From: Escherichia phage Eps7 | DNA: 64,000 nt | Strand: one strand, 5' to 3' | Sequence record: NC_010583.1 | Shown here: piece after piece, positions 1 through 64,000 of the stretch | Layout of the letters: the number at the start of each line of letters is the position of its first letter | Position numbering within the stretch: position 1 is the first letter of the stretch | The notes under the pieces: generated by a model | Seen by the model: the letters and a program-made list of their open reading frames with translations, nothing else | Database searches by the model: none | What the model was told of the DNA's origin: nothing | Made by a program: the position numbers and the translations under genes

Positions 1-33
1 CATAATTATGTCCTTTATTGTTGTAGAAAACTA

Positions 34-246
34 TTAAAGAGCTGTCTCTTTAATAGACTCCCACTGTTTGGGGTCTTTCAGAGGAAGTTCCTCTTCTTCA
101 AACAGGTCTGTTCCATTTTCACTAACATCCCAGTTTTCTTCCATGATTTCTTCTAGAAGCTCATGTTTAGAAAGACGAGTGTAGTCTCTAGCAGACTTGT
201 GAGTGCTAGCACGGTTAAAATCATTCTTTGCAACGAAGTTACGCAT
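34..246 (-). CDS. hypothetical protein (70 aa, acidic)
   Basis: ORF followed by a GC hairpin; RBS-like GGAGAAACT upstream of the ATG on the minus strand. Confidence 0.4.
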   Translation of the reverse strand: MRNFVAKNDFNRASTHKSARDYTRLSKHELLEEIMEENWDVSENGTDLFEEEELPLKDPKQWESIKETAL

Positions 247-261
247 AGTTTCTCCAAATAA

Positions 262-279
262 GAGGGGCTTTCGCCCCCT
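262..279 (-). terminator. GGGGC-TTTC-GCCCC hairpin (GAAA tetraloop on the minus-strand RNA) followed by a T-rich tract
   Basis: perfect 5-bp GC stem with tetraloop; the transcript continues UCUUAUUUGG. Confidence 0.5.
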
Positions 280-287
280 GATTTAAA

Positions 288-503
288 TTACTTGCCCAGC
301 AGTTTAAGGATATTTTCCTTAATAGTTTGAGCAGATTTTTCACTCTTATTGGTTTCAGCCAGTTTCAGAGCGAGTTCTTCCTGCTGTTTCTGAATATCAG
401 CAGCAGTTTTCTGGTCAGCTTCAATACGAGCTTGAAGTTCATCAGTAATAGTGGTAAAGGAAGCAACGATTTCAGTAACGGAACGTGGTTTCTTAGAGAA
501 CAT
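288..503 (-). CDS. hypothetical protein (71 aa, coiled-coil-like)
   Basis: ORF with AAGGA RBS upstream; terminator hairpin immediately downstream. Confidence 0.45.
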   Translation of the reverse strand: MFSKKPRSVTEIVASFTTITDELQARIEADQKTAADIQKQQEELALKLAETNKSEKSAQTIKENILKLLGK

Positions 504-540
504 AAAAATATCCTTAATTAGTCAGAGAAAGAGTTAGTAT

Positions 541-557
541 ATGGGGCTTTCGCCCCA
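541..557 (-). terminator. second copy of the GGGGC-TTTC-GCCCC hairpin
   Basis: ATGGGGCTTTCGCCCCAT lies directly 3' of the 565..1080 gene on the minus strand. Confidence 0.4.
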
Positions 558-564
558 TCAATCA

Positions 565-1080
565 TTACTTCGCTTTACGCTTACGAGTAGGTTTAGCGGA
601 TTTACGATCAGAAGCACCAGTAAACTTAATACCGATACCGTAGCACAGAGCGCGAACGTTGTCACGGCTATACTCTACACCGAAAATATTCGGTTTAACG
701 GAGCCAAACTGTCCACGGGATTCACGCATTACGTCAGCCATTGGCTTACGCTTCTGATTGACTGCTTTTTCGTAGTCTTTCAGAGCCATACCGTTGCGGG
801 CGAACATCTCAGCACCGCCGTTAAAGCTCAGAGTTACCGGTACAGACTTATGACCTTCACCCTTGATGAACACAACCTGCTTAGCAGTTGCGCGAGTAGA
901 GTTCTTGGCCTTCGGCTTCTGGCGAACCGGAGCCGCAGACTTCAGGGCAGTCTGAGCCTGAGCATCAGTAGGATGCTTACGCAGATGACGTTCCAGACGA
1001 GCCTTACGATTGGCTTCGGTCTGAGCGAAAGTTTTAACTGCCGGAGCTGCCTGAGTTTTTGCGTTTTTCTGCTTAGCCAT
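565..1080 (-). CDS. basic (Lys/Arg/Ala-rich) protein, probably highly expressed; function unknown, possibly nucleic-acid binding
   Basis: 171-aa ORF with E. coli-optimal codons (CTG, CGT, GGT) and higher GC than neighbours; strong T5-type promoter just upstream. Confidence 0.6.
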   Translation of the reverse strand: MAKQKNAKTQAAPAVKTFAQTEANRKARLERHLRKHPTDAQAQTALKSAAPVRQKPKAKNSTRATAKQVVFIKGEGHKSVPVTLSFNGGAEMFARNGMALKDYEKAVNQKRKPMADVMRESRGQFGSVKPNIFGVEYSRDNVRALCYGIGIKFTGASDRKSAKPTRKRKAK

Positions 1081-1118
1081 TATTTGTTTTCCTTTTTGTT
1101 GATCAATTTATGAGATAT

Positions 1119-1147
1119 ATTATACGAAATTTTGAAGCGTTTAGCAA
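1119..1147 (-). promoter_or_regulatory. sigma70-type promoter (TTGCTA-17-TATAAT) with the T5-like downstream box ATATCTCATAAATTGA
   Basis: read on the minus strand; -35 complement at 1142-1147, -10 complement at 1119-1124. Confidence 0.6.
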
Positions 1148-1163
1148 ATGAATTTTTTAAAAA

Positions 1164-1442
1164 TTATCTGCCGATCATCTTAGCTTGTTCCTCACTGGAA
1201 ACGTACTGATAACCACCCTTATTGTATGCAGGAGCAGTACACAGTTTCTTACGCTCAATTTCTTCTTGAGCCTTGCGTTCCCTTTCGGCTAACTCTTCAT
1301 CTAGGTAAATTAGACGTTGCTCCGGAGGTGGTGGAAGCCTAGTTTCTGGCTCACCAATATTTGCCTTTCTGATCTGACGCGGAGATTGTGCGCGTTTTCT
1401 CAAAGGTTTAAATCCTAATGAATTTGAGTTGTAAATTCGCAT
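1164..1442 (-). CDS. hypothetical protein (92 aa)
   Basis: ORF with GAGGAGGG RBS; promoter TTGCTT-17-TATAAT upstream. Confidence 0.5.
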   Translation of the reverse strand: MRIYNSNSLGFKPLRKRAQSPRQIRKANIGEPETRLPPPPEQRLIYLDEELAERERKAQEEIERKKLCTAPAYNKGGYQYVSSEEQAKMIGR

Positions 1443-1467
1443 AAAGCCCTCCTCACTTTCAATACGA

Positions 1468-1496
1468 ATATTATACTAAATTAGAGGGCTTTAAGC
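1468..1496 (-). promoter_or_regulatory. sigma70-type promoter TTGCTT-17-TATAAT
   Basis: minus strand reads ACTTGCTTAAAGCCCTCTAATTTAGTATAATATTCG. Confidence 0.55.
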
Positions 1497-1518
1497 AAGT
1501 GAATTTTTAATTTATTTA

Positions 1519-2007
1519 TTACATCTCAGCAAGTTCTTGCTCAGTAATTACAGTATTGCATAGAGCATCAACTTCTTCATTACCACGAATACCTGAGTGA
1601 CCTTTAACCTTAACAAAGGTTGGATTGGTATCATGGAAGTTAATATACTGTTGAGTTAGTTTAAATGCTTCTTGCCAGAGTTCTAGATTAAGAGGAGTTT
1701 CACCATCTCCCTTCTTCCAGCCTTTCTTCTGCCAAGACCACATCCAGCTTTCCATACCATTTTTGCAGTAAGCAGAATCAGTGTAGATAATTACTGGACG
1801 ATTATCTTTCTTAGTAGACCAACGAAGAACTTCTACAATTGCAGTAAGTTCCATTTCGTTATTAGTAGTTTTAGGGCTGAAGCCAGATTTAGAGCCAATA
1901 CGATCATCATTATCATTATAGACAACGAATCCCCACGCACCTAAACCAGGATTGCCTTTACATGCACCATCTGTATATATGTGGAAAACCGACATTATTT
2001 GCTCCAA
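1519..2007 (-). CDS. rnh: ribonuclease H (RNase HI family)
   Basis: N-terminal YTDGACKGNPG motif, TNNEMEL, and C-terminal KGHSG..GNE..D motif; 162 aa. Confidence 0.9.
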   Translation of the reverse strand: MEQIMSVFHIYTDGACKGNPGLGAWGFVVYNDNDDRIGSKSGFSPKTTNNEMELTAIVEVLRWSTKKDNRPVIIYTDSAYCKNGMESWMWSWQKKGWKKGDGETPLNLELWQEAFKLTQQYINFHDTNPTFVKVKGHSGIRGNEEVDALCNTVITEQELAEM

Positions 2008-2264
2008 TCAATTTCAAGCCAAAAACCTTCACGCTGTTCATACTTAGCTTCTACAACATAACCTAGTTTGCTAAGTTTTTGCATGACGCTATTTCTAGCG
2101 TTTTCTGAGTATTCAGTTAATCCCTGGATGTGACAGTTAAATTCTTTATCTTTAATAGCTTTGTCAATCTCTACGGCAATAAGTGATTCTAGGTCAATTA
2201 CTTCCTTTTTAATGCTAGCAATAGTATTTTGTTTTGCTTCTAAAGCAGATAAAAGAATAGACAT
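1995..2264 (-). CDS. hypothetical protein (89 aa)
   Basis: ORF overlapping the rnh start by 13 nt (translational coupling). Confidence 0.45.
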   Translation of the reverse strand: MSILLSALEAKQNTIASIKKEVIDLESLIAVEIDKAIKDKEFNCHIQGLTEYSENARNSVMQKLSKLGYVVEAKYEQREGFWLEIDWSK

Positions 2265-2266
2265 AT

Positions 2267-2845
2267 TTATTCTCCAATTACTAAAACATCATGTTGGGAA
2301 GATACACCACACATATAATCTGCACAATGCGTAAAAGCCAGATCAATGATTTCAAATATATCATCTACATCTAAATCTGTGGCTCGACAATCCGCAATAG
2401 CTAAACCTGTACGAATACTGGAAAGTACATCTTCTCCTCCACAGCCTACACCGGCATATTCAACTTCTAGAATAGAAGCATTAGATTGGAAAATAAAGAT
2501 TCTTCCTTTGTAGAGCATAATAAATTGTCCCAGATTAGGTTCAGCATATTTTTCATTTTTCTTTTCGCCAAAATCTTTCTGGTTAAACATATCACGTAAT
2601 TTAGGTACTATTTCCGTATATAAATATTTATCATCGGAAATATCTGCTAAACGTGGTGGTACAGTAAAGCTATGCTCTAGTAATTGTCCCATGTAGAAGG
2701 AACTAGTGTATCCGAAGTACAAATCATCAGAGATTTTGAATACTTTCGGATTTTTAACCAGCAGTTTCGTATAGCCATTAGAACCCATACGATCACCAGC
2801 TAAGTATACTTTATCTTTATATTTAAATGCTACTATGGCTGTCAT
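2267..2845 (-). CDS. HslV/proteasome beta-like Ntn-hydrolase peptidase
   Basis: MTAIVAF..VYLAGDRMGS N-terminus (Thr2 nucleophile, AGD) and GVGCGGED matching the HslV GSGG region; 192 aa. Confidence 0.7.
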   Translation of the reverse strand: MTAIVAFKYKDKVYLAGDRMGSNGYTKLLVKNPKVFKISDDLYFGYTSSFYMGQLLEHSFTVPPRLADISDDKYLYTEIVPKLRDMFNQKDFGEKKNEKYAEPNLGQFIMLYKGRIFIFQSNASILEVEYAGVGCGGEDVLSSIRTGLAIADCRATDLDVDDIFEIIDLAFTHCADYMCGVSSQHDVLVIGE

Positions 2846-2875
2846 TATTAAATCCTTCTGTCAAATTAGAAGTAT

Positions 2876-2904
2876 ATTATATTTGAATTTCACTCAGTAA
2901 GCAA
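2876..2904 (-). promoter_or_regulatory. sigma70-type promoter TTGCTT-17-TATAAT
   Basis: minus strand reads CATTTGCTTACTGAGTGAAATTCAAATATAAT, upstream of an AAGGAT RBS. Confidence 0.55.
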
Positions 2905-2920
2905 ATGAAATTTAAATATA

Positions 2921-2938
2921 ATAGCCCCGAAGGGCTAT
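2921..2938 (-). terminator. hairpin with UUCG tetraloop, followed by a T-rich tract
   Basis: ATAGCCCCGAAGGGCTAT; minus-strand RNA forms C(UUCG)G stem-loop then UUAUAUUU. Confidence 0.5.
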
Positions 2939-2943
2939 TTGAA

Positions 2944-3297
2944 TTAGATTATAATCAAGATTATTAGGGCGTATGTCAGATAATGCAGTAACTGATCAAA
3001 TCCTAAAGCTATCCAAAACTTAGCATCGCTTATAGCATATTTACAGCGTTGTGCTTTCCAATAATCTATAATAAAGTGTAGAATTAATTCCATAATAGCT
3101 AAAGCTATAGACATTCCTGGTGATGTGAATAGGATTAGAATTGCAAATGTTAATCCAGCATGTACTAGCGAATGGGTTAATAATGGAAGTTTCCACCCTA
3201 TTTTATGCGTCTTTCTTAGCATATATGGTGTTTGGAGTGGATAATCGGCCATAAAATGTTTTAGAAAGAATATGACAAATAATAGTATAATTAACAT
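2944..3297 (-). CDS. hypothetical multi-pass membrane protein (His-rich)
   Basis: 117-aa ORF with three or four hydrophobic segments. Confidence 0.5.
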   Translation of the reverse strand: MLIILLFVIFFLKHFMADYPLQTPYMLRKTHKIGWKLPLLTHSLVHAGLTFAILILFTSPGMSIALAIMELILHFIIDYWKAQRCKYAISDAKFWIALGFDQLLHYLTYALIILIII

Positions 3298-3300
3298 ATG

Positions 3301-4155
3301 TTACACCGTAAATGGATATGCAATAGCAGGATGGTGTTCATAGCCACGAACAGTAAAATCATCCTTACTTACCCACGTTAATACATCATCCAAAGTTCTA
3401 ATATTTGGATTGATTTCTAAAGTAGGAGGTGCAAAAGGTTCACGATCGAATTGCTTGTGCTCCATCAGAACATTATACTGATCTTCATAGATATGAAGAT
3501 TAATAATCTTTTGACGAGCAATACCTGGCTTAAGACCTGTAATCTGTGCCATAATAGCTAGAAGTGCATAGCATTGCACCATATTAAATACTTGGCCCAG
3601 CAAGAAATCATTAGACCTCTGGAAAGAGTTTAGGTATAGTGTATCACCTAAAATAGAGAATTGATGGGTATGCATACACGGACGTAGGCATCCTTTACGA
3701 AATTCCCCACGGGTTCCAAAAGTTAAAATTTCTCCACGATCGTCAATCCCTCTTTTCAAATTATGATAGACTTTGGCTAACTGATCAAATACCATACCAT
3801 CAGAATTAGTCCAATGACGTCCTTGAACACCATAGACTCGTCCCATATCATCCTCGCCTTTACGGAATGGATTACCTAGCCAGGCAATATTTTCATTTGC
3901 ATTAGCATTCCATGTATTAACACCAATAGCGCGGAATTGTGCTGCTGAGTCGTACCCACGGAGATATCCGATCATTTCCATTATTGCTTGTTTAGCAAAT
4001 GCTTTACGAGTAGTTACTAGCGGCAGTTCTCCTGCTCCTACGTTAAAGGTAAAGTCTGCATCAATAATGGTTAGGCAACGAACCCCTGTTCTAGGATTCG
4101 TTACCCATACACCCTCTTCAAGAATACGTTTTCCAGTTTCAATATATTGCTTCAT
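3301..4155 (-). CDS. thyA: thymidylate synthase
   Basis: active-site region [10 protein letters not shown] (Cys nucleophile) and overall ThyA-like layout; 284 aa. Confidence 0.95.
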
Positions 4156-4680
4156 TTAAATATCACCAATTCTTGTAAGAATGAAAGCGTTTTATCTGCA
4201 TTCTGTCCTGCCACATAGTCCATTCTAGTTGCCATTGAATTATAAGTAATATGATGATGCAGATGTACATCAGCAGATAATGGTGTGGCTGAAGTAATAG
4301 TAGAGATATACGCCATATCTAGATGATTTTTTGACATACATTTCAAGAAGCAGAGTTGCTCCCCCTAATACTACAGTTACCTCTTCCTTGAGAAAATCAG
4401 GCAGACGGTATCCAATGTTGCTTATGCGTGTAGCTGATCTTATAGAGTTCGGTAGTGGTCTATTTGCATAAATAAATAGGTCAGAATCTCCTAGTATTCT
4501 TTTTTGCAGAGTCTCAGGGAATGCTAACCAAGTTCCTGCTCCTACAATAATATTGTCAGGTGCCAGAGAATCCAATGTAGCATAGAAGATATCTAGTTCT
4601 TCTTTGAAAGAACCCCAGGGGAGCTTACCATTGAGGCCGAACTCCCCATTCGGCCCAGTTGCATAGATTGCTGCTATCAT
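4152..4680 (-). CDS. frd: dihydrofolate reductase, interrupted by a frameshift in a homopolymer
   Basis: N-terminal [22 protein letters not shown] and GGATLL motifs; frame is lost at T6 (4327-4332) and a DHFR-like C-terminus resumes in the overlapping 64-aa ORF; total ~166 aa. Confidence 0.8.
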
Positions 4681-5825
4681 TAGAACATATCCTCAAATTC
4701 GTTGCCAAGATCTTTCAGAGTATCAGCAGATGTTTCTGTTACTTGACCTACACGATACGCTGCGCCAATCTGAATCTCTTGCGGAGCAGGTTGTAAAGAT
4801 GTAGTATCCAACCAGTTCATAATCCACGGAATAGGGTTCTTAGTAATTACAGGTAAGTGGCTTGGCCATTCTACACCAATGTGCATAAATGCGTTACGTC
4901 CTACAAAGTAAAGGTATTCTTCAAGCAGTTCTGCGTTCAAACCAATCAGACTGCGGCCTTTAAAGATAAAGTGGCCCCATTCAATCTCAGTTTTCAGAGT
5001 TTTTAGGAGTTGTGTTGGTGCTTTAGCTAATGCTTCATCTACCAGATCTTTATCAAATTGCTGGAACATAATCTGGATGATAGCTTTAGACATTTGAGTA
5101 TGTAGAGCTTCATCTTTAGCGATTAATTGCAGGTTCTTAGCAATACCTTGCAGAATATCGTTCTCTGCTAGAGCAAAGGTACATGCAAAGGATGCGTAGA
5201 ACTGCATTGCTTCCAGACCGTAGATTGCAAAGTAAGCATCTAACAGCTTAGCCTGAGTTTCACGTTTAACTTCAGGGAACTCAGTTTCTGGATAAGTATT
5301 ATCACCACGATGATCACGTACTGCAAGGAAATACTGACCTAACAGATACAATTCATCAAACAGTTCAACAGAATCTGCGATACGTGCAAATGCTTCTTGG
5401 TTTTTAGTTACAGAATCAATAAATTCTGCTGGATCAGTCAGAACGTTACGAATAATATTACTATACGCACGGCTGTGCAGATCTTCGAAGTAGCTCCACT
5501 GCTTGAGCATACCCTCCAATTCAGGACGGCTTACAAGCGGCATAATAGCTGCTTCAGGAGCACGGCTAATGAAAGAATCTGTTTGGGTCTGCCATGCTAA
5601 GTTCAGGAGAGTAATTTCCTGAATATCACGCGGAAGGTTTGGCCATTGTTTCTTATCGGCTTCCAGACTGATTTCAGTTTCAGTCCAAAATTGAGAACGT
5701 TGCAGAAGTGCTAGACGCTCAAGTTCAGGATGTGCTACACGAACGTAATCTGCGATACCAAGAGAATCGCCCAGGAAAAGGTCAGCGTTAGTATGATCCC
5801 AATTCAGGTTTAGTAAAGTAGTCAT
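4680..5825 (-). CDS. nrdB: ribonucleotide reductase class Ia beta subunit
   Basis: collinear with E. coli NrdB (EDLHSRAYS, FYASFA, AKDEALH iron-ligand regions); 381 aa. Confidence 0.95.
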   Translation of the reverse strand: MTTLLNLNWDHTNADLFLGDSLGIADYVRVAHPELERLALLQRSQFWTETEISLEADKKQWPNLPRDIQEITLLNLAWQTQTDSFISRAPEAAIMPLVSRPELEGMLKQWSYFEDLHSRAYSNIIRNVLTDPAEFIDSVTKNQEAFARIADSVELFDELYLLGQYFLAVRDHRGDNTYPETEFPEVKRETQAKLLDAYFAIYGLEAMQFYASFACTFALAENDILQGIAKNLQLIAKDEALHTQMSKAIIQIMFQQFDKDLVDEALAKAPTQLLKTLKTEIEWGHFIFKGRSLIGLNAELLEEYLYFVGRNAFMHIGVEWPSHLPVITKNPIPWIMNWLDTTSLQPAPQEIQIGAAYRVGQVTETSADTLKDLGNEFEDMF

Positions 5826-5856
5826 TGATTTTCCTCTTTCTCACTATTTCAGGAAT

Positions 5857-5885
5857 ATTATAGCAAATCTGGTAGCGATTAGCAA
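5857..5885 (-). promoter_or_regulatory. sigma70-type promoter TTGCTA-17-TATAAT upstream of nrdB
   Basis: minus strand reads ACTTGCTAATCGCTACCAGATTTGCTATAAT. Confidence 0.55.
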
Positions 5886-5891
5886 GTAAAA

Positions 5892-6374
5892 TTATAAACT
5901 ATCAAGCTCCAATAGTTTAGCATCGCGCCATTCTATAGCATCCTCTAATTCTTTAAATGTTTTAGTATGTTTTACACCTTTCCTAGCTATTTGGACTTGA
6001 TAAGATCCACTTGCTTTTTGGTGTATATTTTTAATACCTAACTTATTGTCCTTATGTGCTCCAACGTTCTTTCCATTACTAAATCTGTTAGAGGCTAGTA
6101 AATTAATTGCTCTATTATCATGACGTATTCTATTATCATGATCTACTTCTTTTGGGATGTACCCATGCGTAATATAGAATGCTAGGATATGTGCGTAGTA
6201 TTTTGTACCTCTTACCTGCATTACTATGTATCCTGAGCATTTTTCCAAAGAGCCTGCCTCTTTGCCTGCAAACTTAGTATTAAATGATTTATCTTCTCTA
6301 GGTTTGTGGGTAAAGATTCCGGTTTCTGGATTATAGTCAAATAACTCAGCTATTTCTTTGTATTTTTCTTCCAT
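5892..6374 (-). CDS. HNH homing endonuclease with AP2-type DNA-binding domain
   Basis: HILAFYITHGYIP..VDHDNRIRHDNRAINL (HNH) plus GVKHTKTFKELEDAIEWRD (AP2-like); sits between nrdA and nrdB. Confidence 0.8.
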   Translation of the reverse strand: MEEKYKEIAELFDYNPETGIFTHKPREDKSFNTKFAGKEAGSLEKCSGYIVMQVRGTKYYAHILAFYITHGYIPKEVDHDNRIRHDNRAINLLASNRFSNGKNVGAHKDNKLGIKNIHQKASGSYQVQIARKGVKHTKTFKELEDAIEWRDAKLLELDSL

Positions 6375-6406
6375 AATCTAAAATTACAGCCATTATAGGC
6401 CTAATA

Positions 6407-6425
6407 AAGGGGCTTTCGCCCCTTA
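6407..6425 (-). terminator. third copy of the GGGGC-TTTC-GCCCC hairpin, T-rich on both sides (possibly bidirectional)
   Basis: AAGGGGCTTTCGCCCCTT directly 3' of nrdA. Confidence 0.55.
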
Positions 6426-6429
6426 TTTA

Positions 6430-8822
6430 TTATAATTGACAACCACCAGATGCGCATCCAGCAGCAGCTTCCTCTCCTGCACCTCCACCATTTTCAGTGT
6501 TGAAGTTTGCATAATAAAAGGTTTTCCAACCGTACTTAACAGCAGTCATAAAGTCACGAACTACTACTGGGCCGGGAATGATTTCATTCTCGAACTTGGT
6601 GTAGTCATAGTACATATTCGTACTGATAGACTGGCTGAAGAATTTCTGCATGGTTGCTACCCATTTGATCCACTCGATACGATCTACATCATAAGCCAGT
6701 TTATAGCTCATTAATGTATCCCAATCAGTTGCACCTGGAGCAATTGCAATTACTTTATTAACTGCACTACCCTTGATAGATACGATCTTACGGGGCGGTT
6801 CGATAGAGTTAGTAACACCTAGCAGTACAGAGGAACTTTCACCTGGCATCTGAGCAGTCAGAACAGAGTTGCGCATACCATATTTCAGAATATCTGCACG
6901 CAGAGATTCCCAATCCATTTCTAGACCTACAGTTACCAGTTCATCAACAGTTTTCTTGTACGTGTCGATTACCAGAGTTCCTTGCGAAGGCTTAGTACGA
7001 TTAAACCAGTCACATGCACCTTGTTCTTTAGCCAGACGTACAGAGGCTTTATGTAGGAAGTAGGACAGCTTTTCAGCTTCACGGTGAATCCAGTTACGTG
7101 CTTCAACACCTTCGTAAGCCAAACCTTCTGCTGCCATTGCACCTGCTGCGTTCATCAGACCAATACCAACGTTACGACGTTTCTTAGCCGTGTACTTCCA
7201 TAGTTGGGAATGGGTAATCCTGAATCTCGATGATTGTATCAACGAATTTCAGAAGGATGTAGCAAGTTTTCTCCCATTCAGCCAGAGATTCCATGCGGCC
7301 TAGTACAACACCACCTAAGTTACACAGAGATACTTCACCAATATCTTCTGGACGCATATCGTCTAACTGATCTTGGGTTTTATACAGTTCCGTAACGTGA
7401 TGGAATGGACGGGTGGCTGAGTAATTCAACACAAAAGGGTTGGTCATACGAATCGGGTCAAGGAAGTTACCATGACGGTTAGATTCACCAATGTGATGAG
7501 CATACATACGCCCTGTTTCCATACGGATACGTAACCAAGTATCTAGGATTTCTTTTGCAGAGATTCTAGGAGCTGCTGGAATTGTTTTTCCTTCGTGGTC
7601 GATCTTTGTAAGAGAAGCCACACGTTTCTCCGCTGCCACGTAGATTTCTTCAAACTTAGCCTCATCTTCACCATAAAACGCTTCATGAACTTCTGGTGCG
7701 TAGAAGTAGGACATTAGCGTAATATCTTCGTTTTTCAGGTAACGTTTTAACAGAAGGTTGTTAAAGCTCAGAGAATAATCCATCTTATCGATTTTATTCT
7801 CGTCTGTAGCACGTTGCTGCTTAACCTGCATCAACTGAATGATTTCAGGATCGAAGTATGGATAAGACACAGTAGCAGAACCGCCACGGGTTTGCTGAGT
7901 GTTAGCTTTTACTGATCGGTCAATGTGTCGATAATATGGCAGTTTTCCGGAATGCGGGAATGCCCCATTTCGCACCGGATCAGCAATTGATCGGCTTTCA
8001 AGATGATACCCGATTCCCGCTCTGGCTGCGACCATTTTGAAGACGATGTGCTCGGCTGTGTCGATTGAATCCAGCGTGTCAGTGGAATCCACGAGACAGC
8101 AACTAGCAAATCCACGGTCACTAGAGCGCAGGCCAACCAGTGGCGGCGTAGGAACGTTGATTTTGTGGAGCGACATTGCATTGTAGAGGTCGATTGCATC
8201 TAGGATTGTCCAGTTAGGTTGAGATAACATCGCCATTGCCATACCCATGTAGGCAAACTGCGGGGTTTCATAAATTTCACCAGTTGCAATATTACGACGA
8301 GAATACTTGTCGAAGAACTGTTTCAGTCCACCACTGGTGAATAAACGATCGCGATCATGATCAATAACTTGGTTCAGAGCGTCAAACTGATCATCGCTAA
8401 TCCATGCACTCATGTCTTCCCAGCGCCAACACGAACCATATGATCGTGGAAGAAACGCAGAGAAGGGGTTCAAAGGAATCATATAGGCGTTTACGCATCT
8501 GCGCAAGACGTAATTCCTTTGCTACAGTATCATATGCTGGGTTGTCTTTGATAAGACCTTCAGCGGCTTTAATTAACACATCTTGGAGGGTATCGGAATC
8601 TACAACACCTTTTGGTAGATTTTTCTGGGCAGACATAACGACGGCAGACCAACTTACGTCAGTTGCTTTACATGCCCATGCAGCCCAATCATTGAGTTTT
8701 TCAGGAGCAAAGTCCTGAACAGTACCGTCACGTTTAATTACTTTTTCAATACTATGGCTCATTGGGGTTTCCTTTTTGTAGTTATCAGGATTTAGGAAAT
8801 ATTCTACTTTGTTTTGGGTCAT
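6430..8822 (-). CDS. nrdA: ribonucleotide reductase class Ia alpha subunit, split over three frames by single-base indels
   Basis: ATP-cone N-terminus (8397..8822), catalytic core (7184..8506) and C-terminus GIGLMN..CASGGCQL (6430..7242) are collinear with E. coli NrdA; frame breaks at G4 (8465-8468), CCC (8419-8421) and about 7181-7190. Confidence 0.9.
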
Positions 8823-8885
8823 TATGCAAGTACAATTTTACAGATAAAAAGAGCCCGGATATTTTCATACCCAGGCTCGTCTGTC

Positions 8886-9128
8886 TTACCATTTAAGTTT
8901 ATCGGTTATATCAATTAGCTTCTGTTGTATTTCTCGGTTGAAGAGAATATCTACAGAAGTACTTAGTTCATTATAGTTGAAAGGCCGATTTGGATTAGAG
9001 GCTACAATTTTCCACGCTAGGGTAGTCTTAGGACTTTCTTCCCCTTCCTTACGTGTAATCATGTTAGCAGCACTCAGTGAAGTACGGTGGATCTTAGTTT
9101 TGCGGTGCAGATGTACGACGTTTCCCAT
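8886..9128 (-). CDS. hypothetical protein (80 aa)
   Basis: start overlaps the stop of the upstream PhoH-like ORF (TAATG coupling). Confidence 0.45.
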   Translation of the reverse strand: MGNVVHLHRKTKIHRTSLSAANMITRKEGEESPKTTLAWKIVASNPNRPFNYNELSTSVDILFNREIQQKLIDITDKLKW

Positions 9129-9129
9129 A

Positions 9130-9429
9130 TTACACCTTCCCCATATCCTTAAAGATATCGTAGAATGCTTTAGACTCCGGTGAGCGAACGTTGTCGATCA
9201 GTTCGATCATAGAGAAAGGAGAGTTTTCGTACTTCTCATAGACTTCCATAAGAAGTGCTAGACCTGAATCACCCTTGATGTCTTTCTGAGCTATATCCCC
9301 ACAGATAATTAAACGACAATCTTGTCCTACACGAGTCAGGAGACAGATCATTGCTTCAACGGAGATATTCTGAGCTTCATCGACAATTACATAGGAGTTG
9401 TTGAATGTTGCCACGCTTTCTTGAACCAT
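9130..9429 (-). CDS. PhoH-like ATPase, C-terminal half only (Walker B onward)
   Basis: VIVDEAQN, LTRVG, GDIAQKD, SGL and VRS motifs; no Walker A upstream; an out-of-frame ATG with AGGAG RBS lies at about 9463. Confidence 0.65.
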   Translation of the reverse strand: MVQESVATFNNSYVIVDEAQNISVEAMICLLTRVGQDCRLIICGDIAQKDIKGDSGLALLMEVYEKYENSPFSMIELIDNVRSPESKAFYDIFKDMGKV

Positions 9430-9536
9430 TGCGGTTCTCTCTTTTTTGACGTGCTTTTCCCATAAATAACACTCCTATAGTGTACTTCGCTAACAGAGGA
9501 TCAACAAAAAGATCTTGTTTATCAACTTACAAATAT

Positions 9537-9565
9537 ATTATACCAATATATGCGGGAGAAAGCAA
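9537..9565 (-). promoter_or_regulatory. sigma70-type promoter TTGCTT-17-TATAAT with downstream ATATTTGTAAGTTGATAAAC box
   Basis: minus-strand reading of the divergent intergenic region. Confidence 0.55.
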
Positions 9566-9756
9566 CTACAATTTTAAATAAGCCTATGATATTGCATTTA
9601 AATAAAAAATTTGCTTGCTTTTATTGGGAGATGTATGGTACTAGATAATCATTTTATATCGCGTACACGGGCGCGTGATTATACTATTTTTAATAGAGGT
9701 TGGCAAATAAAATTTTTTGACCCAGATCAATTTACAGAATGTTATAGTAAAATATT

Positions 9757-9786
9757 GTTGACATCCGCCTTCGAATGAGTTATAAT
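9757..9786 (+). promoter_or_regulatory. sigma70 promoter TTGACA-18-TATAAT for nrdD
   Basis: TTGACATCCGCCTTCGAATGAGTTATAAT, then GAGAAGGAGGG RBS. Confidence 0.6.
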
Positions 9787-9815
9787 AGTAGTCTTAGTTA
9801 GAGAAGGAGGGTATA

Positions 9816-11690
9816 ATGAATCGCAATGAAGAACTAAAATATAAAGGAATGCAGTCCTTAATTCGAAACTGCAAAGAAATTATCGAAGGTTCAGCAGATG
9901 AAGAGCTGCTGTTTAATAATGCCAATAAACCCTCAGAACGTTTCCCTACACAAAGGGATATGCTTGCAGGGGAATTGAGTAAATATCTGATTCTGGAAGA
10001 AATGCCAATACAGATTCGAAATGCTCACATGATTGGTGATATTCACTTCCATGATGCTGATTACGCTGCGTTAGGTATGACTAACTGTTGCCTGGTTGCT
10101 TTGGAAGATATGTTGAAGAATGGTATGAAGGTTGGTAATGCTGAAATCAGTACACCAAACTCTATTACTACTGCGGCTGCTATTACAGCTCAGATTATCA
10201 CTCAAGTTAGCTCCCATCAGTATGGTGGTACTTCTGTAGACCGATTAGATGAAGTATTGGCTCCTTATGTTCGTAAGTCTTACGATAAGAATCATGCGTT
10301 TGCAAAGCGTTGGACTAAGGATGAAGCCAAAGCATCTGTAATGGCTACGGAAATGACTGAGAAAGAAGTGTACGATGCCTGTCAAGGTCTAGAATATGAA
10401 ATCAATACGATGTTCAACTCTAATGGTCAGAGTCCATTTATTACCTTTGGGTTTGGTCTAGGAACTTCTTGGGAAGCACGTCTTGTACAGAAAGCAATCC
10501 TAGAAGTGCGTATGGATGGTTTGGGTATCAATAAACGTACTGCTATCTTCCCTAAACTGGTATTTGTTCTGCGAGATGGCGTAAACATGAAGCCTGGAGA
10601 TGTCAACTACGATATCAAGAAGTTGGCTATGAAGTGTACTGCCGAACGTATGTATCCTGACTATATCAGCTATGATAAGGTTGTAGAAGTTACGGGAGAC
10701 TACAAAGTCTCTATGGGCTGTCGTTCATTCCTGGCTGCTGCGGAAGATGGTGAAACTTCTGGTCGTAACAACTTAGGCGTTGTTTCCGTAAACCTTCCTC
10801 GAATCGCTATCGAAGCGGAAGGAAATATTGATCTATTCTTCGATCTGCTTGAGCTGCGTGTGGATACCGCGTTAAAAGCATTGGAGTGGAGAGTTGATCG
10901 CTTAAAATACATTCAAGCTAACGCTGCGCCCATCCTCTATATGTCAGGAGCCTTTGGATTACGTCTGGGGCCAGATGAATATGTATTTGATCATTTCTAC
11001 AAGCGTGCTTCTGTATCCCTAGGATATATTGGCTGCCACGAAATGTTGCAGCTCATGTTTGGTAAAGATGTTGATACAATGTCTGAGTCTTGTATCAAGT
11101 TCGTTCAACGTGTGTTACAATACATGCGTGATCGTGCTGATCAGAAGAAGGAAGAGACTCAATTAGGGTATAGTCTGTATGCTACACCATCTGAATCTCT
11201 ATGTGATCGCTTCTGTCGTCTAGATCGTGAGTATTTCCCAGAGCATGAAGATATTCTGGCTAAAGGATATTACACTAACTCTCATCACCTTGATGTGGAG
11301 CGTAAGGTTGCTCCAAATGTGAAGTTTGATTATGAGTCTAACTTTACTCCTATTGCTTCTGGTGGGTGCATTTCCTATGTGGAATTACCCGATATGAAAC
11401 GATTCCCAGATGCGCTGGAATGGGTTATTAACTATGCTGCAAGTAAGGTTCATTACTTCGGTATTAATACTCCAGTAGACTCCTGTGGGGAATGTGGGTT
11501 CTTGGGTGAGACTATAGCTTCTGAGGATGGTTTCAAATGCCCTATTTGTGGCAACCATGACCCTGAGACTCTTGAGGTAACTCGTCGAGTTTGTGGATAT
11601 CTTGGAAATCCAGGTGCTCGTCCGTTTAACCCAGGCAAACAGCATGAGGTAATGGGTCGAGTGAAACATCAGGACATTCGCGCTAAATAA
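9816..11690 (+). CDS. nrdD: anaerobic ribonucleoside-triphosphate reductase (class III, glycyl-radical enzyme)
   Basis: C-terminal Zn ribbon CGECGF..CPICG and glycyl-radical motif RVCGYLGNP; 624 aa. Confidence 0.95.
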   Translation: MNRNEELKYKGMQSLIRNCKEIIEGSADEELLFNNANKPSERFPTQRDMLAGELSKYLILEEMPIQIRNAHMIGDIHFHDADYAALGMTNCCLVALEDMLKNGMKVGNAEISTPNSITTAAAITAQIITQVSSHQYGGTSVDRLDEVLAPYVRKSYDKNHAFAKRWTKDEAKASVMATEMTEKEVYDACQGLEYEINTMFNSNGQSPFITFGFGLGTSWEARLVQKAILEVRMDGLGINKRTAIFPKLVFVLRDGVNMKPGDVNYDIKKLAMKCTAERMYPDYISYDKVVEVTGDYKVSMGCRSFLAAAEDGETSGRNNLGVVSVNLPRIAIEAEGNIDLFFDLLELRVDTALKALEWRVDRLKYIQANAAPILYMSGAFGLRLGPDEYVFDHFYKRASVSLGYIGCHEMLQLMFGKDVDTMSESCIKFVQRVLQYMRDRADQKKEETQLGYSLYATPSESLCDRFCRLDREYFPEHEDILAKGYYTNSHHLDVERKVAPNVKFDYESNFTPIASGGCISYVELPDMKRFPDALEWVINYAASKVHYFGINTPVDSCGECGFLGETIASEDGFKCPICGNHDPETLEVTRRVCGYLGNPGARPFNPGKQHEVMGRVKHQDIRAK

Positions 11691-11695
11691 TGAAT

Positions 11696-11729
11696 CAGCC
11701 AGATCGCTAGTCGATCTGGCTTTTATTTT
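11696..11729 (+). terminator. rho-independent terminator
   Basis: GCCAGATCG-CTAG-TCGATCTGGC followed by TTTTATTTT. Confidence 0.7.
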
Positions 11730-11731
11730 AT

Positions 11732-11760
11732 TTGCTTTCGAGCTAAAACTTATGTATAAT
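11732..11760 (+). promoter_or_regulatory. T5-type promoter TTGCTT-17-TATAAT with downstream TGATTTATAAATTTGAGAGGAG box
   Basis: sequence match to the promoter family recurring on this strand. Confidence 0.65.
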
Positions 11761-11789
11761 TGATTTATAAATTTGAGAGGAGAAAGACT

Positions 11790-12071
11790 ATGAGCAAATT
11801 GCTTCCGAAAGTAGATGTTTCCCATCTTGGAGAGCCTAGTGAAGAACGTAAGGCTCTTGATTGGCTAGGTGGATTTGATTATCGTCGTGTTGTTGCAACA
11901 TGGAATACTGGTAAGGTTAAAAAATTTCGTGTGCATTATGTTGGCAAAGATAAGTGGCTCTGGATCGATTATGAAGAATCGAAGGGATCTACTAAGGCTG
12001 TAAAAGTCTATCGTATGAATGGGTATTATTATGCTCATTGTGATAAGAATGAATTTACAGTACAGAACTAA
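11790..12071 (+). CDS. hypothetical protein (93 aa from ATG 11790)
   Basis: GAGAGGAGAAAGACT-ATG RBS; the track ORF extends to 11760. Confidence 0.5.
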   Translation: MSKLLPKVDVSHLGEPSEERKALDWLGGFDYRRVVATWNTGKVKKFRVHYVGKDKWLWIDYEESKGSTKAVKVYRMNGYYYAHCDKNEFTVQN

Positions 12072-12080
12072 GGAACAAGA

Positions 12081-12284
12081 ATGAAGAACGTAAGACATCT
12101 TAAATATCGCTTAATTTACAACGGACGTATGGAAACAGAAGATCTAGCTCAGCTAGCGATCAATTCAGATGAAGTTACGGTTCGTGCTTTATCTATTGAG
12201 AAGCTGCGTGCTTCTTACGAAAATCGTATTATGGAACTGGAGGAGAAACTGTATGGACTTCTTGAATCAGAATCTAAAAAATAA
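12081..12284 (+). CDS. hypothetical protein (67 aa)
   Basis: AAGGAACAAGA-ATG RBS. Confidence 0.45.
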   Translation: MKNVRHLKYRLIYNGRMETEDLAQLAINSDEVTVRALSIEKLRASYENRIMELEEKLYGLLESESKK

Positions 12285-12447
12285 TCTAGAAAACATGCTT
12301 ATGGAGCAGTGGAACTCTGGGTATAATGCTGGGGTGGCTACTTGTATTGCGGGGTTGGATATGCTTATTAAGCAAGAAAAGGTACGTCCAGAAGAAGCAA
12401 TTCTACTCCAAAATATCATCGAAGGATTCAAGCAAGGAATCGTATAA
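12253..12447 (+). CDS. hypothetical protein (64 aa)
   Basis: GGAGGAG RBS 7 nt upstream of ATG 12253; overlaps previous ORF. Confidence 0.4.
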   Translation: MDFLNQNLKNNLENMLMEQWNSGYNAGVATCIAGLDMLIKQEKVRPEEAILLQNIIEGFKQGIV

Positions 12448-13261
12448 TGCGTAGACTAATCGTTGTTAGTGGTGCAGGTTTGAGTGTAGATAGTGGTGTT
12501 CGTGCTTTCCGTACTGATACTGCTAGTGGTAAAGCGTTGTGGGATGATTATGACCTAGAAGAGGTATGTAATATTCATGCCTTTCGTGGTAATTTTACCA
12601 TAAAACTCATATGTTTTACAACAAACGTCGTGAAGAGTTACAAACTGTTGAACCTAACCTAGCTCATTTGCGTATTGGTGAATGGTATAAACGGTATCCA
12701 AATCAAGTGGTAAACCTTACTACCAATGTTGATGATCTAATCGAACGTGCTGGAGTGCCGAGAGAAGATATACTCCATATTCATGGATATCTGAAAGAAA
12801 TTATTGTAGAGCATGCGTTCGACCAGACACGTGATGTTATTGATATTGGGTATAGTTCTATTGATCCAGATGACTTTGATTGGGTTAAACCTAACGTTAT
12901 CTTCTTTGGTGAGGTTGCTCCTGCCTATAAAACAATGTATGAGGTTTTTGATGGTATCACCAGTCATGATATGATCATCATTGTTGGGTGCTCTAACCAA
13001 GTAATTAACTTCTACTGGGAGCTATTTCCTGTTCTGAATCTTACTGCTGCAAAACTTATGGTAGTTAACTATTACGATAGTGCAGTAGCTATGGAACCAG
13101 GCTATCAGGGCATGACTCGTAGTGAAATGTATCAGTTAGAAGAACGTGGTATTCCTTACTGGAGTAAAGGTGCTGTGGATGCCTTTAGTGATCCCGATTT
13201 TATTGCTCGTGTGGAAGCTCATCTAGAAGGTAAACCCTATGTTCAACAAAAGCATGTGTGA
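12447..13261 (+). CDS. Sir2-family NAD-dependent deacetylase / ADP-ribosyltransferase-like protein, frameshifted
   Basis: VVSGAGLSVDSGVRAFR (GAGxS..SG..FR), TTNVDDLIERAG, HG, KPNVIFFGE, IIVGCS motifs; frame break at T4 (12594-12597). Confidence 0.8.
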
Positions 13262-13401
13262 TCTTTTAGTGTGGCCGGATGGTAGTTGGTGCTACCGTTT
13301 CGAATTTGCTACCGATGATTTCTCATGGAAGAGTGATGATTTCTGTGTTATCTATGAAGATACAGCAGAATGGAAAGAGTTCCTTATTAAGGAGGGAGAA
13401 T

Positions 13402-13587
13402 ATGGTGAAGAAGATTTTTAAGGGTATCTGGAAAGGTCTAGTATGGTTTGTCAACCTAATCGGTATGATTACCATTTATTCTCTGTTCCTATCTGTTATG
13501 TGGGGTAAAGGTGAATTGAAGGTTCCAGTTCCTTTTACTGATGAAGTTAAAGTCTGGACGTGGGATGCTACTGGTGGAAATAAGTAA
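13402..13587 (+). CDS. small membrane protein (61 aa)
   Basis: AAGGAGGGAGAAT-ATG RBS; hydrophobic segment GLVWFVNLIGMITIYSLFLSVMW. Confidence 0.4.
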   Translation: MVKKIFKGIWKGLVWFVNLIGMITIYSLFLSVMWGKGELKVPVPFTDEVKVWTWDATGGNK

Positions 13588-14080
13588 TACTCCTATAATT
13601 TTCCTGGATATTGATGGGGTGCTCAATTCGAGCATCTCTCACCATCATGCTCCAGATAGTGAAAAGCTATTCTTTGGTAGTGATTGGGTTTATAAGCCAT
13701 TACTCCAGGCTTTTCAGAACTTCCTTAAACCTTCTCCAATAATGATTGTTGGGGTATCTTCATGGTTTTCTGTACGAAACGAGATGGAGAACGTCCAGAG
13801 TATGACCGGGCTCGGTTTGATCGATCGTTTTCTTGGTACAACAGATTTTACTGGTGGCGGTTTATCTCGTGGTAATTCTGTCTTACGTTTCGTAGAAAAA
13901 CATAAGCTCAAGCATTGGTGCGTCCTAGATGATGCTGGTGCTATGATGTATCAATTTCCTACTGTTATTGTAAATGGCAGGACTGGAATAAACCTTCAAG
14001 ATTTAAATGCTATCAGCTATATGCTGGAGTTTAGTCCAGATCTTGAAATGTGTAAGGCTCTTCAGAAACTCAAGGTGTAA
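13541..14080 (+). CDS. HAD-superfamily phosphatase-like protein
   Basis: IIFLDIDGVLN (DxDG[V/T] motif I); true start may be ATG 13565. Confidence 0.6.
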   Translation: MKLKSGRGMLLVEISNTPIIFLDIDGVLNSSISHHHAPDSEKLFFGSDWVYKPLLQAFQNFLKPSPIMIVGVSSWFSVRNEMENVQSMTGLGLIDRFLGTTDFTGGGLSRGNSVLRFVEKHKLKHWCVLDDAGAMMYQFPTVIVNGRTGINLQDLNAISYMLEFSPDLEMCKALQKLKV

Positions 14081-14082
14081 AT

Positions 14083-14511
14083 ATGTTCGATAATCTTTTC
14101 ATGAAAGAGGTAAACCCTATGCTCCTCAACTTCTGGCGATCTCTCCCTGATGGTATGTATAATGAAACCATCAATCTGCTCAAGATTTGGTGTGAGAATA
14201 ACGATATCTTCTTATCCTTTAAAGGCCCACTAGAGGAAGCTCCGTGTATTGGAGTTAGCGTGGATTTAGGGGAGGGAGTAGAAGAGATTGTAGACTGGAA
14301 AGAACTAGATGAAATGGGTCTGGTTTTTGCCTTGAACCATAAGCTGTTTATGCCTGCAAATCACCGTCTTATTGTAAACTATCGCACTGGTGAAGCTCCT
14401 GCTTTCCAGGTAAATGAACGGGAGGGCTGGTCATATTCGCCCGAAGAAGTAAATGAGGGGATTCAGAAACTTCGTCGTTTCGGGTATATGATCCCAGGTT
14501 TAACTGCTTAA
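14083..14511 (+). CDS. hypothetical protein, tandem paralogue A
   Basis: shares W-EL-EMGL-ALN ... TGE-P ... R-GY-PGL pattern with the next ORF. Confidence 0.55.
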   Translation: MFDNLFMKEVNPMLLNFWRSLPDGMYNETINLLKIWCENNDIFLSFKGPLEEAPCIGVSVDLGEGVEEIVDWKELDEMGLVFALNHKLFMPANHRLIVNYRTGEAPAFQVNEREGWSYSPEEVNEGIQKLRRFGYMIPGLTA

Positions 14512-14520
14512 GGAGGCAGA

Positions 14521-14916
14521 ATGGAACAAGTATTTTGGCGTCAGATAGATCCTAGTTTGGTAGAGCGTGCTGAGGGGCTCCTTGCACGTTGGTTGGGGGT
14601 TGACAAGGTTAGTGTAACATTTCCGTTTACTTCTGTAACAGACCCTAGTGTAGGTGTCTTTGTGGACGAAGATGAAGATGATGGTTGGGAAGCTGACTGG
14701 AATGAATTGTCCAGTATGGGCTTGATTGTTGCCCTCAACTTCTCTATATTCCACCCACGTGGTTTAGCTATTACACGTGATCCCGAAACCGGTGAATCCC
14801 CTTATCTTTTGCAAGTAGAAGATGATATTTGGGAGTACACCGAAGATATTCTCGAAGAAGCTAAAGGTCAATTAAATCGCATTGGGATCTATGTTCCAGG
14901 CCTAAATGATGATTGA
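14521..14916 (+). CDS. hypothetical protein, tandem paralogue B
   Basis: paralogue of 14083..14511; AAGGAGG RBS. Confidence 0.55.
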   Translation: MEQVFWRQIDPSLVERAEGLLARWLGVDKVSVTFPFTSVTDPSVGVFVDEDEDDGWEADWNELSSMGLIVALNFSIFHPRGLAITRDPETGESPYLLQVEDDIWEYTEDILEEAKGQLNRIGIYVPGLNDD

Positions 14917-14939
14917 TTTTCATTAGTCCAATCCTGATT

Positions 14940-14967
14940 ACCGAGTCATTTTGGCTCGGTTTTCTCT
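14940..14967 (+). terminator. rho-independent terminator
   Basis: ACCGAG-TCATTTTGG-CTCGGT followed by TTTCTCT. Confidence 0.6.
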
Positions 14968-15010
14968 GTGCTCAAAGACACTGATAGCACCTTACGGAAA
15001 AATTTTACTT

Positions 15011-15038
15011 GCAGGATGGTCAAAATCTTGATATAATA
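15011..15038 (+). promoter_or_regulatory. T5-type promoter with extended -10 (TGATATAAT) and downstream ATTTATATTGAATTGAGAGAC box
   Basis: sequence match to the promoter family; no ORF follows for ~500 nt. Confidence 0.6.
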
Positions 15039-15533
15039 TTTATATTGAATTGAGAGACATTAGTAAAAATTGATTTTGCTAATTTTTCTTGTTTACAATC
15101 CGCAATACGGAACAGTTAGGCTGCCCCATTAAGGGTTGTTTTAACTATTACTAGTGTTTATACTGCATTAGTTAATTATCAATTAAGTGATCTGCGTACC
15201 CTGAATTCGGAAAGGTAAATCCAAACCGTGCATATTTAGCTCGTTATATAGGCAGAGCTTTATATGGGGGTGCGAACGAAAAGAGCAGCGAATGGTGACA
15301 CGTCCAGTAGCCACCTACCAATAGGATAGTGAGGGCAATCAGAATCGGCTTAGCGGCCAATGACCTAGGTTCTGATCTGGATAAGAGTTAAGAGAGCGCA
15401 GCACTGAGGTATGATAACTTATTCATACTGCTTGATGATGATTAATGTTTGTGTAAATGGTAGTAATAGTTGTTCTATTCTTTTGAATAGTCCTAAAGAA
15501 AGATATTCGAATAACCAACATAGGAGTATTGTT

Positions 15534-18323
15534 GTGTTCTCAATCCTACAAGGTCACGCAGGATTTTCCAGAGATAAAGCTACTGGCATCTGGAAAGAGA
15601 TCAAAGTGGAAGATTACACCTTTGCAAAGCGATTCTCTAAAGAGCATCCAGAAGGTAAACCAGCTTCCATGCCCTTCAAATTTGATGTACTTGAAGAACT
15701 TGACCCGCAAAACCTTGCTGAAATGTTACCTATCATGCGTCGTCTTACCAAAGACCCGCATATTGTAGCTATTCGTGGTAAATGTTTAGCCCCAAAAGAT
15801 AATGTGCGTCGTACCAGGGGAAACTTTAACGTATCCAATCCTAGTCATATTATTGCTATGGACGTGGATGGTATTGTAGATACTGGTGGCTATGACAAGT
15901 TTAATCTTGTTGGCATGGCACGTCATATTATTAAGATGTTGAATAGTATTAGTGAGGATATGTTTCCTCTTGATGCAGGGTTTATTGCCCATGCATCGTC
16001 TTCGGCTGGATTAAAACCAGGTATCCGAATGCACTTAATGCTAGAATCTAATGTCAAGGTAACGCAGGGACAGTTAAAGTTCTTATTTACATCTATCAAT
16101 GATAGTAGTAAGCAAAAGTACGGCTTTGATATTGCTGACTTAGCTTATTATTCTTCTGTTCAGCTTCACTATTTCGCAGATCCCTTATTTGATGATGGTA
16201 TAGTCGATCCGTTTAAAGCGGAGAATAAACCACGTCTTGTGTATGTTAAGGGTTCGAAGGTAAATCTACCTAATAACCTAGTTGACTTTGAAACAACTAG
16301 AGGTGAGTTTAAAGAAGAGTTCTACTCCTTACTTGACCAAATTAAAGGCAAGAAGGCTGCATCTGATAAAGTGGAAGAAACCATCAGCGAACTAGAAGAA
16401 GCTGAGGATGGAGTGTACCTGCGTATTATTCCAAAACTTTATCACAGAGCGTTAGAAGATGGTGTTGACTTTACGTGGTTAGAACGTGAAATTAAACCAG
16501 CTTTATCTGAGTATATTGCGACTAAAGATAATAGTCGTAATATTCAAGATTACTTTAATAACGGTCGTAAGCAGGCTCTCAAAGCCTTTGTAAATAACTC
16601 CAAACGTGAGATTCCACCAAACTTAAAAGGTGTACCATTAAAACGTCTAGACACAGATTCTCCACCAGAAGTTCCATACCTGAAAATTAACATTGTACCA
16701 CCAAAAGGACATTTAACATTTGTTAAGGCAAGTCTTGGTACGGGTAAAACTACCGCAGTAACTAAGTGGCTAGATGCAGGTGTTCTTCCAGGAAACTTTA
16801 TTGCAATCACAAATACTAGGGCACTTGTATCTTCTAACGCGAAGAAATTCGGTGCTGGCCAGTATGATAAGTCAGTTGATATGCTGAACTTCAAACGTGG
16901 TGCCATTGATCGTATGTCTTCAACTATTCACTCTATCCATAAGTTCAAGAGCTTTGTGGGTCAGATTGATACGATCTTTATTGATGAATGTGACGCAGTA
17001 ATGAATGATCTGTTATTCGCTCCGGTTGTTAAAAACCGTCGTGAATGTATTCAGGTTCTTCGTGATATCCTTATTACTGCTAAAACTGTTATCTTATCCG
17101 ATGGTGATATCAGTGCAGAAACGATTGAAGCCTATGGTTCTTTGATTGATTTTGATAAACCAGTCGCATTTTATAATCACCACCGTAAAATGCTGGCGAA
17201 AGCTCATGCTTATGAATTCCCTGATGAATCCAGTATTTGGGTTGCACTTCAAACATCTTTAGAGATGGGGGAGAAATCAATCCTAGTATCTGACTGTGGC
17301 CCGGATGAACTGAATGAGAAGGGAATGGCATTACGTCGTAATACTGGTGCGTTAGTTAAAGAAATTCACTCAAACTCTACGTCTGATGTAGATATCCGAC
17401 GTATTCTGGATTATACAACTAATGAGCTAATTGATCAACAGATTGATTGTTTATTATGTAGTCCATCTGTAACGAGTGGTGTTGACTTTAACTATTTTGA
17501 TAACGTATTCGTAATCACTAGAACCTCAAACCAAGCGCCAAACATGCGTTTTCAAGCAATCAGGCGCGACCGTGGTGCTCAGAACATTTATTATTTTATT
17601 GATAAATCTACGAGTGGATTTTCTGCGGGTTCCGAGCAATATAATATTGACGAAGGTTGGATTGAGTTAGCCCAACAACTGTACGCACGTCGTCGTGAGC
17701 TGGAATCTAGAAACTATACCAGTACTTTGCGGTATTATCTTCTCGATCAAGGTGCAACTATTGATATTTTCAGTGAAAGCTGGGGAACTATCGAAGGTGC
17801 AGGCAAAGAGTATACAGAAGAGCGAATCAAAGCTATTTTGCACTCAACTCCTGAATATTGCGCACCACGTCATGCAGACGCATATGAAGCTAAATTGCTT
17901 CTGGTTCGCTATTATCATCTGGATTCTATCAAAGATGTAACAGTGGAACATGTTGAACAGTATATCAAGGATAAACCGAATGATCGAGCTGCATTTTTCC
18001 ACAAGATGCACGACATGTTCTGGGAAGATATTAAAAAGTGTTCAAACGTAACAATCAAACCGTTTATCGAAGCTCTTAAGAATAAGAAGAAGGATTTCTT
18101 CCTTAAGACAGGTCAGAGCGCTAACCCAAAATATGCTCGTATGTATCTTGGCATGATGGGTATCGGTAAAGATCTGGATACGGAAAAGATTGTGGACTGG
18201 TACAGAACTTACTGTAAGATCGAATGTATGCCGATTCCAGTTAAGTTTATGACAGACGAAGAACGTCAGATGCACGAGGAAGCTCTTGCTGAATTGGGAG
18301 CTAGAAATGACAGTGAAGAATAA
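15534..18323 (+). CDS. replication helicase (SF2 ATPase) with an N-terminal primase-polymerase-like domain
   Basis: Walker A ASLGTGKTT, DExD box FIDECD, motif VI QAIRRDRGAQ, N-terminal AMDVDG; likely start GTG 15534 with AGGAG RBS (track ORF starts 15411). Confidence 0.75.
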   Translation: MFSILQGHAGFSRDKATGIWKEIKVEDYTFAKRFSKEHPEGKPASMPFKFDVLEELDPQNLAEMLPIMRRLTKDPHIVAIRGKCLAPKDNVRRTRGNFNVSNPSHIIAMDVDGIVDTGGYDKFNLVGMARHIIKMLNSISEDMFPLDAGFIAHASSSAGLKPGIRMHLMLESNVKVTQGQLKFLFTSINDSSKQKYGFDIADLAYYSSVQLHYFADPLFDDGIVDPFKAENKPRLVYVKGSKVNLPNNLVDFETTRGEFKEEFYSLLDQIKGKKAASDKVEETISELEEAEDGVYLRIIPKLYHRALEDGVDFTWLEREIKPALSEYIATKDNSRNIQDYFNNGRKQALKAFVNNSKREIPPNLKGVPLKRLDTDSPPEVPYLKINIVPPKGHLTFVKASLGTGKTTAVTKWLDAGVLPGNFIAITNTRALVSSNAKKFGAGQYDKSVDMLNFKRGAIDRMSSTIHSIHKFKSFVGQIDTIFIDECDAVMNDLLFAPVVKNRRECIQVLRDILITAKTVILSDGDISAETIEAYGSLIDFDKPVAFYNHHRKMLAKAHAYEFPDESSIWVALQTSLEMGEKSILVSDCGPDELNEKGMALRRNTGALVKEIHSNSTSDVDIRRILDYTTNELIDQQIDCLLCSPSVTSGVDFNYFDNVFVITRTSNQAPNMRFQAIRRDRGAQNIYYFIDKSTSGFSAGSEQYNIDEGWIELAQQLYARRRELESRNYTSTLRYYLLDQGATIDIFSESWGTIEGAGKEYTEERIKAILHSTPEYCAPRHADAYEAKLLLVRYYHLDSIKDVTVEHVEQYIKDKPNDRAAFFHKMHDMFWEDIKKCSNVTIKPFIEALKNKKKDFFLKTGQSANPKYARMYLGMMGIGKDLDTEKIVDWYRTYCKIECMPIPVKFMTDEERQMHEEALAELGARNDSEE

Positions 18324-18540
18324 AAAGTGGGAAACAAGGAAGTTTCCAGTAAAAGAACGTAAAACTTCTGTTTACGATACTGCGGAGAAACTATGTAGGG
18401 TTGTACCACCTCGTCTCGCTGGCATCCCTAATGTCTCCATATGGTTACTTAAACAACGGAAGACTCGTGTGTCTCTTCGCATTGGCTTTGAGTTAGATAA
18501 AGTCTATGCTGAACTTGCTTCTTTGCTCAAAGAATCATAA
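18307..18540 (+). CDS. hypothetical basic protein (~77 aa)
   Basis: small ORF overlapping the helicase 3' end. Confidence 0.35.
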   Translation: MTVKNKKWETRKFPVKERKTSVYDTAEKLCRVVPPRLAGIPNVSIWLLKQRKTRVSLRIGFELDKVYAELASLLKES

Positions 18541-18549
18541 AAATTTTAT

Positions 18550-18578
18550 TTGCTTTCAGGAAAAATTTTCTGTATAAT
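18550..18578 (+). promoter_or_regulatory. T5 PN25-type strong early promoter
   Basis: ATTTGCTTTCAGGAAAAATTTTCTGTATAATAGATTCATAAATTTGAGAGAGGAGTT matches the PN25 sequence as I recall it. Confidence 0.85.
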
Positions 18579-18609
18579 AGATTCATAAATTTGAGAGAGG
18601 AGTTTAAAT

Positions 18610-19314
18610 ATGGCTGGTTCTCGTAGAAAGAAACTTATCCATGAAATCCCTGATGAAACCTTTAAAAAGGTTATTGAACATCTGGAGAATGGTGGTACTA
18701 AGAAAGCAGCCTGTGAGATGCTCGGTGTTTCTTCTAACCCAACTATGGAACGAATGATCGAGGAATGGAGAGATCGTCAGGTTCAAGTTGCGGAAATGAA
18801 AAAGAAGAAGCGCGGAACACTAATTGAAGGTGTTGAGCTTGCAAACGTAATTGAACAGTATCTTTCTGGTGATTCTTTTGAAGAAATCGCAGATCGTAAC
18901 TATCGTTCTGTAGCGATGATTAAATCTGTTCTGGAACGTTATGGTGCTCTGCTTCGTTTAAACGATATTGTTGATCCATTGAATCCTCCATTGATTCCTG
19001 ATGATGCAATGGCAGAAGAATTTGAAGTTGGCGAACTTGTTTGGGTTCCCGGCTACCAGTGTATTGGTGAAATCAAGAAAGCAATGACTAACCCAGTTGG
19101 CTGCTACCGTGTTTGGTTGTTATCAGAAGGTAAACAACAGAACGTTCACTATATGCACTACGAATTAGCTTCTGTTAAACATCTGGAAAAGCTGGGAGTT
19201 GATGTTAAAGCTCTGGGCTTTAAATGGAGCCGTGAAGAAGTTATCACGTTGGTTAATGAAGCTGTTAAAGCCGCCCTGAAACTCGATAAAGAGAAAGGAA
19301 AACGTCGTGAGTAA
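18610..19314 (+). CDS. putative HTH DNA-binding protein
   Basis: N-terminal HTH-like GGTKKAACEMLGVS; 234 aa, directly downstream of the PN25-like promoter. Confidence 0.55.
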   Translation: MAGSRRKKLIHEIPDETFKKVIEHLENGGTKKAACEMLGVSSNPTMERMIEEWRDRQVQVAEMKKKKRGTLIEGVELANVIEQYLSGDSFEEIADRNYRSVAMIKSVLERYGALLRLNDIVDPLNPPLIPDDAMAEEFEVGELVWVPGYQCIGEIKKAMTNPVGCYRVWLLSEGKQQNVHYMHYELASVKHLEKLGVDVKALGFKWSREEVITLVNEAVKAALKLDKEKGKRRE

Positions 19315-19540
19315 ACTAACTGATCTGTTAAAAGCTGGAGACGTGAAATATCTCCAGCGAGATAGCTGGAAGAACACCCGAGACTTTACATTCTTGTTAA
19401 AATTTGATGTAGATAGTGACACTGTTAAGCTATATGAGTGGCCTAGTATACACTGCGTACGCCCGATAGTAACAGTAGTTAATCTTAGTCTAGAAGAAGC
19501 TCTGGCCGACGATTGGGAGATCGTTGAACTAGATGTGTAG
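19307..19540 (+). CDS. hypothetical protein (77 aa)
   Basis: overlaps the preceding stop. Confidence 0.4.
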   Translation: MSKLTDLLKAGDVKYLQRDSWKNTRDFTFLLKFDVDSDTVKLYEWPSIHCVRPIVTVVNLSLEEALADDWEIVELDV

Positions 19541-19560
19541 CAGTTACTGAAAAATTTCAG

Positions 19561-19589
19561 TTGCTTAATCCTGTAATTCTTGATATAAT
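19561..19589 (+). promoter_or_regulatory. sigma70 promoter TTGCTT-17-TATAAT
   Basis: TTGCTTAATCCTGTAATTCTTGATATAAT. Confidence 0.6.
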
Positions 19590-19647
19590 ATTCTCATAGT
19601 TTGAAAGAACTATTCTGTTTAATTCTTAATTAAGGAAATCGAAAAAT

Positions 19648-20058
19648 ATGACTACTCCAACTCAGTGGACTGATGAACTGTTCGAAAAAATGTCTTCCGA
19701 CTACGTTGCTCGTATGGAGCAATTCCCAGAAGATGAGCGTCCGGGCGTTAGCATGGAAATTGTTAGCGAAATTGCTCAGGAAAATGGTGTAACTCCGAAC
19801 GGTTTCCGTATGAAGCTGACCAAAGCAGGTCTGTATATCAAGAAAGCTGCTGGCTCTACTTCTAAATCAAGCGCATCTACTGGAGAAAAAGCTTCTGGTG
19901 GTTCTCGTACTTCCAAAGCTCAGGCGCACTCCGATCTTCGCTCTGCATTCTCTGATGCTGGCTTAGCACCGGACTTCCTGGACGACGCAATCATCGACAA
20001 GCTGACCGGTAAAGCAGCTGCTCATCTGGCAGAAGCTATCCGAGCTATCACTAAGTAA
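19648..20058 (+). CDS. hypothetical protein (136 aa), probably highly expressed
   Basis: strongly E. coli-optimal codon usage. Confidence 0.55.
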   Translation: MTTPTQWTDELFEKMSSDYVARMEQFPEDERPGVSMEIVSEIAQENGVTPNGFRMKLTKAGLYIKKAAGSTSKSSASTGEKASGGSRTSKAQAHSDLRSAFSDAGLAPDFLDDAIIDKLTGKAAAHLAEAIRAITK

Positions 20059-20094
20059 TTCTTAGATAAATCCACCAACACAAGGAATACAGTT

Positions 20095-20391
20095 ATGAAT
20101 AAAGCTGAAATTATTGCTCAATGCGAAAAATTTGGTGAGTTTTATCTTCATTACGAAAAACTTCGTCAGAAAGGAACCACGTACCTTCAGGGTACGATGG
20201 AGTTTGATCCAGCTCAGGATAAATACCTGGCTGAGCGTATTAAACGTGAGCGCATCCGTAAGCCGAAAGAAGATGAAATCCTAGTTTTCTCTCGTACTAA
20301 CGATAGCTTCCGTTTCATTCCTGTTGTGAAAGTTCGCCGTGTGACGAGCCTCCAGTCAGAGTTAGATCGTGCTTCTCCAGTAGGCCGATAA
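20095..20391 (+). CDS. hypothetical protein (98 aa)
   Basis: ORF followed by terminator. Confidence 0.5.
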   Translation: MNKAEIIAQCEKFGEFYLHYEKLRQKGTTYLQGTMEFDPAQDKYLAERIKRERIRKPKEDEILVFSRTNDSFRFIPVVKVRRVTSLQSELDRASPVGR

Positions 20392-20401
20392 GAAACCAAT
20401 T

Positions 20402-20423
20402 AGCCCCTATATGGGGCTTTTTG
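20402..20423 (+). terminator. rho-independent terminator
   Basis: GCCCC-TATAT-GGGGC followed by TTTTTG. Confidence 0.7.
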
Positions 20424-20441
20424 TGTATTTGGGATATGTAA

Positions 20442-20750
20442 ATGAGCGATCAGGTAAATCAAAACTATGAAGGACACATTGACGACCAGTCCATCATGCT
20501 TTGGGAGAAGGACGGGGAACAAGTAAGACTAACCGTATCTGAATTTCGTGGGAATCTATACATGGGAATTCGTTACTGGCTCCAAGATATTACTGGAGAG
20601 TGGTTTCCAACGAAATCCGGCTTCTCTTTTCCTTATACCCTAGAAACTACATCACAGCTATTTTACGCTTTTACGCAAATCCTCAGTGAATCCGAGGTCT
20701 TGCATGAAGTACAGAAACGAGCTGAAGAACTCAAAGCCAAGAATGCCTAG
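20442..20750 (+). CDS. hypothetical protein (102 aa)
   Basis: ORF between terminator and next promoter. Confidence 0.5.
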   Translation: MSDQVNQNYEGHIDDQSIMLWEKDGEQVRLTVSEFRGNLYMGIRYWLQDITGEWFPTKSGFSFPYTLETTSQLFYAFTQILSESEVLHEVQKRAEELKAKNA

Positions 20751-20777
20751 TTCTTGGCTTTTTCTTTATAAATGTAC

Positions 20778-20806
20778 TTGCTTTCGACTCAGTTTTGTTA
20801 TATAAT
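20778..20806 (+). promoter_or_regulatory. T5-type promoter TTGCTT-17-TATAAT with downstream ATTTATATAAATTGATGAGAGA box
   Basis: sequence match to the promoter family. Confidence 0.65.
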
Positions 20807-20837
20807 ATTTATATAAATTGATGAGAGATATAAATAA

Positions 20838-21809
20838 ATGACTAATGTAAAAGAATTTATTAAACGCTGTCAAGAAGCATATTATCAAGGTATGTCTTTA
20901 ATCTCTGACGAAGAATATGATCGTCTGATTAAAAGATTCCCACTAGAGGAAGAAATCGGACCGAAAGGTGATATTCCTCATTTGTATCGTATGTATTCTT
21001 TGCAGAAAGTCTATTACGGTCGCGGTGATAAAGCTCCATTCAATCCATTAGGTCAGGTTGAAACTGATAAGTTAGATGGTTGTGCGATTTCTCTATTATA
21101 TATTAATGGTGAATTTGTTCAAGCGTTAACTCGTGGTAACGGTATTCTAGGGAATGATGTAACGCATAATGTTAAAATGCTGAACATCCCCAAAACTATT
21201 TCCCAAAAAGTACCAACTCAAATCACTGGTGAAGTTCTCATTACTAAAGAAGTAGAGAACAAACGTAACTACGCTTCGGGTGCTATTAACCTGAAAGACA
21301 GCGATGATTTCATCCAACGTATTGGTGAAGGTGGTTTAATCTTCGTTGCATACGGTATCCAGTGTTCAGCGGAAACAGTCGGTATTACAGAAGCCTATTT
21401 AAAAGATATGCTTTGGCTAGAGAATGAGAACTTCTTGACAGTTGTTAATGTTCGTTCCTTTTTTAAATGGATTCCGACGGACGGTAAAGTTGTTCGTATT
21501 AACGACAACAATAAATTCTTCCGTGAAGGTTGGACTAATAAATTTCCTCGTGGTGCATTTGCTATTAAAGAGGATGAAGAAGGCGAAATTACCACACTTG
21601 TTAAAGTTGAATGGCAAGTAGGGGCTTCTGGTAAAGTAACTCCAGTTGGTTATTTCGAACCGGTGATTATTGATGATGCCACAATCGTTAAAGCAACTCT
21701 TAATAACGTTGATTATATTAACGCTCTCGATTTAGAGATCGGTTGCCAGATTCGAGTGATTCGTGCTGGTGGTGTAATCCCTTGTATAGTAGAGCGAGTA
21801 TACGACTAA
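20838..21809 (+). CDS. ligA: NAD-dependent DNA ligase, subunit A (adenylation domain)
   Basis: EYDRL N-terminal motif, KLDG adenylation lysine, TRGNG motif; 323 aa. Confidence 0.9.
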   Translation: MTNVKEFIKRCQEAYYQGMSLISDEEYDRLIKRFPLEEEIGPKGDIPHLYRMYSLQKVYYGRGDKAPFNPLGQVETDKLDGCAISLLYINGEFVQALTRGNGILGNDVTHNVKMLNIPKTISQKVPTQITGEVLITKEVENKRNYASGAINLKDSDDFIQRIGEGGLIFVAYGIQCSAETVGITEAYLKDMLWLENENFLTVVNVRSFFKWIPTDGKVVRINDNNKFFREGWTNKFPRGAFAIKEDEEGEITTLVKVEWQVGASGKVTPVGYFEPVIIDDATIVKATLNNVDYINALDLEIGCQIRVIRAGGVIPCIVERVYD

Positions 21810-21862
21810 TTCGTAACCCTTTGCTACCCGTTTACCATGTCGGAATTATAAAGTGGTTATTG

Positions 21863-21891
21863 ACATTTTCGCCGCTTAGGTATATACTATT
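21863..21891 (+). promoter_or_regulatory. sigma70 promoter TTGACA-17-TATACT
   Basis: in the spacer between the two ligase halves. Confidence 0.5.
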
Positions 21892-21953
21892 ATCATTCAG
21901 TTGAGGGATAGAAAGTTATGGCGAGGGTAAGCAAAGTTAGTTAAAATTGTAGT

Positions 21954-21981
21954 TGCTAAATGCTTAAATACTTGCTATAAT
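21954..21981 (+). promoter_or_regulatory. T5-type promoter with downstream ATTTATATAAATTGATAAGGAAG box
   Basis: TTGCTA-16-TATAAT. Confidence 0.6.
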
Positions 21982-22008
21982 ATTTATATAAATTGATAAG
22001 GAAGAAAT

Positions 22009-22790
22009 TTGATGAAAATCGAAATTCCAACACAATGTCCCTCTTGTGGTTCTAAGCTAGATCTTGTCAACGGGCAATTATTCTGTAGGAATAAGTCCAA
22101 CTGTCCAGCGCAATCAAGTAAGTTAATCGAGAACTTCTGCACAAAAATGAAGTTAAAGGGCTTTGGCCCGAAAACTATTGAGAAGCTGGAGCTGACTAAG
22201 ATCTCAGAACTGTTTTACCTGACCGAAGAAGATTTGGTCGGAGCTGTGGGTAGCAAGGTTGCCGCTAAATTGATTAGCGAGTTAAATACAAGGTTCGCGG
22301 AGACATTGACTTTGGTTCAGTTCTCGGTTCTTTAGGAATTCCTCTTATTGGAGAGGTTGCAGCAAAGAAACTGTCCCAAAATTGCACTAGCTTCCACGAT
22401 GTGAAGGCTGACGGCAAGGCTGGAGAAAATTACAAAACCTGGCTAAATTCCCCACAAGGCAAGGATGTTATTGAATTACCGTGGAAATTCTCAACTGGTA
22501 TCCGAGGTGCTAAAGCTGACATCATCATTACAGATGATTTAGTTGCCCAGCCAAATGGAATCACGGTCTGTATTACCGGATCTTTGCAAGATTTTGCAAA
22601 TCGAACGGATGCAACAAACTATTTAGAAAGTCTAGGGTATACGGTTAAGAAGTCCGTTACCAAAGACGTCAAATACCTAATCTGTGAGGATGAATCAAAA
22701 CGTTCTTCCTCATCTTATAAGAAAGCCGAAACGAATGGGATAGAAATCCTGTCGATTAAAGAACTATTGGAGAAAAATAATAATGTCTAA
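22009..22790 (+). CDS. ligB: NAD-dependent DNA ligase, subunit B (Zn finger, HhH, BRCT), frameshifted
   Basis: [15 protein letters not shown] Zn finger, [10 protein letters not shown] Hh[19 protein letters not shown]; frame break about 22303-22312. Confidence 0.85.
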
Positions 22791-23550
22791 ACTGAACTGG
22801 AACGTAGAAGGTGTAACCGAGTCTCTGAAAGCAAAAGCCACTGCTCTGGGTGTTGCTGTAATCTCTCAAGAACAAGTAGCTGCTATCGCTGCTGAACTGG
22901 CTACCGAGACTGGTAAAGACGTTACCGCTCGCTCTGTTGGCTCTAAGCTGCGTAAAGAAGGTTTCGAAGTACAGAAAGCTAACGAAGTACAGAAATCCCC
23001 GTGGACTCCTGAGCAGGAAGCTGAACTGGTTGATTTCCTGAACGCTCATGCGGGTCAGTATACTTACGCTGAAATCGCTGCTGCTGTAGCTGGTGGTCAG
23101 TTCGGTGCTAAGCAGGTTCAGGGTAAGATCCTGAGTCTGGAAATGACTGCTTCTGTTAAGCCAACCGAAAAAGCTGCTGCTGTTCGTTCCTTCACTCCTG
23201 ACGAAGAAACTGATTTCGTTAATCAGGTTGTTGCTGGTGCTACTATTGAAGCTATCGCTGCTCACTTCGGTCGCAATATTAAGCAGATCCGTGGTAAAGC
23301 TCTGAGTCTGCTTCGTGAAGGTCGTATCGCTGCTATGCCGGTACAGGAAACTTCAAGTGCTAAAACTCGTGAAGATCTGTTAGAAGGTCTGGATCTGGCT
23401 AACATGACTGTTGCTGAGATCGCTGAGAAAACTGGTAAGTCTGAGCGCGGTGTTAAATCTATGCTGTCTCGTCGTGGTCTGGTTGCTAAGGACTATGATG
23501 GTGCCGCTAAGCGTGCTAAACTGGATGCAAAAGCTGCGGCTGCTGAATAA
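22783..23550 (+). CDS. Ala-rich protein with four internal HTH-like repeats, putative DNA-binding protein
   Basis: repeated ..EIAA..G...V.(S/G)K..SL.. modules; optimal codon usage; 255 aa. Confidence 0.55.
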   Translation: MSKLNWNVEGVTESLKAKATALGVAVISQEQVAAIAAELATETGKDVTARSVGSKLRKEGFEVQKANEVQKSPWTPEQEAELVDFLNAHAGQYTYAEIAAAVAGGQFGAKQVQGKILSLEMTASVKPTEKAAAVRSFTPDEETDFVNQVVAGATIEAIAAHFGRNIKQIRGKALSLLREGRIAAMPVQETSSAKTREDLLEGLDLANMTVAEIAEKTGKSERGVKSMLSRRGLVAKDYDGAAKRAKLDAKAAAAE

Positions 23551-23567
23551 TCTGGTAAATTAAACCT

Positions 23568-23599
23568 AAGGGGAGGGGGCTATGCTCCTTCCCCTTTTT
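23568..23599 (+). terminator. rho-independent terminator
   Basis: AAGGGGAGG...CCTTCCCCTT followed by TTTTG. Confidence 0.7.
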
Positions 23600-23620
23600 G
23601 CATTTAGAAGGCACGAAAGC

Positions 23621-25105
23621 GTGCAAAGGAGAATGACCTTGTTTAACGTGCAAGCTGTAGTGTTGAAGATGCTTCTCGCTTCTGAACAGAAGCAAATAGC
23701 ATTGGAAACATTCTCAAAACTGCATAAAGATCATTTTAATGACGCTTTCTCCTCAATTTACCAAGCCGTCCAGAATTATTATAAGAAATATAACGCAATG
23801 CCGTCCATTGACGCACTGATGCTTGAGGCCAATAGGAACGCCCGCCTTTCTCAAGCTCTTGTCGTCTTAGCTAACACTCAAATTCCAGAAGTGAGCATGG
23901 AACAGGCGCTTGAAGTCCTAGAAGCCGAATATACACAGGATCTATTCCTGAAACTTCTAGAAACAGACGTGCTTCAAGATTTAACAATGCTGGATCAGGG
24001 AGAAATTCTCAACCGAGTTGCCTCCCTTCACTTAAAATTAGAAGAGAAAGTAACGAATACTGGAAAGGTATTCAACGCAGACACAATGCGTATTTTCCAG
24101 AGAGAAGAAGATACCAAACTGAACTTGATCGCTCTTGGTATTTGTAATGAGTTCGACGCTCAAATTGGTTTAGCTCGCACAGAAACGTTACTGCTTGGTG
24201 GTTGGCGTGGTACTGGTAAATCCATTATCTGTTCAAACATACAGGTTCAGCAATATTTGAATGGAGACATTGCTCCATATTTCTCAATTGAGATGAAGGA
24301 GCACGAAGTGTTTAGACGTAATCTGGCTATGTTAGCTGGAGTATCTGCATTAGCAATGCGTAATAACACTCTTGAAGGTGCTGCTCTGTTGAGATTAGCC
24401 AGAACTAGGGCTAGAATGTTTAATGGTGGTGAAGAGCTTTTCGATAACTTCGTTAAGCAATACACTATGGCTAAAATGAGTGACTTCTATGATATGGAAA
24501 GTAAACTCCTTGAAGGCTATGAGCTTCACACTCCTATGATCATCGTTTACGATCCTGAACTGTCTATTACGACGGTTGACGTAGAATTAAATAAACTAGT
24601 TGCTAAATATGGTGATAAGGTTACTGTAGCTCTTCTAGACTATATTAACCAAACAAGACTTCCAGATTCAAAGACCATTGACATGTATGACTGGAAAGAA
24701 CAGATGGTTGTTAGTTCATCTTTCAAATCTATCTGCCAGAAACATAACGTGGCTGGTGTTGCCCCTTACCAGATTGACCAAGATGGTAGAACGCGTATGT
24801 CTAAAGGGATTCTTGATTCCGCAGATATGGCTGCTAATCTTAACGCTGCAAAAGCTGATAATGGTCAAGGTGCTATTATGTTTGATTTCGTTAAGACTCG
24901 TTCCTCTGATAGTGTGAAGTTTATGCCTAAGATGAACTGGGAAACTCTACGAATGGATAACACTACCAACCTAGCAATGGAAGATATTGCGCAAATGGAA
25001 GCTGAGTTCGTTATTCCTATTGAAAAGGATAAACCAGCTCAACCTAAACGTGCTAAGAAAGACAAAGCTGAAAATTCAACAGGTGAACAGGCCAGCGATA
25101 TATGA
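23621..25105 (+). CDS. replicative helicase (DnaB-like / RecA-fold ATPase)
   Basis: Walker A LGGWRGTGKS and RecA-like core; start taken as GTG 23621 (track ORF starts inside the terminator). Confidence 0.75.
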   Translation: MQRRMTLFNVQAVVLKMLLASEQKQIALETFSKLHKDHFNDAFSSIYQAVQNYYKKYNAMPSIDALMLEANRNARLSQALVVLANTQIPEVSMEQALEVLEAEYTQDLFLKLLETDVLQDLTMLDQGEILNRVASLHLKLEEKVTNTGKVFNADTMRIFQREEDTKLNLIALGICNEFDAQIGLARTETLLLGGWRGTGKSIICSNIQVQQYLNGDIAPYFSIEMKEHEVFRRNLAMLAGVSALAMRNNTLEGAALLRLARTRARMFNGGEELFDNFVKQYTMAKMSDFYDMESKLLEGYELHTPMIIVYDPELSITTVDVELNKLVAKYGDKVTVALLDYINQTRLPDSKTIDMYDWKEQMVVSSSFKSICQKHNVAGVAPYQIDQDGRTRMSKGILDSADMAANLNAAKADNGQGAIMFDFVKTRSSDSVKFMPKMNWETLRMDNTTNLAMEDIAQMEAEFVIPIEKDKPAQPKRAKKDKAENSTGEQASDI

Positions 25106-25992
25106 GTAGAATAACAGAACTACTTGATCTGAAAGGCATTGAATACAAAGACACAGGTGGGGATATCCTCATCTGTTGTCTCAATCCAGATCATGATGAT
25201 AAACACCCAAGCTTGCGTATTGACCCTGAATCAGGTATTATGCATTGCTTGAGCTGTGGCTTCGGTAGAGGAATACCGAGCATTTACCATTATTTTAATG
25301 AGACTCAGTACAGACAGTCACCAAGATTGTCACAAGTACGTAAAAAGATTTCAGAGATTAGGAATGGATCTACGAATCTTGCAATTCCTGAATCTGCTTA
25401 CCTTTTCGAAGGTGATTTCCGAGGTATCAGTTCTAAGACCTTGAAGAAATATTTTGCTTTCCAACATCAAGCAGACTGGGAAGGCAGAATTGTATTCCCA
25501 ATAACAGATGCTGTTGGACGCAATATCCTATTCTTGGGACGTTCTATAAACAGTTCTGCCCCTCCTAAATACTTAGTAAAACCAAAACAAGTTTCACCAC
25601 CGATTTTCCCTGTACGATATAATACACCAGTTCTTATTCTAGTTGAAGGTATCTTTGATATGTTAAATCTAGAAGATAACGGTGTGGATTATGCTTCTTG
25701 CTGCTTTGGTACACATCAGTTTACATCTGATAACATTGCCGATAAGTTCAGTCCTTACATTATTGCTGGAGTAAGAGTAGTAGTTATCCTATTAGATAAT
25801 GATGCCTCTGGTAATAAAGCTGCGCAAGCATTGGCGAAGCTAATTCGTACAAAAACACGTTTAACACCTGTAATTGGTAACTTCCTTCTTCCAGAAGGCA
25901 AAGACCCAGGTGATTTAAATAAAGAAGAGATCGATATGTTGGCTCAACGTATTGAAATTTTAGTTGCCGAATCGCTCAAAGATTTGGTATAA
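25102..25992 (+). CDS. DNA primase (DnaG-like: zinc-binding domain plus TOPRIM)
   Basis: CLNPDHDDKHPSL..HCLSCGFG Zn motif; TOPRIM LVEGIFD and LLDNDASG. Confidence 0.85.
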   Translation: MSRITELLDLKGIEYKDTGGDILICCLNPDHDDKHPSLRIDPESGIMHCLSCGFGRGIPSIYHYFNETQYRQSPRLSQVRKKISEIRNGSTNLAIPESAYLFEGDFRGISSKTLKKYFAFQHQADWEGRIVFPITDAVGRNILFLGRSINSSAPPKYLVKPKQVSPPIFPVRYNTPVLILVEGIFDMLNLEDNGVDYASCCFGTHQFTSDNIADKFSPYIIAGVRVVVILLDNDASGNKAAQALAKLIRTKTRLTPVIGNFLLPEGKDPGDLNKEEIDMLAQRIEILVAESLKDLV

Positions 25993-25993
25993 T
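25985..25993 (+). promoter_or_regulatory. extended -10 element (TGGTATAAT) upstream of the polymerase gene
   Basis: lies inside the primase 3' end. Confidence 0.35.
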
Positions 25994-26054
25994 ATATTGG
26001 TAAGTTAGAGAAGAAACACTGAAGTTATACTTACTTACCAAAAGAAGACTAAAT

Positions 26055-28622
26055 TTGAAAATTGCAGTAGTTGATAAAGCTCTAAATAACACTCGTTATG
26101 ATAAACACTTCCAGCTTTATGGTGAGGAAGTTGATGTATTCCATATGTGTAACGAGAAGTTATCTGGCCGTTTGCTGAAAAAGCATATTACAATCGGAAC
26201 TCCAGATAACCCGTTCGATCCGAACGATTACGATTTTGTTGTACTAGTTGGTGCTGAACCTTTCCTGTATTTCGCAGGTAAGAAAGGTATCGGTGATTAT
26301 ACTGGTAAACGTGTAGAGCATGGCGGCTATGCCAATTGGATTGCAAGTATTAGTCCAGCTCAGTTACACTTTAAACCTGAAATGAAACCAGTTTTCGATG
26401 CAACTGTAGAAAGTATTCACGATATTATTAATGGTCGTGAGAAGATTGCAAAAGCTGGTGATTATCGTCCTATTACTGATCCAGATGAAGCTGAAGAATA
26501 CATCAAGATGGTATATAACATGGTTATCGGTCCTATCGCATTCGACTCCGAAACCTCAGCTTTGTACGCTCGTGATGGTTATCTGCTTGGTGTTTCTATG
26601 TCTCACCAAGAGTACCAGGGTGTTTATATTGACTCTGACAGCATCACCGAAGTAGCTGTACATTATCTCCAGAAAATTCTGGATAGCAAGAATCATCAGA
26701 TCGTTTTTCATAACTTGAAGTTTGATATGCACTTTTATTCCTATCATCTAGGACTTTCCTTTGAGAAAGCACATAAAGAGCGTAGACTTCACGATACCAT
26801 GTTACAACACTATGTTCTTGATGAACGTCGTGGTACTCACGGCCTGAAATCTCTGGCTATGAAGTATACTGACATGGGTGATTATGACTTTGAACTGGAT
26901 AAGTTCAAGGAGGATTATTGCAAAGCACATAAGATCAAGAAAGAAGATTTCAGCTATGATCTGATTCCATTTGATATTATGTGGCCTTATGCTGCAAAAG
27001 ATACCGATGCTACTCTGCGTCTGCATAACTTCTTCTTACCGAAAATTGAGAAGAATGAAAAGCTTTGCAGTCTATACTATGACGTTCTGATGCCTGGTTG
27101 TGTATTCTTGCAACGTGTTGAAGATCGTGGTGTACCAATTTCTGTTGATCGCTTGAAAGAAGCTCAGTATCAGTTAACTCACAACCTGAACAAGGCTCGT
27201 GAAAAGCTGTATACTTATCCAGAAGTCGTTCAGCTAGAGAAAGACCAGAACGAAGCATTTAACCCTAACTCTGTTAAGCAGCTCCGTGTTCTTTTATTTG
27301 ATTATGTTGGTCTGACTCCAACTGGTAAGCTGACAGATACAGGTGCAGATTCTACAAACGCAGAAGCTCTGAACGAACTGGCTACTCAGCATCCAATTGC
27401 TAAGACTCTGCTAGAGATTCGTAAGCTGACTAAGCTGATCTCTACTTATGTTGAGAAGATTCTTCTGAGCATTGATGCAGATGGTTGCATTCGTACTGGT
27501 TTCCATGAACACATGACTACTTCTGGTCGTCTGAGTTCTTCTGGTAAGCTGAACCTGCAACAGTTACCACGTGATGAATCTATTATCAAGGGTTGTGTAG
27601 TAGCTCCCCCTGGATATCGTGTAATCGCATGGGACTTAACAACTGCGGAAGTTTATTACGCTGCTGTACTGTCTGGTGACAGAAACATGCAACAAGTATT
27701 TATCAACATGAAGAATGAGCCAGATAAATATCCTGACTTCCACTCAAACATCGCACACATGGTATTTAAACTGACCTGTGAACCGCGTGATGTTAAGAAG
27801 TTGTTCCCAGCTCTGCGTCAGGCTGCTAAGGCAATTACCTTCGGTATTCTGTACGGTTCTGGCCCAGCTAAAGTAGCTCATTCTGTTAACGAAGCTCTTC
27901 TGGAACAGGCCGCTAAGACAGGCGAACCGTTTGTTGAATGTACCGTTGCAGATGCGAAGGACTATATCGAAACTTACTTCGGTCAATTCCCTCAGCTTAA
28001 GCGTTGGATTGATAAGTGCCACGATCAGATCAAGAACTTTGGATTCATCTACAGTCACTTTGGTCGTAAGCGTCGTCTGCACAATATCCATTCTGAAGAT
28101 CGTGGTGTTCAGGGTGAGGAAATCCGTTCTGGATTTAACGCAATCATTCAGTCTGCATCTTCGGATAGCCTGTTATTAGGTGCTATTGATGCTGATGAAG
28201 AAATCCTGTCCCTGGGTCTAGGAAAAGAGATGAAGATCGTCATGTTGGTTCACGACTCCGTGGTTGCCATTGTACGTGAAGATCTGATTGATCAGTATAA
28301 TGAGATTCTGATTCGTAACATCCAGAAGGATCGTGGTATTAGTATCCCTGGCTGCCCAATCGGTATTGATTCTGATTCTGAGAAAGGTGGTTCTCGTGAC
28401 TACTCTTGTGGTAAGATGAAGAAACAGCACCCATCAATCGCTTGTATTGATGATGATGAGTATACTCGTTATGTTAAAGGTGTATTACTCGATGCAGATT
28501 TCGAGTATAAGAAGTTAGCTGCAATGGATAAAGAGCATCCAGACCACAGCAAATACAAGGATGATAAGTTTATTGCTGTATGTAAAGATCTGGATAATGT
28601 GAAAAGGATTTTAGGTGCTTGA
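26055..28622 (+). CDS. DNA polymerase, family A with 3'-5' exonuclease domain (T5-type, 855 aa)
   Basis: TTG start; exo motifs IAFDSETS, Pol A motifs; length and N-terminus match T5 polymerase as I recall it. Confidence 0.97.
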   Translation: MKIAVVDKALNNTRYDKHFQLYGEEVDVFHMCNEKLSGRLLKKHITIGTPDNPFDPNDYDFVVLVGAEPFLYFAGKKGIGDYTGKRVEHGGYANWIASISPAQLHFKPEMKPVFDATVESIHDIINGREKIAKAGDYRPITDPDEAEEYIKMVYNMVIGPIAFDSETSALYARDGYLLGVSMSHQEYQGVYIDSDSITEVAVHYLQKILDSKNHQIVFHNLKFDMHFYSYHLGLSFEKAHKERRLHDTMLQHYVLDERRGTHGLKSLAMKYTDMGDYDFELDKFKEDYCKAHKIKKEDFSYDLIPFDIMWPYAAKDTDATLRLHNFFLPKIEKNEKLCSLYYDVLMPGCVFLQRVEDRGVPISVDRLKEAQYQLTHNLNKAREKLYTYPEVVQLEKDQNEAFNPNSVKQLRVLLFDYVGLTPTGKLTDTGADSTNAEALNELATQHPIAKTLLEIRKLTKLISTYVEKILLSIDADGCIRTGFHEHMTTSGRLSSSGKLNLQQLPRDESIIKGCVVAPPGYRVIAWDLTTAEVYYAAVLSGDRNMQQVFINMKNEPDKYPDFHSNIAHMVFKLTCEPRDVKKLFPALRQAAKAITFGILYGSGPAKVAHSVNEALLEQAAKTGEPFVECTVADAKDYIETYFGQFPQLKRWIDKCHDQIKNFGFIYSHFGRKRRLHNIHSEDRGVQGEEIRSGFNAIIQSASSDSLLLGAIDADEEILSLGLGKEMKIVMLVHDSVVAIVREDLIDQYNEILIRNIQKDRGISIPGCPIGIDSDSEKGGSRDYSCGKMKKQHPSIACIDDDEYTRYVKGVLLDADFEYKKLAAMDKEHPDHSKYKDDKFIAVCKDLDNVKRILGA

Positions 28623-29112
28623 TTTCAAATTGCCCGTATATGCTTTACGGGCATTTGTATCAATTGAGCAGGAAGGTGATTATTCCGTAATTACAACAAA
28701 ATATAATAAATATGTGCTAGATAACAGGAAGTTGCCCGGCACATTCTCCCAACGTAGGTTAGCCCTATTTGAGAAGCGGAAAGAATTACCGTATAAGCTC
28801 TATCCTATTCGTGGTAGAATATCAATGTTGTCCCAATTAGTAGGGTCAAAGCGTAGCCAGTTTATAGATTCTGATGGAAATCTTATTAACTGGAAGAAAA
28901 CTACGTTCTATGATGTTATCACATCTAAAGTTCTGCATTCTGCAAGAATTTATAATGGAAAGTATCAATGTTATGTGGCTAAAGTCCCATATCCATTCGT
29001 GCTATCCTATGTTCCAGCTTATATAAGCTATATTCTGGTAAATAATAGCCCTGTTATTTATCAAGTCCATCAAGAGGAGCCTGAAATTCCTAGACTTAGA
29101 ATAAAATTATGA
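28615..29112 (+). CDS. hypothetical protein (165 aa)
   Basis: ORF coupled between the polymerase and helicase genes. Confidence 0.5.
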   Translation: MLDFKLPVYALRAFVSIEQEGDYSVITTKYNKYVLDNRKLPGTFSQRRLALFEKRKELPYKLYPIRGRISMLSQLVGSKRSQFIDSDGNLINWKKTTFYDVITSKVLHSARIYNGKYQCYVAKVPYPFVLSYVPAYISYILVNNSPVIYQVHQEEPEIPRLRIKL

Positions 29113-30461
29113 AGGTTGTTATATCTAATAAAGCCTATTTCAAGCCCGATGATGAACTCTGGGATTACTGTAGTAAGCAAACCACTTATCACATCGAGAC
29201 AATGACTAGTAAATACCCTATTATGTATAAGAATAGTGGTGTTGTTGCTAAAGAGATTAAGTGGATTCCTATTACGCGTCTGGATTTACTAGATGCTAAG
29301 GGAGTAAAGTACGAATTAGTTGATAAACGTACGTTAGCTCCGGTAGAAATACCAGAACCTCAGTTCAAACTGCGTGAAGAAGATCAGCTTCCTATATATG
29401 AAGAGTGTGATGATACTTGTATTATCAATGGTAAGCCTGGGTTTGGTAAAACTATCCTAGCTCTTGCTCTTGCATATAAGTTTGGCCAGAAAACTCTGGT
29501 AATCTGCACCAACACATCCATTCGTGAAATGTGGGCTGCAGAAGTTCGTAAATGGTTTGGGTTTGAACCTGGTATTATTGGCTCTGGGAAGTATAATATT
29601 GATCCACCAATCGTGGTCAGTAATATACAAACAGTGAATAAACATGCGAATAATCTTTCTAAAGTGTTCGGTACTGTTATAGTTGATGAAGTACACCACT
29701 GTGTGGCTACAACTTTCACTAATTTCCTAGAGATCTCATGTGCTCACTATAAGATTGGTCTATCTGGTACGTTAAAGCGTAAGGATGGCCTGCAAGTTAT
29801 GTTCAAAGACTTCTTCGGATATAAGATCTTTAGTCCACCCGTTAATAATACTGTTCCACCTACAATCCATAGGTACTCCGTGCCTGTTGAGTTATCAGGT
29901 AACCAAAACGTACCCTGGGCATTACGTGCTAACGATGTGTATAATCATCCTGAATATCGAGAAACTATTATAAACCTAGCGCATTTATATGTGTCTATGG
30001 GACATAAGGTTCTCTTTGTAAGTGATAGGACGGAACTAATCCAAACAATACTAGAAGCTCTCGCACAACGTGGTGTTACAACCTATGAGATTATAGGTGC
30101 AACTCCTTTGGATGATCGATTGAGAATCCAGAAAGATGTAGCGGAGGGCGGACCTTGTGTACTTGCAGCAGCTCAGAGTATCTTCTCAGAAGGTATTTCT
30201 CTTAACGAGCTGTCTTGTTTAATAATGGGAAGTCTCATTAATAATGAATCTCTCATAGAACAGTTAGCAGGCCGCGTTCAACGTATTGTTGACGGAAAGC
30301 TAGATCCGATTGTTGTAGATTTAATTATGAAAGGAGGTACTGGTTTAAGACAGGCTTCTGGACGTATGGCCGTGTATCGCAATAATGCATGGAAAACTAT
30401 TACTATGACTCCGGAGAAAGCAGTACAATTAGCTAAAATTGCATTTGGCAACTGCTCATAA
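29109..30461 (+). CDS. ATP-dependent DNA helicase, SF2 (T5 D10-like)
   Basis: Walker A GKPGFGKT, DEVH box VIVDEVHH; 450 aa. Confidence 0.85.
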   Translation: MKVVISNKAYFKPDDELWDYCSKQTTYHIETMTSKYPIMYKNSGVVAKEIKWIPITRLDLLDAKGVKYELVDKRTLAPVEIPEPQFKLREEDQLPIYEECDDTCIINGKPGFGKTILALALAYKFGQKTLVICTNTSIREMWAAEVRKWFGFEPGIIGSGKYNIDPPIVVSNIQTVNKHANNLSKVFGTVIVDEVHHCVATTFTNFLEISCAHYKIGLSGTLKRKDGLQVMFKDFFGYKIFSPPVNNTVPPTIHRYSVPVELSGNQNVPWALRANDVYNHPEYRETIINLAHLYVSMGHKVLFVSDRTELIQTILEALAQRGVTTYEIIGATPLDDRLRIQKDVAEGGPCVLAAAQSIFSEGISLNELSCLIMGSLINNESLIEQLAGRVQRIVDGKLDPIVVDLIMKGGTGLRQASGRMAVYRNNAWKTITMTPEKAVQLAKIAFGNCS

Positions 30462-30473
30462 TTATTGTATAAT
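30445..30473 (+). promoter_or_regulatory. T5-type promoter TTGGCA-17-TATAAT with downstream ACACATAAATTTGAGAGAGAAAG box
   Basis: first of two tandem promoters. Confidence 0.6.
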
Positions 30474-30545
30474 ATACACATAAATTTGAGAGAGAAAGTT
30501 TCGGATTGATAAGAAAGTCCGAAGCAGAAAAAATAAAAATTGTAC

Positions 30546-30575
30546 TTGTCAAATCCTCCCGATTTAATGTATAAT
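30546..30575 (+). promoter_or_regulatory. T5-type promoter TTGTCA-18-TATAAT with downstream ATACATAAATTGATGAGAGAC box
   Basis: second tandem promoter. Confidence 0.6.
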
Positions 30576-30602
30576 ATATACATAAATTGATGAGAGACAA
30601 AA

Positions 30603-30965
30603 ATGAAATTCTTTGATTACGAGAGAATTTACCTCTTAGCTAGAGGAAACTCCGACCTGATTGTCAAGCTATTTAATAGAATGCTTGCAGAGCCTGATGC
30701 TCACCAGTTACTGGTCGGTTCTTCATTCATCTTGAATGAATCAACTATTGTTGATAACCCTTACAAATTGTCTAATAGACAACTGGCAGAATATCTAGGA
30801 ATTCTAAGTCTACGAAATTATGCCGAATATAAGTTTACAAACGATCCGAGTTTGGACATGCAATATGTTCCCATATGGATACCACGTTCTGTAATCGACA
30901 CTAACCCACTAATTGCAATCAATAAATCGAAGATAATCTTTAAAGAGGAAATAAAATATGGCTAA
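30603..30965 (+). CDS. hypothetical protein (120 aa)
   Basis: ORF downstream of tandem promoters. Confidence 0.5.
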   Translation: MKFFDYERIYLLARGNSDLIVKLFNRMLAEPDAHQLLVGSSFILNESTIVDNPYKLSNRQLAEYLGILSLRNYAEYKFTNDPSLDMQYVPIWIPRSVIDTNPLIAINKSKIIFKEEIKYG

Positions 30966-31731
30966 GTCTTGGGGCGAAACTACTGGCGGTTCTAACGATA
31001 AAATCGACTTCCTGAAATTCAACAACGGTGTAACTCGTGTTCGTATCGTTTCTGGTGTTCTTCCACGTTATGTCTACTGGCTGACTAACAAAGATGGTAA
31101 TGCAGCTCCGTTTGAGTGCCTGCGTTTCAACCGTACTAAAGAGAGCTTCGTTCGCGGTAAAGCTGACCCGATTCACGAAATGGGCTTCTTCGAGAAAGAG
31201 CTGGACAAAGATGGTAATCGTGTTCCGCTGAAACCGAAGAAAAACTACATCGCTTTCGTTATCGACCGTTCTGATAACAAACTGAAAGTTATGGAAGTTA
31301 AAGCTACTATCCTGAAAGGCATCCAGTCTATCATGAAGCAGCTTGAATTGGCAGATCCATTCGATATCGATATTTCTATCGAGAAGAAAGGTAAAGGCTT
31401 CGATACTGAGTACGATGTACAGCAGATCGCAGCAATGCAGTTCCAGATGAAACTGAAAGATCCTACCAGTGCTGAATCAAAACTGCACGCCGCAGATACT
31501 GATATTCTCGGTGAAGCACTGAGTGATGAAAATGGCGATTTCCTGAAGTTCGAAAAAGTTCCTTCTCTGGAAGAAACCTATCCGGTTCCGTCCTACGAAG
31601 AGCAGAAAGAAGCTATTCTCGCCTTCATGGAAGGTCGTGAGAAGCAAGACGGCGGTGACGCTAAGTCTGGTGGTGATGCTGGTTCTCAGAAAGGCATCGA
31701 CGCTGAAGCTGCTAGCGATCTGGACGACTAA
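30958..31731 (+). CDS. putative single-stranded DNA-binding protein (acidic C-terminal tail)
   Basis: optimal codon usage; acidic tail ending DLDD; function inferred only. Confidence 0.45.
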   Translation: MAKSWGETTGGSNDKIDFLKFNNGVTRVRIVSGVLPRYVYWLTNKDGNAAPFECLRFNRTKESFVRGKADPIHEMGFFEKELDKDGNRVPLKPKKNYIAFVIDRSDNKLKVMEVKATILKGIQSIMKQLELADPFDIDISIEKKGKGFDTEYDVQQIAAMQFQMKLKDPTSAESKLHAADTDILGEALSDENGDFLKFEKVPSLEETYPVPSYEEQKEAILAFMEGREKQDGGDAKSGGDAGSQKGIDAEAASDLDD

Positions 31732-31737
31732 TAAACC

Positions 31738-31765
31738 AAGGGGAGCTACGGCTCCCTTTCTTTTT
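31738..31765 (+). terminator. rho-independent terminator
   Basis: AAGGGGAGC-TAC-GGCTCCCTT followed by TCTTTTT. Confidence 0.7.
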
Positions 31766-31770
31766 AACTT

Positions 31771-32748
31771 ATGAGAATACTATTTAGTGCTGATCATCAT
31801 ATCAAACTAGGACAAGATAAAGTTCCAAAGGAATGGCAGAAGCGTCGCTTCCTGATGCTAGGAGAACGGTTAAATGACATATTCCATAATCATAACTGTG
31901 ATCTGCATATTGCTGGTGGTGATATTCTTGATGTTGCCGACCCATCGTCGGAAGAAATAGAACTTCTTGAGCAGTTCATGTCAAGACTTGATCATCCAGG
32001 CAAGATCTTCACTGGGAACCATGAAATGTTAACTAAAACTATTTCATGCCTGTATCATTATGCAGGGGTTATTAACAAAGTAACAAACGGAAATTGGGAA
32101 GTCATTACTAAACCATATCGTTCTCCTGAATTTGATATTATCCCTTACGATGAAATTCACAAACCAAAGTGGAAACCCTCTGAATCAAAATTATGTTTCA
32201 CGCATGTTCGTGGTGAAATCCCTCCACATGTAAAACCAGAGATTGATCTAACGAGGTATAACTGTTACGACACTGTAATTGCTGGCGATTTACATTCTTA
32301 TACTAATAGTCAAACTGTTGGTTCTACTAGACTTCTTTATCCAGGATCTCCATTAACTACATCGTTCCATAGAGAACGCACAAAAGGTACAAATGGTTGT
32401 TTTATCATTGATACCGACACATTAAAAGTAGAATGGATTGAACTTGGTGACTTACCACAACTGATTCGTAAAACAATCGGAGTCGGTGAGGAAATGGAGC
32501 CTAGTGACTATGACCGTGTAATTTATGAAGTCACTGGTGACGTCGTTCAGTTAAAGTCTATTAAAGATTCCGATCTCCTAGATAAAAAGATTAACCATCG
32601 AGTTACTAAAGATGCTAAGTTAAATCTTGTCGATCTTGATATGTTAGGCGAGCTTGAGCTTTACTTCCGTGAAGTTGAAAAGCTGTCTCAAGGCGACATT
32701 GATAGAATCTTAGCTAGAGCTGCTAAATATGTCAAAGATTACAATTAA
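31771..32748 (+). CDS. SbcD/Mre11-like nuclease (T5 D12-like)
   Basis: calcineurin-like phosphoesterase motifs SADHH, GGDILD, GNHE. Confidence 0.9.
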   Translation: MRILFSADHHIKLGQDKVPKEWQKRRFLMLGERLNDIFHNHNCDLHIAGGDILDVADPSSEEIELLEQFMSRLDHPGKIFTGNHEMLTKTISCLYHYAGVINKVTNGNWEVITKPYRSPEFDIIPYDEIHKPKWKPSESKLCFTHVRGEIPPHVKPEIDLTRYNCYDTVIAGDLHSYTNSQTVGSTRLLYPGSPLTTSFHRERTKGTNGCFIIDTDTLKVEWIELGDLPQLIRKTIGVGEEMEPSDYDRVIYEVTGDVVQLKSIKDSDLLDKKINHRVTKDAKLNLVDLDMLGELELYFREVEKLSQGDIDRILARAAKYVKDYN

Positions 32749-34567
32749 GACACTAAAATTCAGCAACGTTATGTCTTACGGTAAGGATATCGTAATTCAT
32801 TTCGATAAGAATCCAGTTACTCAGTTAATTGGAGGAAATGGTCTAGGGAAGTCCACTATTGCTACTGTTATTGAGGAATTGTTTTATAACAAGAACTCAC
32901 GTGGTATCAAGAAGGACGCCCTATTCTCTTGGGGTTCTCCGAAGAAAGAGTATGATATGCACGCTTACTTCTCGAAAGATGAAGATGAGTATGAATTGCA
33001 TAAAGTAGTTAAATCAACTGCTAAGGTTACGCTGATTAAGAACGGGGAAGATATCAGTGGGCACACAGCAACTCAAACGTACAAGATGATTGAAGAGATT
33101 ATGGGTGGTGACTTCCAAACATTCACTAAACTGATCTATCAATCTGTTGGTTCCAATCTAGACTTCCTCAAAGCAACTGATGCAACACGTAAAGCTTTTC
33201 TTGTTAATCTGTTCAATCAGGAACAGTATAAAGAGATGTCAGAAACTATTAAGGCTGATCGTAAAGAAGTGGCAAGTACGTTAAGTAACTTGCAAGGCCA
33301 GATGGCCGTAATTACGAAGATCCTCAATGGAAAAGGTAATCTCGGAAGTTTACAAGAACCAGTTGAAGTTCCAGAGTTTGATGAAGAACCGTTAGCACAA
33401 GAACTTACTGAATCGAAAATTAAGGCGGCATTAGCCAAGTCACAAGAGGCTAATATTACTAAACTCCGTAATTTGGACAAAGCTGTACAAGTTGCCGAAC
33501 AATCTTTCGAGCCTTTCAAAAATTTCCCTGCGCCCACTGACCAATCTGAAGAGATCTCAAGTGTTACGCGTGACCTAACGATCGTTACCTCACGTGCGGG
33601 AGAAGTCAAGAAACGTTATCAGAAGTTCAAGCAAGAGGCTTCAAATACTGAATGTCCTACTTGTGGCACTCACCTTGATACAACTGCTGCTCAAAAAGCC
33701 ATGGATATGGCTAGAACAGAATATGATCCTCTGTTTAAAGAGAAACAATCTCTTGAAGCTACATTGGAGCAGTTGAAGAAAGAACAAGTCGAGTACACTG
33801 CGTATACTAGAGCTAAGGATGCTTTGGATAAGGCAGTAGCAGCTAGAGACGAATTCAAAAATTCAATGAGTGATTCTTCTTTTGAAGAACTCAATGTGCA
33901 AATCCTACAGGTGCAAATCCGACAATTAGAACAGGAAATCGCAGATGGACGTTCTAAAGTTGCAATTGCCAAAGAACATAATGCAAATGTCGAATTAGCC
34001 AATGCAAAGTATAAAGCGAAACTAGAACAGATTGAGAAAGCTGAGGCAGAAATGTCTGAGATAACGTCCAAACTGGAAGGAGTATCAGAAGCTGTTGCTG
34101 ATCTTGATATTCTGATCGCTGCATTGAAAAATCTGGTAGGATATAAACTAGAGCATAGTGTGAAAGTATTTGAGGAATTAATTAATAAATATCTTTCTAT
34201 TATGACTGGTGGTAAGTTCGCACTTGGATTTGAACTTGATGAAACTAAATTACAAGTAGTAATCTTCAATGATGGAAATCGTACTAGTATGGAGAACTGC
34301 TCCACTGGTCAGCAAAGTAGAATTAATTTAGCAACTCTGTTAGCTATTCGAATGCTGTTAACATCTATCAGCAAAGTTAATATTAATCTTCTGTTCCTTG
34401 ACGAAGTTATTAGCTTTATTGATACGAAAGGACTTGATACTCTCGTTGAATTATTAAATGAGGAAGATAGTCTAAACTCTATCATTGTTTCTCATGGGCA
34501 TACGCATCCATTAGCCCATAAGATTACTGTCAAAAAAGATGCAGAAGGATTTTCCTACTTAGAATAA
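32729..34567 (+). CDS. SbcC/Rad50-like ATPase (T5 D13-like)
   Basis: Walker A GGNGLGKST, long coiled coil with CPTCG zinc hook, Walker B LLFLDEV. Confidence 0.9.
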   Translation: MSKITIKTLKFSNVMSYGKDIVIHFDKNPVTQLIGGNGLGKSTIATVIEELFYNKNSRGIKKDALFSWGSPKKEYDMHAYFSKDEDEYELHKVVKSTAKVTLIKNGEDISGHTATQTYKMIEEIMGGDFQTFTKLIYQSVGSNLDFLKATDATRKAFLVNLFNQEQYKEMSETIKADRKEVASTLSNLQGQMAVITKILNGKGNLGSLQEPVEVPEFDEEPLAQELTESKIKAALAKSQEANITKLRNLDKAVQVAEQSFEPFKNFPAPTDQSEEISSVTRDLTIVTSRAGEVKKRYQKFKQEASNTECPTCGTHLDTTAAQKAMDMARTEYDPLFKEKQSLEATLEQLKKEQVEYTAYTRAKDALDKAVAARDEFKNSMSDSSFEELNVQILQVQIRQLEQEIADGRSKVAIAKEHNANVELANAKYKAKLEQIEKAEAEMSEITSKLEGVSEAVADLDILIAALKNLVGYKLEHSVKVFEELINKYLSIMTGGKFALGFELDETKLQVVIFNDGNRTSMENCSTGQQSRINLATLLAIRMLLTSISKVNINLLFLDEVISFIDTKGLDTLVELLNEEDSLNSIIVSHGHTHPLAHKITVKKDAEGFSYLE

Positions 34568-34570
34568 AAC

Positions 34571-35053
34571 ATGGCCGTAGATAGTAGAGAGAAAGGTAAA
34601 CGTGGTGAATATCAGGTAAGAGATATACTGCGTGAACGTACAGGTCTTGAGTGGGAACGTGTTCCAGGCTCTGGTGCTTTTGGCCAGAGCCATGGACTGA
34701 AGGGTGACATCTACCTCCCACCACAAAGCGGACACATTAGTAAATACTGCTTCGAAGTTAAGTGGTATAAAGATGATAACATATCAAGTAATTTATTTAA
34801 CGTTGGTGAATCCACTCTAGAGAAGTGGTGGCAGCAGTGTTCCCGTGAAGGTGAACAGATGAACTCCAAACCAGCCTTAATATTCAAGAAAGACAGAGGA
34901 CAGTGGTTAATTGCTTTGGATAGCTCAGACCCGATGGTTGACAACTTAATGAGTCGTACCCATATGGTGTTAAATAAGAAAGACATGGAAATCGTAATAG
35001 GGTTATTCGAACCGTGGTTACATCACGCATCTGTTGAGGACTTAATTAAATAA
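34571..35053 (+). CDS. PD-(D/E)xK nuclease, Holliday-junction-resolvase-like (T5 D14-like)
   Basis: KGKRGEYQVRDIL, GDIY, FEVK motifs. Confidence 0.6.
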   Translation: MAVDSREKGKRGEYQVRDILRERTGLEWERVPGSGAFGQSHGLKGDIYLPPQSGHISKYCFEVKWYKDDNISSNLFNVGESTLEKWWQQCSREGEQMNSKPALIFKKDRGQWLIALDSSDPMVDNLMSRTHMVLNKKDMEIVIGLFEPWLHHASVEDLIK

Positions 35054-35928
35054 TGAGTAAATCCTGGGGAAAATTTATTGAAGAGGAAGAAGCTGAGCTG
35101 GCTTCTCGTCGCAACCTAATGATTGTTGACGGAACTAACTTAGGCTTCCGCTTTAAGCATAATAACAGTAAGAAACCTTTTGCTTCTAGTTATGTATCAA
35201 CGATTCAATCTTTAGCGAAATCTTACTCTGCTAGAACTACGATCGTCCTTGGTGATAAAGGGAAGTCTGTGTTCCGTCTTGAACATCTTCCTGATTATAA
35301 AGGCAATCGTGATGAAAAGTATGCACAACGTACAGAAGAAGAGAAAGCTCTAGATGAGCAGTTCTTTGAGTATCTTCGTGACGCTTTCGAGTTGTGTGAA
35401 ACTACATTTCCAACCTTCACTATTCGCGGTGTAGAAGCAGATGATATGGCAGCTTATATTGTTAAGCTCATTGGTCACTTATATGATCACGTTTGGCTGA
35501 TCTCTACTGATGGTGACTGGGATACTTTATTAACTGATCGAGTTTCTCGCTTCTCCTTTACCACACGTCGTGAATACCATCTTCGTGATATGTATGAACA
35601 CCATAACGTTGATGATGTTGACCAGTTTATCTCTCTGAAAGCAATCATGGGAGATCTTGGTGATAACATTCGTGGTGTTGAGGGCATTGGTGCAAAACGT
35701 GGTTATAATATTATACGTGAATTTGGTAATGTTCTGGATATTATTGATCAACTCCCGTTGCCTGGGAAACAGAAATATATACAGAATCTGAACGCATCGG
35801 AGGAGTTGCTTTTCCGAAACTTGATTCTGGTTGATTTACCGACCTATTGTGTAGATGCTATTGCTGCTGTAGGTCAAGACGTATTAGATAAGTTTACGAA
35901 AGATATTTTGGAGATCGCAGGACAATGA
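35053..35928 (+). CDS. D15: 5'-3' exonuclease / flap endonuclease (T5 D15)
   Basis: 291 aa; N-terminus MSKSWGKFIEEEEAELASRRNLMIVDGTNLGFRF matches T5 D15 as I recall it. Confidence 0.95.
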   Translation: MSKSWGKFIEEEEAELASRRNLMIVDGTNLGFRFKHNNSKKPFASSYVSTIQSLAKSYSARTTIVLGDKGKSVFRLEHLPDYKGNRDEKYAQRTEEEKALDEQFFEYLRDAFELCETTFPTFTIRGVEADDMAAYIVKLIGHLYDHVWLISTDGDWDTLLTDRVSRFSFTTRREYHLRDMYEHHNVDDVDQFISLKAIMGDLGDNIRGVEGIGAKRGYNIIREFGNVLDIIDQLPLPGKQKYIQNLNASEELLFRNLILVDLPTYCVDAIAAVGQDVLDKFTKDILEIAGQ

Positions 35929-36371
35929 TTAAAATTAAACTAACTCATCCAGATTGCATGCCGAAGATTGGTTCTGATGATGCCGCAGGTATGGATCTGC
36001 GTGCATTCTTCGGTACTAACCTTGCAGCAGATTTACGTGCTATTGCACCAGGCAAATCCCTTATGATTGACACCGGTGTCGCGGTGGAAATTCCGCGAGG
36101 TTGGTTTGGTTTGGTAGTTCCTCGCAGCTCTTTAGGTAAGCGTAAACTGATGATCGCAAACACCGCAGGAGTGATCGACTCAGACTACCGTGGTACTATT
36201 AAGATGAACCTTTATAACTACGGTTCTGAAATGCAAACTCTGGAGAATTTCGAGAGACTTTGTCAGCTAGTGGTACTACCACACTATTCAACCCATCATT
36301 TTGAAATCGTTGACGAACTAGAGGAGACTGATCGTGGAGAAGGCGGCTTTGGAAGCTCAGGAAGTAAATAA
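35925..36371 (+). CDS. dut: dUTPase
   Basis: AAGMDLRA, PRSSLG, GVIDSDYRG motifs; 148 aa. Confidence 0.95.
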   Translation: MIKIKLTHPDCMPKIGSDDAAGMDLRAFFGTNLAADLRAIAPGKSLMIDTGVAVEIPRGWFGLVVPRSSLGKRKLMIANTAGVIDSDYRGTIKMNLYNYGSEMQTLENFERLCQLVVLPHYSTHHFEIVDELEETDRGEGGFGSSGSK

Positions 36372-36600
36372 TTTTGCTGATCCTAATATGGTAGGGGTAG
36401 ATGTAGACCAACCTAATTTTTGCAAGATTGATATTAAATACGTTGAACCTGAGAAAATAGTATTGAGGGTTGATGTATCTGGTGTAGTAGAACAGTGGGA
36501 TGAAGAAGGATTTATCGCACTTTGCACTGAATCTCAAGATCATATGCTTAAAGCCATGCTAGCAGTATATAACTTAGGTAGTATTGCAGGTAGTAGATAA
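36334..36600 (+). CDS. hypothetical protein (88 aa), GTG start overlapping the dut 3' end
   Basis: GAGGAG RBS 7 nt upstream of GTG 36334. Confidence 0.4.
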   Translation: MEKAALEAQEVNNFADPNMVGVDVDQPNFCKIDIKYVEPEKIVLRVDVSGVVEQWDEEGFIALCTESQDHMLKAMLAVYNLGSIAGSR

Positions 36601-36606
36601 TAATAA

Positions 36607-36640
36607 ACCCCAGTGGACAATCCACTGGGGTTTTCTCTTA
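36607..36640 (+). terminator. rho-independent terminator closing the rightward early block
   Basis: CCCCAGTGGA-CAA-TCCACTGGGG followed by TTTTCTCTT. Confidence 0.75.
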
Positions 36641-36718
36641 TTTAGTAAGGAGTTGTTTTACTAATTCCTTTATTTTATTAATCTTTTTTTTTTTGAAAGG
36701 GTGCAAAACGAACCTCTT

Positions 36719-36748
36719 GCATTTTGCATTTTGCATTTTGCGTTTTCA
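36719..36748. repeat. tandem heptamer (GCATTTT) x4 next to a T11 tract at the convergent early/late junction
   Basis: TTGCATTTTGCATTTTGCATTTTGCGTTTTC; T11 run at about 36684-36694. Confidence 0.6.
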
Positions 36749-36882
36749 TATTGTACATAAGAACAGCCTAAGAATCAGCGAACTGTTAACATAGCAGAAC
36801 ACGCGTTGCGTTGCTAGGATAATCAATGTTCAGGCTTGTTTCGCAGCAATATTTTTCAGTGACAGATTGCACTCCACTTATA

Positions 36883-39833
36883 TTATGGTAGTTCTGTAAT
36901 TGTTGGAGCATTTCCGTTAAGCATTGATTTTACAAGGTTTTTCAGTTCATATAACTCATTGCGTAATACGTTAATTTCCTCCTGTTGATTATCAATCTTT
37001 GCTTTTTGCTCTTTGAATGCGTTAACAAGAAGTGCGACAACACCATTATAGTTAATGCCTTTGATTGCCTCGCCTTTTGGGTCTAGCTGACCATCGTTAT
37101 TCAAAGAATGAACCGCTTCCGGCAAAACCCTTTCAACATCTTGTGCGATCAATCCAGCCTCAATACTATAAACGCTGTTTTCATCTTCAATTAGATTGTT
37201 GCGCTTGTAGTAAGTATAACCAGTTAGATAATCAATTTTGTCGGATGCCGTTTCGATCTCTTTTAGATGTGCTTTTAATCTAATGTCAGACCTGCTAACC
37301 CAATTTGATGCGCTACCATTTCCAGCACTATCAAAAATAAAGTCAGCGCCCTTAACATAAAGATGTGTTTCAGCGCCGCCAGAAGTCCACGGAACAACAT
37401 CCATGCCAGCTATCCAATCTTTCCCCAATAAACAGATTTAAATATGGCAACCGCAGAATCAAATCCAATGTGCTCAACAAGCAATCCAGACGCACGACTA
37501 CGCCAGTCGGCAAATGAACCACCCTCAACTTGACCAGCAATAAGAGCGTTTGGATCACCGCGCCTAACTCCATTTACATACATACCCCTTGCGTTATCAT
37601 CAACATAAGATGATATGACCCTGTAAGTGTTTATTCCTGATGGAGTCCATGCAAATATTCTCGCTGAATCAGCAAACGCGCTTATGTGACCATCACGATC
37701 CCATTTAAGACCTGAATCATGATCCCCAATTGCTATAGAGTAATCACCAAGAGCCGATTGAGCATCCGGACTTAATAACATCAATTGCCTATCAGATCTT
37801 GCTATCCTGTACCATCCACCCCAAGAGCCAGCACTGCAAATGATACCCCATTTATTACCGTTCATTGCGGTTGCAACAATATTTCCATACTCAACATGAC
37901 CGTTTGCATTTTTACCGTGAACATGCAATTCATACATCCACCAACCAGAGGCTTCAGGTGGTTGATATGTAACAAGTTCTCCGCTTGAGTAATAACCGCT
38001 TTCTGCGTATGTTGACATAAACCCAAGAATGTTTGAATTATTAGGAATAATAATTGCTTGACCACCAACAGGAGTATTTAAGTTCTTTCTTGCTCCAACT
38101 TCAGTATTAGATCCAGTGCCGCCAGCATCAATTGAAAGAGGAATCCATCTTCCAGTTTCATCAGTCCAAACACCCCACGCCGCATCAGGTCTAATTGTGA
38201 TTCGATAAGGTGAGTTACTCCCTGGTGCATACATCATAGTTTCTGTTTCTGTTTGCTTTAAACGATCAATGCCAAAGTTTATTTTTGCGCCCTCAACGTT
38301 TTCAGCACCAGTACCGCCAGCACCAATAGAAAGCGCAGATGTGCTGTTATTGTCATTACGCGCAACGCGCCATTCCCCATTGTTAGCGATCCGTAATTCA
38401 TAAGTCCATGCAGGATTACGAAAAGAATTATAAGCGCCAGCATATTGATCTTTTACAGAATTAACAGCCTCAACTTTTAGCGCCTCCCTTGCAAGGTCTT
38501 TGTTTGCAAGATCATTAAGGTTCTGATCCTTCTTTAACGACGCTTGCATAACCTGTTCTGCTGATGCAGCCGCTGTCTCCGCTCTATCTGCTGCACTGGT
38601 GGCATTAGTAGCTTTCTCTCCTGCTATTGTAGCGCTACCAGCGGCCTCCAGGGCCTTGTCTGTTGCTGTCGTTGCAGCAGTAGTGGCGGTATTTTTAAAT
38701 ACCTCTGCTTCGTCTCTGTAGCCTTTGGTTGTGGTCATCGCTTGCGTAGCTGTATTCGCACTACCTGATGCACTTTGCTGAGCTAGCTTAGCAGCGTCTT
38801 CACTAGCTTTTGAGTTAATTTCACTAGTCTTTGTATTAGTTTCTGAGTTTTTTGCTGCTAATGCTGATGTGGAGGCTTGTGCAGCGAATGCTTCTGCTTC
38901 ATCCCTGAATCCTTTGGAGTCAGAAGCAGAGGCAGCGGAATCAGCAGCATTAGTCTCACTAGTTTTTGCTGCTGCTGCATATGCTGCTGCATTAGTCTCA
39001 CTAGTTTTTGCATTAGTCTCACTAGTTTTTGCATTAATCTCACTAGTTTTTGCTGCAGCTGATGATTCTATAGCAGTAGTTTCACTAATTTTTGCTGCAG
39101 CTGATGATTCTGCAGCTTTAGTAGCGGATGCAGCAGATTGAGAAGCAGAAATAGCAGACTGAGAAGCAGAAGCTTCAGAAGCTTCAGCAGAAATAGCAGA
39201 TTCATTCTCAGAATTCTTAGCATTAAGTTCTGAAGTCTTAGCAGCTATCTCGGAGTCTTTTGCAGTAGTAGCGTATTCTCCCGCCTCTGTAGCAGAACCA
39301 GCAGCAGCAATAGCCTGATTGGTAGACTCAGTAGCAGATGTAGCAGCATTTTGCTCAGAAGTAGCAGCAGCAGTCTTAGCAGCCTCAGCGTCCTTCTTAG
39401 CTTGTTCAGCTAATAGACGACTCTGTTCAGCATTTTGTGCAGCAAGTTCAGCAGAATCACGGAATCCTTTGGATTCCTCAGCTGACGTAGCAGAGGCATC
39501 AGCACTATCTTTAGATAAACCAGCTTGTCTCTCCGCTTCAGTAGCAGAAGCAGCAGATTGAGTTGCAGAAGTTTCTGAAGAGTTAGCGTAAATTGCAGCT
39601 AGGTTCTCCGAGTCCTTAGCATTTGTTTCAGATTCTTTTGCTGCAATTTCAGAATCTTTTGCTGCCGCAGCAGAAGCAGCAGAGGCCTCAACAGCCCCTG
39701 TTAGTTCACTAGCAGTAATAGAACTAATAGAAGTACCTAAAACTACCGTATACTTAGGATATTTACTAGCAGTAGTTGTAGTGTCATCTATGTTCAGAAT
39801 CTGCTGTACAATAATTTTAGTTTTAAGTGCCAT
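36883..39833 (-). CDS. ltf: L-shaped tail fibre (pb1-like) with C-terminal intramolecular chaperone domain, frameshifted
   Basis: Ala/Ser/Thr-rich fibrous repeats, then a Gly-rich globular domain, then chaperone motif IEAGLIAQDVERVLPEAV; frame break at C4/G4 (37423-37426). Confidence 0.8.
38947..39115. repeat. 21-bp tandem repeats inside the tail fibre gene (encoding KTSETNA heptads)
   Basis: ATTAGTCTCACTAGTTTTTGC x3 in tandem at 38990-39052 plus further partial copies. Confidence 0.7.
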
Positions 39834-40255
39834 TATTGAGTTACTCCATCGCTGATGTATACTTTACCTTCCATAATACGGAAAGAATTGACTTCAGAGC
39901 CAATTACATCACGAGTCATTAGGATATCATAATAACCAGCAAAACGTTGTCTTGGGTTATACTTATCACGTTCTTTAGATGCTTTTTCACCAATATTAGT
40001 AGTGTCTGCAATGGAAAGACTAATTGCAGCAGCACCTTGAGCAGCATCAATAACATGAGTTTTAAAATTAGCTAGAACCTCGGCGTTCTCATCTAAACTA
40101 GATTTAATAGTTCCTCTGAGTGAATACCCTGTCAAGTTAACAGGAAATTCTGTTGGCGGATATACGCTATCATCAACATCCATAAATTGCATGATAAGAC
40201 TATAAGGCACTTTCTCATCAACAACAATATCAATAACTCGGTTTTCTGTACTCAT
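39833..40255 (-). CDS. collar protein (T5 p132-like)
   Basis: 140 aa; position between pb4 and the tail fibre gene. Confidence 0.55.
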
Positions 40256-40260
40256 TATAA

Positions 40261-42319
40261 TTACCTTATATGGATATACCCACTATTTAGGTCTATCTTC
40301 ATCTTGTAGTATGCTTCAGGGTTTCCTGATAACGCAGCATTTCTATCGTAGATTATATTAACACCTATTTGTGATAAGAAGGCATTTCCTGCCACAATCT
40401 TATCAGCAGTTACAGTTCCATTAACAATCATGTTGCCATGAAGAACCATTGCAGGGTTAATCCATCCAGCCCCGTTCCATTGACGGGTAAATGCTGTTTG
40501 TGGAGCATTACTGTTAAATTGTGTTAGAACATCGTATTTAACCGGAGGTTTTCCAAAGTTATTTTGAAAGAATGCGTTAGCTTGTCCATCATCCCAACCG
40601 CCTAATCCAGGAATACCCATGGAGTACATCCCAGGACCACGCTGTCCATCATGTCCTATAGTACCTTCAGTACCACTCCATTGAACTACATCAGACCAGC
40701 TAGTACCTTCAAGAAGTTTGTTAGTAACTGGATCAAGTGTACCTGTAGTCGCATAGATATTTTGTGTCATATCTGTACGATTAGGTGGAGTTTTTGACCA
40801 ACCAGGAGGTGGATAATCTTGTTCTAACGGTTTGGCCGGTAAAGATGTTGCTAACTTATAAACAAATACTGTTTGCTTACCTTGTAAACCAGTTCCAATA
40901 TCTACGTCACCATTTGGTGTTCCAATTACTACACCACTAGAAATACGCAGAGTAGTACCATCATAACGTATCCATTGTGTAGCATTACCAATGTCTAACT
41001 TAGCTTTGGCAGAGGTATTATCCATACCCATCCAAATACCAGAGTTATTATCTCCCCAAGATTTACCTTGAGTATAAATTGCTGGATTATCTTTACCAGA
41101 TAAGTTAGTCATGATAAAGTTCGCAGCATTAATATCTCTAGTAATTACTTTACCATCGACGTTAACAACACGATTTATAGGGTCGAAAGAAATAGGTGCT
41201 TTTCCTTCTTCATCTAGCAGACCAATGTTAATAGCACCAGTAGCTGCATCAATTAAGAATGTCTGTCTCCAGATTTCTCCATCTTTCATACTACCCTTAA
41301 TAAAGGCATAGTTAACATCAATACCAGTCTCATTGACAAAACTATTATCTAGAGGAGTATCTTCATTCAATATAAATGTTACAGGAGCTGATTCTGTTAT
41401 ATCTTGCTTATTTGGTCCCCAGGCAATTGATGAAACCTTAAAGGTATGTTCAACTTTCCATGGGAATGATATAATCGTTGCAGCTCTAGCAGCACCCACG
41501 TTTATCTTTTGAGCTTTAGCCCATCCGGTTTTAGCGTATTCCTCGGAGTTTATATAAGTAACCAAGAACTCACGAACGTTAGCACCAGCACCACGTTCCC
41601 ATTCCCACTCAATTCTAACATCATATCGTTCTTTACCATCAGCAATTCGTGCAGCTTTAAAAACAATATCGATAGGTGCAGTAGGTGGAACAAAGTTATA
41701 AGCTACAGTTAGAATATTAGGAAACTCGTAGTATCCTGAAGAATCAACTGTAACACCATCAGGCATAGTTACTTGACCAGATATTCTGATCTTATAGTCT
41801 CCGATAGGAACTCCACCAAATTTAATAGTAGAACCTAAAGCCCCAATATAATATTTAGTCCAAGGACTGTCTTCAGTGGCTGTACTTTTTAACTCAATAG
41901 TACAGTAACTTGCTTCACCAGTTGTTTCCACAACAACTATCGGTGCGCCCACCCCAACATCCACAGGTTCTGACTCAGATCTTGCTGCGACAATTATTGG
42001 CTTCTCTTTTGTTTTAAAGTTAGTTTCATTAGAGAGGTTAATACCAATTTTTGCATTTAAAAGTTCTGAGTCAATAATCGAGTCATAAAAAAGCTCCCTG
42101 AACCTGATAGGTAGTTGAGGGAGTTAAATTATTGATCATAACAAAGAAAGTGTCGATTCCAGTGAAATCTCTTCTATCCACTTCTTCGCCAAGTTTAAGC
42201 CAGAATGATCTACCGATAACATCGTAGTCGGTATAGATAGAATGCTGGATATACGCCATCGTATACCCAGTCATAATACTATTTAAGACCATCTTGGCTG
42301 GTGCATTATTCGAAATCAT
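40261..42319 (-). CDS. baseplate/tail-tip protein pb4-like, frameshifted
   Basis: 78-aa and 567-aa ORFs join into ~686 aa if the A6 run (42087-42092) is read as A5. Confidence 0.7.
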
Positions 42320-45169
42320 TTAAATAGATGCCCAATCCACAGATTGCTCGCCATTATCACCTTCTGCTCTTATACGGAAGCGTAACTTCCTATTAATACC
42401 CAGAGCATCCTCATTATGAAGAGCATAGTCTGCCTTATTGTATATCAGTAGATAATCGTAGACATACTGATCTTCAATTCGTACACTTCTTAATAAACGA
42501 TCTAGGTTATCGTAGATTTCGAGAGTGTAGAAGATTCCATCAATGATATCTTCTTCTGGAATTCTATCCCAGGCCAATTTAACGTCTGGTCCTACAAACT
42601 CCGAAGCATCTCCTGAAGCTGTATTAGTAACCCTGAAGTTACTAACGACGCTTAAGTTTTTAGCAGAGTTAAGTTCTACTGATAATGTTACAGGAGAACT
42701 TCGTCTACCATTAATATCTACAGCTCTAATCTCAAAGACTGCTAAACCAGCAGGTTCTCCAATAATTTCTTGGATCATTCGTAGATTTGGATTAGTTTCT
42801 AGTTGCTGTACGATATAAGGATCAGCATGTCCAGAATGAACGATGGAGTAATAAACAACGTTATTAGTTAAGCTAGGAAGCCAAGATAGCTCACCATTCT
42901 TACCAATAGACCCTACTTGTCCACCTGGTGTTGGTGTATACATAAAGTCTCTAGGAGGCAGTACGTTATTACTAACATCAGGGATATCGTTACCACTATT
43001 ATCAACCTGCTCGGAGTTAATGAATACATCCTCACCATACTCTTGCAGTGTAATATTAATCTTACCTTCTCTAGAGTTTTCAACTTCATCAACTAGGAAG
43101 TATTTCTTATCCCAACCATAACGACCATATGTAAAAGCAACCGGATCGTTAGGCTCAATACCTATGAAATGATATGGTAATGAGAATGTGAGAGTTCGTG
43201 AGTAACGAGATTTTTTCAGTTCTCTATCTGCAAAGCTACGTGCAGTATAATAGTTAGTGATGTTTGCAAAAGAAAGCTGAAGTTTTTTATCTAATCCTTT
43301 ATCTTGTTCTTTAAATATAGAGTTAAAGAATGTAATGGAGTTAGTTTTCCAGCTTAATGCGGGATCTAGTATAGAGGCCTGTACTGAGTTGAATTTATTT
43401 CTGCCAGTAGTATCTGACAATTCCAGATCACCATAGGTATCTAAGAAGTCAATCTCCAGTGGAGTATTCGAGAACTTCTCAACAGTTATTCTATACTGAC
43501 CAGATAAGTTGTTGATAGCACCCCCATAAGACTCTATTAATCCCTGCACGTTTTTAAATACTGACTCAGAGGTATCGAGAATAGTGTTCATTTGAACTAT
43601 TTGTCTATTCTCTCCTACAGCATCAGTCCATCCAACGTATCTCCAGTAGGGTTGCCAAGAAACCTGATAGGATTCATCAATTATATCCAGAATAGCTGCT
43701 TCTTGAATAAGTTGCTGGAGAGGGAACTGATCAATAGTGATATTAGCACCATAGCGATCAGAGGTTAGGTAGTCCAGAGTTTGCCAGATACCATTTAAGC
43801 TAGTCTTATCAGCAGTTACTCTACCATCTGAATGATAGATCTTAATCTTCTTACCTTGAACTTCAGCGCTAACTTCTGGAATTTCTGTTCTGTTTTCATT
43901 AATAGTAAAGCGAACAATAGCGTAAGCAGTATCTAACAGTTTATAACGAGAGTCCCAGTATTCTGGTCCATTCTCATTCATGTTCTGTAGGTAGAAACCT
44001 TTCTCTTTTGCAATGTTAACTAGAACATCCGCAGCAGATTGGTCTGCTTTACCATGATAAGTCCAGATACGTATATCGCCATTACCATCGTTATACCTAT
44101 ATTCCTGTCCATGAACAGAGGGTTCAGAGCTTGATTGACCAGAAGCAATACGTTGCATGGTATCTCCAGCTACTTTCTTAGTACCAAAGCAAGTACGAGA
44201 CTTACTATCGTTAGGATCAATACAGATCATTGGTACATCACCAAAGTAGAAATCTAGAAATCCATCAATCTCACCCTCACAGAAGGCATATACTATATAT
44301 ACGATATTAGGGTTATGCAGCTCAGTATCCGCAAATACGGGGATTCCAGGGATTTTCTGAGTTCCATACACTACTGGAAGGAACTTAGCCGCTAAGTTAA
44401 AATCGATGTCAACTTCCTTAGTCACAGTCTCATAGTATTTCTTTAGGCTATAGCTTCTAGAAAGACCAAATAACTTTTTCTTAGACTGTAACTTGTAACG
44501 TTCTTCCTGAACCTGATACTTAGCGAGAATAGAAATACTTTTATTAGCATGGAAGAATCCGTAGTCCTCTTGATACTCAGGTCGCTTAGCACCATTAGAT
44601 GGAACTAATTGGCCAGCAACAATCTCAAGTCCCCTATGGTCAGCATCGTCTGTGAAACGTCCGTTTACTCTATCAAAGTCGTAAAACTGGTTCGAACAGT
44701 TCCATGTGATAGTGGATGTGCTAATTCCAGAAGTACCAATGTTATCCTTAATACCACCACCAGTGATTTTACCACGGAAGTAAAGTAAAGGACCATTAGT
44801 GTCTGGATCCACAGGAAGAATGTTACCTTCTTCATCAATAACCGCTTGATGGATTGAGATGGATCTATCTAGGAATGATACACCATTTTGGACTAGTTTT
44901 AATACTTCATCCTCAGCAGTACCTGTGATAGTAAAAGAAAGACTACCAATGGAAAGATCTCTATTTTGTTTATGTGTTGTTATAGACTTAACCTTACCGG
45001 ATGTATAAAGAATCCCATTATATCTTACATCTCTAAAATAATCTGTAAGATATATGTAGGCAGAACTTGATCCAGTAGAGCTTGGCAATTCAAGAGTAAT
45101 AAGGCATGCAGTTTTTATTTTATTATTAGTTCTTAAATACTCTCTTGCACTGTCAAGAATTTTCTTCAT
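42320..45169 (-). CDS. baseplate hub protein (pb3-like)
   Basis: 949 aa, immediately downstream of the distal tail protein. Confidence 0.75.
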   Translation of the reverse strand: MKKILDSAREYLRTNNKIKTACLITLELPSSTGSSSAYIYLTDYFRDVRYNGILYTSGKVKSITTHKQNRDLSIGSLSFTITGTAEDEVLKLVQNGVSFLDRSISIHQAVIDEEGNILPVDPDTNGPLLYFRGKITGGGIKDNIGTSGISTSTITWNCSNQFYDFDRVNGRFTDDADHRGLEIVAGQLVPSNGAKRPEYQEDYGFFHANKSISILAKYQVQEERYKLQSKKKLFGLSRSYSLKKYYETVTKEVDIDFNLAAKFLPVVYGTQKIPGIPVFADTELHNPNIVYIVYAFCEGEIDGFLDFYFGDVPMICIDPNDSKSRTCFGTKKVAGDTMQRIASGQSSSEPSVHGQEYRYNDGNGDIRIWTYHGKADQSAADVLVNIAKEKGFYLQNMNENGPEYWDSRYKLLDTAYAIVRFTINENRTEIPEVSAEVQGKKIKIYHSDGRVTADKTSLNGIWQTLDYLTSDRYGANITIDQFPLQQLIQEAAILDIIDESYQVSWQPYWRYVGWTDAVGENRQIVQMNTILDTSESVFKNVQGLIESYGGAINNLSGQYRITVEKFSNTPLEIDFLDTYGDLELSDTTGRNKFNSVQASILDPALSWKTNSITFFNSIFKEQDKGLDKKLQLSFANITNYYTARSFADRELKKSRYSRTLTFSLPYHFIGIEPNDPVAFTYGRYGWDKKYFLVDEVENSREGKINITLQEYGEDVFINSEQVDNSGNDIPDVSNNVLPPRDFMYTPTPGGQVGSIGKNGELSWLPSLTNNVVYYSIVHSGHADPYIVQQLETNPNLRMIQEIIGEPAGLAVFEIRAVDINGRRSSPVTLSVELNSAKNLSVVSNFRVTNTASGDASEFVGPDVKLAWDRIPEEDIIDGIFYTLEIYDNLDRLLRSVRIEDQYVYDYLLIYNKADYALHNEDALGINRKLRFRIRAEGDNGEQSVDWASI

Positions 45170-45780
45170 AGACTTTCCCTCAAGGAAAGTGAAATACCAG
45201 TATATGTACCATTGCTATTTAACGTAGAGCCGAAGCTGTCTCCATTCATTAATTTAGTTCTAAATAGAATACCATTAAATACCGGTTTCTCACTACCCGT
45301 AGTAGTAATGAATAGATCAGGATAAACACTTATATTCCAAGTATTTCCTGCTGTGTTGATAGAAGTGATTTTATACACTTTTGGATGATTGGACAACTTA
45401 AATAAATCTCCTGGTTTAGGCAGTCCACGAAGTGTACCTTTAGTGTCCATAATAACTGTTGAACCTTTTTGTCCAGCAGGAATATTTACAGCACTAGTAT
45501 CACCACGAACTCGGAAAGCCTCATATTGTGGTAATAACACATCAATATAGCTACCTGTTCTTTTATAATCTAGGATGAATGAGTCTAATTTAGCAAATTC
45601 ATCTGGGAATAATTCTGGATAAGAGATATTAATACCCCAATATTGAGCAGACACCTTAACCTCCCTAACTTTACCATTAGGTAATTCATCACGAATCATA
45701 GGGTCATTGTCTACTAAGTTAACGCTTTCAAAACCTAACCCTGATAGCTCTGGGTTCGTGTATGGGTCTGGTAGTCTCAT
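45166..45780 (-). CDS. distal tail protein (Dit, pb9-like)
   Basis: 204 aa, directly downstream of the tape measure; AGAGGAG RBS. Confidence 0.65.
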   Translation of the reverse strand: MRLPDPYTNPELSGLGFESVNLVDNDPMIRDELPNGKVREVKVSAQYWGINISYPELFPDEFAKLDSFILDYKRTGSYIDVLLPQYEAFRVRGDTSAVNIPAGQKGSTVIMDTKGTLRGLPKPGDLFKLSNHPKVYKITSINTAGNTWNISVYPDLFITTTGSEKPVFNGILFRTKLMNGDSFGSTLNSNGTYTGISLSLRESL

Positions 45781-45844
45781 AGTTAATTTCTCCTCTTAAT
45801 AACAATATTATAATAGGATTGGAAAATTTTATCAAGAAATTTTT

Positions 45845-45882
45845 ATTTTTCCATAAAGAAAGGAGGACATAAAGTCCTCCTC
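45845..45882 (-). terminator. rho-independent terminator after the tape measure gene
   Basis: AGGAGGAC-UUUA-GUCCUCCU followed by a U-rich tract on the minus strand. Confidence 0.6.
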
Positions 45883-45887
45883 CAGTA

Positions 45888-48800
45888 TTAAGAATTACCA
45901 AGTGATTTCAGGGTGGTTCCATTCTCATTAAGAGCCTGTTCCACGGCATCCCTGAAAGCAGCACTGTTACTCGAAGCAAAGTCTCGGAAGCTAGCCGCAT
46001 CCATCGTACTGATGTTCAGCACAATAGGCCTACCCGATGTACCCTTTGAAGATCCTTTGAGTTCATCAGTAGGAGTAGCCTTCATCGGAACCATAGGAGT
46101 GATTACTTCGGTACCATGCTCACCCATCTGGTAACTAACTCCAGGGTACATATTACCACCTTCTGCACGAGGTACGAAAGAGTTCGCATTACCAATCCCT
46201 TGATCTCCTCGAATATAAGAAAGTTCTCCTGCGTTAGCCGACATAGAAACGTCTACGTTCTTCTGGCGCTCTCCAAGAGACAAGTATTGAGCTGTCTCAG
46301 TACCCGAGTCTCCAATAGAAGACATACCAGATGCAGAGGATGCTTGTGCAAGAGACAATGCACCTGCAACACCTGCTGCAATCATAAGAGGGATAGACCA
46401 CGGGTAAGGAACAGCTGTTGCTGCTTGCATCACCGCTACTGCCGTCTGAATTATGATCTGCTTCTTAGCTGCGTCTTGCTGGATCTTAACCTTTTCCGCT
46501 TCCAGTTTCTTGAGCTTAGCTTTAGATGCTTCGGATTTACCGTCACGTTTTTGCTCTGCTGCAATAGCCTGGTCAATAGCTGATACTTGATTACTTACTC
46601 CCATAGCAATCATTGAAGAAACCATCTGCATACCTGCCGCCACAGTGCTAACAGTATCTAAAGATCCCTGAGAGAACTGCATCATGGCATTAGTAAGATT
46701 TCCCATACTCTGGCCAACTTCCGTTGCTTGGCTATTTAATGCTCCAAGTTTAGAAATAGCTTCGTCGTAAGAGGCCATCTGGTTCTGCATATCAGCATAC
46801 TTCTTATCATCCCCAGATAAACCAGTCGTAGGAGTATAAGTAGCTCCAACAGAAGAACCTACCTGTTGCTGCATCTGAGCATTACGTTGTGCTGTTAAAG
46901 CCGACATCTGAGCCCTTGTCTTGGCTATTTCAGCATTCCAGCGCATTTGCTCGTTAGCATTACCTTTGGTAAGTTCTTTCATCTTGGTATAAAAATCTAA
47001 CTGCATTTCCATTTTTTTGCATTTCCCCTGCCAGAGGGAACATGGAAGTTAGAGTATTTTCAAAGGCTTCTTGCCTTTTACTGGTCATTTCAGCTTGCTG
47101 GTCTTGGCGGAATTTCCAGATTTCACGCCCTATCTGTGCTTGAGCACGTCTTGATTGTTCAGCTTCTTTCTGCTTATCAGCTTGTTTTGTATACCATTCG
47201 TACTTCTCTTTTTCAATAGTCAATTCAAGATTTAACTGTGCTAGACGATACTGAGTATCTGTCATAGTACGGTTATTTAAGAGAGCTATTTCACGATCAA
47301 CACCAAGAATCTTATCCGTATAGTCCTTAACTTTCTTCTGAGCTTCCATGTCCTGGTTAGTAATTTTGATACGTTCTAACTGAACCTTAGCTATTTCATT
47401 CTCAATTGCCTTGTTACCTTTGTTAGTTTCTAGGACACGCTTAAGAGCTGCTTCCTGTTCTTCTAACTGTTGGATTTCTAGACGTCTACCCGCTTCCTGT
47501 GCTTTCTCTTTATCCTTGGTCTGGTTGTACACTTCGGCAATCTTTTGCTGAACTTCTAGCTGATTTTTAGTCTCATTACTAGTTAATTTTACATAACCAG
47601 CAAGAGCTTGTGAGGCAGTCTTCATCTCACTAAGAGTATTATACCCTAAGTTCAGACTCTTAACATACTCATCAGCATTTTTACCAGTGCCGGCAGATAG
47701 AGACTCAATAGTCTTAATCGTATCCGATAGGGATGCACTAGTTTTAGCCGCAGTATTAGTATTTTCGGCAATGTTCTGGATATCGTTAGCTAAATCACTA
47801 GCAGTTTTCTTAGCCTGATCATATGCTTTCTGCTGTTCCGTCAGTCCTTTCAGAGTTGCGGAGTTAAAGTCATAAACCGCATCAGGGTCATTCATATCCT
47901 TCTGCAGATTAATCTGCTTCTGAAATTCTGGATTAGTCTTAGCAGCCGCAGCACCAGCAGCTTGATACGCAGATTTCCAAGCATTAAGGTTTTCAGTAGA
48001 GTCATCAACTTCTTTACCTAACCTTGCTACCTGTAGTCCCATAGCTGCGGTTTCTTCTACAAACTTTTTGTTAGCTTCGGAAGAACCTATGCGCACTCCC
48101 CCTACTTCAAATCCCCCAGCAGCTAATCCAACAGGCATTCCCTCACCCACTAATCTAATAGCGGCAGCAGTACTAGCATCTGCTTGGGACATACGTTTAT
48201 CAAACTCAGTCTTTAGTTTATTACGCTTATCCAGAGACTCTTTATACATATCAAGAGCTTTATTATATCCTTCCTCGGAAGCGGAAAGACTTAAAGCTAC
48301 AGCACCAACGTTAGTTGGGTCAATCTGACGGTTAGTTTCTTCTTGTGCTCTAGCAGCAGAAGCCGAGATAGATGCTTGAGAAGTATAGAATACTGCGTTA
48401 ATAGAATCAATTACCGGCCCTAAATACTTAGCAGCAGCCTGTTGAACCTTTCTTAGTGCAGCATCAGCGTTAGCAGCAAACTGTTCCCATGGAGTTGCAC
48501 GGAGTACGTCATCCAAGTAGCCGAAACGTTTAGTAGATTCAGCAATTACTGCGTTAGCATATGCTTGTTGCTTTTGGAAAGTGGAAAGACTATTGACGTT
48601 ATATGTGATACCTGTGTTAGCAGCATTTAACTGTTTAACGTAGTCAGCGTAAGCATCATTAAGACGAATAGTAACACCAAGTTCGTCCAGAAGTTCGATT
48701 TCTTGTTTAGATACACCTTTGATTACACGGTTAAGTGCATCAGTCATATCAACACCAAGAACAGCAGCAGCACGACGGGCTACTAGACCAAATTTATTAA

Positions 48801-49599
48801 GTTGTTCAGCATCGAATCCATATGCAGAAGCAGAGGATGCCTGTCTCATTGCTTCTTCGAAGGAGATTGCATAACCAGCAGCCTCTTGTAGAGATCTAGC
48901 TAGAGTTTGTACCGGAGTACCTGTTTGAGTACCTACAATAGTACCGAACTTCTCCAGACGGTTTAACTGGTCACCCATCTTAAGTTGTTCGAATGCAGAT
49001 TGTAGAACGAACACGTTAGATGCGATAGCAGCATACATAAGAGGTAGAGAACCACCAACTTTAGCCATTGCTGCGAAGTCACGAGTAGCACCACGTGCAG
49101 AACCAGAGGTATTACCTAGAGCACGACTAGCACGACCTGCGGATGTGGTAGTATCATTGAAGCCTCTAGTAGTACCCGACAAAACACGGTTTGTATCATA
49201 TAATCTATCTTGAACTTTTTCAGTTGCAGCAGCTACATCGTTACCCATCGCCTTAACAGATTTACCAACATGTGTAAATCCAGACTCTAGCTTATCGGAT
49301 ACCTCAATCATAGCAATAGCAAGGTCATCTAACTTAGCACCAATACTATCCATAGATTTGGTGATACCCATCATACCTCTGCTAGCCTGCATTTTTGTTA
49401 GACTTTTAGCTGCTCTATCCGCCGCCCTCTCAATGGAGTAAAGAGTTTTGGGCATTTTTCCCAACTGCTCGTTAGTCAGTTCGGAAGCGGCAGCAGCATT
49501 TTCTAACGCATCGGAAACGTTCTCAATAGATTTTGCAGTACGGGTTGCCCCTTTCTGCTTTACATCTATAAGTAGTTCTCGTATTAGCTTATCAGTCAT
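45888..49599 (-). CDS. tail tape measure protein (pb2-like), frameshifted
   Basis: long coiled-coil protein; 879-aa and 374-aa ORFs join (~1236 aa) if the T7 run (47013-47019) is read as T6. Confidence 0.9.
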
Positions 49600-49610
49600 T
49601 TATTTTTCCC

Positions 49611-49645
49611 AATAAAAAAAGGCTCTGGGCAAATCACCCAGAGCC
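49611..49645 (-). terminator. rho-independent terminator immediately upstream of the tape measure start
   Basis: GGCUCUGGG-UGAUUUG-CCCAGAGCC followed by U7. Confidence 0.7.
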
Positions 49646-49680
49646 AAGCCTCATCGTGGAACGCCCATTGGAGGAAACTT

Positions 49681-50049
49681 TTACTGAGCTCGAGATCTAG
49701 CATGCGGTTTAATGTTCGGAGTACGACCATTAGGTTTACTATGCTTCTCGGCTCTCTTACGAGCTGCATCTACAGCTTTCGAATCAAATATATTGATGAT
49801 GTGTAGAACAAACTCTTTTTCTATAGGATCAGTAACCCCATAGATATCAAATAAAACACCTAGTGCACTTTTATCTTTTCCTATAAAGATAGGAAAGTCA
49901 CCTGGTATGAAACAGTCAATAAGGCTGTTATAAATATTCATACTAGTAGATACAATAGGTGGAAAATCTTCGAGTTCAACAGGCATTGCCTTAGGATCAG
50001 GTTCAATACCTAGTGAATCACAAAGCATTAAATATTGTTGTTTTGTCAT
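49681..50049 (-). CDS. putative tail assembly chaperone
   Basis: 122-aa ORF directly upstream of the tape measure. Confidence 0.45.
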   Translation of the reverse strand: MTKQQYLMLCDSLGIEPDPKAMPVELEDFPPIVSTSMNIYNSLIDCFIPGDFPIFIGKDKSALGVLFDIYGVTDPIEKEFVLHIINIFDSKAVDAARKRAEKHSKPNGRTPNIKPHARSRAQ

Positions 50050-50110
50050 TTTAGACGCTGAGGATTTAATACATTTATCTGCAAAATCGGCAACAGCATC
50101 TAGTAACTGC

Positions 50111-50515
50111 TTACGCTTTTGAGCTACGAAAAGTGTCTAAGTGGAACACTGTCTGGTTGATCCAAGAATCAAACGCAGCAGAGTTCTGCATAAGCATGAT
50201 AGCGTTATCGCGACTAAATGGAACTTCAGTAGTAGGATCAGCTTCAGTTTCGATAAGCATCAGCTTCTCAACATCTCCAATCGTCAAGCCAGTCCAGCCA
50301 GCAATTGCAGTGTCAACGAAAGCTTCAATAAACTTATCATCGTCCTGAACTTGAATCATAGTACCGTTAACCCACTCATCACGCTTAGCGGAAGAGATAA
50401 CACGCTTAGATGCAGCACGAGACATGTAGTTTAGTTGCAGCTTGAAGTTAGGCATACCTGGGTAAGCCAGCTCAATAGTACGAGTTTCAAGGGTAATATC
50501 TTTTAAATTGATCAT
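50111..50515 (-). CDS. putative tail assembly chaperone
   Basis: 134-aa acidic ORF upstream of the tape measure. Confidence 0.45.
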   Translation of the reverse strand: MINLKDITLETRTIELAYPGMPNFKLQLNYMSRAASKRVISSAKRDEWVNGTMIQVQDDDKFIEAFVDTAIAGWTGLTIGDVEKLMLIETEADPTTEVPFSRDNAIMLMQNSAAFDSWINQTVFHLDTFRSSKA

Positions 50516-51410
50516 TTCTTTATTTCTCCAAAGAAGTCGATTCTTACCGGATCAGAGTCTGCAGTAGGGATTACATCCCATTCAACTCTGTATATATCCG
50601 AGAATTGTAGGCGTTTTGTTATACGTGCTGAAGGAAAATCAATCGAAATATGTTCATTTCGGATGGTTAATGGTATGTCAGTTTCGGGTTCAATATTATA
50701 AAACATATCACCAGCAAATCGCTTGGTGTAGTAAAATGCAATTGTTGCCGAAGCATTCATCTCATTAACATAAGCTCTCTTATTATTATATATTTTGTTT
50801 ATGTCAAATACGCTTTTATCTTCTCTCCAAGAACATTGTTGCTGGAATGACATAGAAGCGGATAAAAGAGCCGGTAAAACGTTACTGTTAGTAGATACTC
50901 TAGGAGGACTATATGACATAACTTCACCCTGAATAATAGAACCAGCAGGAGTAAAAGTAGACACCTCAGAGAACTTACCAGATTCAATTCCTACGTTTAG
51001 AATAGGAACGCTTTTATCTAGAGAAAAGTCTACAGTAGATACATAGCAATTCTCAAAATACACACAGTTATTATCTTTATTAACTATGTATATATTAAAC
51101 ATTATTGGCTCAATATTTGTACTATAAAGTGGTAGTAGGAATGTGTTACCCCCTCGGTCAAAGCCCATCCATTCAAAGAAGTTAGCTTCAGTAAGGGTAT
51201 TATAAAATTTATAGCCAGCGATATTGAAGATGGAGTTTGTGCATTAATAATAGAGTCAGCATAGTTGGTTCTACGATGTATAGTCCTACGAAGAGTTTTA
51301 AATTCCTCATAGGACGTATTTATATCATAGTTTGACAGGGCATCAAAATGATAAGCCCTGCCATCGTACTCAACTATAACTTTTGACTCTCGCATTAGAG
51401 AGTAGTACAT
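50512..51410 (-). CDS. tail protein (~300 aa), frameshifted
   Basis: 102-aa and 218-aa ORFs overlap out of frame at 51102-51168; the upstream reading frame of the 218-aa ORF encodes plausible protein back to about 51235. Confidence 0.45.
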
Positions 51411-51414
51411 TTAA

Positions 51415-52824
51415 TTAGCCACCAGAAGCAGTAACTGTAATGCTCTTAGTACCTTCTACACCAGAACCATCTTTAGCTACGGCTTTTACAGTAACTGCAC
51501 CAGTCTTAGAAGCATCAGCGGTCAGTAAACCAGAAGTTGCATCAATAGTAGCAGCAGTACCAGAGGAAATAGACCAAGTTACTTCCTTATTAGTAGCTTC
51601 AGCAGGCAAAACATCTACAGTCATCTGAAGAGTTGCGCTATTCTCAACGGAAGTTGCATCACCCGCAGATTTAACAGTAATACCTGTTACCTTAACAGGA
51701 GCTGCTTTACCACCATCACCAGTTGCAATCAGATTTGCAATAGTAGTTTTAGTATACTTATTAGAGAAACCAAGATAACCTTCATCACCAGTATCCAGAT
51801 CAGTAGGAATTGCTTTGAACTCTACAGAAGTACCAAGTACATCGTCAGTCTCAATAGTTGGGATGTTTACGTGAGCTTGCTTAGCAACCAGAACAGCAGC
51901 AGGGCGCTCATCATCATATTCACCACCAAGTACTAGAGCGATTTCGAAACGGTTAACTACTTTCAGGGTCTTAATTAGATCTTTGTACAGATCCATAGAA
52001 CCTAGAGCTTTATCGTTAAGATAAGCAGTTAGAGAACCAGTTAATTCGAATGCACCAGTAAATGAACCGATTGGGATGTTAACACGGGACATGACGTTCG
52101 GAGTCAGATAGGTGATGTTGTTGTTGATTGTAAAGCTACCACCAGTGATCGGAATGTCATACGCCTTACCAGTATCCATATCCTTAATTTTGAGGATAGT
52201 CAGTTTGTTCTTGATGTAAGAACCCTGGATAGTCATGTAAGTTTCATCATCAATACCTACAGTATCAGGATCAAATGGGGCAGCATCCAGAGGGATTAGC
52301 TGGTTACCATTACCTGACCAAGTTACACGACCGATATCTTCGATATCAACGTTTACTTCAGCCTGGTTGATCTGGCAGGAATCGATGTAGCTCCATGCTT
52401 TATCAGTAAGGATGTAAATATGTAGCATTGCCAGTTCGTGGTATGCGTTATCCTTAAAGTTAACCATGAAGTTAGTTTCGTTAGTGTGTGCACCTGTATC
52501 ACCATCTAGGTTAATAGGTTTACCGCTAGAAAGAGCATGCCACAGCATGTAGTCCGGAACGATCTGCTTACTAGTAGTCTTATCTAAGTAAGGCAGGATG
52601 TAAGTAGAGAAACTCCACTCAGCTGCGTTCAGGGAGTCGTTGAAACGTTTTGAACCACGAGTTGGACGCGGACCAGCTTCGTTAACAGTAATATCGGTTG
52701 AGTTACTGTCCTGACCCCAAGAAATATCATCTTGAACTAGAATCTCTTGCGTGTTGGTCTTATCGTGACCAGTCTTAACCGTAGACACGAAGATTCGAGT
52801 ATTACGTAATAGTTGTAAAGACAT
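51415..52824 (-). CDS. major tail tube protein (pb6-like) with C-terminal Ig-like domain
   Basis: 469 aa; C-terminal Ig-like region TVKAVAKDGSG..TKSITV. Confidence 0.85.
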   Translation of the reverse strand: MSLQLLRNTRIFVSTVKTGHDKTNTQEILVQDDISWGQDSNSTDITVNEAGPRPTRGSKRFNDSLNAAEWSFSTYILPYLDKTTSKQIVPDYMLWHALSSGKPINLDGDTGAHTNETNFMVNFKDNAYHELAMLHIYILTDKAWSYIDSCQINQAEVNVDIEDIGRVTWSGNGNQLIPLDAAPFDPDTVGIDDETYMTIQGSYIKNKLTILKIKDMDTGKAYDIPITGGSFTINNNITYLTPNVMSRVNIPIGSFTGAFELTGSLTAYLNDKALGSMDLYKDLIKTLKVVNRFEIALVLGGEYDDERPAAVLVAKQAHVNIPTIETDDVLGTSVEFKAIPTDLDTGDEGYLGFSNKYTKTTIANLIATGDGGKAAPVKVTGITVKSAGDATSVENSATLQMTVDVLPAEATNKEVTWSISSGTAATIDATSGLLTADASKTGAVTVKAVAKDGSGVEGTKSITVTASGG

Positions 52825-52850
52825 TTATTTATATTCTCCTAATCTGTAAC

Positions 52851-53337
52851 TTATCTGCGAAGTGCCCTACGAGGTGGCTGATACCTCACTGTTACATTTA
52901 TTTCCGCTAAACCATATGGGGCCAGTAGACCTTCATCTGTAGCTACTGAGGTAATGCTCATATCAGTTGCCTCACATGGGAAGGTCGATCCATTAGGTTT
53001 ACTAACAGTATATTCTAAATTTCCACCTGTGTCAATGACGGTTTTTTATGTCAGCTACGAGTTTTTCAAGTTGCTCTTGAATATCTGTTTTCTCTTTGTC
53101 ATACACGAAGATTGGAAGTTCTAAAAACATCCACTGTTGGCCTGAAGGAAGATACTGCCCAGTTTCAGTTCCGATATGGACTGCCACATAAGGAAATTCT
53201 CGGATTTCCTCAAATTTATAAGTTTGACGAGAAACGTTTCCATAAAGGTTATTGAAATACTCGTCAGGTTGTGAACCATCCATTTGTGTGGCGATTCGGT
53301 CAACCACTGCTTGTGCAATACTTGTTCTGTGATCCAT
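52851..53337 (-). CDS. neck/tail-terminator protein candidate, probably frameshifted
   Basis: 101-aa ORF continues 58 codons to the pb6 RBS if the T6 run (53042-53047) is read as T5. Confidence 0.4.
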
Positions 53338-53340
53338 TTA

Positions 53341-54108
53341 TTAGGTTCCTTGATTAACCTTGATTTTATATCTAGAGTGAATCAGGTCTCTTGCAGCTTT
53401 TGCGATTGCTTCCCCAATAAGTTTTTGAGGGTTTCGAGCGCCAGGGTAAGGTCGTAGAGAAAGTCTTCGATATGTAGAAACTGCGGGGTTGAACACAGAA
53501 TAAGGACGAACCATATAATTATACGTCACATTCAGCTCTGAAGCACCTTTACTAGTTTCTGCATCACGTAGCATAACGTCTTTAATCTTTAAGGAGTTAG
53601 CAAAGCGACCAGTTCTGAACTTCAATGGTGCTCCTGCTTTTTTCATATCCTTGATTAAGTATTCCTTAGCTACTATCTCAAGAATAGCACGCATGTTACT
53701 ATTCGATACGAAACGACCGGAAGCACCTGTTACTGCACCAGAATAGCCATCTTCAGTATCTCTAGGATCTCCAAAGTTTACCTGAACTCTACCGGTAGAA
53801 CGTTTTTTACCAACAGCAGAACGTTTACCTGCGGTTGCTTGAATTAGATTCTCTAGAGCACCTAAATCACCAGAAAGATCTAAGTTAGAAGAGACGGCCT
53901 TCAATATAGATGCTGTCCTAACATTTAATAAGTCTTGAGATACTGGTTTTGAGAATTTGAAAGATACCTGTGCAACTGTACCATCTCTTGTAGGATCTTT
54001 CAAACCTGTCTCAACTGTATACACAACAGTATTCTTATTATTCTCAGATCGTCCTGCAGTATCTAGCTGCTCTTTAATAATTTGTCTAGCTAGATCAGAA
54101 AGAGCCAT
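53341..54108 (-). CDS. structural protein (255 aa), neck or tail completion candidate
   Basis: position between head and tail genes. Confidence 0.45.
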   Translation of the reverse strand: MALSDLARQIIKEQLDTAGRSENNKNTVVYTVETGLKDPTRDGTVAQVSFKFSKPVSQDLLNVRTASILKAVSSNLDLSGDLGALENLIQATAGKRSAVGKKRSTGRVQVNFGDPRDTEDGYSGAVTGASGRFVSNSNMRAILEIVAKEYLIKDMKKAGAPLKFRTGRFANSLKIKDVMLRDAETSKGASELNVTYNYMVRPYSVFNPAVSTYRRLSLRPYPGARNPQKLIGEAIAKAARDLIHSRYKIKVNQGT

Positions 54109-54620
54109 TATACTCTCCTATAGACTTCGATGATTGTACGAATATGCTCTGGAATACCAGACTTAGTATTGTTAAACGTAACTGTCTCACCACCAATAGT
54201 CTTGGCTTGACGATAATCTTGCTTATGCCAGTGATCTACTAACAGACATGCCGCCAGTTTAAGATCTTCAGGCATTGGATTGAAACCACCTTGAGTATAC
54301 TCTACATCCATGTATCCTTCAGGAGGATTAAACTTAAGGAGAATAACACCATCAGGATACAGTTTAAACTGTTCCGGGTCTATTTCATTCTCGTTAATAG
54401 TCATCTTTGTAATAGATGTGGCTGAGGGAGAACTCAGGAAATATTTCCTACGGCTAGGTTTAGTAGTGATTAATTGATCTACCGCATCCGCGTCGTCCAT
54501 ACCTAAAAGGCTAGTAATCAGCGTATTGGCAGATTTAATCATCATATCTACTTGAGTTTCAATTTCAGGACGTTTTGCGTTAGCATATAGTCTGTAATCT
54601 TCAACAGTGATGATTTGCAT
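54108..54620 (-). CDS. head completion / head-tail connector candidate (170 aa)
   Basis: immediately downstream of the capsid gene. Confidence 0.45.
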   Translation of the reverse strand: MQIITVEDYRLYANAKRPEIETQVDMMIKSANTLITSLLGMDDADAVDQLITTKPSRRKYFLSSPSATSITKMTINENEIDPEQFKLYPDGVILLKFNPPEGYMDVEYTQGGFNPMPEDLKLAACLLVDHWHKQDYRQAKTIGGETVTFNNTKSGIPEHIRTIIEVYRRV

Positions 54621-54632
54621 TTATTTTTCCCA

Positions 54633-54660
54633 ATAAAAAAGGAGAGCCGAAGCTCTCCTT
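54633..54660 (-). terminator. rho-independent terminator after the capsid gene (UUCG tetraloop)
   Basis: AAGGAGAGC-UUCG-GCUCUCCUU followed by U6. Confidence 0.7.
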
Positions 54661-54679
54661 ATCGGCTGAAAAGCCTGTA

Positions 54680-56056
54680 TTAAGCGGCAGCGTAAGCACC
54701 AGATACAACGCCGTTCTCGAAGTAACGTTGCAGGTTAACACGCTGAGTAACGTAGTATGCGTCACGCTGTTTGCCAGCTTGGCGCTCACGTTCAACAGTA
54801 ACAGCACGCTGACGCGGCATTACGAAGTTATCTTTATAAACAATAACTGCGAATTCTGCAGAAGCAGCTTTAGCTGGGAAATACTCAGAAACTACAACCG
54901 GCAGACCGTAAATACGACCAACCTGACCTTGCAGTTTAACAGCATCGTTACCAACCTGGGCAACATCCTGCCATTCTTCATCTTCCAGCAGATCGTAGTA
55001 AGCATCCATAGATACGATCAGTACCAGTTTGCTCAGTTTCAGACCATGACGGCCCAGTTTACGACGCAGCTTGGAGATAGTCTTAGCAGTTACCAGAACA
55101 GAACCGTCAGCTTTAGCTTCGGTAACAACCTTAGCACCATCATCAGCAGCCAGTTTCAGCAGACCCTTAGGCTGACCAGTACCATTACCAGACATGAAAG
55201 CTTCTTCGATAGAAACAGCGTGTGCTTCGATCAGACGCTTACGCAGCAGAGGCAGCAGGGAGAAGATTGCATCTTCTTCAGTTTCATCAGTGATGAAGGA
55301 TTTAGCAGCCAGCTTGTAAGTTTTGAAGCTGATTTCAGTCAGTTGACCTTTAACTTCGTCACCAACAGTTTCGTCAGTACCGAATTTGGAAGCATCTACC
55401 CAAGTAGCGCGACCAGCTTCTGGTTCAACGAGCATAGTAAGGATTTTGCTGGACATTGGCAGTTCATCGAACAGTGCACCAACTACCAGTTCCTTCTGCA
55501 GGTCACGAATAATACGGGTAGAGAAGATAGTTTCGTATGCTTCGCTAGACATGGAAACGGAAGAAGAACCGTTAACAGCTTTAATGTGAGCCTTACCATG
55601 TTCAGTTTCGAATACGTCTTTCTCCATCATATAAGACAGAAGAACCAGTTTCTCAACTTCATCTTCGAAAGCATCCTGAGTGCCATAAAGAGCTTTAGCT
55701 ACGCTATCACCAACGAAGGAACGACCTTCACGAGCTGCCAACAGAGACTTGATTTCGTCCTGAAGACCAACGATGGTTTCCTGTTGCTTTTCTACAGTCT
55801 GTGCAAACAGTTCTGCGCTCTTCTTAGACTTCTCATCCAGGTTCTTAACCAGATCCAGAGCTTCTTCCAGACGCTTACGGTCTTCACCAACAGCTTTAGA
55901 TACTAGGTCGTTCATACGAGCCAGTTCTTTTTCTTCCTGCTCTTCACGCAGACGCTTAGCTTCCGCAGCTTTCTGAGCAGCGGTCAGACCTTCCAGAGAT
56001 TTAGCCAGATCACCCAGACCAAGTTCTTCCTTCAGCTTATTAATATCAATAGTCAT
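54680..56056 (-). CDS. major capsid protein precursor (pb8-like, HK97 fold, with N-terminal scaffold/delta domain)
   Basis: 458 aa; coiled-coil N-terminal ~160 aa then capsid core; optimal codon usage. Confidence 0.9.
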   Translation of the reverse strand: MTIDINKLKEELGLGDLAKSLEGLTAAQKAAEAKRLREEQEEKELARMNDLVSKAVGEDRKRLEEALDLVKNLDEKSKKSAELFAQTVEKQQETIVGLQDEIKSLLAAREGRSFVGDSVAKALYGTQDAFEDEVEKLVLLSYMMEKDVFETEHGKAHIKAVNGSSSVSMSSEAYETIFSTRIIRDLQKELVVGALFDELPMSSKILTMLVEPEAGRATWVDASKFGTDETVGDEVKGQLTEISFKTYKLAAKSFITDETEEDAIFSLLPLLRKRLIEAHAVSIEEAFMSGNGTGQPKGLLKLAADDGAKVVTEAKADGSVLVTAKTISKLRRKLGRHGLKLSKLVLIVSMDAYYDLLEDEEWQDVAQVGNDAVKLQGQVGRIYGLPVVVSEYFPAKAASAEFAVIVYKDNFVMPRQRAVTVERERQAGKQRDAYYVTQRVNLQRYFENGVVSGAYAAA

Positions 56057-56073
56057 TTTTAAATAATTCTCCG

Positions 56074-56706
56074 TTATTCTTTAACGTAGCCTAAAGCTAT
56101 CGCAAGTTTTTCTAGTTCAGAAAGATTACGTTCTTGAGCTGGGACAGCCTTAGAACTTGTTGCAGTAAAAGATTTGCGCCATTCAGTGTAATCGTGGCCA
56201 TTCATACTCTTAGCGAGGTTGAACGTTGAGTCCTGATTACAGGGTACAGAAACTACCGAAACTTCGTATAGTTCTAAATCTTTAATAATAAATATGTCAG
56301 TAGCTTCATCCCATTCTGCGTCTAGGCAGCGGAATCCGATACTGAAGGTTTTCAGTACACCGTTTTTAATTAGTGAGAAGATAGCTGGATCAGAACTTTC
56401 ATAAATCTCGCATTCAATTTCGAGACCCATTTCAGTAGGGTTAAGATCAATACACTTGCCGATTGGACGACGATGGTCGTGGCCGAAAAGAATAATCGGG
56501 TTTTTCATGTAGTTAGCAAGTGCATTAGACGTTTTCCATGCCGAAGCAGGAATTACGTCACCAGCGCGATCTTTACTAATTGTATTAGCGAATCCACGGA
56601 TTTTTACAACACCCTCTTTGGATTCGCTATCAATAGACTTAATGTAAGCGTCTAAATGAACCGGTGCTGATTTTAACTTGTTATAGTCAATAGCAGCATT
56701 TGTCAT
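56074..56706 (-). CDS. prohead protease (HK97-type serine protease)
   Basis: GHDH and SIGF motifs; 210 aa. Confidence 0.8.
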   Translation of the reverse strand: MTNAAIDYNKLKSAPVHLDAYIKSIDSESKEGVVKIRGFANTISKDRAGDVIPASAWKTSNALANYMKNPIILFGHDHRRPIGKCIDLNPTEMGLEIECEIYESSDPAIFSLIKNGVLKTFSIGFRCLDAEWDEATDIFIIKDLELYEVSVVSVPCNQDSTFNLAKSMNGHDYTEWRKSFTATSSKAVPAQERNLSELEKLAIALGYVKE

Positions 56707-56709
56707 TTA

Positions 56710-57192
56710 TTAAGCCTCCGGCGCAGGGTTGATAGTTGTTACGCACTCGTTAGAAGTAATAGAAGTAGATTTACTATCCGTTACAACAACTTTGTAAGTA
56801 CCAGCATCTTCTGCAGCAGCTGTAGCTTTGTTGAAATTAGGACCAGTAACACCACTAAGTGGAGAACCGTCTTTAGTCCAAGCATAAGTATATGGTGCAG
56901 TACCACCAGTAACTGTTACGCCCAGATTAATTGCTGCACCAGTATCAACAGCTAGAGTTTTAGCCAGATTCTTCGTGAAAGCTAGAGCCGGAACAACCGG
57001 AGCAGTAACTTCGTATACTTCTTTGAACTTATTCCAAACCTTGCGGTTGGTATGTGCAGTGGTCATTCCAAACTCTTTACGTAGAGTAGCGTAGTTTGGA
57101 ACGAACTTGTGTGCTGCAACCGTAGCAAAGAAGATATGAGATTCTGGCAGCTTTTCACCAAAAATGGCCTTTAGACCATCATAATCAATCAT
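56710..57192 (-). CDS. capsid decoration protein candidate with C-terminal Ig-like domain (pb10-like)
   Basis: 160 aa; C-terminal Ig-like region GTYKVVVTDS. Confidence 0.55.
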   Translation of the reverse strand: MIDYDGLKAIFGEKLPESHIFFATVAAHKFVPNYATLRKEFGMTTAHTNRKVWNKFKEVYEVTAPVVPALAFTKNLAKTLAVDTGAAINLGVTVTGGTAPYTYAWTKDGSPLSGVTGPNFNKATAAAEDAGTYKVVVTDSKSTSITSNECVTTINPAPEA

Positions 57193-58406
57193 TCTTTATC
57201 CCCATCGGCAGTGCCTTGCGGTCTACCACCTTCTTGACCAGATACACCTGTTGCAGAACCAGCAACGTTAGCAGGAATACGAATCTTATTCATCTGCTCA
57301 TCATCTAAAGGTTCAAGGTTAAGCTCTTCACGAGCTTCGTTACCAGTCATGATACCGTTATTAACCAAAGAGGTTAAATGTTTAGCCTCAGCTTCTTTAT
57401 CTGGCGTCAGTGCAGCTACTTCCTTAGTATTAGGAGTAACCTTGTAGCCAAAGAAGAAAGTAAGAGAACTAGTCAGCTTGTTCAGCATAGGAATGATAGT
57501 CATGTAATAGAACAATTCGATGTTTGGTCGAATGTTAGCGTTATTACCACCATCAAGTAGCACTTGCGGAACACCAAAGGCAAGACAGATGGATTTATTA
57601 AATCCTTCGATATCTTCCTTGAAGTCTAGATCTTTAAAAGAGGATATTTGGGAGTACGGTTTTGCTTTCATACCACCATCTAGAATCAGGACAGTAGACT
57701 GACCCGTACTAGGATTATAATCGAGTTGTAATTCTTCTTGTTTACGCTCACGCAATTTCTTGTTCAGGATTTCATCCGTCTCAAGAATAAGACCAATCAC
57801 AGTGCCGTTATCGAGGAATTTCTCTTTAAAGTTAAGCATTTTAGAACGCTTCTCAAGAGAGTCAATAACTGTAGCAACACGAGATTGTCCAGAAATTTGG
57901 GAGTTTGTGCCACACACGTAACTGTTATCCTTTATAAAGATAATCTCATCTACGCGATAGTCTATCTGGTTATTAAATATGAATTTTTTGATAAACTTAT
58001 TGGCATCTGCCTCTACTTGCATTAGTGCAGCAGGGACATGGTAAAGTGCTGTGCCATCCCAATAGATGTATGCACAACCCTCAAAAAGTAGGTCAGTGAC
58101 TACAAGTCTACGGAATGTGCTTATATCCATGAATGGATTAGGTCGTACATTTAAGAGAGTGTCTAGAGTCTTTGCCTTGACGCCATTAGCGTACGTGACA
58201 ATATTATATTTATCTCCGACAGTATAAGAACACTCAGCCGCACTATCAATAACCATGTTAGCAGTTCGGTTGAGAATCTCAATCTTACTGTAGGCTTGTC
58301 CAGTGGTAAATGGCTTACGGTTAGTACGATGACTAACTGGTTCCATGTCTCTTATAATACGTTGACCCGGATTTAGCTTTTCAGTAATCCAGCTTTTTAA
58401 ACCCAT
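57189..58406 (-). CDS. portal protein
   Basis: 405 aa, between terminase and protease; acidic/Gly-rich C-terminus. Confidence 0.8.
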   Translation of the reverse strand: MGLKSWITEKLNPGQRIIRDMEPVSHRTNRKPFTTGQAYSKIEILNRTANMVIDSAAECSYTVGDKYNIVTYANGVKAKTLDTLLNVRPNPFMDISTFRRLVVTDLLFEGCAYIYWDGTALYHVPAALMQVEADANKFIKKFIFNNQIDYRVDEIIFIKDNSYVCGTNSQISGQSRVATVIDSLEKRSKMLNFKEKFLDNGTVIGLILETDEILNKKLRERKQEELQLDYNPSTGQSTVLILDGGMKAKPYSQISSFKDLDFKEDIEGFNKSICLAFGVPQVLLDGGNNANIRPNIELFYYMTIIPMLNKLTSSLTFFFGYKVTPNTKEVAALTPDKEAEAKHLTSLVNNGIMTGNEAREELNLEPLDDEQMNKIRIPANVAGSATGVSGQEGGRPQGTADGDKE

Positions 58407-58946
58407 TATAAGAACCTTGCGAATCCTGATTTAGTTTCAGTCTTGACTTGTGTCTTTTCTTGAGGATTCTGTAGCTTTTCCTTTTGTTTAAGAACCCATG
58501 CCTTCTGCTTATTAGCAGAGAAAAGGGGAGGTTCTTTAGTGTACACCTTATGTAATAGTTGGTGATGGTGGACACAAAGGGTAACAGTGTCATCTACTAG
58601 CTCATGCCTATATCTTTCATAGAATGCCGTCCTATTTGAGAGGACTGTTTCTTCGTCAGTGAAATCCAACTGGAGTTCTTTAGCAAATTTTTTAACTAGT
58701 AGAGACACTGTATGGTAATGATGAAGCTCTAATTCTTCACCACAACCACAGATTTCGCAGCGATCGGCTTTTTTTATATTGACTTTTTATACCGTCTCGC
58801 ATGAGTGATATAGCATCACGTTTATATTTTACATTTCCTGCCACAGTATTCTCCTCAACTGTATGAATATAGTATACATAATCATGTCGAATTTGTAAAG
58901 GGATTTTAAAATGCAGGAATGGGATACCAACTGAGTAGTATCCCAT
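58406..58946 (-). CDS. HNH endonuclease, frameshifted
   Basis: CEICGCGEELELHHYH ... LCVHHHQLLH motifs restored if the T7 run (58769-58775) is read as T6. Confidence 0.65.
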
Positions 58947-58957
58947 CCTATACTTAT

Positions 58958-60274
58958 TTATTTCCCACGGGAAATTGAGTAAATTCCATAACGCAGTGCG
59001 TCACAAAGGTGAGAGTTCGCATCATGACGTGGTTTTTCACGTGATAATTTCTCTTCGCCTTCCTGGAAGTCCCACTTGTAGTTCGCTAGGGCGTGGATCA
59101 ATGAGGTACATGAAGCATCTACGATGATCTTGCCTTGCTGGAACAGTGCTTGTAGACATGCCAAACCATCTAGGACAGATTTCTTAGCAGGTGCAGAAGC
59201 GATTTCATGTTCATATGCTAAGTCTTGACGGAACTGAGCAGCAGCGGAGTCTACAAATATACGATCAACATTATAACGATCTATGCAGTGTTGGATATAA
59301 GTAGCGTGTTGAGCTGTAGTCTTTTCAGCTTGCTGATATTCTTCCAGTACGTAATAAACATCAGTATCATAGTGATACTTGATAGTAAGAACTGCTGTAG
59401 GGTCACGATAACCAACGTCGATACCAAGTAGTGTTTCGAAAGCCTCATCATCTTTAAAGAAGTGGCGCATACCTTTGAGGTCTTTAACATGTTCGATAGC
59501 ATTGAAGGTGTCAAAGATCTGACCTTCGAATACAGAGAAGTCAGCCTCATATTCTTGACGGAAGTAGTTTTTACTAACAGTACGACGCGCTTCTTCGATA
59601 TCGTTCAGATCAGCACGTGGGTTATCACGATATGTACCATGAATAGATACCCAGTTAGGTAGAGTTTCGTTAAATCCTTTCTCATAGAACTCTTTAAACC
59701 AGTTACCACCACGAGGTGTGGAAATAAACAGAGCTTTAGAGTTTGGCTTATCTAGAGTAGGACGTAACTGAATATCGAAAGCTGCACCACCAACGTCGGA
59801 AATCGCTGCTTCGTCAAAAATGATGAAGTCATATGAACGACCAACCGCGGAGTCAGCCTGCGCCGCAGAAGCCAGCTTAAAGAGAGAACCATTCGCTAGT
59901 TCAATCTCTTTATCTTTTGCGTTCTCACGTTCAGTCTGTAATCCATACTTCTTAATAAGACCACGAATCTGTGACCAACCTATGTTAGCCAGTGAGTAGT
60001 TAGGTGCAACTACCAGCACCTTCACATTGGGTTCCAGAAGTTTTAGGAACCCAAGTGTATATGCGATGAATGACTTACCTACACGACGTGATACACATGC
60101 AGTCACGAAGCGGTGTCTTGGGTCTTCCAGCGCATTAATGATTGCAATCTGAGGGGCATTAGGTGTAATTCCCTCTTGAGCTAGAATGCTAGAGACTGGC
60201 AGACGGAAGAATCGTTTGTCAATACCAAAGTCAATAACATCTGTGGTGTTAATATAGTCTCTAGAGACTTTCAT
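58958..60274 (-). CDS. terminase large subunit
   Basis: Walker A-like RRVGKSF, Walker B FIIFDEAA, C-terminal nuclease domain; 438 aa. Confidence 0.9.
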   Translation of the reverse strand: MKVSRDYINTTDVIDFGIDKRFFRLPVSSILAQEGITPNAPQIAIINALEDPRHRFVTACVSRRVGKSFIAYTLGFLKLLEPNVKVLVVAPNYSLANIGWSQIRGLIKKYGLQTERENAKDKEIELANGSLFKLASAAQADSAVGRSYDFIIFDEAAISDVGGAAFDIQLRPTLDKPNSKALFISTPRGGNWFKEFYEKGFNETLPNWVSIHGTYRDNPRADLNDIEEARRTVSKNYFRQEYEADFSVFEGQIFDTFNAIEHVKDLKGMRHFFKDDEAFETLLGIDVGYRDPTAVLTIKYHYDTDVYYVLEEYQQAEKTTAQHATYIQHCIDRYNVDRIFVDSAAAQFRQDLAYEHEIASAPAKKSVLDGLACLQALFQQGKIIVDASCTSLIHALANYKWDFQEGEEKLSREKPRHDANSHLCDALRYGIYSISRGK

Positions 60275-60756
60275 TATCTCTTACCTCCTCCTGCTAGAGC
60301 GGTAATAAGATTCATATAGTTTTCGTCACCACTTCCAGCAATAATATTATTCTGAATATTAGTCTGGTTAGCCGGAGTACGGGCTGCTGCCTTCACTTTC
60401 TCCAGTTCTACCATCATTTTCATTTCTTCCATCTTCATCTTGTGCGCCTTCCAGAGAATATCCATGATATCCTGGTCAGAACCCATGCCAGTTTCTTCGA
60501 GTTCTTCCAACTTGCGCTTGATAACTTCATCAAGAACTCCGAATAAGCGGTCACGATTACGGAAGCCGCTTTCCATAAAGATATCGTTAAGATAGTTTTT
60601 AACTTCCCCACGATTCATTATATCACGGAATGCAATCTCGGACATCCCAAGACTACGAGCAGCGGCAGGAACATCACTACCGCACTGTAAATAGGCTTCA
60701 ATAACATCCATGCCTTCGGGAGACATGAGATCGGGAACTAATACATCATTTGCCAT
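60274..60756 (-). CDS. terminase small subunit candidate (HTH)
   Basis: 160 aa immediately upstream of TerL; HTH-like [14 protein letters not shown]. Confidence 0.55.
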
Positions 60757-60860
60757 ATATCCTCCTTTAGGTTAGGCGTTGAACTGTTACACGTAGTCTT
60801 GGCAAGAAAACAGCTGCCGCTTCTGCAGCGTGAATGATAACACCCAACTCAACGTTGCCA

Positions 60861-62548
60861 TTACCAAGGTTTTTTATTATAAATATATCCATTTCTACGA
60901 AAAGCCATCTCATCAGGTCTACTAGCCCACGTTTGGGTATAGCTATATGAAGTTGTACTGTGATATGGTACTAGATAGCCAGGTGGCAGAGTAAGAATCT
61001 GATGAAATACACCATCACCAGCTGTATAACTTTGTTGACGTCTACCTTGTACCTGCCAAGCACTACCACCGTAAGTACGTACAGGCATACCAGCAGTATT
61101 AAGATTACCCATAATAACTTCAGTAGTTAATATAACAGTAGAGTGAGCATTTGGTAATCCCAACCAAACTGTAGCCAAAGGTGTGTAGAAGTCACCAGCA
61201 CCAGGGTAGGATGGAGTTATATCATCCCCAACATAAGTACTCGCAACGTTGCCTGGGAATAATCTAAGTGGTACGGTACTAGGACTCCATACAGGGCCAT
61301 GCTCATTACCTATAGAGTTGGTATTAGTATCTACATACCACTGTTTACCAACACCAAATTTATAAAGGCTAATTTGAGAAGCAGCACCCCCATAGTTAAC
61401 AGGAGACCACAAACCCCCATTACTAGAGCCGATAAATTCACATCGTGCAGTATTATCACCAAAAACTCCGGTATACGCGGTATTATTACCAACATACTCC
61501 ATATCAGGGCGATAACCTAAGTTTCCAAAAGCATTCTGGTTAATAAATTTATAGCCTGAGTTGGGTAAGCTAACACCTTTAATAGTAAAGTTAGATGGAG
61601 ATATCAGGATATCTGAACCAGTAAATGGATTACCAGAAATCCCCATACTACCATTAGAATAGCGTAGATTTAGCACATACCAAATAACTTTAGTAGGTGT
61701 AACATTATACCAGTCTTGCACATATACCTTTCTAGCTGACTGAGCAGCCATATTAGAAGTAGAACCTCTACAAACATATATTTTTTCTGGGTATGCAGGA
61801 GATTGGTAAAGAACGTTTACGTTATCTGGTAGTACTACCTTTTTTTACCGGCAAAGCCACGAATATTGGAACTACAAACGTAAAACCAATCATGACCTCT
61901 ACCAGCAGACCCGATAGGCGCTTGCCAGTTAGGCTCCCAATAGTCTGCATTACCACCATCTATAGGAACTGTAGATACACCCGTTGGAAAGCCCATTAAT
62001 CCCCAGGCTCTAGAAATAGCTTCACCAGCAGAAACACCACCAGGTCTAAAGATCTGGAAACCGGAAGATTGTAGCAAAGTACCGCCAGTTCCTTGTCTAG
62101 CAATAGATTCCTCATGACCTAGGCTACCATTATAAATATAGGTACCATGAGCTAAACTATCACCGATTGCAAAGGCAGATGTTATTGCCAATTCAGCACC
62201 AGCACGTGGTTGGTCTTCAAAGAATGTTAAAAACTGGCCAACCTGAGATTGTGTACCATTAAGGAAACCCCTATGAGTACCGTTTATCTCAATAGCAGTT
62301 AATATAACTCTACCAGGATCATTGGATTTAATGTTTATAATATCCCAAGGCATCTGAGTAACAAAATACCCATTACCTGCATCACCTAGAGCAGCCTCGT
62401 AAGTCCCATCAACTAGGACAAATGGCATATCTGAGTGGAAGATACTATTAGTATTTGGAGAGTAGTGCTGATTTATATCACCACCATTAGCAGCGTTTAG
62501 AGATAATACAGTTTTACCATCACTAAATTTTCCTGCGAAAAAACTCAT
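60861..62548 (-). CDS. receptor-binding tail protein (functional analogue of T5 pb5/Oad), frameshifted
   Basis: 237-aa and 296-aa ORFs join (~560 aa) if the T7 run (61840-61846) is read as T8; divergent from an Llp-like lipoprotein gene. Confidence 0.6.
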
Positions 62549-62573
62549 ACAATCTCCTTCTTTAAAAATGTAT

Positions 62574-62602
62574 TTGCTTAGATCCCTCTATTTTGCTATA
62601 AT
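62574..62602 (+). promoter_or_regulatory. T5-type early promoter TTGCTT-17-TATAAT with downstream ATTTATAAATTAAACAGAGGAACG box
   Basis: sequence match to the promoter family. Confidence 0.65.
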
Positions 62603-62631
62603 ATATTTATAAATTAAACAGAGGAACGATT

Positions 62632-62901
62632 ATGAAAAAGTTACTAGCCATCGTAGTTGCAGCAGCAGTAGTGTTGACGGGTTGTGTACCAGCTCCCGAG
62701 CCATTCTGTAAGGCATACGTGAAGTCTTATGGTCATGTTGGTGAAGAACACTATGCTTTAGATATTCGAGAAGCACGTACTGTGGGCTACCGATTCCCTA
62801 AAACTCAGTTACGCACTAAGTTTGGGTGGTGGGATTTGTCACAGTTTGCTCTCAAATATGGCGATTGCAAATTTAAACTAGAACAATCTGGTCACTTGTA
62901 A
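62632..62901 (+). CDS. llp: Llp-like lipoprotein (putative receptor-blocking superinfection-exclusion protein)
   Basis: signal peptide MKKLLAIVVAAAVVLTGC with LTGC lipobox; 89 aa; divergent from the receptor-binding protein gene. Confidence 0.75.
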   Translation: MKKLLAIVVAAAVVLTGCVPAPEPFCKAYVKSYGHVGEEHYALDIREARTVGYRFPKTQLRTKFGWWDLSQFALKYGDCKFKLEQSGHL

Positions 62902-62975
62902 TTAGTATAAAGTAAAAAGATCTCGAAGTAAACAAAAATTTTTATTTCTGGGATGAGGTACAGGTAGCAAACACA

Positions 62976-63290
62976 ATGCAAGATGAAGAAAAGTCCTTTC
63001 AGGAACCTGTTAACTTTGAAATAGATCCCAGGACTAAAGCAATACATGATGCAATTAACGAAATCATTCAAGACGTCATAGAAGATACAATAGAAGACGT
63101 GATGAGAACATCCTTCTTACTAGAAGAGTCCGGCTTCGACGAAGTAATGGATCTAATCGGGACAGTCGTAATGGTTCGTGCAATTGCTAGGATATTCCAA
63201 ATACCGGGCTTACAGGAGAAGCAAAGAGATGTCAGACGACAACAGAAGAAAGAACAGACGCGGGGAAGTGTACGAAAGTTGGATAAATAG
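62976..63290 (+). CDS. hypothetical acidic protein (104 aa)
   Basis: ORF with weak RBS. Confidence 0.35.
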   Translation: MQDEEKSFQEPVNFEIDPRTKAIHDAINEIIQDVIEDTIEDVMRTSFLLEESGFDEVMDLIGTVVMVRAIARIFQIPGLQEKQRDVRRQQKKEQTRGSVRKLDK

Positions 63291-63363
63291 TTTCGGATTC
63301 GGAACTGTATTATTCTTTATCTTTGTACTCTTTTGGTTAGCAGCTATGGCGGGGTGGTTATAA
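63239..63363 (+). CDS. small membrane protein (41 aa)
   Basis: AGGAGA RBS; basic N-terminus plus C-terminal TM segment. Confidence 0.3.
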
Positions 63364-63467
63364 TGGAAGTAGTGATTATTGCTTTACTAGTTGTGGTAAT
63401 TATCGGACAGTGCATTCTAGATAACCACTTAGCTCGTATAGAATGTAAGCTGCGGGGAGATAAATAA
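63363..63467 (+). CDS. small membrane protein (34 aa)
   Basis: TAATG coupling; TM segment VVIIALLVVVIIG. Confidence 0.3.
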   Translation: MEVVIIALLVVVIIGQCILDNHLARIECKLRGDK

Positions 63468-63661
63468 TGGATTGGCTAGGACTTATTACACTTGTAGTAT
63501 GGCTTGTCTGGATTGTTGGATATATGACGTCACATCGTAATCGTATACAGCGGCTAGAGGATAAAGTCACCCAACTGAACATTAATATGGATAAGTTACT
63601 GGACTCCCAACGTAATGATCGGGCACGTATTCACCAACTTGAGAGGGAATTAGATGTTTAG
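63467..63661 (+). CDS. small membrane protein with N-terminal TM and coiled coil (64 aa)
   Basis: GGGGAGATAAATA-ATG RBS; LITLVVWLVWIVGY. Confidence 0.45.
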   Translation: MDWLGLITLVVWLVWIVGYMTSHRNRIQRLEDKVTQLNINMDKLLDSQRNDRARIHQLERELDV

Positions 63662-63881
63662 TTTTGTAGCTATCTTCATTATCGGGGTGCTTGCGGGAAT
63701 CTTCGGAACACTCGGGGCGATTAATAAGCATCGTGAATATATTGCGGGAGTATCGCGGGAGCTTTCGGAAAGGGAGCGGAAGTTTGCGGAGAAACGTGCG
63801 GAGTTTGAGCGAGAGTGGTCGGAGGGATCTCGGGCGTCGCGGCGGAGATTTCGGGCTGATTCCGTGAGTTCCCCTAAATAG
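63654..63881 (+). CDS. small membrane protein with N-terminal TM and charged C-terminus (75 aa)
   Basis: overlaps the preceding stop; FVAIFIIGVLAGIFGTLGA. Confidence 0.45.
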   Translation: MFSFVAIFIIGVLAGIFGTLGAINKHREYIAGVSRELSERERKFAEKRAEFEREWSEGSRASRRRFRADSVSSPK

Positions 63882-64000
63882 CGCTAATTTGACTTTTGCC
63901 AAATCTCATAAGATTACACATGAAGGTGTGCCCAGAGGTTCCCTAGATGAGAATGAGTCTCATTACCGCCCCGGTACTTAGCAAGCTAATAGTCACGGCA

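What the first reader, a model, noticed from the sequence alone, without database searches (positions are those of the whole stretch)
14917..15533. About 600-bp non-coding island with two promoters and a GC-rich core between the paralogue pair and the helicase gene
This is an unusually long ORF-free stretch in a tightly packed genome. It begins with a terminator, contains a T5-type promoter (15011-15038) and a second candidate (TTGATT-18-TACAAT, about 15071-15100), then a GC-rich segment (15230-15410) with no RBS or start codon. It could encode a structured non-coding RNA, a long regulated 5' leader for the helicase, or a replication origin.
Basis: seen in the sequence. Interest (0 to 1): 0.55.

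Follow-up and report, generated by a model that had tools for sequence, protein, structure and literature searches.

The report
Large folded RNA upstream of T5 D2
The gap in front of the phage T5-type replication gene D2 is not empty spacer: it encodes an elaborately folded RNA of about 330 bases, conserved in hundreds of T5-like phages, unannotated, matching no known RNA family, and of unknown function.

Summary
The window is a T5-like phage. The island 14917-15533 is real: no conserved ORF, a terminator (14940-60), one strong conserved early promoter (15009-37) and a GC-richer core. The second "promoter" (15070-99) is a weak match, not conserved, and lies inside a hairpin arm.

The core is a conserved structured RNA on the + strand. 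A 37-bp closing stem (15143-82 / 15432-71) encloses about 250 nt holding at least 8 helices, a covarying pseudoknot and an invariant hairpin tip CU[UAGC]GG. On an unbiased alignment 94% of cells pair, against 32-50% in slid controls, and 27 of 51 pairs show compensatory changes. On a curated core 39 of 51 pairs do, with 109 G·U against 1 A·C. The same 312-332-nt domain occurs in nine lineages, always directly upstream of D2. D2 is the essential T5 helicase, and its N-terminus models here as an AEP primase fold.

Rfam 15, ARAGORN, plasmid and E. coli searches and the literature give nothing. GenBank records leave the region blank or place spurious ORFs on it.

Function is inferred. The most likely model is a discrete RNA domain co-transcribed with D2, probably released by RNase III at the closing stem, and working with D2 expression or replication initiation. 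Origin activity is neither shown nor excluded.

The parts
14940..14966 (+). Intrinsic terminator of the upstream operon (stem ACCGAGTC/GGCTCGGT, then a T-run)
   Evidence: scan. Annotated as a terminator at the same place in T5 NC_005859. A comparable hairpin with a T-run follows the upstream gene in the T5-type and Klebsiella/Pectobacterium-type loci printed.
14997..15044 (+). Strong early sigma-70 promoter: A-tract, -35 TTGCAG 15009-14, 17-bp spacer, -10 TATAAT 15032-37. The start site near 15044 is inferred.
   Evidence: Sequence. TTGCAx or TTGACA-17-TATAAT is present in all 9 lineages and is a 12/12 consensus in L029. Annotated as a promoter in T5 and S114.
15052..15090 (+). H1: AU-rich 5' hairpin right after the start site, beginning with the conserved UUGAGAG
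   Evidence: Folds. The stem changes in a compensating way in the Klebsiella-type locus L037 (UUAGUAAAA/UUUUGCUAA becomes UUAGACAA/UUGUCUAA).
15070..15099 (+). Second promoter-like match TTGATT-18-TACAAT; probably not functional
   Evidence: 9/12 match. Not conserved outside types A and B, and lies inside the H1 3' arm.
15109..15127 (+). H2: nearly invariant hairpin GGAACAGUUAGGCUGCCCC, outside the closing stem
   Evidence: helix 1, 97% paired, sequence almost invariant in 5 lineages. Unique in the window.
15143..15182 (+). P1 5' arm of the long closing stem (37 bp in segments of 11+9+10+7)
   Evidence: The stem is present with unrelated sequence in all 9 lineages, 27-42 bp, AU-rich. Compensatory changes.
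15432..15471 (+). P1 3' arm
   Evidence: Same as the P1 5' arm.
15186..15197 (+). P2a (AGUG) and P2 (CUGCGU) 5' strands; partners at 15396-15405
   Evidence: P2 appears as CUGCGU/GCGCAG, CUGUGU/GCACAG, CUACAU/GUGUAG, CUAGAA/UUCUAG, CUACAC/GUGUAG and GCUAACAG/CUGUUAGC.
15198..15271 (+). P3 three-way junction: P3 15198-202/15267-71; P3b hairpin 15238-42/15255-59, whose loop carries the 5' half of the pseudoknot
   Evidence: P3 appears as ACCCU/GGGGU, CCCGU/ACGGG, UUCGU/GCGAA, UGCGG/CCGCG and AGUAGG/CCUACU. 100% of cells pair and 4 of 5 pairs carry double changes.
15249..15252 (+). Pseudoknot 5' half (UAGG), pairing with CCUA at 15364-15367
   Evidence: It covaries: UAGG/CCUA, UGAGG/CCUCA, UAAGG/CCUUA, UUAAGG/CCUUAA, CAUGU/ACAUG and AUCAGA/UCUGAU (96% paired, 4 of 5 pairs with double changes).
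15302..15382 (+). P5-P5a-P6 arm: P5 15302-07/15377-82; P6 lower 15338-46/15368-76; P6 upper 15347-50/15355-58 capped by the invariant loop UAGC 15351-54; the 3' internal loop 15359-67 holds the pseudoknot 3' half
   Evidence: (helices 6 and 7). CTTAGCGG is invariant in 11 sequences from 9 lineages.
15396..15405 (+). P2 and P2a 3' strands (GCGCAG, CACU)
15408..15429 (+). P7 hairpin. The loop is UAACUUAU in this type; other lineages carry GUUGCCACCCC.
   Evidence: (helix 8, 3 of 3 pairs with double changes).
15475..15490 (+). H3: small hairpin CUAUUC-UUUU-GAAUAG between the domain and the D2 ribosome-binding site; no T-run, so not a terminator
   Evidence: It covaries: CUAUC/GAUAG in L035 and CUUUCC/GGAAAG in L037.
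15522..18323 (+). RBS AGGAG (15522-26) and the D2 gene (GTG 15534 to stop 18323): an AEP-like N-terminal domain plus a UL9-like SF2 helicase

Best explanation
The island is the promoter-proximal, untranslated part of the D2 transcription unit. It encodes a new family of large structured RNA.

Shown:
- One strong early promoter (15009-37) fires rightward.
- The transcript carries a 5' hairpin (H1), a nearly invariant hairpin (H2), and then a 329-nt domain (15143-15471).
- In that domain a 37-bp AU-rich stem (P1) closes a core of constant size. The core holds P2, a three-way junction (P3/P3a/P3b), P5-P6 capped by the invariant CU[UAGC]GG, P7, and a pseudoknot between the P3b loop and an internal loop of P6.
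- This architecture is kept by compensatory substitutions in nine lineages of T5-like phages, while the primary sequence is nearly free to change.
- It is specific to the + strand.

Inferred:
- Because the two ends are brought together in two or more turns of duplex RNA, host RNase III most likely cuts P1. That would release a stable RNA of about 250-290 nt and leave D2 mRNA with a new 5' end, in the way ribosomal RNAs are cut out of their precursors.
- Because the RNA is never separated from D2 although the genes upstream vary, its job is most likely tied to D2. It could set the amount or timing of this essential primase-helicase, or serve as its RNA partner at replication initiation.

The biochemical activity of the RNA is unknown.
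For: - **Identity and spread.** The island is 99.8% identical to Salmonella phage S116. 534 phage records match it.
- **Conserved gap.** An ORF-free gap of 530-890 nt lies upstream of D2 in all 32 IMG/VR loci. In Vibrio and Aeromonas relatives the gap holds no ORF, or only tiny annotated ORFs of 29-56 aa.
- **Unbiased structure test.** On the MAFFT/RNAalifold alignment, 51 pairs include 27 with compensatory changes. 94.4% of cells pair, against 32-50% when the partners are slid. 0 of 500 shuffles reach the observed value.
- **Curated core.** With 17 distinct sequences from 5 lineages, 98.9% of cells pair against 36-46% slid. 39 of 51 pairs carry double changes. The pseudoknot pairs at 96%. G·U is 109 against 1 A·C, whereas slid controls give comparable numbers of both.
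- **Helix table over 9 lineages.** 377 Watson-Crick pairs, 44 G·U, 0 A·C.
- **Size constancy.** The domain is 312-332 nt in all 9 lineages, the core between the P2 strands is 206-215 nt in the lineages measured, and P1 has 27-42 bp.
- **Fold significance.** z = -5.3 as RNA and -2.85 as DNA.
- **RNA-type loops.** cUUCGg and GNRA-type tetraloops occur in several lineages.
- **Promoter.** Conserved in 9 lineages. No terminator lies between the domain and D2.
- **Purifying selection within a type.** The core is 87-95% identical to T5, while neighbouring coding DNA is 66-88% identical.
- **Not merely D2's leader.** The Proteus-type lineage has a 12/12 consensus promoter between the RNA and D2 yet keeps the RNA.
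- **D2.** It is essential for T5 DNA synthesis and is a proposed initiator (PMC3632103). Its N-terminus models as an AEP primase fold.
Against: - No transcript data were available. The start site, RNase III cleavage, stability of the excised RNA and any link to D2 are all inferences.
- The constant position next to D2 could simply reflect the general collinearity of T5-like genomes.
- The curated alignment was fitted to the structure and so leans towards it, although the unbiased alignment agrees.
- The lower folding energy of the + strand is also seen in D2 coding sequence, so that measure on its own is not specific.
- This window's type A lacks three features conserved in other lineages: the P4 hairpin, GAGAAGUG and the GUUGCCACCCC loop.
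- Homology of the long upstream regions in Vibrio and Aeromonas phages is not established.
Confidence: 0.55

Rival explanations
1. Purely cis-acting leader. The folded domain only controls D2 mRNA. It could shield a 490-nt untranslated leader from Rho and RNases, act as an operator for autoregulation by D2 or another phage protein, or act as a sensor. It would have no separate life as an RNA.
For: The domain lies between the only conserved promoter and the D2 ribosome-binding site, with no terminator between them. It is never separated from D2. Leaders of plasmid replication-initiator genes with pseudoknots are a precedent (from my own knowledge of IncI-alpha and IncB rep control).
Against: - Ten or more helices plus a pseudoknot is far more than known operators need.
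- No conserved helix sequesters the RBS. The 15102-08/15527-33 pairing seen is not kept in other lineages.
- No terminator/antiterminator alternative is present.
- The Proteus-type lineage gives D2 its own consensus promoter downstream of the RNA.
Confidence: 0.25
2. Replication origin. Transcription from the strong promoter makes a primer or R-loop here, as with ColE1 RNA II or the phage T4 origins oriF/oriG. Alternatively the displaced + DNA strand folds into the same shape and serves as a single-strand priming site for the D2 AEP primase-helicase, like plasmid sso elements.
For: - The island lies directly upstream of the initiator-like, essential D2 gene, whose N-terminus has an AEP primase fold.
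- It sits at 48.4-48.9% of the T5 genome. T5 origins are reported near the centre of the molecule (bioRxiv 10.1101/866236).
- The structure is strand-specific. TAGCGG at the tip of a long hairpin resembles the CS-6 motif (TAGCGA) in the loop of plasmid single-strand origins.
- As DNA the + strand still folds with z = -2.85.
Against: - No iterons or repeated 8-mers, only one DnaA-like box, and no GC-skew inflection.
- No antisense promoter.
- About 15% of pair cells are G·U, and cUUCGg tetraloops are present; both suit RNA better than DNA.
Confidence: 0.15
3. No dedicated function. The region would be a recombination scar, or fast-evolving spacer that happens to fold, or it would carry small unannotated protein genes.
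For: Several GenBank records place small hypothetical ORFs here. The core differs sharply between closely related phages, at 41-59% identity.
Against: Compensatory changes occur in 27-39 of 51 pairs, with controls far lower. Domain size is constant in nine lineages. Within a type the core is more conserved than neighbouring genes. No ORF is conserved.
Confidence: 0.04

Closest known systems
RNase III processing stems that excise rRNAs from rrn precursors, and RNase III sites in phage T7 early mRNA
   Same: Strong sigma-70 promoter(s), an untranslated transcript, and a long duplex formed by sequences flanking a folded RNA (37 bp here).
   Different: Cleavage is not shown here. T7 sites are simple hairpins of about 60 nt. 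Here the stem encloses a conserved core of about 250 nt with many helices. The comparison rests on my own knowledge.
Large ornate RNAs carried by phages and prophages (GOLLD, ROOL)
   Same: Large size, many helices, phage-borne, strong covariation, unknown function.
   Different: No match to these or to any of the 4227 Rfam models. This RNA is smaller. It sits next to a replication gene rather than next to tRNAs. It is restricted to T5-like phages as far as searched.
ColE1 RNA II primer precursor and phage T4 R-loop origins
   Same: A strong promoter drives a structured untranslated RNA of about 500 nt next to replication functions.
   Different: No origin activity, RNase H site or antisense regulator is known or seen. 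RNA II is not closed by a terminal stem.
Leaders of plasmid replication-initiator genes with activating pseudoknots (IncI-alpha repZ, IncB repA)
   Same: A structured leader containing a pseudoknot, upstream of a replication initiator gene.
   Different: In those plasmids the pseudoknot touches the RBS region and is opposed by an antisense RNA. Here it is internal, 155 nt or more from the RBS, and no antisense promoter is found.
Plasmid single-strand origins (ssoA type)
   Same: A strand-specific, extensively folded non-coding element, with TAGCG(N) at the tip of a long hairpin.
   Different: sso elements act as DNA in rolling-circle plasmids. No RSB site was looked for. RNA-type tetraloops, many G·U pairs and a dedicated promoter point to RNA.

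Membership tests
Any Rfam 15 family (including GOLLD, ROOL, RNase P, tmRNA, group I/II introns, riboswitches, Y RNA-like) | Covariance-model score at or near the family's gathering threshold | tested here: not met
   Window 14000-16500 at E<=10 gave only a chance snoR77 hit inside D2. Ten diverse loci at E<=5 gave only terminator-like sRNA hits far below threshold.
tRNA / tmRNA | Cloverleaf or tmRNA architecture detected by ARAGORN | tested here: not met
   0 genes in the window and in 11 loci.
Sigma-70 early promoter of T5 type | -35 TTGnnn and -10 TATAAT hexamers 17 bp apart with an A-rich upstream tract, conserved among relatives | tested here: met
   15009-14 and 15032-37. Present in 9 lineages and 12/12 in L029. 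Annotated in T5 and S114. The second candidate at 15070-99 is not conserved.
Intrinsic terminator | GC-rich hairpin followed by a T-run | tested here: met
   14940-14960 with TTTTCTCTGTG. Annotated in T5.
RNase III-excised RNA (rrn-type processing stem) | Duplex of at least about 20 bp formed by the sequences flanking the RNA | tested here: met
   37 bp in the window and 27-42 bp in 9 lineages, with covariation (helices 2 and 3).
RNase III-excised RNA (rrn-type processing stem) | Staggered cleavage in the stem, dependent on rnc | not testable with these tools
   Needs Northern blots or RACE in rnc+ and rnc- hosts.
Riboswitch / attenuator leader | Expression platform: a conserved alternative terminator or a helix that sequesters the RBS | tested here: not met
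   No terminator lies between 15471 and 15534. The RBS is unpaired, or paired only by a helix that is not conserved. L029 has its own promoter between the RNA and D2.
Replication origin (iteron / DnaA / DUE type) | Repeated initiator-binding sites | tested here: not met
   No repeated 8-mer and no repeat family in the island. One DnaA-like box with 1 mismatch, against 26 in the whole window.
Replication origin (iteron / DnaA / DUE type) | Strand-composition switch at the site | tested here: not met
   Cumulative GC skew rises steadily through 15 kb. The switches at about 9 kb and 36 kb are not at this site and were not examined further.
Replication origin (any type) | Initiation of DNA synthesis at the site | not testable with these tools
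   Only indirect support: adjacency to D2 and position at about 48.5% of T5. Contrary hint.
ssoA-type single-strand origin | CS-6 (TAGCGT/A) in the terminal loop of a long hairpin | tested here: inconclusive
   The invariant tip CU[UAGC]GG reads TAGCGG, 5 of 6. A 5-mer match can be chance.
ssoA-type single-strand origin | Part of a rolling-circle replicon with Rep and dso, plus an RSB site | tested here: not met
   The context is a 110-120 kb T5-like phage with its own replisome genes. RSB was not searched.
AEP primase-helicase fusion (for the neighbouring D2 protein) | AEP catalytic fold with acidic DxD and Ser/His motifs, N-terminal to a helicase | tested here: met

The most novel reading that the evidence does not exclude
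The RNA is an active partner in starting T5 DNA replication. It could be a structured RNA cofactor, primer or loading platform recognised by the D2 AEP primase-helicase, so that the locus is both the gene for the RNA and the long-sought central origin. Alternatively it is a new ribozyme or RNP scaffold. The two deeply diverged core types (A and B) in otherwise near-identical phages would then be specificity alleles.
Probability: 0.15. Interest if true: 0.9.

Novelty: new variant of a known kind. Interest (0 to 1): 0.74.

Why it matters
T5 has been a model phage for 70 years, yet how its replication starts and where its origin lies are still unknown. This RNA is complex and shaped by strong selection, and it sits directly in front of the essential initiator-like gene D2. 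That gives a concrete, testable handle on the question.

It would also add a new family to the short list of large, ornate bacterial and phage RNAs of unknown function. This one is in a phage that is easy to manipulate genetically and grows on E. coli.

On the practical side, more than 500 GenBank genomes leave the region blank, place spurious small ORFs on it, or start D2 41 codons too early.

Tried and rejected
- **RNase P RNA.** CGGCUUAGCGGCC resembles the CR-V/P4 3' strand of E. coli M1 RNA, from my memory of that sequence. I rejected this reading because the motif is a local hairpin supported by compensatory changes and Rfam's RNase P models do not match.
- **SD / anti-SD mimicry.** The pseudoknot reads CCUCCUUA / UAAGG in Klebsiella-type phages. 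This is not general: other lineages use CAUGU/ACAUG or AUCAGA/UCUGAU.
- **boxA/nut-like antitermination site around 15085-15100.** Similarity to rrn boxA is partial and not conserved.
- **Leader-RBS pairing 15102-08 / 15527-33.** Seen but not conserved.
- **Extra copies of GGCTTAGCGGCC in the window.** There are 7 matches against 1.5 expected. Most of them lie antisense to an open reading frame, where the reverse complement reads Ala-Ala-Lys codons, so they are a by-product of coding sequence.
- **Energy difference between strands as proof of an RNA strand.** The same difference appears in D2 coding sequence. I relied instead on G·U against A·C counts in covarying helices.
- **Full-length covariance model.** N-padding to pass my curated alignment through MAFFT did not preserve it. 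The MAFFT alignment of the P6 hairpin was out of register on the 3' side. No covariance model was therefore built, and the Vibrio and Aeromonas regions were compared only by eye.
- **Searches outside phages.** blastn of the core against plasmids and E. coli genomes gave no match.
- **Literature.** Searches for a T5 non-coding RNA, a T5 transcriptome or a T5 origin sequence found nothing specific. Bourguignon 1976 is not held.

Full report
**What the window is.** The 617-nt island is 99.8% identical to Salmonella phage S116. It matches 534 phage records, almost all of them T5-like phages (Demerecviridae) of Salmonella, Escherichia and Klebsiella. The gene downstream is the T5 "replication origin binding protein" T5.108. 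It carries Pfam PF02399 at residues 391-533, which identifies it as T5 D2. D2 is a purified bipolar SF2 helicase whose amber mutants make no DNA, and it has been proposed as the replication initiator (PMC3632103).

**Checking the observation.**
- The upstream ORF ends at 14916.
- The D2 start conserved in all 32 related IMG/VR loci is GTG 15534, behind AGGAG at 15522-26. T5's own record uses the same start.
- Nothing longer than 43 aa is open inside the island, and nothing there is conserved as an ORF.
- The terminator (14940-60) is found by the scan and is annotated in T5.
- The promoter is TTGCAG (15009-14), 17 bp, TATAAT (15032-37), behind an A-tract. The equivalent TTGCAx or TTGACA-17-TATAAT is present in all nine lineages I compared and is a perfect 12/12 consensus in the Proteus-type locus L029.
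- The second candidate (15070-99) is only a 9/12 match. It degenerates outside the closest relatives and lies in the 3' arm of a conserved hairpin. I do not count it as a promoter.
- GC reaches 0.50-0.52 at 15250-15400, against about 0.40 nearby.

**The core is a folded RNA.**
- Folded as RNA, 15044-15533 has z = -5.3 on the + strand and -2.7 on the - strand.
- An inverted repeat, 15143-63 with 15451-71, closes the region.
- Aligning the 33 distinct intergenic sequences showed two very different versions of the core in otherwise near-identical phages. Type A is this window and T5. Type B is L017-L027 and L032. The closing stem changes in a compensating way: ACUAUUACUA/UAGUAAUAGU against ACUGUUACGU/ACGUAACAGU.
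- I added Klebsiella-type loci (L035-L037) and Pectobacterium phage My1 (L038), found through a protein profile. An unbiased MAFFT + RNAalifold run then gave 51 pairs, 27 of them with changes on both sides.
- Counted with controls, 94.4% of cells pair, against 32-50% when partners are slid by 1-3 columns. There are 27 double-change pairs against 8-12, and 0 of 500 shuffles reach the observed value on any measure.

**Architecture (window coordinates).**
- After the promoter come H1 (15052-90) and the nearly invariant hairpin H2, GGAACAGUUAGGCUGCCCC (15109-27).
- The domain 15143-15471 follows:

| Element | Coordinates |
|---|---|
| P1, 37 bp in four segments | 15143-82 / 15432-71 |
| P2a | 15186-89 / 15402-05 |
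| P2 | 15192-97 / 15396-401 |
| P3, closing a three-way junction | 15198-202 / 15267-71 |
| P3b hairpin | 15238-42 / 15255-59 |
| P5 | 15302-07 / 15377-82 |
| P6 lower stem | 15338-46 / 15368-76 |
| P6 upper stem | 15347-50 / 15355-58 |
| Loop UAGC capping P6 | 15351-54 |
| P7 | 15408-14 / 15423-29 |
| Pseudoknot, P3b loop to P6 3' internal loop | 15249-52 (UAGG) / 15364-67 (CCUA) |

- CTTAGCGG at the P6 tip is invariant in nine lineages.
- The pseudoknot covaries: UAGG/CCUA, UGAGG/CCUCA, UAAGG/CCUUA, UUAAGG/CCUUAA, CAUGU/ACAUG and AUCAGA/UCUGAU.
- On a curated core alignment (17 distinct sequences, 5 lineages), 98.9% of 748 cells pair, against 36-46% slid, and 39 of 51 pairs carry double changes. 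That alignment was fitted to the structure and therefore leans towards it; the unbiased result above is the safeguard.
- A small covarying hairpin H3 (15475-90) without a T-run separates the domain from the D2 RBS.

**Which strand, and RNA or DNA.**
- In the curated helices G·U occurs 109 times and A·C once. Slid controls give comparable numbers of both (61-123 against 30-78).
- The nine-lineage helix table has 377 Watson-Crick pairs, 44 G·U and 0 A·C. The structure therefore belongs to the + strand, which is the sense strand of D2.
- The lower energy of the + strand is not specific by itself, because D2 coding sequence shows the same bias.
- Covariation cannot separate RNA from + strand DNA. 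RNA is favoured for four reasons: the conserved promoter transcribes this strand, about 15% of pairs are wobble pairs, cUUCGg and GNRA-type tetraloops occur in several lineages, and the fold is more significant as RNA (z -5.26) than as DNA (z -2.85).

**Conservation pattern.**
- The P1-closed domain is 312-332 nt in all nine lineages, including Proteus-type (L029/30) and Providencia-type (L033/34) phages whose D2 is only 59-64% identical. The core between the P2 strands is 206-215 nt in the lineages measured.
- Against T5 the core is 87-95% identical, which is better than the coding DNA around it (66-88%).
- Against type B it is 41-59% identical, while the promoter/H1/H2 segment is 99% identical and the genes are 75-90% identical.
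- The domain therefore behaves as an exchangeable cassette under strong within-type constraint.
- The window's type A lacks the P4 hairpin, the GAGAAGUG junction and the GUUGCCACCCC loop that types B, Klebsiella and My1 share.
- More distant relatives keep a long region upstream of D2 with no ORF or only tiny annotated ORFs: 1.1 kb in Vibrio phage JSF10 and 1.6 kb in Aeromonas phage TS3. TS3 has three (C/U)UUAGCGG hairpins, but I could not establish homology.

**Is it known?**
- Rfam 15 gives nothing for the window or for ten diverse loci. ARAGORN gives nothing.
- blastn finds the core in no plasmid and no E. coli genome.
- T5's record annotates only a terminator and a promoter. Other records show nothing, spurious small ORFs, or a D2 start that is too far upstream.
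- Five literature searches found no description of it.

**How it most likely works.**
- Shown: the elements and their conservation.
- Inferred: the transcript starts near 15044. P1, at two or more helical turns of AU-rich duplex in every lineage, is a substrate for host RNase III. Cleavage would release the core and reset the 5' end of D2 mRNA.
- The RNA is never separated from D2, although the genes upstream differ between lineages. The Proteus-type phages nevertheless give D2 a second consensus promoter downstream of the RNA. Together these suggest a discrete RNA whose role is coupled to D2, rather than a simple on/off leader.

**The origin question.**
- In favour: the island sits at 48.4-48.9% of the 121,750-bp T5 genome, and T5 origins are said to lie near the centre (bioRxiv 10.1101/866236).
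- Against: there are no iterons, no DnaA-box cluster, no antisense promoter and no skew inflection. Recombitron editing in T5 also showed a strand bias that fits unidirectional replication from one end (PMC10055335).
- The tip motif TAGCGG resembles CS-6 of plasmid single-strand origins, but five bases can match by chance.

**Verdict.** The element is a new, complex, pseudoknotted RNA family specific to T5-like phages, tightly linked to the replication gene D2. Its function is still to be found by experiment.

Noticed in passing
L015:1960-2060, also L018 and L032 (equivalent to an insertion after window 15091): An extra segment of about 97 nt lies between H1 and H2 in some phages. It is flanked by a duplicated TTTTTCTT and contains its own hairpin (AUUUACGG...CCGUAAAU). 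It could be a small mobile insert or an added RNA module.
   Followed up: partly
L016:1845-2108; L012, L014 and L025 upstream regions: The promoter plus H1 unit is duplicated in L016. In L012, L014 and L025 it is joined to a different upstream gene (a 168-aa ORF). The promoter/H1 unit therefore seems to be a recombination joint.
   Followed up: partly
window 15534-16300 (D2 N-terminus): The N-terminal domain of the T5 D2 helicase models as an AEP primase-polymerase fold, with invariant D110, D112, S155, S157 and H167. Databases label the protein only as 'origin binding protein' or 'DNA primase C'.
   Followed up: yes
window 15411-15533: An in-frame ATG at 15411 extends the D2 ORF by 41 codons across P7 and the P1 3' arm. 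Several GenBank records use it as the start or place hypothetical ORFs on the RNA. The conserved start is GTG/ATG at 15534.
   Followed up: yes
L029:2435-2464: Proteus-type phages carry a second, perfect-consensus promoter (TTGACA-18-TATAAT) between the RNA region and D2, plus about 230 nt of extra folded sequence after the closing stem.
   Followed up: partly
L042:719-2308 and L040:1331-2431: Aeromonas phage TS3 has 1.6 kb without ORFs upstream of D2, with three (C/U)UUAGCGG hairpins and a long hairpin plus U6 at about 2183-2224. Vibrio phage JSF10 has 1.1 kb at 49% GC. These may be much larger relatives of the RNA.
   Followed up: partly
window 23502, 26322, 27821, 27908 (- strand); 39373, 47936 (+ strand): Near-copies of GGCTTAGCGGCC are over-represented (7 against 1.5 expected). 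Most lie antisense to an open reading frame, where the reverse complement reads Ala-Ala-Lys codons, and their flanks do not form hairpins. This looks like a coding-bias artefact.
   Followed up: yes
window 13541-14916: The genes just upstream are a HAD domain of 'Swiss Army Knife' RNA-repair proteins (PF18143) and two DUF7415 paralogues. Sir2-like genes lie further upstream in relatives. A terminator separates them from the RNA, and no link was tested.
   Followed up: no
L043:4819-5301 (T5 62318-62836): T5 itself has an HNH homing endonuclease (hegI) overlapping the 3' end of D2. In this window the alignment to T5 breaks at about 18234-18333 and again from about 18734, so the gene content after D2 differs.
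   Followed up: no

What the first reader, a model, noticed from the sequence alone, without database searches (positions are those of the whole stretch)
15534..18323. Large replication protein combining a primase-polymerase-like N-terminus with an SF2 helicase
The N-terminal ~350 aa contain an AMDVDG acidic motif reminiscent of primase-polymerase catalytic sites, followed by Walker A, DExD and motif VI. A dedicated DnaG-like primase is also encoded at 25102-25992, so the phage would carry two priming systems. The track ORF start at 15411 is probably not the real start.
Basis: inference. Interest (0 to 1): 0.45.

Follow-up and report, generated by a model that had tools for sequence, protein, structure and literature searches.

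The report
Phage T5 helicase with primase-like head
This gene is the T5-family "replication origin binding protein" (the D2 helicase studied in phage T5), and its uncharacterised N-terminal third has the fold and catalytic residues of an archaeo-eukaryotic primase-polymerase, so these phages probably carry a second, overlooked priming enzyme alongside their ordinary DnaG-type primase.

Summary
The window comes from a T5-like phage. The gene at 15534-18323 is the ortholog of T5 gene T5.108, 94% identical in protein. This is the "D2" SF2 helicase that Wong et al. characterised in 2013. The true start is GTG 15534, preceded by a GGAG ribosome-binding site; the ORF start at 15411 is spurious.

Residues 1-245 form an archaeo-eukaryotic primase (AEP) fold:
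- The AlphaFold model has pLDDT 93.
- The AEP catalytic motifs are nearly invariant in 89 relatives down to about 20% identity: D110xD112, S155..H167 and D202.
- Distant relatives of this domain are fused to PriCT-2, D5-type and VapE-type helicase modules, the usual partners of AEP primases.

Residues 390-929 are closest to herpesvirus UL9. A DnaB-like helicase and a DnaG-like primase are confirmed downstream, and all three genes are also present in a distant Vibrio relative.

The AEP domain matches no Pfam model and is not an All3500-family member. I found no paper describing it. Primase activity is inferred, not shown.

Verdict: a new member or variant of a known kind (primase-helicase replication initiators), of moderate interest.

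The parts
15411..15533 (+). Spurious 5' extension of the mechanical ORF; non-coding leader
   Evidence: The PHROG 3712 profile starts at residue 42 of the long ORF. T5 has a 1-nt indel here that breaks the frame. Relatives start at the codon equivalent to 15534.
15523..15526 (+). Ribosome-binding site GGAG, 7 nt before the start codon
   Evidence: Sequence. AGGAG is invariant in five phages from three genera.
15534..18323 (+). Gene for the 929-aa AEP-helicase protein, ortholog of T5 T5.108 'replication origin binding' (the D2 helicase of Wong et al. 2013). GTG start, TAA stop.
   Evidence: 94% identity over 926 aa to T5 T5.108. 99% DNA identity to many Epseptimavirus/Tequintavirus phages. Walker A K405 has the same numbering as the K405E mutant in PMC3632103.
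15534..16268 (+). AEP (primase-polymerase-like) catalytic domain, aa 1-245
15861..15869 (+). AEP motif I, D110-V-D112 (metal ligands), at the end of strand 104-114
   Evidence: D110 and D112 are each kept in 88/89 relatives. Strand position comes from the model. Aligns with the DxD of PrimQH primases in hhalign.
15996..16034 (+). AEP motif II, S155-S-S-A-G159 ... H167
   Evidence: S155 83/89, G159 86/89, H167 82/89 with the remaining 7 Arg. H167 aligns with the motif II His of All3500/PrimQH primases.
16137..16139 (+). AEP motif III, D202
   Evidence: Invariant in 89/89. Aligns with the motif III Asp of All3500/PrimQH.
16158..16235 (+). Conserved block V-Q210-x-H212-Y-x-A-x-P217 ... D225-P226 ... 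R234; candidate equivalents of AEP 'motif IV' nucleotide-binding residues
   Evidence: P217 89/89, R234 85/89, P226 85/89, Q210 67/89, H212 63/89. Motif IV is defined in PMC5862659. hhalign places the PV1 motif IV opposite Q210-Y213, so which residue is the true equivalent is unresolved.
16281..16658 (+). All-helical linker domain, aa 250-375. It contains the 'HTH' predicted at 308-329 by Wong et al. and sits where PriCT or helix-bundle domains sit in other AEP primases.
16701..17633 (+). UL9-type SF2 helicase core (two RecA-like domains), aa 390-700. Walker A at 16728-16754, Walker B DECD at 16977-17000, motif VI at 17550-17576.
   Evidence: Pfam Herpes_ori_bp 21.9 bits against a cut-off of 20. 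The family profile hits HSV-1 UL9 chains at E 2e-9. NCBIfam CyRepA1 E 1.6e-35. Foldseek top hit is HSV-1 OBP 9hgj, E 3e-14. ATPase and helicase activity of the T5 ortholog are abolished by K405E (PMC3632103).
17634..18320 (+). C-terminal all-helical domain, aa 701-929; function unknown, candidate DNA-binding or oligomerisation region
   Evidence: Helices 709-927 with pLDDT above 90. Conserved within the D2 group. No family hit.
23582..25105 (+). Context: DnaB-like replicative helicase (T5 D6 ortholog)
   Evidence: Pfam DnaB_C and PHROG 19. T5 annotation.
25102..25992 (+). Context: DnaG-like primase (zinc ribbon plus Toprim), the phage's second priming system
   Evidence: Zn_ribbon_DnaG, DNAG_N and Toprim_2 above the Pfam cut-offs; PHROG 47 at 1.2e-56. 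The same gene is present in Vibrio phage Rocket24 next to its D2-type protein.

Best explanation
The gene encodes a four-part replication protein:
- aa 1-245: an N-terminal archaeo-eukaryotic primase (AEP, primase-polymerase-like) catalytic domain;
- aa 250-375: a helical domain in the position of the PriCT or helix-bundle module of other AEP primases;
- aa 390-700: a UL9-type SF2 helicase core;
- aa 701-929: a helical C-terminal domain.

Proposed mechanism. The protein acts as a self-contained replication initiator. The UL9-like motor opens or translocates on DNA; helicase activity with a 3'-5' bias has been shown for the T5 ortholog. The fused AEP domain then synthesises a primer on the exposed single strand, as plasmid and phage primase-helicase initiators do. 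The separately encoded DnaB-like/DnaG-like pair then serves the moving fork and Okazaki priming.

Shown here or in the literature: gene identity and start; helicase activity of the ortholog; AEP fold in a high-confidence model; conservation of the catalytic residues; co-occurrence with DnaG and DnaB.

Inferred: that the AEP domain is catalytically active; that it primes at an origin; and the division of labour with DnaG.
For: Identity: 94% to T5 T5.108. The numbering of Walker A K405 and of the Pfam PF02399 region matches the D2 helicase of PMC3632103.

Catalytic motifs: D110/D112 88/89, H167 82/89, D202 89/89, S155 83/89, G159 86/89, R234 85/89, in relatives 19-79% identical. In hhalign, motifs I, II and III fall in register with bona fide PrimQH/All3500 primases.

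Architecture: distant homologs of the domain are N-terminal to PriCT_2, PriCT_1, D5_N, DUF5906 and VapE helicase modules. They match PHROG families named DNA primase.

Helicase.

Conservation of the whole arrangement (AEP-SF2 protein plus DnaB plus DnaG plus PolA) across Demerecviridae: 904 phage records and Vibrio phage Rocket24.

Precedents for primase-SF2 helicase initiators: N15/PY54 RepA, PAU gp68, and All3500 AEPs fused to UL9-like helicases (PMC4889955; PMC5862659).
Against: - No primase or polymerase assay exists for this protein. Wong et al. assayed only ATPase, helicase and DNA binding.
- No Pfam or NCBIfam AEP model and no PDB sequence profile detects the domain. hhalign to All3500 gives only 2.7% probability.
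- No zinc finger or PriCT domain was detected in the linker (the run was crude).
- The phage already has a complete DnaB/DnaG pair, so a second primase is not obviously needed.
- No origin, iterons or specific DNA binding were identified near the gene.
Confidence: 0.6

Rival explanations
1. The N-terminal domain is a genuine AEP homolog but no longer a polymerase. It serves as a DNA-binding or origin-recognition module (or a protein-interaction module) for the helicase, in the way the origin-binding domains of SV40 T antigen and papillomavirus E1 derive from inactivated nucleases. All priming is then done by the DnaG-like primase.
For: - The phage has a complete DnaB/DnaG pair.
- The protein is annotated as an origin-binding protein, yet no other DNA-binding domain was identified.
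- No PriCT or zinc module was detected (the run was crude).
- The motif IV equivalent is ambiguous.
Against: Inactivated enzyme domains normally lose their catalytic residues. Here both metal-binding aspartate motifs and the motif II histidine are almost invariant across relatives down to about 20% identity, including proteins with quite different helicase partners.
Confidence: 0.2
2. The AEP domain is active but works as a PrimPol-type repriming, gap-filling or lesion-bypass enzyme rather than in initiation. It could, for example, restart synthesis at the natural single-strand interruptions of T5-type genomes. The helicase would deliver it to stalled or nicked DNA.
For: - The best structural match is human PrimPol, a repriming enzyme, and LigD/Prim-PolC repair polymerases rank high.
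- T5 DNA carries site-specific nicks, annotated as a misc_feature in NC_005859.
- The D2 helicase acts as a monomer or low oligomer on short tailed substrates, as repair helicases do (PMC3632103).
Against: - The closest helicase relatives are initiators: UL9 and CyRepA1 plasmid Rep.
- Relatives of the AEP domain are fused to replicative-type SF3/VapE helicases.
- The gene sits in the early replication cluster.
Confidence: 0.15
3. The resemblance to primase-polymerases is fortuitous. The N-terminus is an unrelated alpha/beta domain that happens to carry acidic residues.
For: - There is no significant sequence-profile hit to any curated AEP family or to PDB AEP sequences.
Against: - Two independent structure-comparison methods return only AEPs among alpha/beta hits.
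- Three catalytic motifs are present in the right order and on the right secondary-structure elements.
- The motifs align in register with bona fide AEP families.
- Domain partners are typical of AEPs.
- Matching PHROG families are labelled primase.
Confidence: 0.05

Closest known systems
Bacteriophage T5 T5.108 'replication origin binding protein', the D2 helicase of Wong, Sayers & Sanders 2013 (AAU05245)
   Same: Ortholog: 94% identical over 926 aa, with the same GTG start and the same genomic position. The T5 protein is a DNA-dependent ATPase and a bipolar helicase with a 3'-5' bias, inactivated by K405E (PMC3632103).
   Different: Nothing substantive differs in the protein. The published description covers only the helicase core, a predicted HTH (308-329) and coiled coils, and leaves aa 1-390 unassigned. 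In T5 an HNH endonuclease gene follows the gene; that gene is absent here.
Herpes simplex virus 1 UL9 origin-binding protein (PDB 9hgj/9hgi; Pfam PF02399)
   Same: UL9 is the closest solved structure to aa 385-929: Foldseek E 3e-14, TM 0.53 normalised to the query, four orders of magnitude better in E-value than the next helicase family. The family profile hits UL9 at E 2e-9. Both are SF2 enzymes with a 3'-5' bias and a role in replication initiation.
   Different: UL9 has no AEP domain; herpesviruses keep their AEP primase (UL52) in a separate helicase-primase complex. Sequence identity is only about 13%. Whether the C-terminal domain of this protein corresponds to the UL9 origin-recognition domain was not resolved. 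Sequence-specific origin binding has not been shown for the phage protein.
AEP superfamily primase-polymerases (human PrimPol, pRN1 ORF904, poxvirus D5/E5 AEP domain, ASFV C962R, LigD PolDom, RepB')
   Same: They share the fold, the three catalytic motifs in the same order, and an N-terminal position ahead of a helical module and a helicase, as in D5, C962R and ORF904.
   Different: No curated AEP family model detects the domain. The motif II context (SSSAGxKPGIRxHLWF) and the block after motif III (VQxHYTAxPxF) are family-specific. The helicase partner is SF2 rather than the usual SF3.
All3500-family AEPs fused to UL9-like SF2 helicases, and phage PAU gp68 (Kazlauskas et al. 2016, 2018)
   Same: Same architecture: AEP, then a helical region, then a UL9-like SF2 helicase. 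Distant relatives of the D2-type domain have the same range of alternative helicase partners (RepA-like, VirE/VapE, D5) that the paper lists for the All3500 family.
   Different: The D2-type AEP domain is not an All3500 member. hhalign gives 2.7% probability, and its signature strings are absent from the held text of the published PrimPol-PV1 supplementary files. The 2016 survey stated that viruses have either an AEP or a DnaG primase, with RM378 the only exception; T5-like phages have both.
Toprim-primase-like plus SF2 helicase initiators: cyanobacterial plasmid CyRepA1 and phage N15/PY54 RepA
   Same: The helicase core is homologous to CyRepA1 (NCBIfam NF042913, E 1.6e-35, model positions 2-316). 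These are proven replication initiators with a primase-like domain N-terminal to the same type of helicase (PMC10079941; PMC4889955).
   Different: Their N-terminal module is Toprim/DUF3854 (DnaG-type), not AEP. The NCBIfam score of 123 is below the equivalog cut-off of 200. Similarity to N15 RepA itself was not tested here.

Membership tests
AEP (archaeo-eukaryotic primase / primase-polymerase) superfamily | AEP catalytic fold (RRM-like core) | tested here: met
AEP (archaeo-eukaryotic primase / primase-polymerase) superfamily | Motif I: hhhDhD at the end of a beta strand | tested here: met
   IIAMD110VD112 ends strand 104-114. Each Asp is kept in 88/89 relatives.
AEP (archaeo-eukaryotic primase / primase-polymerase) superfamily | Motif II: sxH (small residues, then His on a strand) | tested here: met
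   S155SSAG159...IRMH167L lies on strand 164-176. H167 is His in 82/89 and Arg in 7/89.
AEP (archaeo-eukaryotic primase / primase-polymerase) superfamily | Motif III: hD acidic metal ligand | tested here: met
   D202 is invariant in 89/89 and aligns with the motif III Asp of All3500/PrimQH.
AEP (archaeo-eukaryotic primase / primase-polymerase) superfamily | Significant match to a curated AEP sequence model (Pfam, NCBIfam) or to a PDB AEP sequence | tested here: not met
   No Pfam hit at E up to 10 for aa 1-399. No NCBIfam hit. The domain profile finds no AEP in PDB sequences.
AEP (archaeo-eukaryotic primase / primase-polymerase) superfamily | Template-dependent primer synthesis or polymerase activity | not testable with these tools
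   No assay is reported in PMC3632103. Biochemistry is needed.
All3500-like AEP family (PrimPol-PV1 supergroup, Kazlauskas 2018) | Profile similarity to family members; motif IV 'Rh' about 10 residues after motif III | tested here: not met
   hhalign of the D2-type domain (87 sequences) against 15 published All3500 domains gives prob 2.7%, E 0.017. Against All3500 plus PrimQH it gives prob 59%, E 9e-5, over motifs II-III only. The family signature strings are absent from the held text of the paper's supplementary files. Opposite PV1 motif IV the D2 family has QxHY, and a conserved Arg (R234) lies 32 residues after D202.
UL9-like SF2 helicases (Pfam PF02399 Herpes_ori_bp) | Match to the family model above the gathering score | tested here: met
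   21.9 bits against a cut-off of 20, aa 432-574 of the long ORF, covering model positions 48-197 of 820 only. The family profile hits UL9 chains at E 2e-9.
UL9-like SF2 helicases (Pfam PF02399 Herpes_ori_bp) | SF2 motifs I, II (DExD/H) and VI, and a two-RecA-domain fold closest to UL9 | tested here: met
   GTGKT405, DECD and QAIRRDRG are present. In the D2-group alignment G402, G404, K405, D484 and E485 are invariant, and R677 and R679 are nearly invariant. The Foldseek top four hits are UL9 chains, E 3e-14 to 3e-12.
UL9-like SF2 helicases (Pfam PF02399 Herpes_ori_bp) | ATP-dependent DNA unwinding | not testable with these tools
   Shown experimentally for the 94%-identical T5 protein (PMC3632103). 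Not assayed for this phage.
UL9-like SF2 helicases (Pfam PF02399 Herpes_ori_bp) | C-terminal sequence-specific origin-binding domain and a defined origin | tested here: inconclusive
   The Foldseek alignment to UL9 spans 535 columns, but TM is only 0.53 (query) and 0.38 (target). No iterons or repeats lie in or near the gene. No DNA-binding family hit in aa 701-929.
CyRepA1 plasmid replication protein (NCBIfam NF042913, equivalog domain) | Score above the curated cut-off; Toprim-related DUF3854 N-terminal domain | tested here: not met
   123 bits against a cut-off of 200. Only the helicase part matches, model positions 2-316 of 595. The N-terminus here is AEP, not DUF3854.

The most novel reading that the evidence does not exclude
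The D2-type N-terminal domain defines an unrecognised AEP family. All T5-like phages (more than 900 sequenced genomes) would then carry two unrelated primases, which runs against the published generalisation that a virus has either an AEP or a DnaG primase. On this reading D2 is a one-polypeptide origin opener and first-primer synthase, combining a UL9-like motor with an AEP. It starts T5 replication and then hands over to the DnaB/DnaG fork machinery. The fusion would also tie together two proteins that herpesviruses keep separate, the UL9-type initiator helicase and an AEP primase, which bears on the shared ancestry of tailed-phage and herpesvirus replication modules.
Probability: 0.35. Interest if true: 0.6.

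Novelty: new member of a known kind. Interest (0 to 1): 0.5.

Why it matters
T5 is a classic model phage whose replication origin and initiation mechanism are still undefined. Its D2 protein has been studied only as an odd "bipolar" helicase with 390 unexplained N-terminal residues. Recognising an intact AEP active site there gives a concrete, cheap experiment: primer-synthesis assays and D110/D112/D202 mutants.

It also explains why the protein is so large, and it corrects hundreds of GenBank annotations that say only "replication origin binding". It adds a very large phage family as a further exception to the "AEP or DnaG, not both" rule drawn from the 2016 global survey of dsDNA virus replication genes.

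This is not a new kind of system. Primase-helicase initiators, including AEP-SF2 fusions, are already known.

Tried and rejected
- Pfam and NCBIfam scans of aa 1-399 at E up to 10 gave no AEP family, only a sub-threshold DUF445 match.
- HMM searches of PDB sequences with the full-family profile and with the domain-only profile found UL9 for the helicase part and nothing for the AEP domain.
- The search for homologous proteins with the domain alignment returned only five close fragments with no useful names.
- A cluster look-up of distant relatives returned 'hypothetical protein' or 'predicted P-loop ATPase'.
- Membership of the All3500 AEP family was rejected: hhalign 2.7%, and the signature strings are absent from the held text of the published supplementary files.
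- Fetching RSF1010 RepB' as a reference AEP failed because the record is not in the collection.
- A search for an origin (iterons, repeats, AT-rich unwinding element) in 14500-19400 found only an AT-rich promoter zone and chance-level repeats.
- Rfam gave no family for the long leader.
- Literature searches for any description of an AEP or primase-polymerase domain in T5 D2/OBP found none in the open-access library. Subscription papers and database entries such as InterPro could not be checked.
- R234 was first taken as 'motif IV'. That was downgraded to ambiguous after hhalign placed PV1 motif IV opposite Q210-Y213.
Full report
WHAT THE LOCUS IS

The window is a T5-like phage genome. The 2913-bp ORF is 99% identical to many Salmonella and Escherichia Epseptimavirus/Tequintavirus phages, where it is annotated 'replication origin binding protein'. 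The protein from 15534 is 94% identical over 926 residues to T5 gene T5.108, 'replication origin binding', 928 aa.

Wong, Sayers and Sanders (NAR 2013, PMC3632103) characterised this T5 protein under the name D2 (AAU05245). It is a DNA-dependent ATPase and a 'bipolar' helicase with a 3'-5' bias, and K405E abolishes both activities. Their coordinates are Walker A at 399-406, Pfam PF02399 at 392-532 and a coiled coil at 907-928. These coincide with my numbering from 15534: ASLGTGKT405T lies at 399-407. So the finding concerns a known, partly characterised protein. Its first 390 residues have been left unassigned apart from a predicted HTH at 308-329.

START CODON

- GTG 15534 lies 7 nt after GGAG.
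- The PHROG 3712 profile begins at residue 42 of the long ORF.
- T5, Klebsiella phage vB_Kpn9-P3 and Providencia phage PR1 start at the homologous codon. The Klebsiella phage has ATG there, and AGGAG is invariant.
- T5 has a 1-nt indel inside 15411-15533 that destroys the extension.

Annotated starts vary between records: EH3 starts at window 15438 and chee24 is truncated.

N-TERMINAL DOMAIN

An exhaustive HMMER search of 1.84 billion representatives with aa 1-399 found 93 relatives.
- About 35 are D2-type proteins, 900-1050 aa.
- The rest match only aa ~30-250 and have other architectures.
- Among 60 of these relatives scanned, Pfam finds VapE-like (12), DUF5906/D5-type SF3 helicase (8), PriCT_2 (6), D5_N (3), Pox_D5 (2), PriCT_1, AAA_25 and ResIII. 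These are the standard partners of AEP primase domains.
- In P0049 the D2-type domain (53-218) is followed directly by PriCT_2 (259-343).
- 52 of 61 match PHROG 16950 'DNA primase'.

Alignment shows D110 and D112 in 88/89, D202 and P217 in 89/89, S155 in 83/89, G159 in 86/89, H167 in 82/89 (the other 7 Arg) and R234 in 85/89. This is the AEP pattern: motif I hhhDhD, motif II sxH, motif III hD.

An AlphaFold2 model built with this alignment has mean pLDDT 93.3. It puts D110/D112 at the end of strand 104-114 and H167 on strand 164-176.
- The interleaved non-AEP hits are helical repeats with high rmsd that match the helical linker.
- The 50 best Foldseek PDB hits are all AEP enzymes: LigD PolDom (prob 0.99), ASFV PrimPol, RepB', S-2L PrimPol, Prim-PolC, herpes primase and D5/E5.

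No curated sequence model sees the domain. The assignment therefore rests on fold, motifs and domain architecture.

WHICH AEP FAMILY

Kazlauskas et al. 2018 (PMC5862659) described All3500-family AEPs fused to UL9-like SF2 helicases. I took 15 All3500 and 4 PrimQH primase domains from their supplementary table and ran hhalign against an 87-sequence D2-type domain alignment.
- Probability was 2.7% for All3500, 3.9% for PrimQH, and 59% (E 9e-5) for the two combined.
- The short alignments nevertheless place DxD on DxD, H167 on the motif II His and D202 on the motif III Asp.
- The D2-type signature strings SSSAG, QPHY and HLWFW do not occur in the held text of their supplementary files.

I conclude that this is a separate AEP family, unnamed as far as I could determine, and not an All3500 member. 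Their 'motif IV' arginine aligns opposite Q210-x-H212-Y213. The nearly invariant R234 lies further downstream, so the equivalent of motif IV remains unresolved.

LINKER, HELICASE AND C-TERMINUS

- aa 385-929 was modelled at pLDDT 92.2. Its best PDB matches are four chains of HSV-1 UL9 (E 3e-14 to 3e-12, TM 0.53 to the query, 535 columns), ahead of BLM, Mss116 and RecQ at about 1e-10 to 1e-9.
- Sequence evidence agrees: Pfam Herpes_ori_bp just above threshold, the family profile against UL9 at E 2e-9, and NCBIfam CyRepA1 at 1.6e-35 but below its cut-off. CyRepA1 is a plasmid initiator with a Toprim-related DUF3854 domain in front of the same helicase type (PMC10079941).

SECOND PRIMING SYSTEM

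- 23582-25105 is a DnaB-like helicase.
- 25102-25992 is a DnaG-like primase with a zinc ribbon, DNAG_N and Toprim.
- The trio of AEP-SF2 protein, DnaB and DnaG, followed by PolA and the D10 helicase, is kept in the distant Vibrio phage Rocket24, where the N-terminal region (aa 30-399) is 34% identical.
- 904 phage records, of 105-130 kb wherever the complete genome is listed, carry the N-terminal domain.
- The 2016 survey of dsDNA virus replication genes stated that viruses have either an AEP or a DnaG homolog, with RM378 the only exception (PMC4889955). T5-like phages would be a further and very large exception.
- I found no paper describing an AEP domain in this protein. A few GenBank records call it 'DNA primase C'. 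I could not check InterPro or subscription journals.

MECHANISM

Most likely (0.6), the protein is a primase-helicase initiator. The UL9-like motor exposes single-stranded DNA, and the fused AEP lays down a primer. DnaB and DnaG then run the fork. Helicase activity is shown for the ortholog. Everything about priming is inferred from fold, invariant catalytic residues and analogy with N15 RepA, CyRepA, poxvirus D5, ASFV C962R and pRN1 ORF904.

The rivals are:
- an inactivated AEP used for DNA binding (0.2), which is disfavoured by the invariance of the catalytic residues;
- a PrimPol-type repriming or repair role (0.15);
- chance resemblance (0.05).

No origin was found. There are no iterons in or around the gene.

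VERDICT

The protein is already known as a helicase. The AEP assignment appears to be unreported, but it fits a known kind of system (primase-helicase initiators, including AEP-SF2 fusions). Interest is moderate, at 0.5. It gives a directly testable hypothesis for replication initiation in a classic model phage, corrects widespread annotation, and bends a published generalisation. It does not reveal a new type of system.

Noticed in passing
window 14917-15533: An unusually long (~620 nt) non-coding leader lies upstream of the gene. It has a terminator-like hairpin at 14940-14960 and an AT-rich promoter zone at 14900-15200. An RNA fold of 15100-15540 is more stable than shuffles (z -3.7) and is closed by a long-range inverted repeat (15143-15163 / 15451-15471). 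A 600-715 nt intergenic gap is kept at this position in T5, chee24, Klebsiella vB_Kpn9-P3 and Providencia PR1. Conserved blocks include GGCTTAGCGGCC and a CTATTC-TTTT-GAATAG hairpin just before the RBS. There is no Rfam match, and a 5-sequence alifold gives only weak covariation. It could be a structured 5'UTR, a regulatory RNA or an origin region.
   Followed up: partly
window 18610-19314 (+): This 234-aa protein has only an HTH_28-type hit and no helicase motifs. Yet it belongs to PHROG 3611 'helicase' and is the ortholog of T5.111, labelled gene 'D2', product 'helicase', in NC_005859. The D2 helicase characterised by Wong et al. is T5.108 (this finding). The 'helicase' label on the small protein looks like a gene-name mix-up that has propagated into databases.
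   Followed up: partly
window 18323-18610 and 25102-25105; L002 12319-12837 and 19615-20148: T5 carries HNH homing-endonuclease genes directly after the OBP gene (hegI) and between the DnaB-like D6 gene and the primase gene (hegJ). Both are absent from this phage, where the DnaB-like stop overlaps the primase start (ATGA at 25102).
   Followed up: no
window 14083-14511 and 14521-14916 (+): Two adjacent small ORFs (142 and 131 aa) have visibly similar sequences, for example ...DW.EL..MGL..ALN...F.P...TGE.P...V....W.Y......E....L.R.G...PGL. They appear to be tandem paralogs of unknown function, corresponding to T5.106/T5.107.
   Followed up: no
window 18286-18540 (+): An 84-aa ORF overlaps the 3' end of the OBP gene by about 38 nt (TTG start in the mechanical list). 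It is annotated as a hypothetical protein with a later start in phage EH3 and as T5.110 in T5.
   Followed up: no
proteins P0037-P0093 (metagenomic and bacterial relatives): The D2-type AEP domain occurs outside phages of the T5 family, in proteins that sources name only 'hypothetical protein' or 'predicted P-loop ATPase'. One example is Paramagnetospirillum magneticum amb0656. No Pfam model covers the domain. It therefore appears to be an uncurated AEP family.
   Followed up: partly

Follow-up and report, generated by a model that had tools for sequence, protein, structure and literature searches.

The NAD+-dependent DNA ligase of Escherichia phage Eps7 is very probably a two-subunit enzyme of the T5 type, encoded by two genes (ligA and ligB) that are separated by a spacer with conserved promoters, the break in the ligB reading frame being most likely an error of the deposited sequence. 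The split ligase is already known: it has been annotated since the T5 genome of 2005, and the structure of a homologous two-chain enzyme is available in the PDB. The sole point specific to the Eps7 locus is a probable single-base error in ligB, one of several such errors. Unless another phage is named, positions refer to the whole stretch of Eps7 DNA that was analysed (NC_010583.1), a window of 64,000 nucleotides.

The first gene, ligA (20838-21809, + strand; ORF list and Pfam), encodes a protein of 323 aa (ACB97573.1, adjacent to ACB97574.1) in which an Ia-like N-terminus is followed by a nucleotidyltransferase (adenylation) domain with K78-LDG and by an OB fold. Pfam recognised the NAD-ligase adenylation domain (PF01653, 3e-23) and, at residues 252-321, the OB fold (PF03120, 9e-22). 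The adenylation lysine, K78, lies in a KxDG motif that reads ...ETDKLDGCA... The sequence-only reading had described ligA as the adenylation domain, which is correct but incomplete, as the OB fold is also encoded by this gene. At the N-terminus, LigA carries an Ia-like motif, YY-x(about 5-7)-ISDEEYDRL, which matches what we take to be the essential Ia residues of E. coli LigA (Y22, H23, D32, Y35 and D36), and residues 14-42 give a colinear but weak alignment (2 bits) with residues 23-52 of the Thermus filiformis ligase. LigA is 96% identical to its T5 homologue and matches chain A of PDB entry 9hu3 with an E-value of 2e-106.

Upstream of ligA, a strong terminator-like hairpin (20733-20761, + strand), made of a 12-pair stem and then a T run (TTCTTTATAA), would end the preceding transcription unit directly ahead of the ligA promoter. 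The putative ligA promoter itself, TTGCTT-17-TATAAT (20778-20806, + strand), was read from the sequence; its -35 hexamer has only 3/6 matches, hence its absence from the list produced by the promoter scan, and a promoter is annotated at the equivalent place in the records of T5 and of phage S114.

The second gene, ligB (22012-22790, + strand), starts at ATG 22012 and counts 779 nt in Eps7, where one base is missing, versus 780 nt (259 aa) in its relatives. A Shine-Dalgarno-like sequence, AAGGAAG (21998-22004, + strand), can be read 7 nt before the ATG. The product contains a Cys4 Zn finger (C9, C12, C25 and C31) followed by an HhH region and a BRCT domain. The BRCT domain is recognised by Pfam (PF00533, 1e-8), the HhH and Zn matches fall below their respective Pfam cut-offs, and residues 2-251 align to positions 388-651 of the LigA family model TIGR00575 (1e-30). 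The cysteines, this alignment and the BRCT match together bear out the earlier description of ligB as the Zn-finger/HhH/BRCT portion of the enzyme. LigB matches chain B of 9hu3 at 1e-79, and T5 LigB is 97% identical to the repaired Eps7 LigB, the query being LigB of Salmonella phage SE24, which the repaired protein matches.

The nucleotidyltransferase domain with KxDG, the OB fold and the Cys4 Zn finger/HhH/BRCT portion of the LigA family are thus present across the two products; the family has them on a single polypeptide, and Eps7 has two genes 202 bp apart. On the NCBIfam model TIGR00575, residue 321 of LigA falls at position 378 and residue 2 of LigB at position 388. On E. coli LigA (2owo), residue 320 of LigA corresponds to residue 390 and residue 3 of LigB to residue 402. 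Alignment to bacterial LigA, which had been suggested as a means of defining the split point, therefore places it between E. coli residues 390 and 402. The two products tile the single-chain enzyme colinearly with a few linker residues missing, which locates the fission in the short linker that leads from the OB fold to the first cysteine of the zinc finger. The adjacent, co-oriented arrangement of ligA and ligB, with the split in the OB/Zn-finger linker, is that of a T5-type ligase.

This almost gap-free tiling of the LigA model could be taken to mean that the split is not real, and that a single-chain ligase is made from a gene interrupted by a sequencing artefact, an intron or an intein. 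Such a reading is extremely improbable. The two genes lie in different frames and the spacer holds five to seven stop codons in each of its three frames, so that no single repair could fuse ligA to ligB; repair of the frameshift yields a 259-aa LigB and no ligA-ligB fusion, whereas a continuous ligase ORF would have been expected if the separation were an artefact. No intein-sized insert is present at either the LigA or the LigB junction in the alignment to single-chain LigA, and no Rfam family was found in the spacer (scan of 20600-23000, E<=1), which at 202 bp is moreover too short for a typical group I or group II intron. ligB is equipped with a Shine-Dalgarno sequence and an ATG start of its own, and the homologous enzyme is present as two separate chains in PDB entry 9hu3. 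Finally, the ligase region matches 455 independent phage records, 429 of which span it, and two ligase genes were found in every annotation inspected. An intron or a riboswitch in the spacer was likewise rejected, the sole Rfam match of the scan being a chance one inside ligA (Ysr251, scoring 19 bits where the cut-off is 100).

The distribution of the split was examined by tblastn with a query in which the last 100 aa of LigA were fused to the first 100 aa of LigB. Every T5-like phage sampled (from Salmonella, Escherichia, Klebsiella, Providencia and Vibrio) gave a match in two pieces, and one-piece matches came only from unrelated large phages, at less than 35% identity. The two pieces span 805 nt in the Salmonella and Escherichia phages, corresponding to a spacer of about 202 nt, and 802 nt in the Klebsiella phages. 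In the genomes compared, the ligA/ligB split is fixed across the family; it looks ancestral to the Demerecviridae, with a gap of variable content.

The non-coding spacer between the two genes (21810-22011, + strand) measures 202 bp, in agreement with the two separate ORFs and the spacer of about 200 bp first reported for this locus, and has a GC content of 32% and stops in three frames. It contains two tandem promoters on the + strand. The upstream one, TTGACA-17-TATACT (21860-21888), scored 11/12 in the scan and is equivalent to P-K28b of T5. The downstream one, TTGCTA-17-TATAAT with an extended -10 TG (21953-21981), scored 10/12 and is equivalent to P-K28a. When the spacer was shuffled 5000 times with its dinucleotides preserved, only 0.28% of the shuffled sequences had two sites scoring 10/12 or more on the + strand. 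The equivalent sites are labelled P-K 28b and P-K 28a in the T5 record (AY543070), and likewise in that of S114. In an alignment of Eps7, T5, a Klebsiella phage and Providencia phage PR1, hardly any change is seen in the -35 and -10 hexamers, in contrast to the drift at other spacer positions, as would be expected of a functional element. The scan, the shuffles, the T5 and S114 annotations and this conservation over four genera all agree with the initial proposal of two promoters in the spacer, and from the T5 annotation and the conservation both are predicted to be active as sigma-70 promoters. In the spacer, no terminator comparable to the hairpin at 20733-20761 was seen after ligA; the spacer of Providencia phage PR1, which measures 192 nt, has an annotated terminator there together with a promoter.

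The downstream ligB promoter also shares a longer element with the putative ligA promoter. A 25-nt repeat made of the -10 hexamer and the next 19 nt (TATAATATTTATATAAATTGATAAG) is common to both (21976-22000 and 20801-20825, 24/25 matches, 96%), and recurs at 30570. The looser signature TATAAT-N6-ATAAATT has seven copies on the + strand of the window (11755, 18573, 20801, 21976, 30468, 30570 and 62597) versus 0.12 expected, and the copy at 18573 precedes D2, where the T5 record annotates P-N 25. Judging from the sequence, this seven-site family resembles the core of the T5 early promoters, together with an initial transcribed region that is conserved.

Beyond ligB, the D5 gene (22783-23550, + strand) starts within the end of ligB, overlapping its stop by 8 nt, so that transcription from the spacer promoters would extend into D5 and further genes, probably the helicase and the primase. 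Since the promoters would drive these genes in addition to ligB, we infer that it is chiefly as a promoter station that the spacer has been retained.

The ligB frame itself is interrupted in the Eps7 sequence. The ORF that opens at ATG 22012 ends after 107 aa at a stop at 22333-22335, and the coding sequence continues in the -1 frame to 22790. Both frames are open solely across 22278-22332, which is the only interval that allows the shift. Over this region, Eps7 and SE24 are 99.9% identical, with one gap, and ligB is intact in both SE24 and S114 (780 nt, 259 aa). Alignment to these two phages shows that Eps7 has lost a T at 22289/22290 (1-nt deletion, + strand, AATAC[T]AAGG), and restoring this T yields a 259-aa protein that is identical in reading to SE24 LigB. 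The intact 259-aa ligB frame of a T5-type ligase is therefore absent from the Eps7 sequence as deposited. The frameshift announced by the sequence-only reading is real, although not at 22303-22312 where it had been put, the deletion lying 13-22 nt upstream; that estimate was nonetheless a reasonable one, given how narrow the interval open to the shift is. What follows the break is a 129-aa fragment covering the end of HhH and the BRCT domain (22401-22790, + strand), for which GTG is the only in-frame start; no Shine-Dalgarno sequence precedes GTG 22401. In the Eps7 record, the fragment is entered as NAD-dependent DNA ligase subunit B (ACB97574.1 / YP_001837054.1), the only protein that it matches exactly.

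Several other genes of the window are interrupted in a comparable way, by isolated 1-nt indels. Compared with SE24 and SB6, the nrdA gene (6433-8822, - strand) contains three private 1-nt indels, at about 8466, 8422 and 7196, which leave it in three ORFs. Changes of frame, seen only against SB6, affect a Sir2-like gene (12447-13258, + strand, at about 12593) and the gene for the L-shaped tail fibre (36886-39833, - strand, at about 37422), and a further one was observed at about 47027, in the more divergent sequence of the tape-measure region (about 47014-47059, - strand). The gene for the homologue of tail protein pb4 (40264-42319, - strand) has one A too many in its A-run at 42081-42086, which shifts the frame, and this extra A was found in none of 217 matching records. 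Separately, a 160-aa ORF (5892-6374, - strand) is found between nrdB and nrdA, a position at which the SE24 and SB6 records show a homing endonuclease.

The deletion in ligB may be a sequencing or assembly error or a genuine mutation. If it were genuine, the phage would make a 107-aa stub consisting of the Zn finger and part of the HhH region, and LigA alone or the host ligase would suffice. The site does not lie in a homopolymer run, and the deletion is hence not of the commonest kind of sequencing error; it figures in the deposited genome, where a 129-aa 'subunit B' was accepted at annotation; and the host has its own LigA, so that the phage ligase may be dispensable in the laboratory. Against this, the deletion is private to Eps7, being found in 0 of 431 related phage records, the best of which match at 99.2%, a difference that is the gap itself. 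The downstream fragment has a GTG start only, and no Shine-Dalgarno sequence. Private frameshifts also occur in nrdA, pb4, the tail fibre gene and others, and not all of them can be real if pb4 is essential. As a component of the T5 tail, pb4 is taken to be required for infectivity. An essential pb4 cannot be lost in a plaque-forming phage, which makes several single-base errors the simplest reading of the whole set, and the pb4 frameshift is strong evidence of errors in the Eps7 sequence. From these comparisons, a genuine mutation appears unlikely, and it is slightly less likely still that Eps7 propagates with a LigB truncated beyond the first HhH pair. Should the deletion nevertheless be real, a T5-like phage could do without the HhH/BRCT half under laboratory conditions, or LigA would function together with host factors.

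A third possibility is that full-length LigB is produced by programmed -1 ribosomal slippage, given that the two frames overlap across 22278-22332, where a -1 slip would restore the protein. We consider this highly implausible: the overlap contains no slippery heptamer of the X XXY YYZ type, and LigB lies in one frame in all 431 relatives, so the feature is not conserved. An error of sequencing or assembly is thus by far the most credible origin of the ligB deletion as judged from the alignments, and the phage most likely makes a normal 259-aa LigB. Because the deletion is private and one of several such breaks in the window, the advice to resequence this site, given with the original description, was well founded.

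The evidence fits a model in which the fission of an ancestral LigA-type gene, within the linker that joins the OB fold to the Zn finger, gave rise to LigA, which would hold the catalytic core, and LigB, which would hold the DNA-clamping half, each being translated from its own ribosome-binding site. The chemistry would fall to LigA: K78 would be adenylated from NAD+, NMN would be bound by the Ia-like segment, and the OB fold would close over the nick. LigB would provide the Zn finger/HhH/BRCT half, which completes the ring around DNA in single-chain LigA. Around nicked DNA, the two subunits would come together through non-covalent contacts and rebuild the clamp of the single-chain enzyme, and this clamp may seal both Okazaki fragments and the nicks of T5-type genomes. 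By analogy, an association of LigA and LigB is supported by the presence of both chains of a 55%-identical homologue in PDB entries 9hu3 and 9i5i. P-K28b and P-K28a, as strong tandem sigma-70 early promoters, would initiate transcription of ligB, of D5 and of the replication genes further downstream.

The value of these observations lies in quality control. The public EPS7 sequence is that of the namesake of the genus Epseptimavirus, and it seems to carry several single-base errors, which appear to break ligB, nrdA, pb4, the tail fibre gene and others. Gene calls made on it, such as the 129-aa 'subunit B', are unfit as references. The locus is also a case of stable gene fission, in which the gap serves as a promoter site in the enterobacterial phages and as a site for extra genes in the Vibrio phages.

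Among known systems, the closest is T5 itself (ligA T5.116 and ligB T5.117, AY543070), which has the same gene order and products of the same length as Eps7 (323 aa and 259 aa), a spacer that is again 202 bp long and carries P-K28b and P-K28a, and a D5 gene that likewise overlaps the ligB stop. The succession of ligA, P-K 28b, P-K 28a and ligB in AY543070, with the same spacing, confirms that the split is characteristic of T5, as stated in the first description of the locus. Eps7 differs in the private 1-nt deletion at 22289/22290 that interrupts ligB. The T5 split ligase is treated as known in a passage of PMC1684257 that cites Wang et al. 2005, and likewise in PMC3632103, and is linked to the sealing of the nicked genome in PMC4319617; no enzyme or heterodimer assay for the Eps7 or T5 ligase was found in the accessible literature.

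The ligase of Providencia phages vB_PreS_PR1 and PSTCR5 (PDB 9hu3, 9i5i) has the same split point, with both chains in one entry, and its subunits are 55% (LigA) and 54% (LigB) identical to those of Eps7; a literature search returned no paper describing 9hu3/9i5i or the PR1 ligase. With the single-chain bacterial LigA (E. coli, 2owo; Thermus filiformis, 1v9p/1dgs), the phage products are colinear and share the domain order, Ia (an Ia-like segment in the phage), nucleotidyltransferase (KxDG), OB fold, Cys4 Zn finger, HhH and BRCT. The bacterial enzyme is one polypeptide of about 670 aa, whereas the phage has 323 + 259 aa, a shorter nucleotidyltransferase region and the fission in the OB/Zn linker, and each phage half scores below the NCBIfam LigA cut-off (173 and 107 bits versus 444).

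The T5-like phages of Vibrio (Gary, JSF10 and 70E37-2; Ermolyevavirinae) also have a ligase split in this way, among the same neighbouring genes (D3 ... ligA ... ligB, D5, helicase, primase), but their ligA-ligB gap is wider and holds one or two small ORFs, in contrast to the bare promoter spacer of Eps7. In locus coordinates, the genes of the gap lie at 2904-3862 in Gary, 4302-5134 in JSF10 and 1797-2257 in 70E37-2. They include a DprA-like protein (phrog_768) and a protein of 73 aa, labelled 'DNA ligase' in PHROGs, in which no ligase motif is visible. An origin of the gap from a homing endonuclease was considered and rejected, as the Vibrio gap ORFs give no HNH or GIY-YIG matches, their only hits being the DprA-like PHROG and the PHROG labelled 'DNA ligase'. 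The Vibrio phages thus share with Eps7 and T5 the division of the ligase into two genes, and differ from Eps7 in what lies between them.

What the first reader, a model, noticed from the sequence alone, without database searches (positions are those of the whole stretch)
22783..23550. Ala-rich protein built from four HTH-like repeats with strongly optimal codon usage
Internal repeats of about 55 aa and highly biased codons suggest an abundant DNA-binding protein, possibly the T5 D5-type early protein. The repeat architecture is unusual.
Basis: inference. Interest (0 to 1): 0.4.

Follow-up and report, generated by a model that had tools for sequence, protein, structure and literature searches.

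The report
Phage T5 D5 DNA-binding protein

Summary
ORF 22783-23550 (+) encodes a 255-aa protein with 17.6% Ala. Its codon usage is the most host-optimal of 58 ORFs in the window: Fop 0.831 against 0.598±0.029 expected, z 7.9, with GC3 at background level.

A confident AlphaFold2 model (pLDDT 93) shows four consecutive HTH units, three of three helices and a shorter fourth, plus a C-terminal Ala/Lys helix. Units 2 and 3 are a clear internal duplication (shuffle z 8.2; hhalign 95.8%, E 7e-9). Units 1 and 4 are recognisable mainly from the predicted structure.

The window is an Epseptimavirus of the T5 group. The protein is 99% identical (252/255) to T5 D5 (T5.118), which RefSeq annotates as a DNA-binding protein required for DNA replication and late transcription. 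It lies in the conserved ligB–D5–helicase–primase–polymerase block, downstream of two promoter-like sites and upstream of a terminator-like hairpin.

The most likely mechanism is that a highly expressed four-HTH monomer coats duplex DNA. That mechanism is inferred here, not shown.

Relatives carry 4, 5 or about 10 units, and some are fused to an ECF sigma domain. The gene is already known, so interest is low.

The parts
21860..21888 (+). Sigma-70 promoter-like site (TTGACA-17-TATACT, 11/12) upstream of ligB. It lies at the position of the promoter T5 annotates as P-K 28b.
   Evidence: Consensus scan; T5 annotation of two promoters between ligA and ligB. This is a consensus match only, and function was not tested.
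21953..21981 (+). Second promoter-like site (TTGCTA-17-TATAAT with an upstream TG, 10/12). It lies at the position of T5 P-K 28a.
22012..22790 (+). NAD-dependent DNA ligase subunit B gene, probably co-transcribed with D5. Its stop overlaps the D5 start by 8 nt (ATGTCTAA).
   Evidence: ORF list and sequence; annotation in BSP22A and T5. A marine relative shows the same kind of overlap, L003 6001-6014.
22783..23550 (+). D5 coding sequence: 255 aa, 27.0 kDa, pI 6.8.
22792..22971 (+). HTH unit 1 (aa 4-63). Helices 11-22, 29-43 and 49-58. Helix 3, ARSVGSKLRK, has net charge +4; R50, K55, L56 and R57 are invariant.
   Evidence: AF2 model; alignment A1; charge and conservation. The U1 profile hits engineered variants of the engrailed homeodomain in PDB at E 1.5e-4.
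22996..23154 (+). HTH unit 2 (aa 72-124), Myb-like, starting SPWTPEQE. Helices 76-88, 95-101 and 109-118. Q113, G114, K115 and L117 are invariant.
   Evidence: The Pfam Myb_DNA-binding hit is weak, 17.8 bits against a cut-off of 24.4.
23185..23334 (+). HTH unit 3 (aa 135-184), the paralogue of unit 2, starting RSFTPDEE. Helices 139-150, 155-162 and 166-178. G171 and K172 are invariant.
   Evidence: U2-U3: shuffle z 8.2; hhalign 95.8%, E 6.7e-9; DNA echoes.
23353..23496 (+). HTH unit 4 (aa 191-238), sigma-70 region 4.2-like. Helices 210-217 and 221-231. G223, L228, R230 and R231 are invariant.
   Evidence: Pfam Sigma70_r4_2 29.1 bits, above the 25.7 cut-off, at aa 204-230.
23500..23544 (+). C-terminal Ala/Lys-rich helix (aa 240-254, GAAKRAKLDAKAAAA), net charge +3. 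A role in self-association or extra DNA contact is speculative.
   Evidence: AF2 secondary structure; composition.
23568..23606 (+). Intrinsic-terminator-like hairpin (13-bp stem, 8 G-C pairs) followed by TTTTTGCATTT, 18 nt after the D5 stop.
   Evidence: Scan; RNA fold -25.5 kcal/mol, z -3.1. It is identical in T5, and a different hairpin sits at the same place in a 50%-identical marine relative. T5 RefSeq does not annotate it as a terminator.

Best explanation
The ORF is the orthologue of bacteriophage T5 early gene D5.

Anatomy. It encodes a 27-kDa protein made of four tandem helix-turn-helix units joined by conserved linkers, ending in a basic Ala/Lys helix.

Expression (inferred). The gene is probably transcribed with ligB from two strong early promoters. 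It is written in host-optimal codons, and a terminator-like hairpin separates it from the replication genes downstream. Together these should let it accumulate far above its neighbours.

Proposed mechanism (inferred). Each unit places its conserved, basic third helix against duplex DNA. One monomer would therefore hold several neighbouring sites with little sequence preference. At high concentration the protein would coat phage DNA. Coating would alter access for host RNA polymerase, producing early shut-off and late turn-on, and for the T5 replisome.

What is shown here: identity with D5, the four-unit architecture, codon bias, synteny, and the presence of consensus transcription signals.

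What is taken from annotation and literature: DNA binding, the requirement for replication and late transcription, and HTH-mediated binding of a retron msDNA.

What is inferred: that all four units contact DNA, and that coating is how D5 acts.
For: Identity:
- 252/255 aa identical to T5 D5.
- PHROG 323 at E 1.5e-71.
- 512 phage records carry the gene over at least 80% of its length.

Function from annotation and literature:
- T5 RefSeq note.
- bioRxiv 10.64898/2026.07.11.737809 reports T5 D5 as a 26-kDa species by mass photometry. Its HTH is predicted to bind retron-Kva2 msDNA, and D5 triggers that retron.

Architecture:
- AF2 pLDDT 93.2, four HTH units.
- Helix 3 of every unit is basic (+2 to +4) and more conserved (0.72-0.86) than the protein average of 0.61, while helix 1 of units 2 and 3 and helix 2 of unit 1 are acidic.
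- 15 of the 23 invariant residues lie in or next to the four third helices.

High expression:
- Fop rank 1 of 58, z 7.9.
- Lowest synonymous divergence from T5 among 19 neighbouring genes, 0.078 against 0.13-0.37.
- Promoter-like and terminator-like signals.
- D5 is prominent in phiR2-01 mass spectrometry.

Replication-module context: the block PC4-like–ligA–ligB–D5–DnaB–primase–PolA is kept even at 50% identity.
Against:
- The protein is nearly neutral (pI 6.8, 34 K+R against 34 D+E), unlike classical histone-like coaters.
- pTM is only 0.53, so the mutual arrangement of the units is uncertain.
- Units 1 and 4 are only weakly related to units 2 and 3 by sequence.
- My statements that binding is cooperative and sequence-independent rest on my recollection of 1979-83 biochemistry. 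Those papers are not held in the library.
- The retron preprint reports a T5 escaper carrying W74* in D5. That fits poorly with an essential coating protein.
Confidence: 0.65

Rival explanations
1. D5 is a sequence-specific transcription factor or sigma-like co-factor. Unit 4, which resembles sigma-70 region 4.2, and the other HTH units would read defined elements at late or early promoters, or dock on RNA polymerase, and so switch the transcription class directly.
For: - Pfam Sigma70_r4_2 scores above its gathering cut-off at aa 204-230.
- 24 of 92 unit sequences hit that family.
- T5 annotation says D5 is required for late transcription, and PHROG and several GenBank records call it a transcription regulator or factor.
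- Distant relatives P0254 and P0243 fuse the same kind of units to an ECF sigma domain; for P0254, TIGR02937 scores 55 bits against a 42.9 cut-off.
Against: - There is no sigma region 2 or region 3 above threshold.
- The extreme codon optimisation, equal to the probable capsid gene, points to stoichiometric rather than catalytic amounts.
- Four units with similar basic helices fit multivalent, low-specificity binding better.
- T5 early and late promoters are all sigma-70 type and differ mainly in the discriminator (PMC7472727).
Confidence: 0.2
2. D5 is primarily a replication accessory protein. It would load or organise the T5 helicase-primase-polymerase on duplex or nicked DNA, and its effects on transcription would be secondary to failed replication.
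For: - It holds a fixed position inside the replication module, between ligase B and the DnaB-type helicase, from T5 to marine relatives.
- T5 annotation says it is required for DNA replication.
Against: - No domain beyond the HTH units suggests contact with a replisome protein.
- Its abundance is far above what a loader would need.
- Synteny alone does not separate this reading from the main explanation.
Confidence: 0.1
3. The codon bias and higher G+C mark a recently acquired foreign gene, or D5 is a packaged virion protein, rather than a highly expressed early DNA-coating protein.
For: - Local G+C is 0.47-0.50 against about 0.38-0.42 in the flanks.
- D5 is listed among the major virion-associated proteins of phiR2-01.
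Against: - GC3 is 0.34, equal to the background of 0.32. The extra G+C sits at codon positions 1 and 2 because of Ala and Gly.
- The gene and its synteny are conserved across the whole family, down to 50% identity.
- The phiR2-01 authors note that D5 is the only one of those proteins not found in T5 virions, which points to carry-over of an abundant DNA-bound protein.
Confidence: 0.05

Closest known systems
Bacteriophage T5 D5 protein (T5.118, YP_006946; PHROG 323)
   Same: 99% amino-acid identity over all 255 residues, the same gene order (ligB–D5–helicase), the same overlap with ligB, and an identical downstream hairpin.
   Different: Three substitutions only: A25D, T41A and A206V, written window to T5. 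Host range and genus differ, Epseptimavirus of Salmonella against Tequintavirus.
Myb/SANT-type and homeodomain-like tandem repeat DNA-binding domains (c-Myb R1-R3, SNAPc4, Timeless DBD, Tc3 bipartite domain)
   Different: Pfam Myb_DNA-binding is below its cut-off, 17.8 against 24.4 bits. The regularly spaced tryptophan triad is absent. This is a phage protein with four dissimilar units.
Caulobacter GcrA DNA-binding domain (PDB 5yiu)
   Different: Sequence support is marginal: E 0.025 for the all-unit profile, E 0.96 for the unit-1 profile, and Pfam GcrA matched by 2 of 92 units. No GcrA match appears in the full-length Pfam scan, so nothing suggests the rest of GcrA is present.
Sigma-70 region 4.2 (PF08281) and LuxR/GerE-type HTH
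   Same: Unit 4 scores above the Pfam gathering cut-off. TraR, DevR and sigma chains appear among the weak structural matches.
   Different: Only the two-helix HTH core is shared. No other sigma regions are present.
Cbp1, the archaeal CRISPR repeat-binding protein built of tandem HTH units (PDB 2lvs; NF040595)
   Same: A small protein made only of consecutive HTH units. 2lvs appears in both structure searches. Relatives P0193 and P0254 give weak NF040595 hits.
   Different: All scores are far below cut-off. The D5 protein itself has no NCBIfam hit. That Cbp1 has three units and binds specific DNA repeats is my own knowledge.

Membership tests
T5 D5 protein family (PHROG 323) | Full-length sequence homology to T5 D5 | tested here: met
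   252/255 identical; PHROG 323 E 1.5e-71 covering aa 1-253.
T5 D5 protein family (PHROG 323) | Position in the early replication block, between DNA ligase subunit B and the DnaB-type helicase | tested here: met
   BSP22A and T5 annotations. The same order holds in marine contigs L003 and L004 at 50% identity.
T5 D5 protein family (PHROG 323) | Binds double-stranded DNA | not testable with these tools
   Known for T5 D5 from annotation and the 1979 paper title. Here there is only indirect support from the basic, conserved third helices.
T5 D5 protein family (PHROG 323) | Needed for phage DNA replication, late transcription and early shut-off | not testable with these tools
   T5 RefSeq note.
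Sigma-70 family factors | Region 4.2 HTH | tested here: met
   PF08281 29.1 bits against a 25.7 cut-off at aa 204-230.
Sigma-70 family factors | Region 2 (core binding and -10 recognition) | tested here: not met
   No Sigma70_r2 hit at E up to 10. Sigma70_r3 scores 20.9, below its 25.3 cut-off. D5 is therefore not a sigma factor.
Myb/SANT repeat proteins | Pfam Myb_DNA-binding above the gathering score | tested here: not met
   17.8 bits against a 24.4 cut-off. In the unit census, 11 units hit Myb_DNA-binding and 15 hit Myb_DNA-bind_6, with best E 8.7e-4.
Myb/SANT repeat proteins | Three-helix fold superposable on Myb repeats | tested here: inconclusive
GcrA family | N-terminal GcrA-type DNA-binding domain | tested here: inconclusive
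GcrA family | Match to the full-length GcrA family model (PF07750), including the C-terminal part | tested here: not met
   PF07750 does not appear in the full-length Pfam scan at E up to 10. That the C-terminal part of GcrA binds sigma-70 is my own knowledge.

The most novel reading that the evidence does not exclude
D5 is a phage-encoded 'chromatin' protein. In this reading it is a modular string of HTH units whose number evolves by unit duplication: four in T5, five in P0122 and in the P0182/P0193 subfamily, and longer arrays or ECF-sigma fusions elsewhere. It would polymerise along replicating phage DNA and set the early-to-late switch by occupancy rather than by promoter recognition. The same multivalent HTH surface would be the molecular pattern that retron msDNA decoys have evolved to sense.
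Probability: 0.3. Interest if true: 0.45.

Novelty: already known. Interest (0 to 1): 0.2.

Why it matters
D5 is one of the few T5 early proteins tied to the still-unexplained switch from early to late transcription by an unmodified sigma-70 RNA polymerase (PMC7472727). In 2026 it was reported as the trigger of a type IX retron.

The explicit decomposition into four units, each with a conserved basic third helix, gives mutagenesis targets for both questions. The finding that unit number varies among relatives adds to that.

None of this changes what the gene is. For a genome scan it is a correctly recognised, already named gene.

Tried and rejected
- BLASTP of the protein against itself returned only the identity alignment. 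Segment-wise Smith-Waterman with shuffles and profile-profile comparison were needed instead.
- PDB sequence search with the whole protein found nothing below E 0.5.
- Foldseek of the whole model against PDB found nothing below E 0.05 and TM-scores of at most 0.21. No solved multi-unit homologue exists.
- Effective number of codons in a marine relative, to see whether the codon bias generalises. D5 is not distinctive there (Nc 41.5 against 35-47) because the whole AT-rich contig is biased. Ala enrichment does persist, 12.5% against 2.5-10.6%.
- Tandem Repeats Finder on the gene found nothing.
- The classical D5 papers (PMC353123, PMC4743489) are not held. One literature search was swamped by 'tumor protein D52', and several calls failed on the 3-character term limit.
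- The NCBIfam scan found no family for D5.
- The tRNA scan of the window found none.
- The 169-aa antisense ORF 22756-23265 was rejected as a gene. It lies wholly inside ligB/D5. The sense-strand codons that read as stops on the opposite strand (TTA, CTA, TCA) occur only twice in D5, so a long antisense ORF is an expected by-product.

Full report
**What is there.**
- The ORF runs from ATG 22783 to TAA 23550 on the + strand and encodes 255 aa.
- Its start overlaps the stop of the upstream ORF by 8 nt (ATGTCTAA).
- The product is 27.0 kDa with pI 6.8 and 17.6% alanine.
- The DNA is 100% identical to the 'D5 protein' gene of Salmonella phage BSP22A (Epseptimavirus, Demerecviridae).
- 512 phage records carry the gene over at least 80% of its length.
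- The protein is 252/255 identical to T5 D5 (T5.118). RefSeq annotates that gene as 'DNA-binding protein; required for DNA replication and late transcription; also is involved in shutoff of expression...'.
- PHROG 323 ('transcriptional regulator, D5-like') matches at E 1.5e-71.

**Codon usage.**
- Among 58 non-overlapping ORFs of at least 100 aa in the window, this gene has the highest fraction of E. coli-type optimal codons (0.831) and the lowest effective number of codons (32.2).
- The next three are the 457-codon ORF at 54680-56056, which I take by size and position to be the major capsid gene, then D3 and D11.
- The optimal-codon list comes from my own knowledge.
- Individual counts are extreme: GCT 39/45, CTG 17/19, GGT 18/19, CGT+CGC 12/12, GTT+GTA 21/21.
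- Re-drawing synonymous codons for the same protein from window-wide usage gives 0.598±0.029, so z = 7.9.
- The local G+C rise to 0.47-0.50 is not the cause. GC3 is 0.34 against a background of 0.32, and the excess lies at codon positions 1 and 2 because of Ala and Gly.
- Compared with T5, D5 has the fewest synonymous differences of 19 neighbouring genes, 0.078 per conserved codon against 0.13-0.37. This is as expected if synonymous sites are under selection.

**Repeat architecture.**
- An AlphaFold2 model built on 40 homologues is confident (mean pLDDT 93.2, pTM 0.53).
- It shows three three-helix bundles: helices 11-22/29-43/49-58, 76-88/95-101/109-118 and 139-150/155-162/166-178.
- A shorter fourth unit has a turn at 205-207 and helices 210-217 and 221-231.
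- A C-terminal helix spans 240-254.
- At sequence level, units 2 and 3 are clearly paralogous: Smith-Waterman z 8.2 with 0/500 shuffles, and hhalign 95.8%, E 6.7e-9 over 54 columns.
- The other pairs score 12-64%.
- There is no DNA-level tandem repeat. There are only short in-frame echoes between U2 and U3.
- In every unit the third helix is basic (+2 to +4) and more conserved (0.72-0.86) than the protein average of 0.61.
- Most invariant residues fall in or next to the third helices: R50, K55, L56, R57; Q113, G114, K115, L117; G171, K172; G223, L228, R230, R231.

**What kind of HTH.**
- No solved structure resembles the whole chain. Foldseek against PDB gives a best E of 0.06.
- Pfam places unit 4 in Sigma70_r4_2 above its cut-off. 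The other units get sub-threshold Myb, HTH_23 and HTH_28 hits.
- Profiles of the units hit engineered variants of the engrailed homeodomain (E 1.5e-4) and a small HTH protein, 2x48. They reach GcrA only at E 0.025 and 0.96.
- I therefore call the units generic homeodomain-like/Myb-like HTH domains and do not assign them to GcrA.

**Context and expression signals.**
- The gene sits in the early replication block D2–D3–ligA–ligB–D5–helicase–primase–polymerase.
- The same order, including the ligB/D5 overlap, holds in marine contigs whose D5 is only 50% identical.
- Two sigma-70 promoter-like sites lie upstream of ligB at 21860-21888 and 21953-21981. They correspond to T5's annotated promoters P-K 28b and P-K 28a.
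- Eighteen nucleotides after the D5 stop there is a 13-bp G+C-rich hairpin followed by a T-run (23568-23606; -25.5 kcal/mol, z -3.1).
- That hairpin is identical in T5. In the marine relative a different hairpin occupies the same place.
- These are consensus matches and were not tested for function.
- They fit a ligB–D5 transcription unit designed to make much more D5 than downstream replication enzymes.

**Family breadth and unit number.**
- An exhaustive profile search found 504 cluster representatives at E ≤ 1e-3, of which 77 are at E ≤ 1e-30.
- Most full-length members are 233-262 aa and match in one stretch, so the four-unit layout is stable.
- Variants exist:
  - P0122 (309 aa) is U1–U2–U2–U3–U4.
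  - A 274-294-aa subfamily (P0182, P0192, P0193 and others) has U1 followed by three or four U3-like units.
  - P0255 has about ten units.
  - P0254 and P0243 carry an N-terminal domain with a LuxR/GerE-type HTH followed by five or six units. For P0254 the N-terminal domain scores above cut-off as an ECF sigma factor (TIGR02937 55 bits against 42.9).
- BFVD contains other phage proteins that align over about 240 columns at E 1e-7 to 1e-4 with low TM-scores, meaning other strings of HTH units.
- The architecture is therefore modular and not unique to D5.

**Mechanism.**
- Literature and annotation establish that T5 D5 binds DNA and is needed for replication and late gene expression.
- A 2026 preprint reports it as a 26-kDa species whose HTH is predicted to bind retron-Kva2 msDNA, and which triggers that retron.
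- From my own recollection of 1979-83 biochemistry, which I could not check, binding is to duplex DNA, cooperative and not sequence-specific.
- Combined with the anatomy above, the best-supported model is a highly expressed multivalent HTH protein that coats phage DNA and so governs polymerase access (confidence 0.65).
- Rivals:
  - A sequence-specific or sigma-like transcription factor (0.2).
  - A replisome accessory protein (0.1).
  - A foreign-gene or virion-protein reading (0.05).
- Points against the coating model are the near-neutral net charge, the uncertain arrangement of the units, and a reported viable W74* escaper.

**Verdict.** The object is a known, named gene. The only additions here are descriptive: the unit boundaries, the U2/U3 duplication, the conserved basic third helices, variable unit number among relatives, and an unannotated terminator-like hairpin. 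Interest is low.

Noticed in passing
window 23582-23635: The first ATG of the helicase ORF (23582), which T5 RefSeq uses for D6, lies in the loop of the terminator-like hairpin after D5. The ATG at 23633 is preceded by AAGGAG (23626-23631) and is the start used in the BSP22A annotation. The T5 D6 start may therefore be annotated 17 codons too early.
   Followed up: partly
window 19648-20058 (D3), 30958-31731 (D11) and 54680-56056 (457-codon ORF, probably the major capsid gene): These three genes share the extreme host-optimal codon usage of D5 (Fop 0.79, 0.76 and 0.81; Nc 33-36). T5 annotates D3 as a DNA-binding protein and D11 as a single-strand DNA-binding protein. The most codon-optimised early genes in the window are thus all DNA-binding proteins.
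   Followed up: partly
window 22756-23265, minus strand: A 169-aa antisense ORF lies entirely inside ligB/D5. It is probably a by-product of codon bias: the sense codons TTA, CTA and TCA, which read as stops on the other strand, occur only twice in D5.
   Followed up: partly
T5 D5 (L002 7311-8078), literature: The retron-Kva2 preprint reports a plaque-forming T5 escaper with four D5 changes, including a premature stop at W74. G53, W74 and G232 are nearly invariant in my alignment. A viable nonsense mutant conflicts with D5 being required for replication and late transcription, and is unexplained.
   Followed up: no
P0254 and P0243 (metagenomic proteins, 506 and 569 aa): In these proteins an N-terminal domain with a LuxR/GerE-type HTH is followed by five or six D5-like (U2/U3-type) HTH units. 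For P0254 the N-terminal domain scores above cut-off as an ECF-type sigma-70 factor. I did not find this domain combination described, and their genomic context was not examined.
   Followed up: partly
L003 8144-8509 (marine T5-like contig): A 121-aa SET-domain (PF00856) gene sits between the DnaB-type helicase and the primase in the marine relative's replication block. The window has no counterpart at that position.
   Followed up: no
window 20838-22790 compared with L002: The T5 genes T5.112 and the HNH endonuclease genes hegI and hegJ have no counterpart at the matching positions in the window. For example, helicase and primase abut at 25102-25105. This is consistent with mobile homing-endonuclease insertions that differ between T5-like phages.
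   Followed up: no
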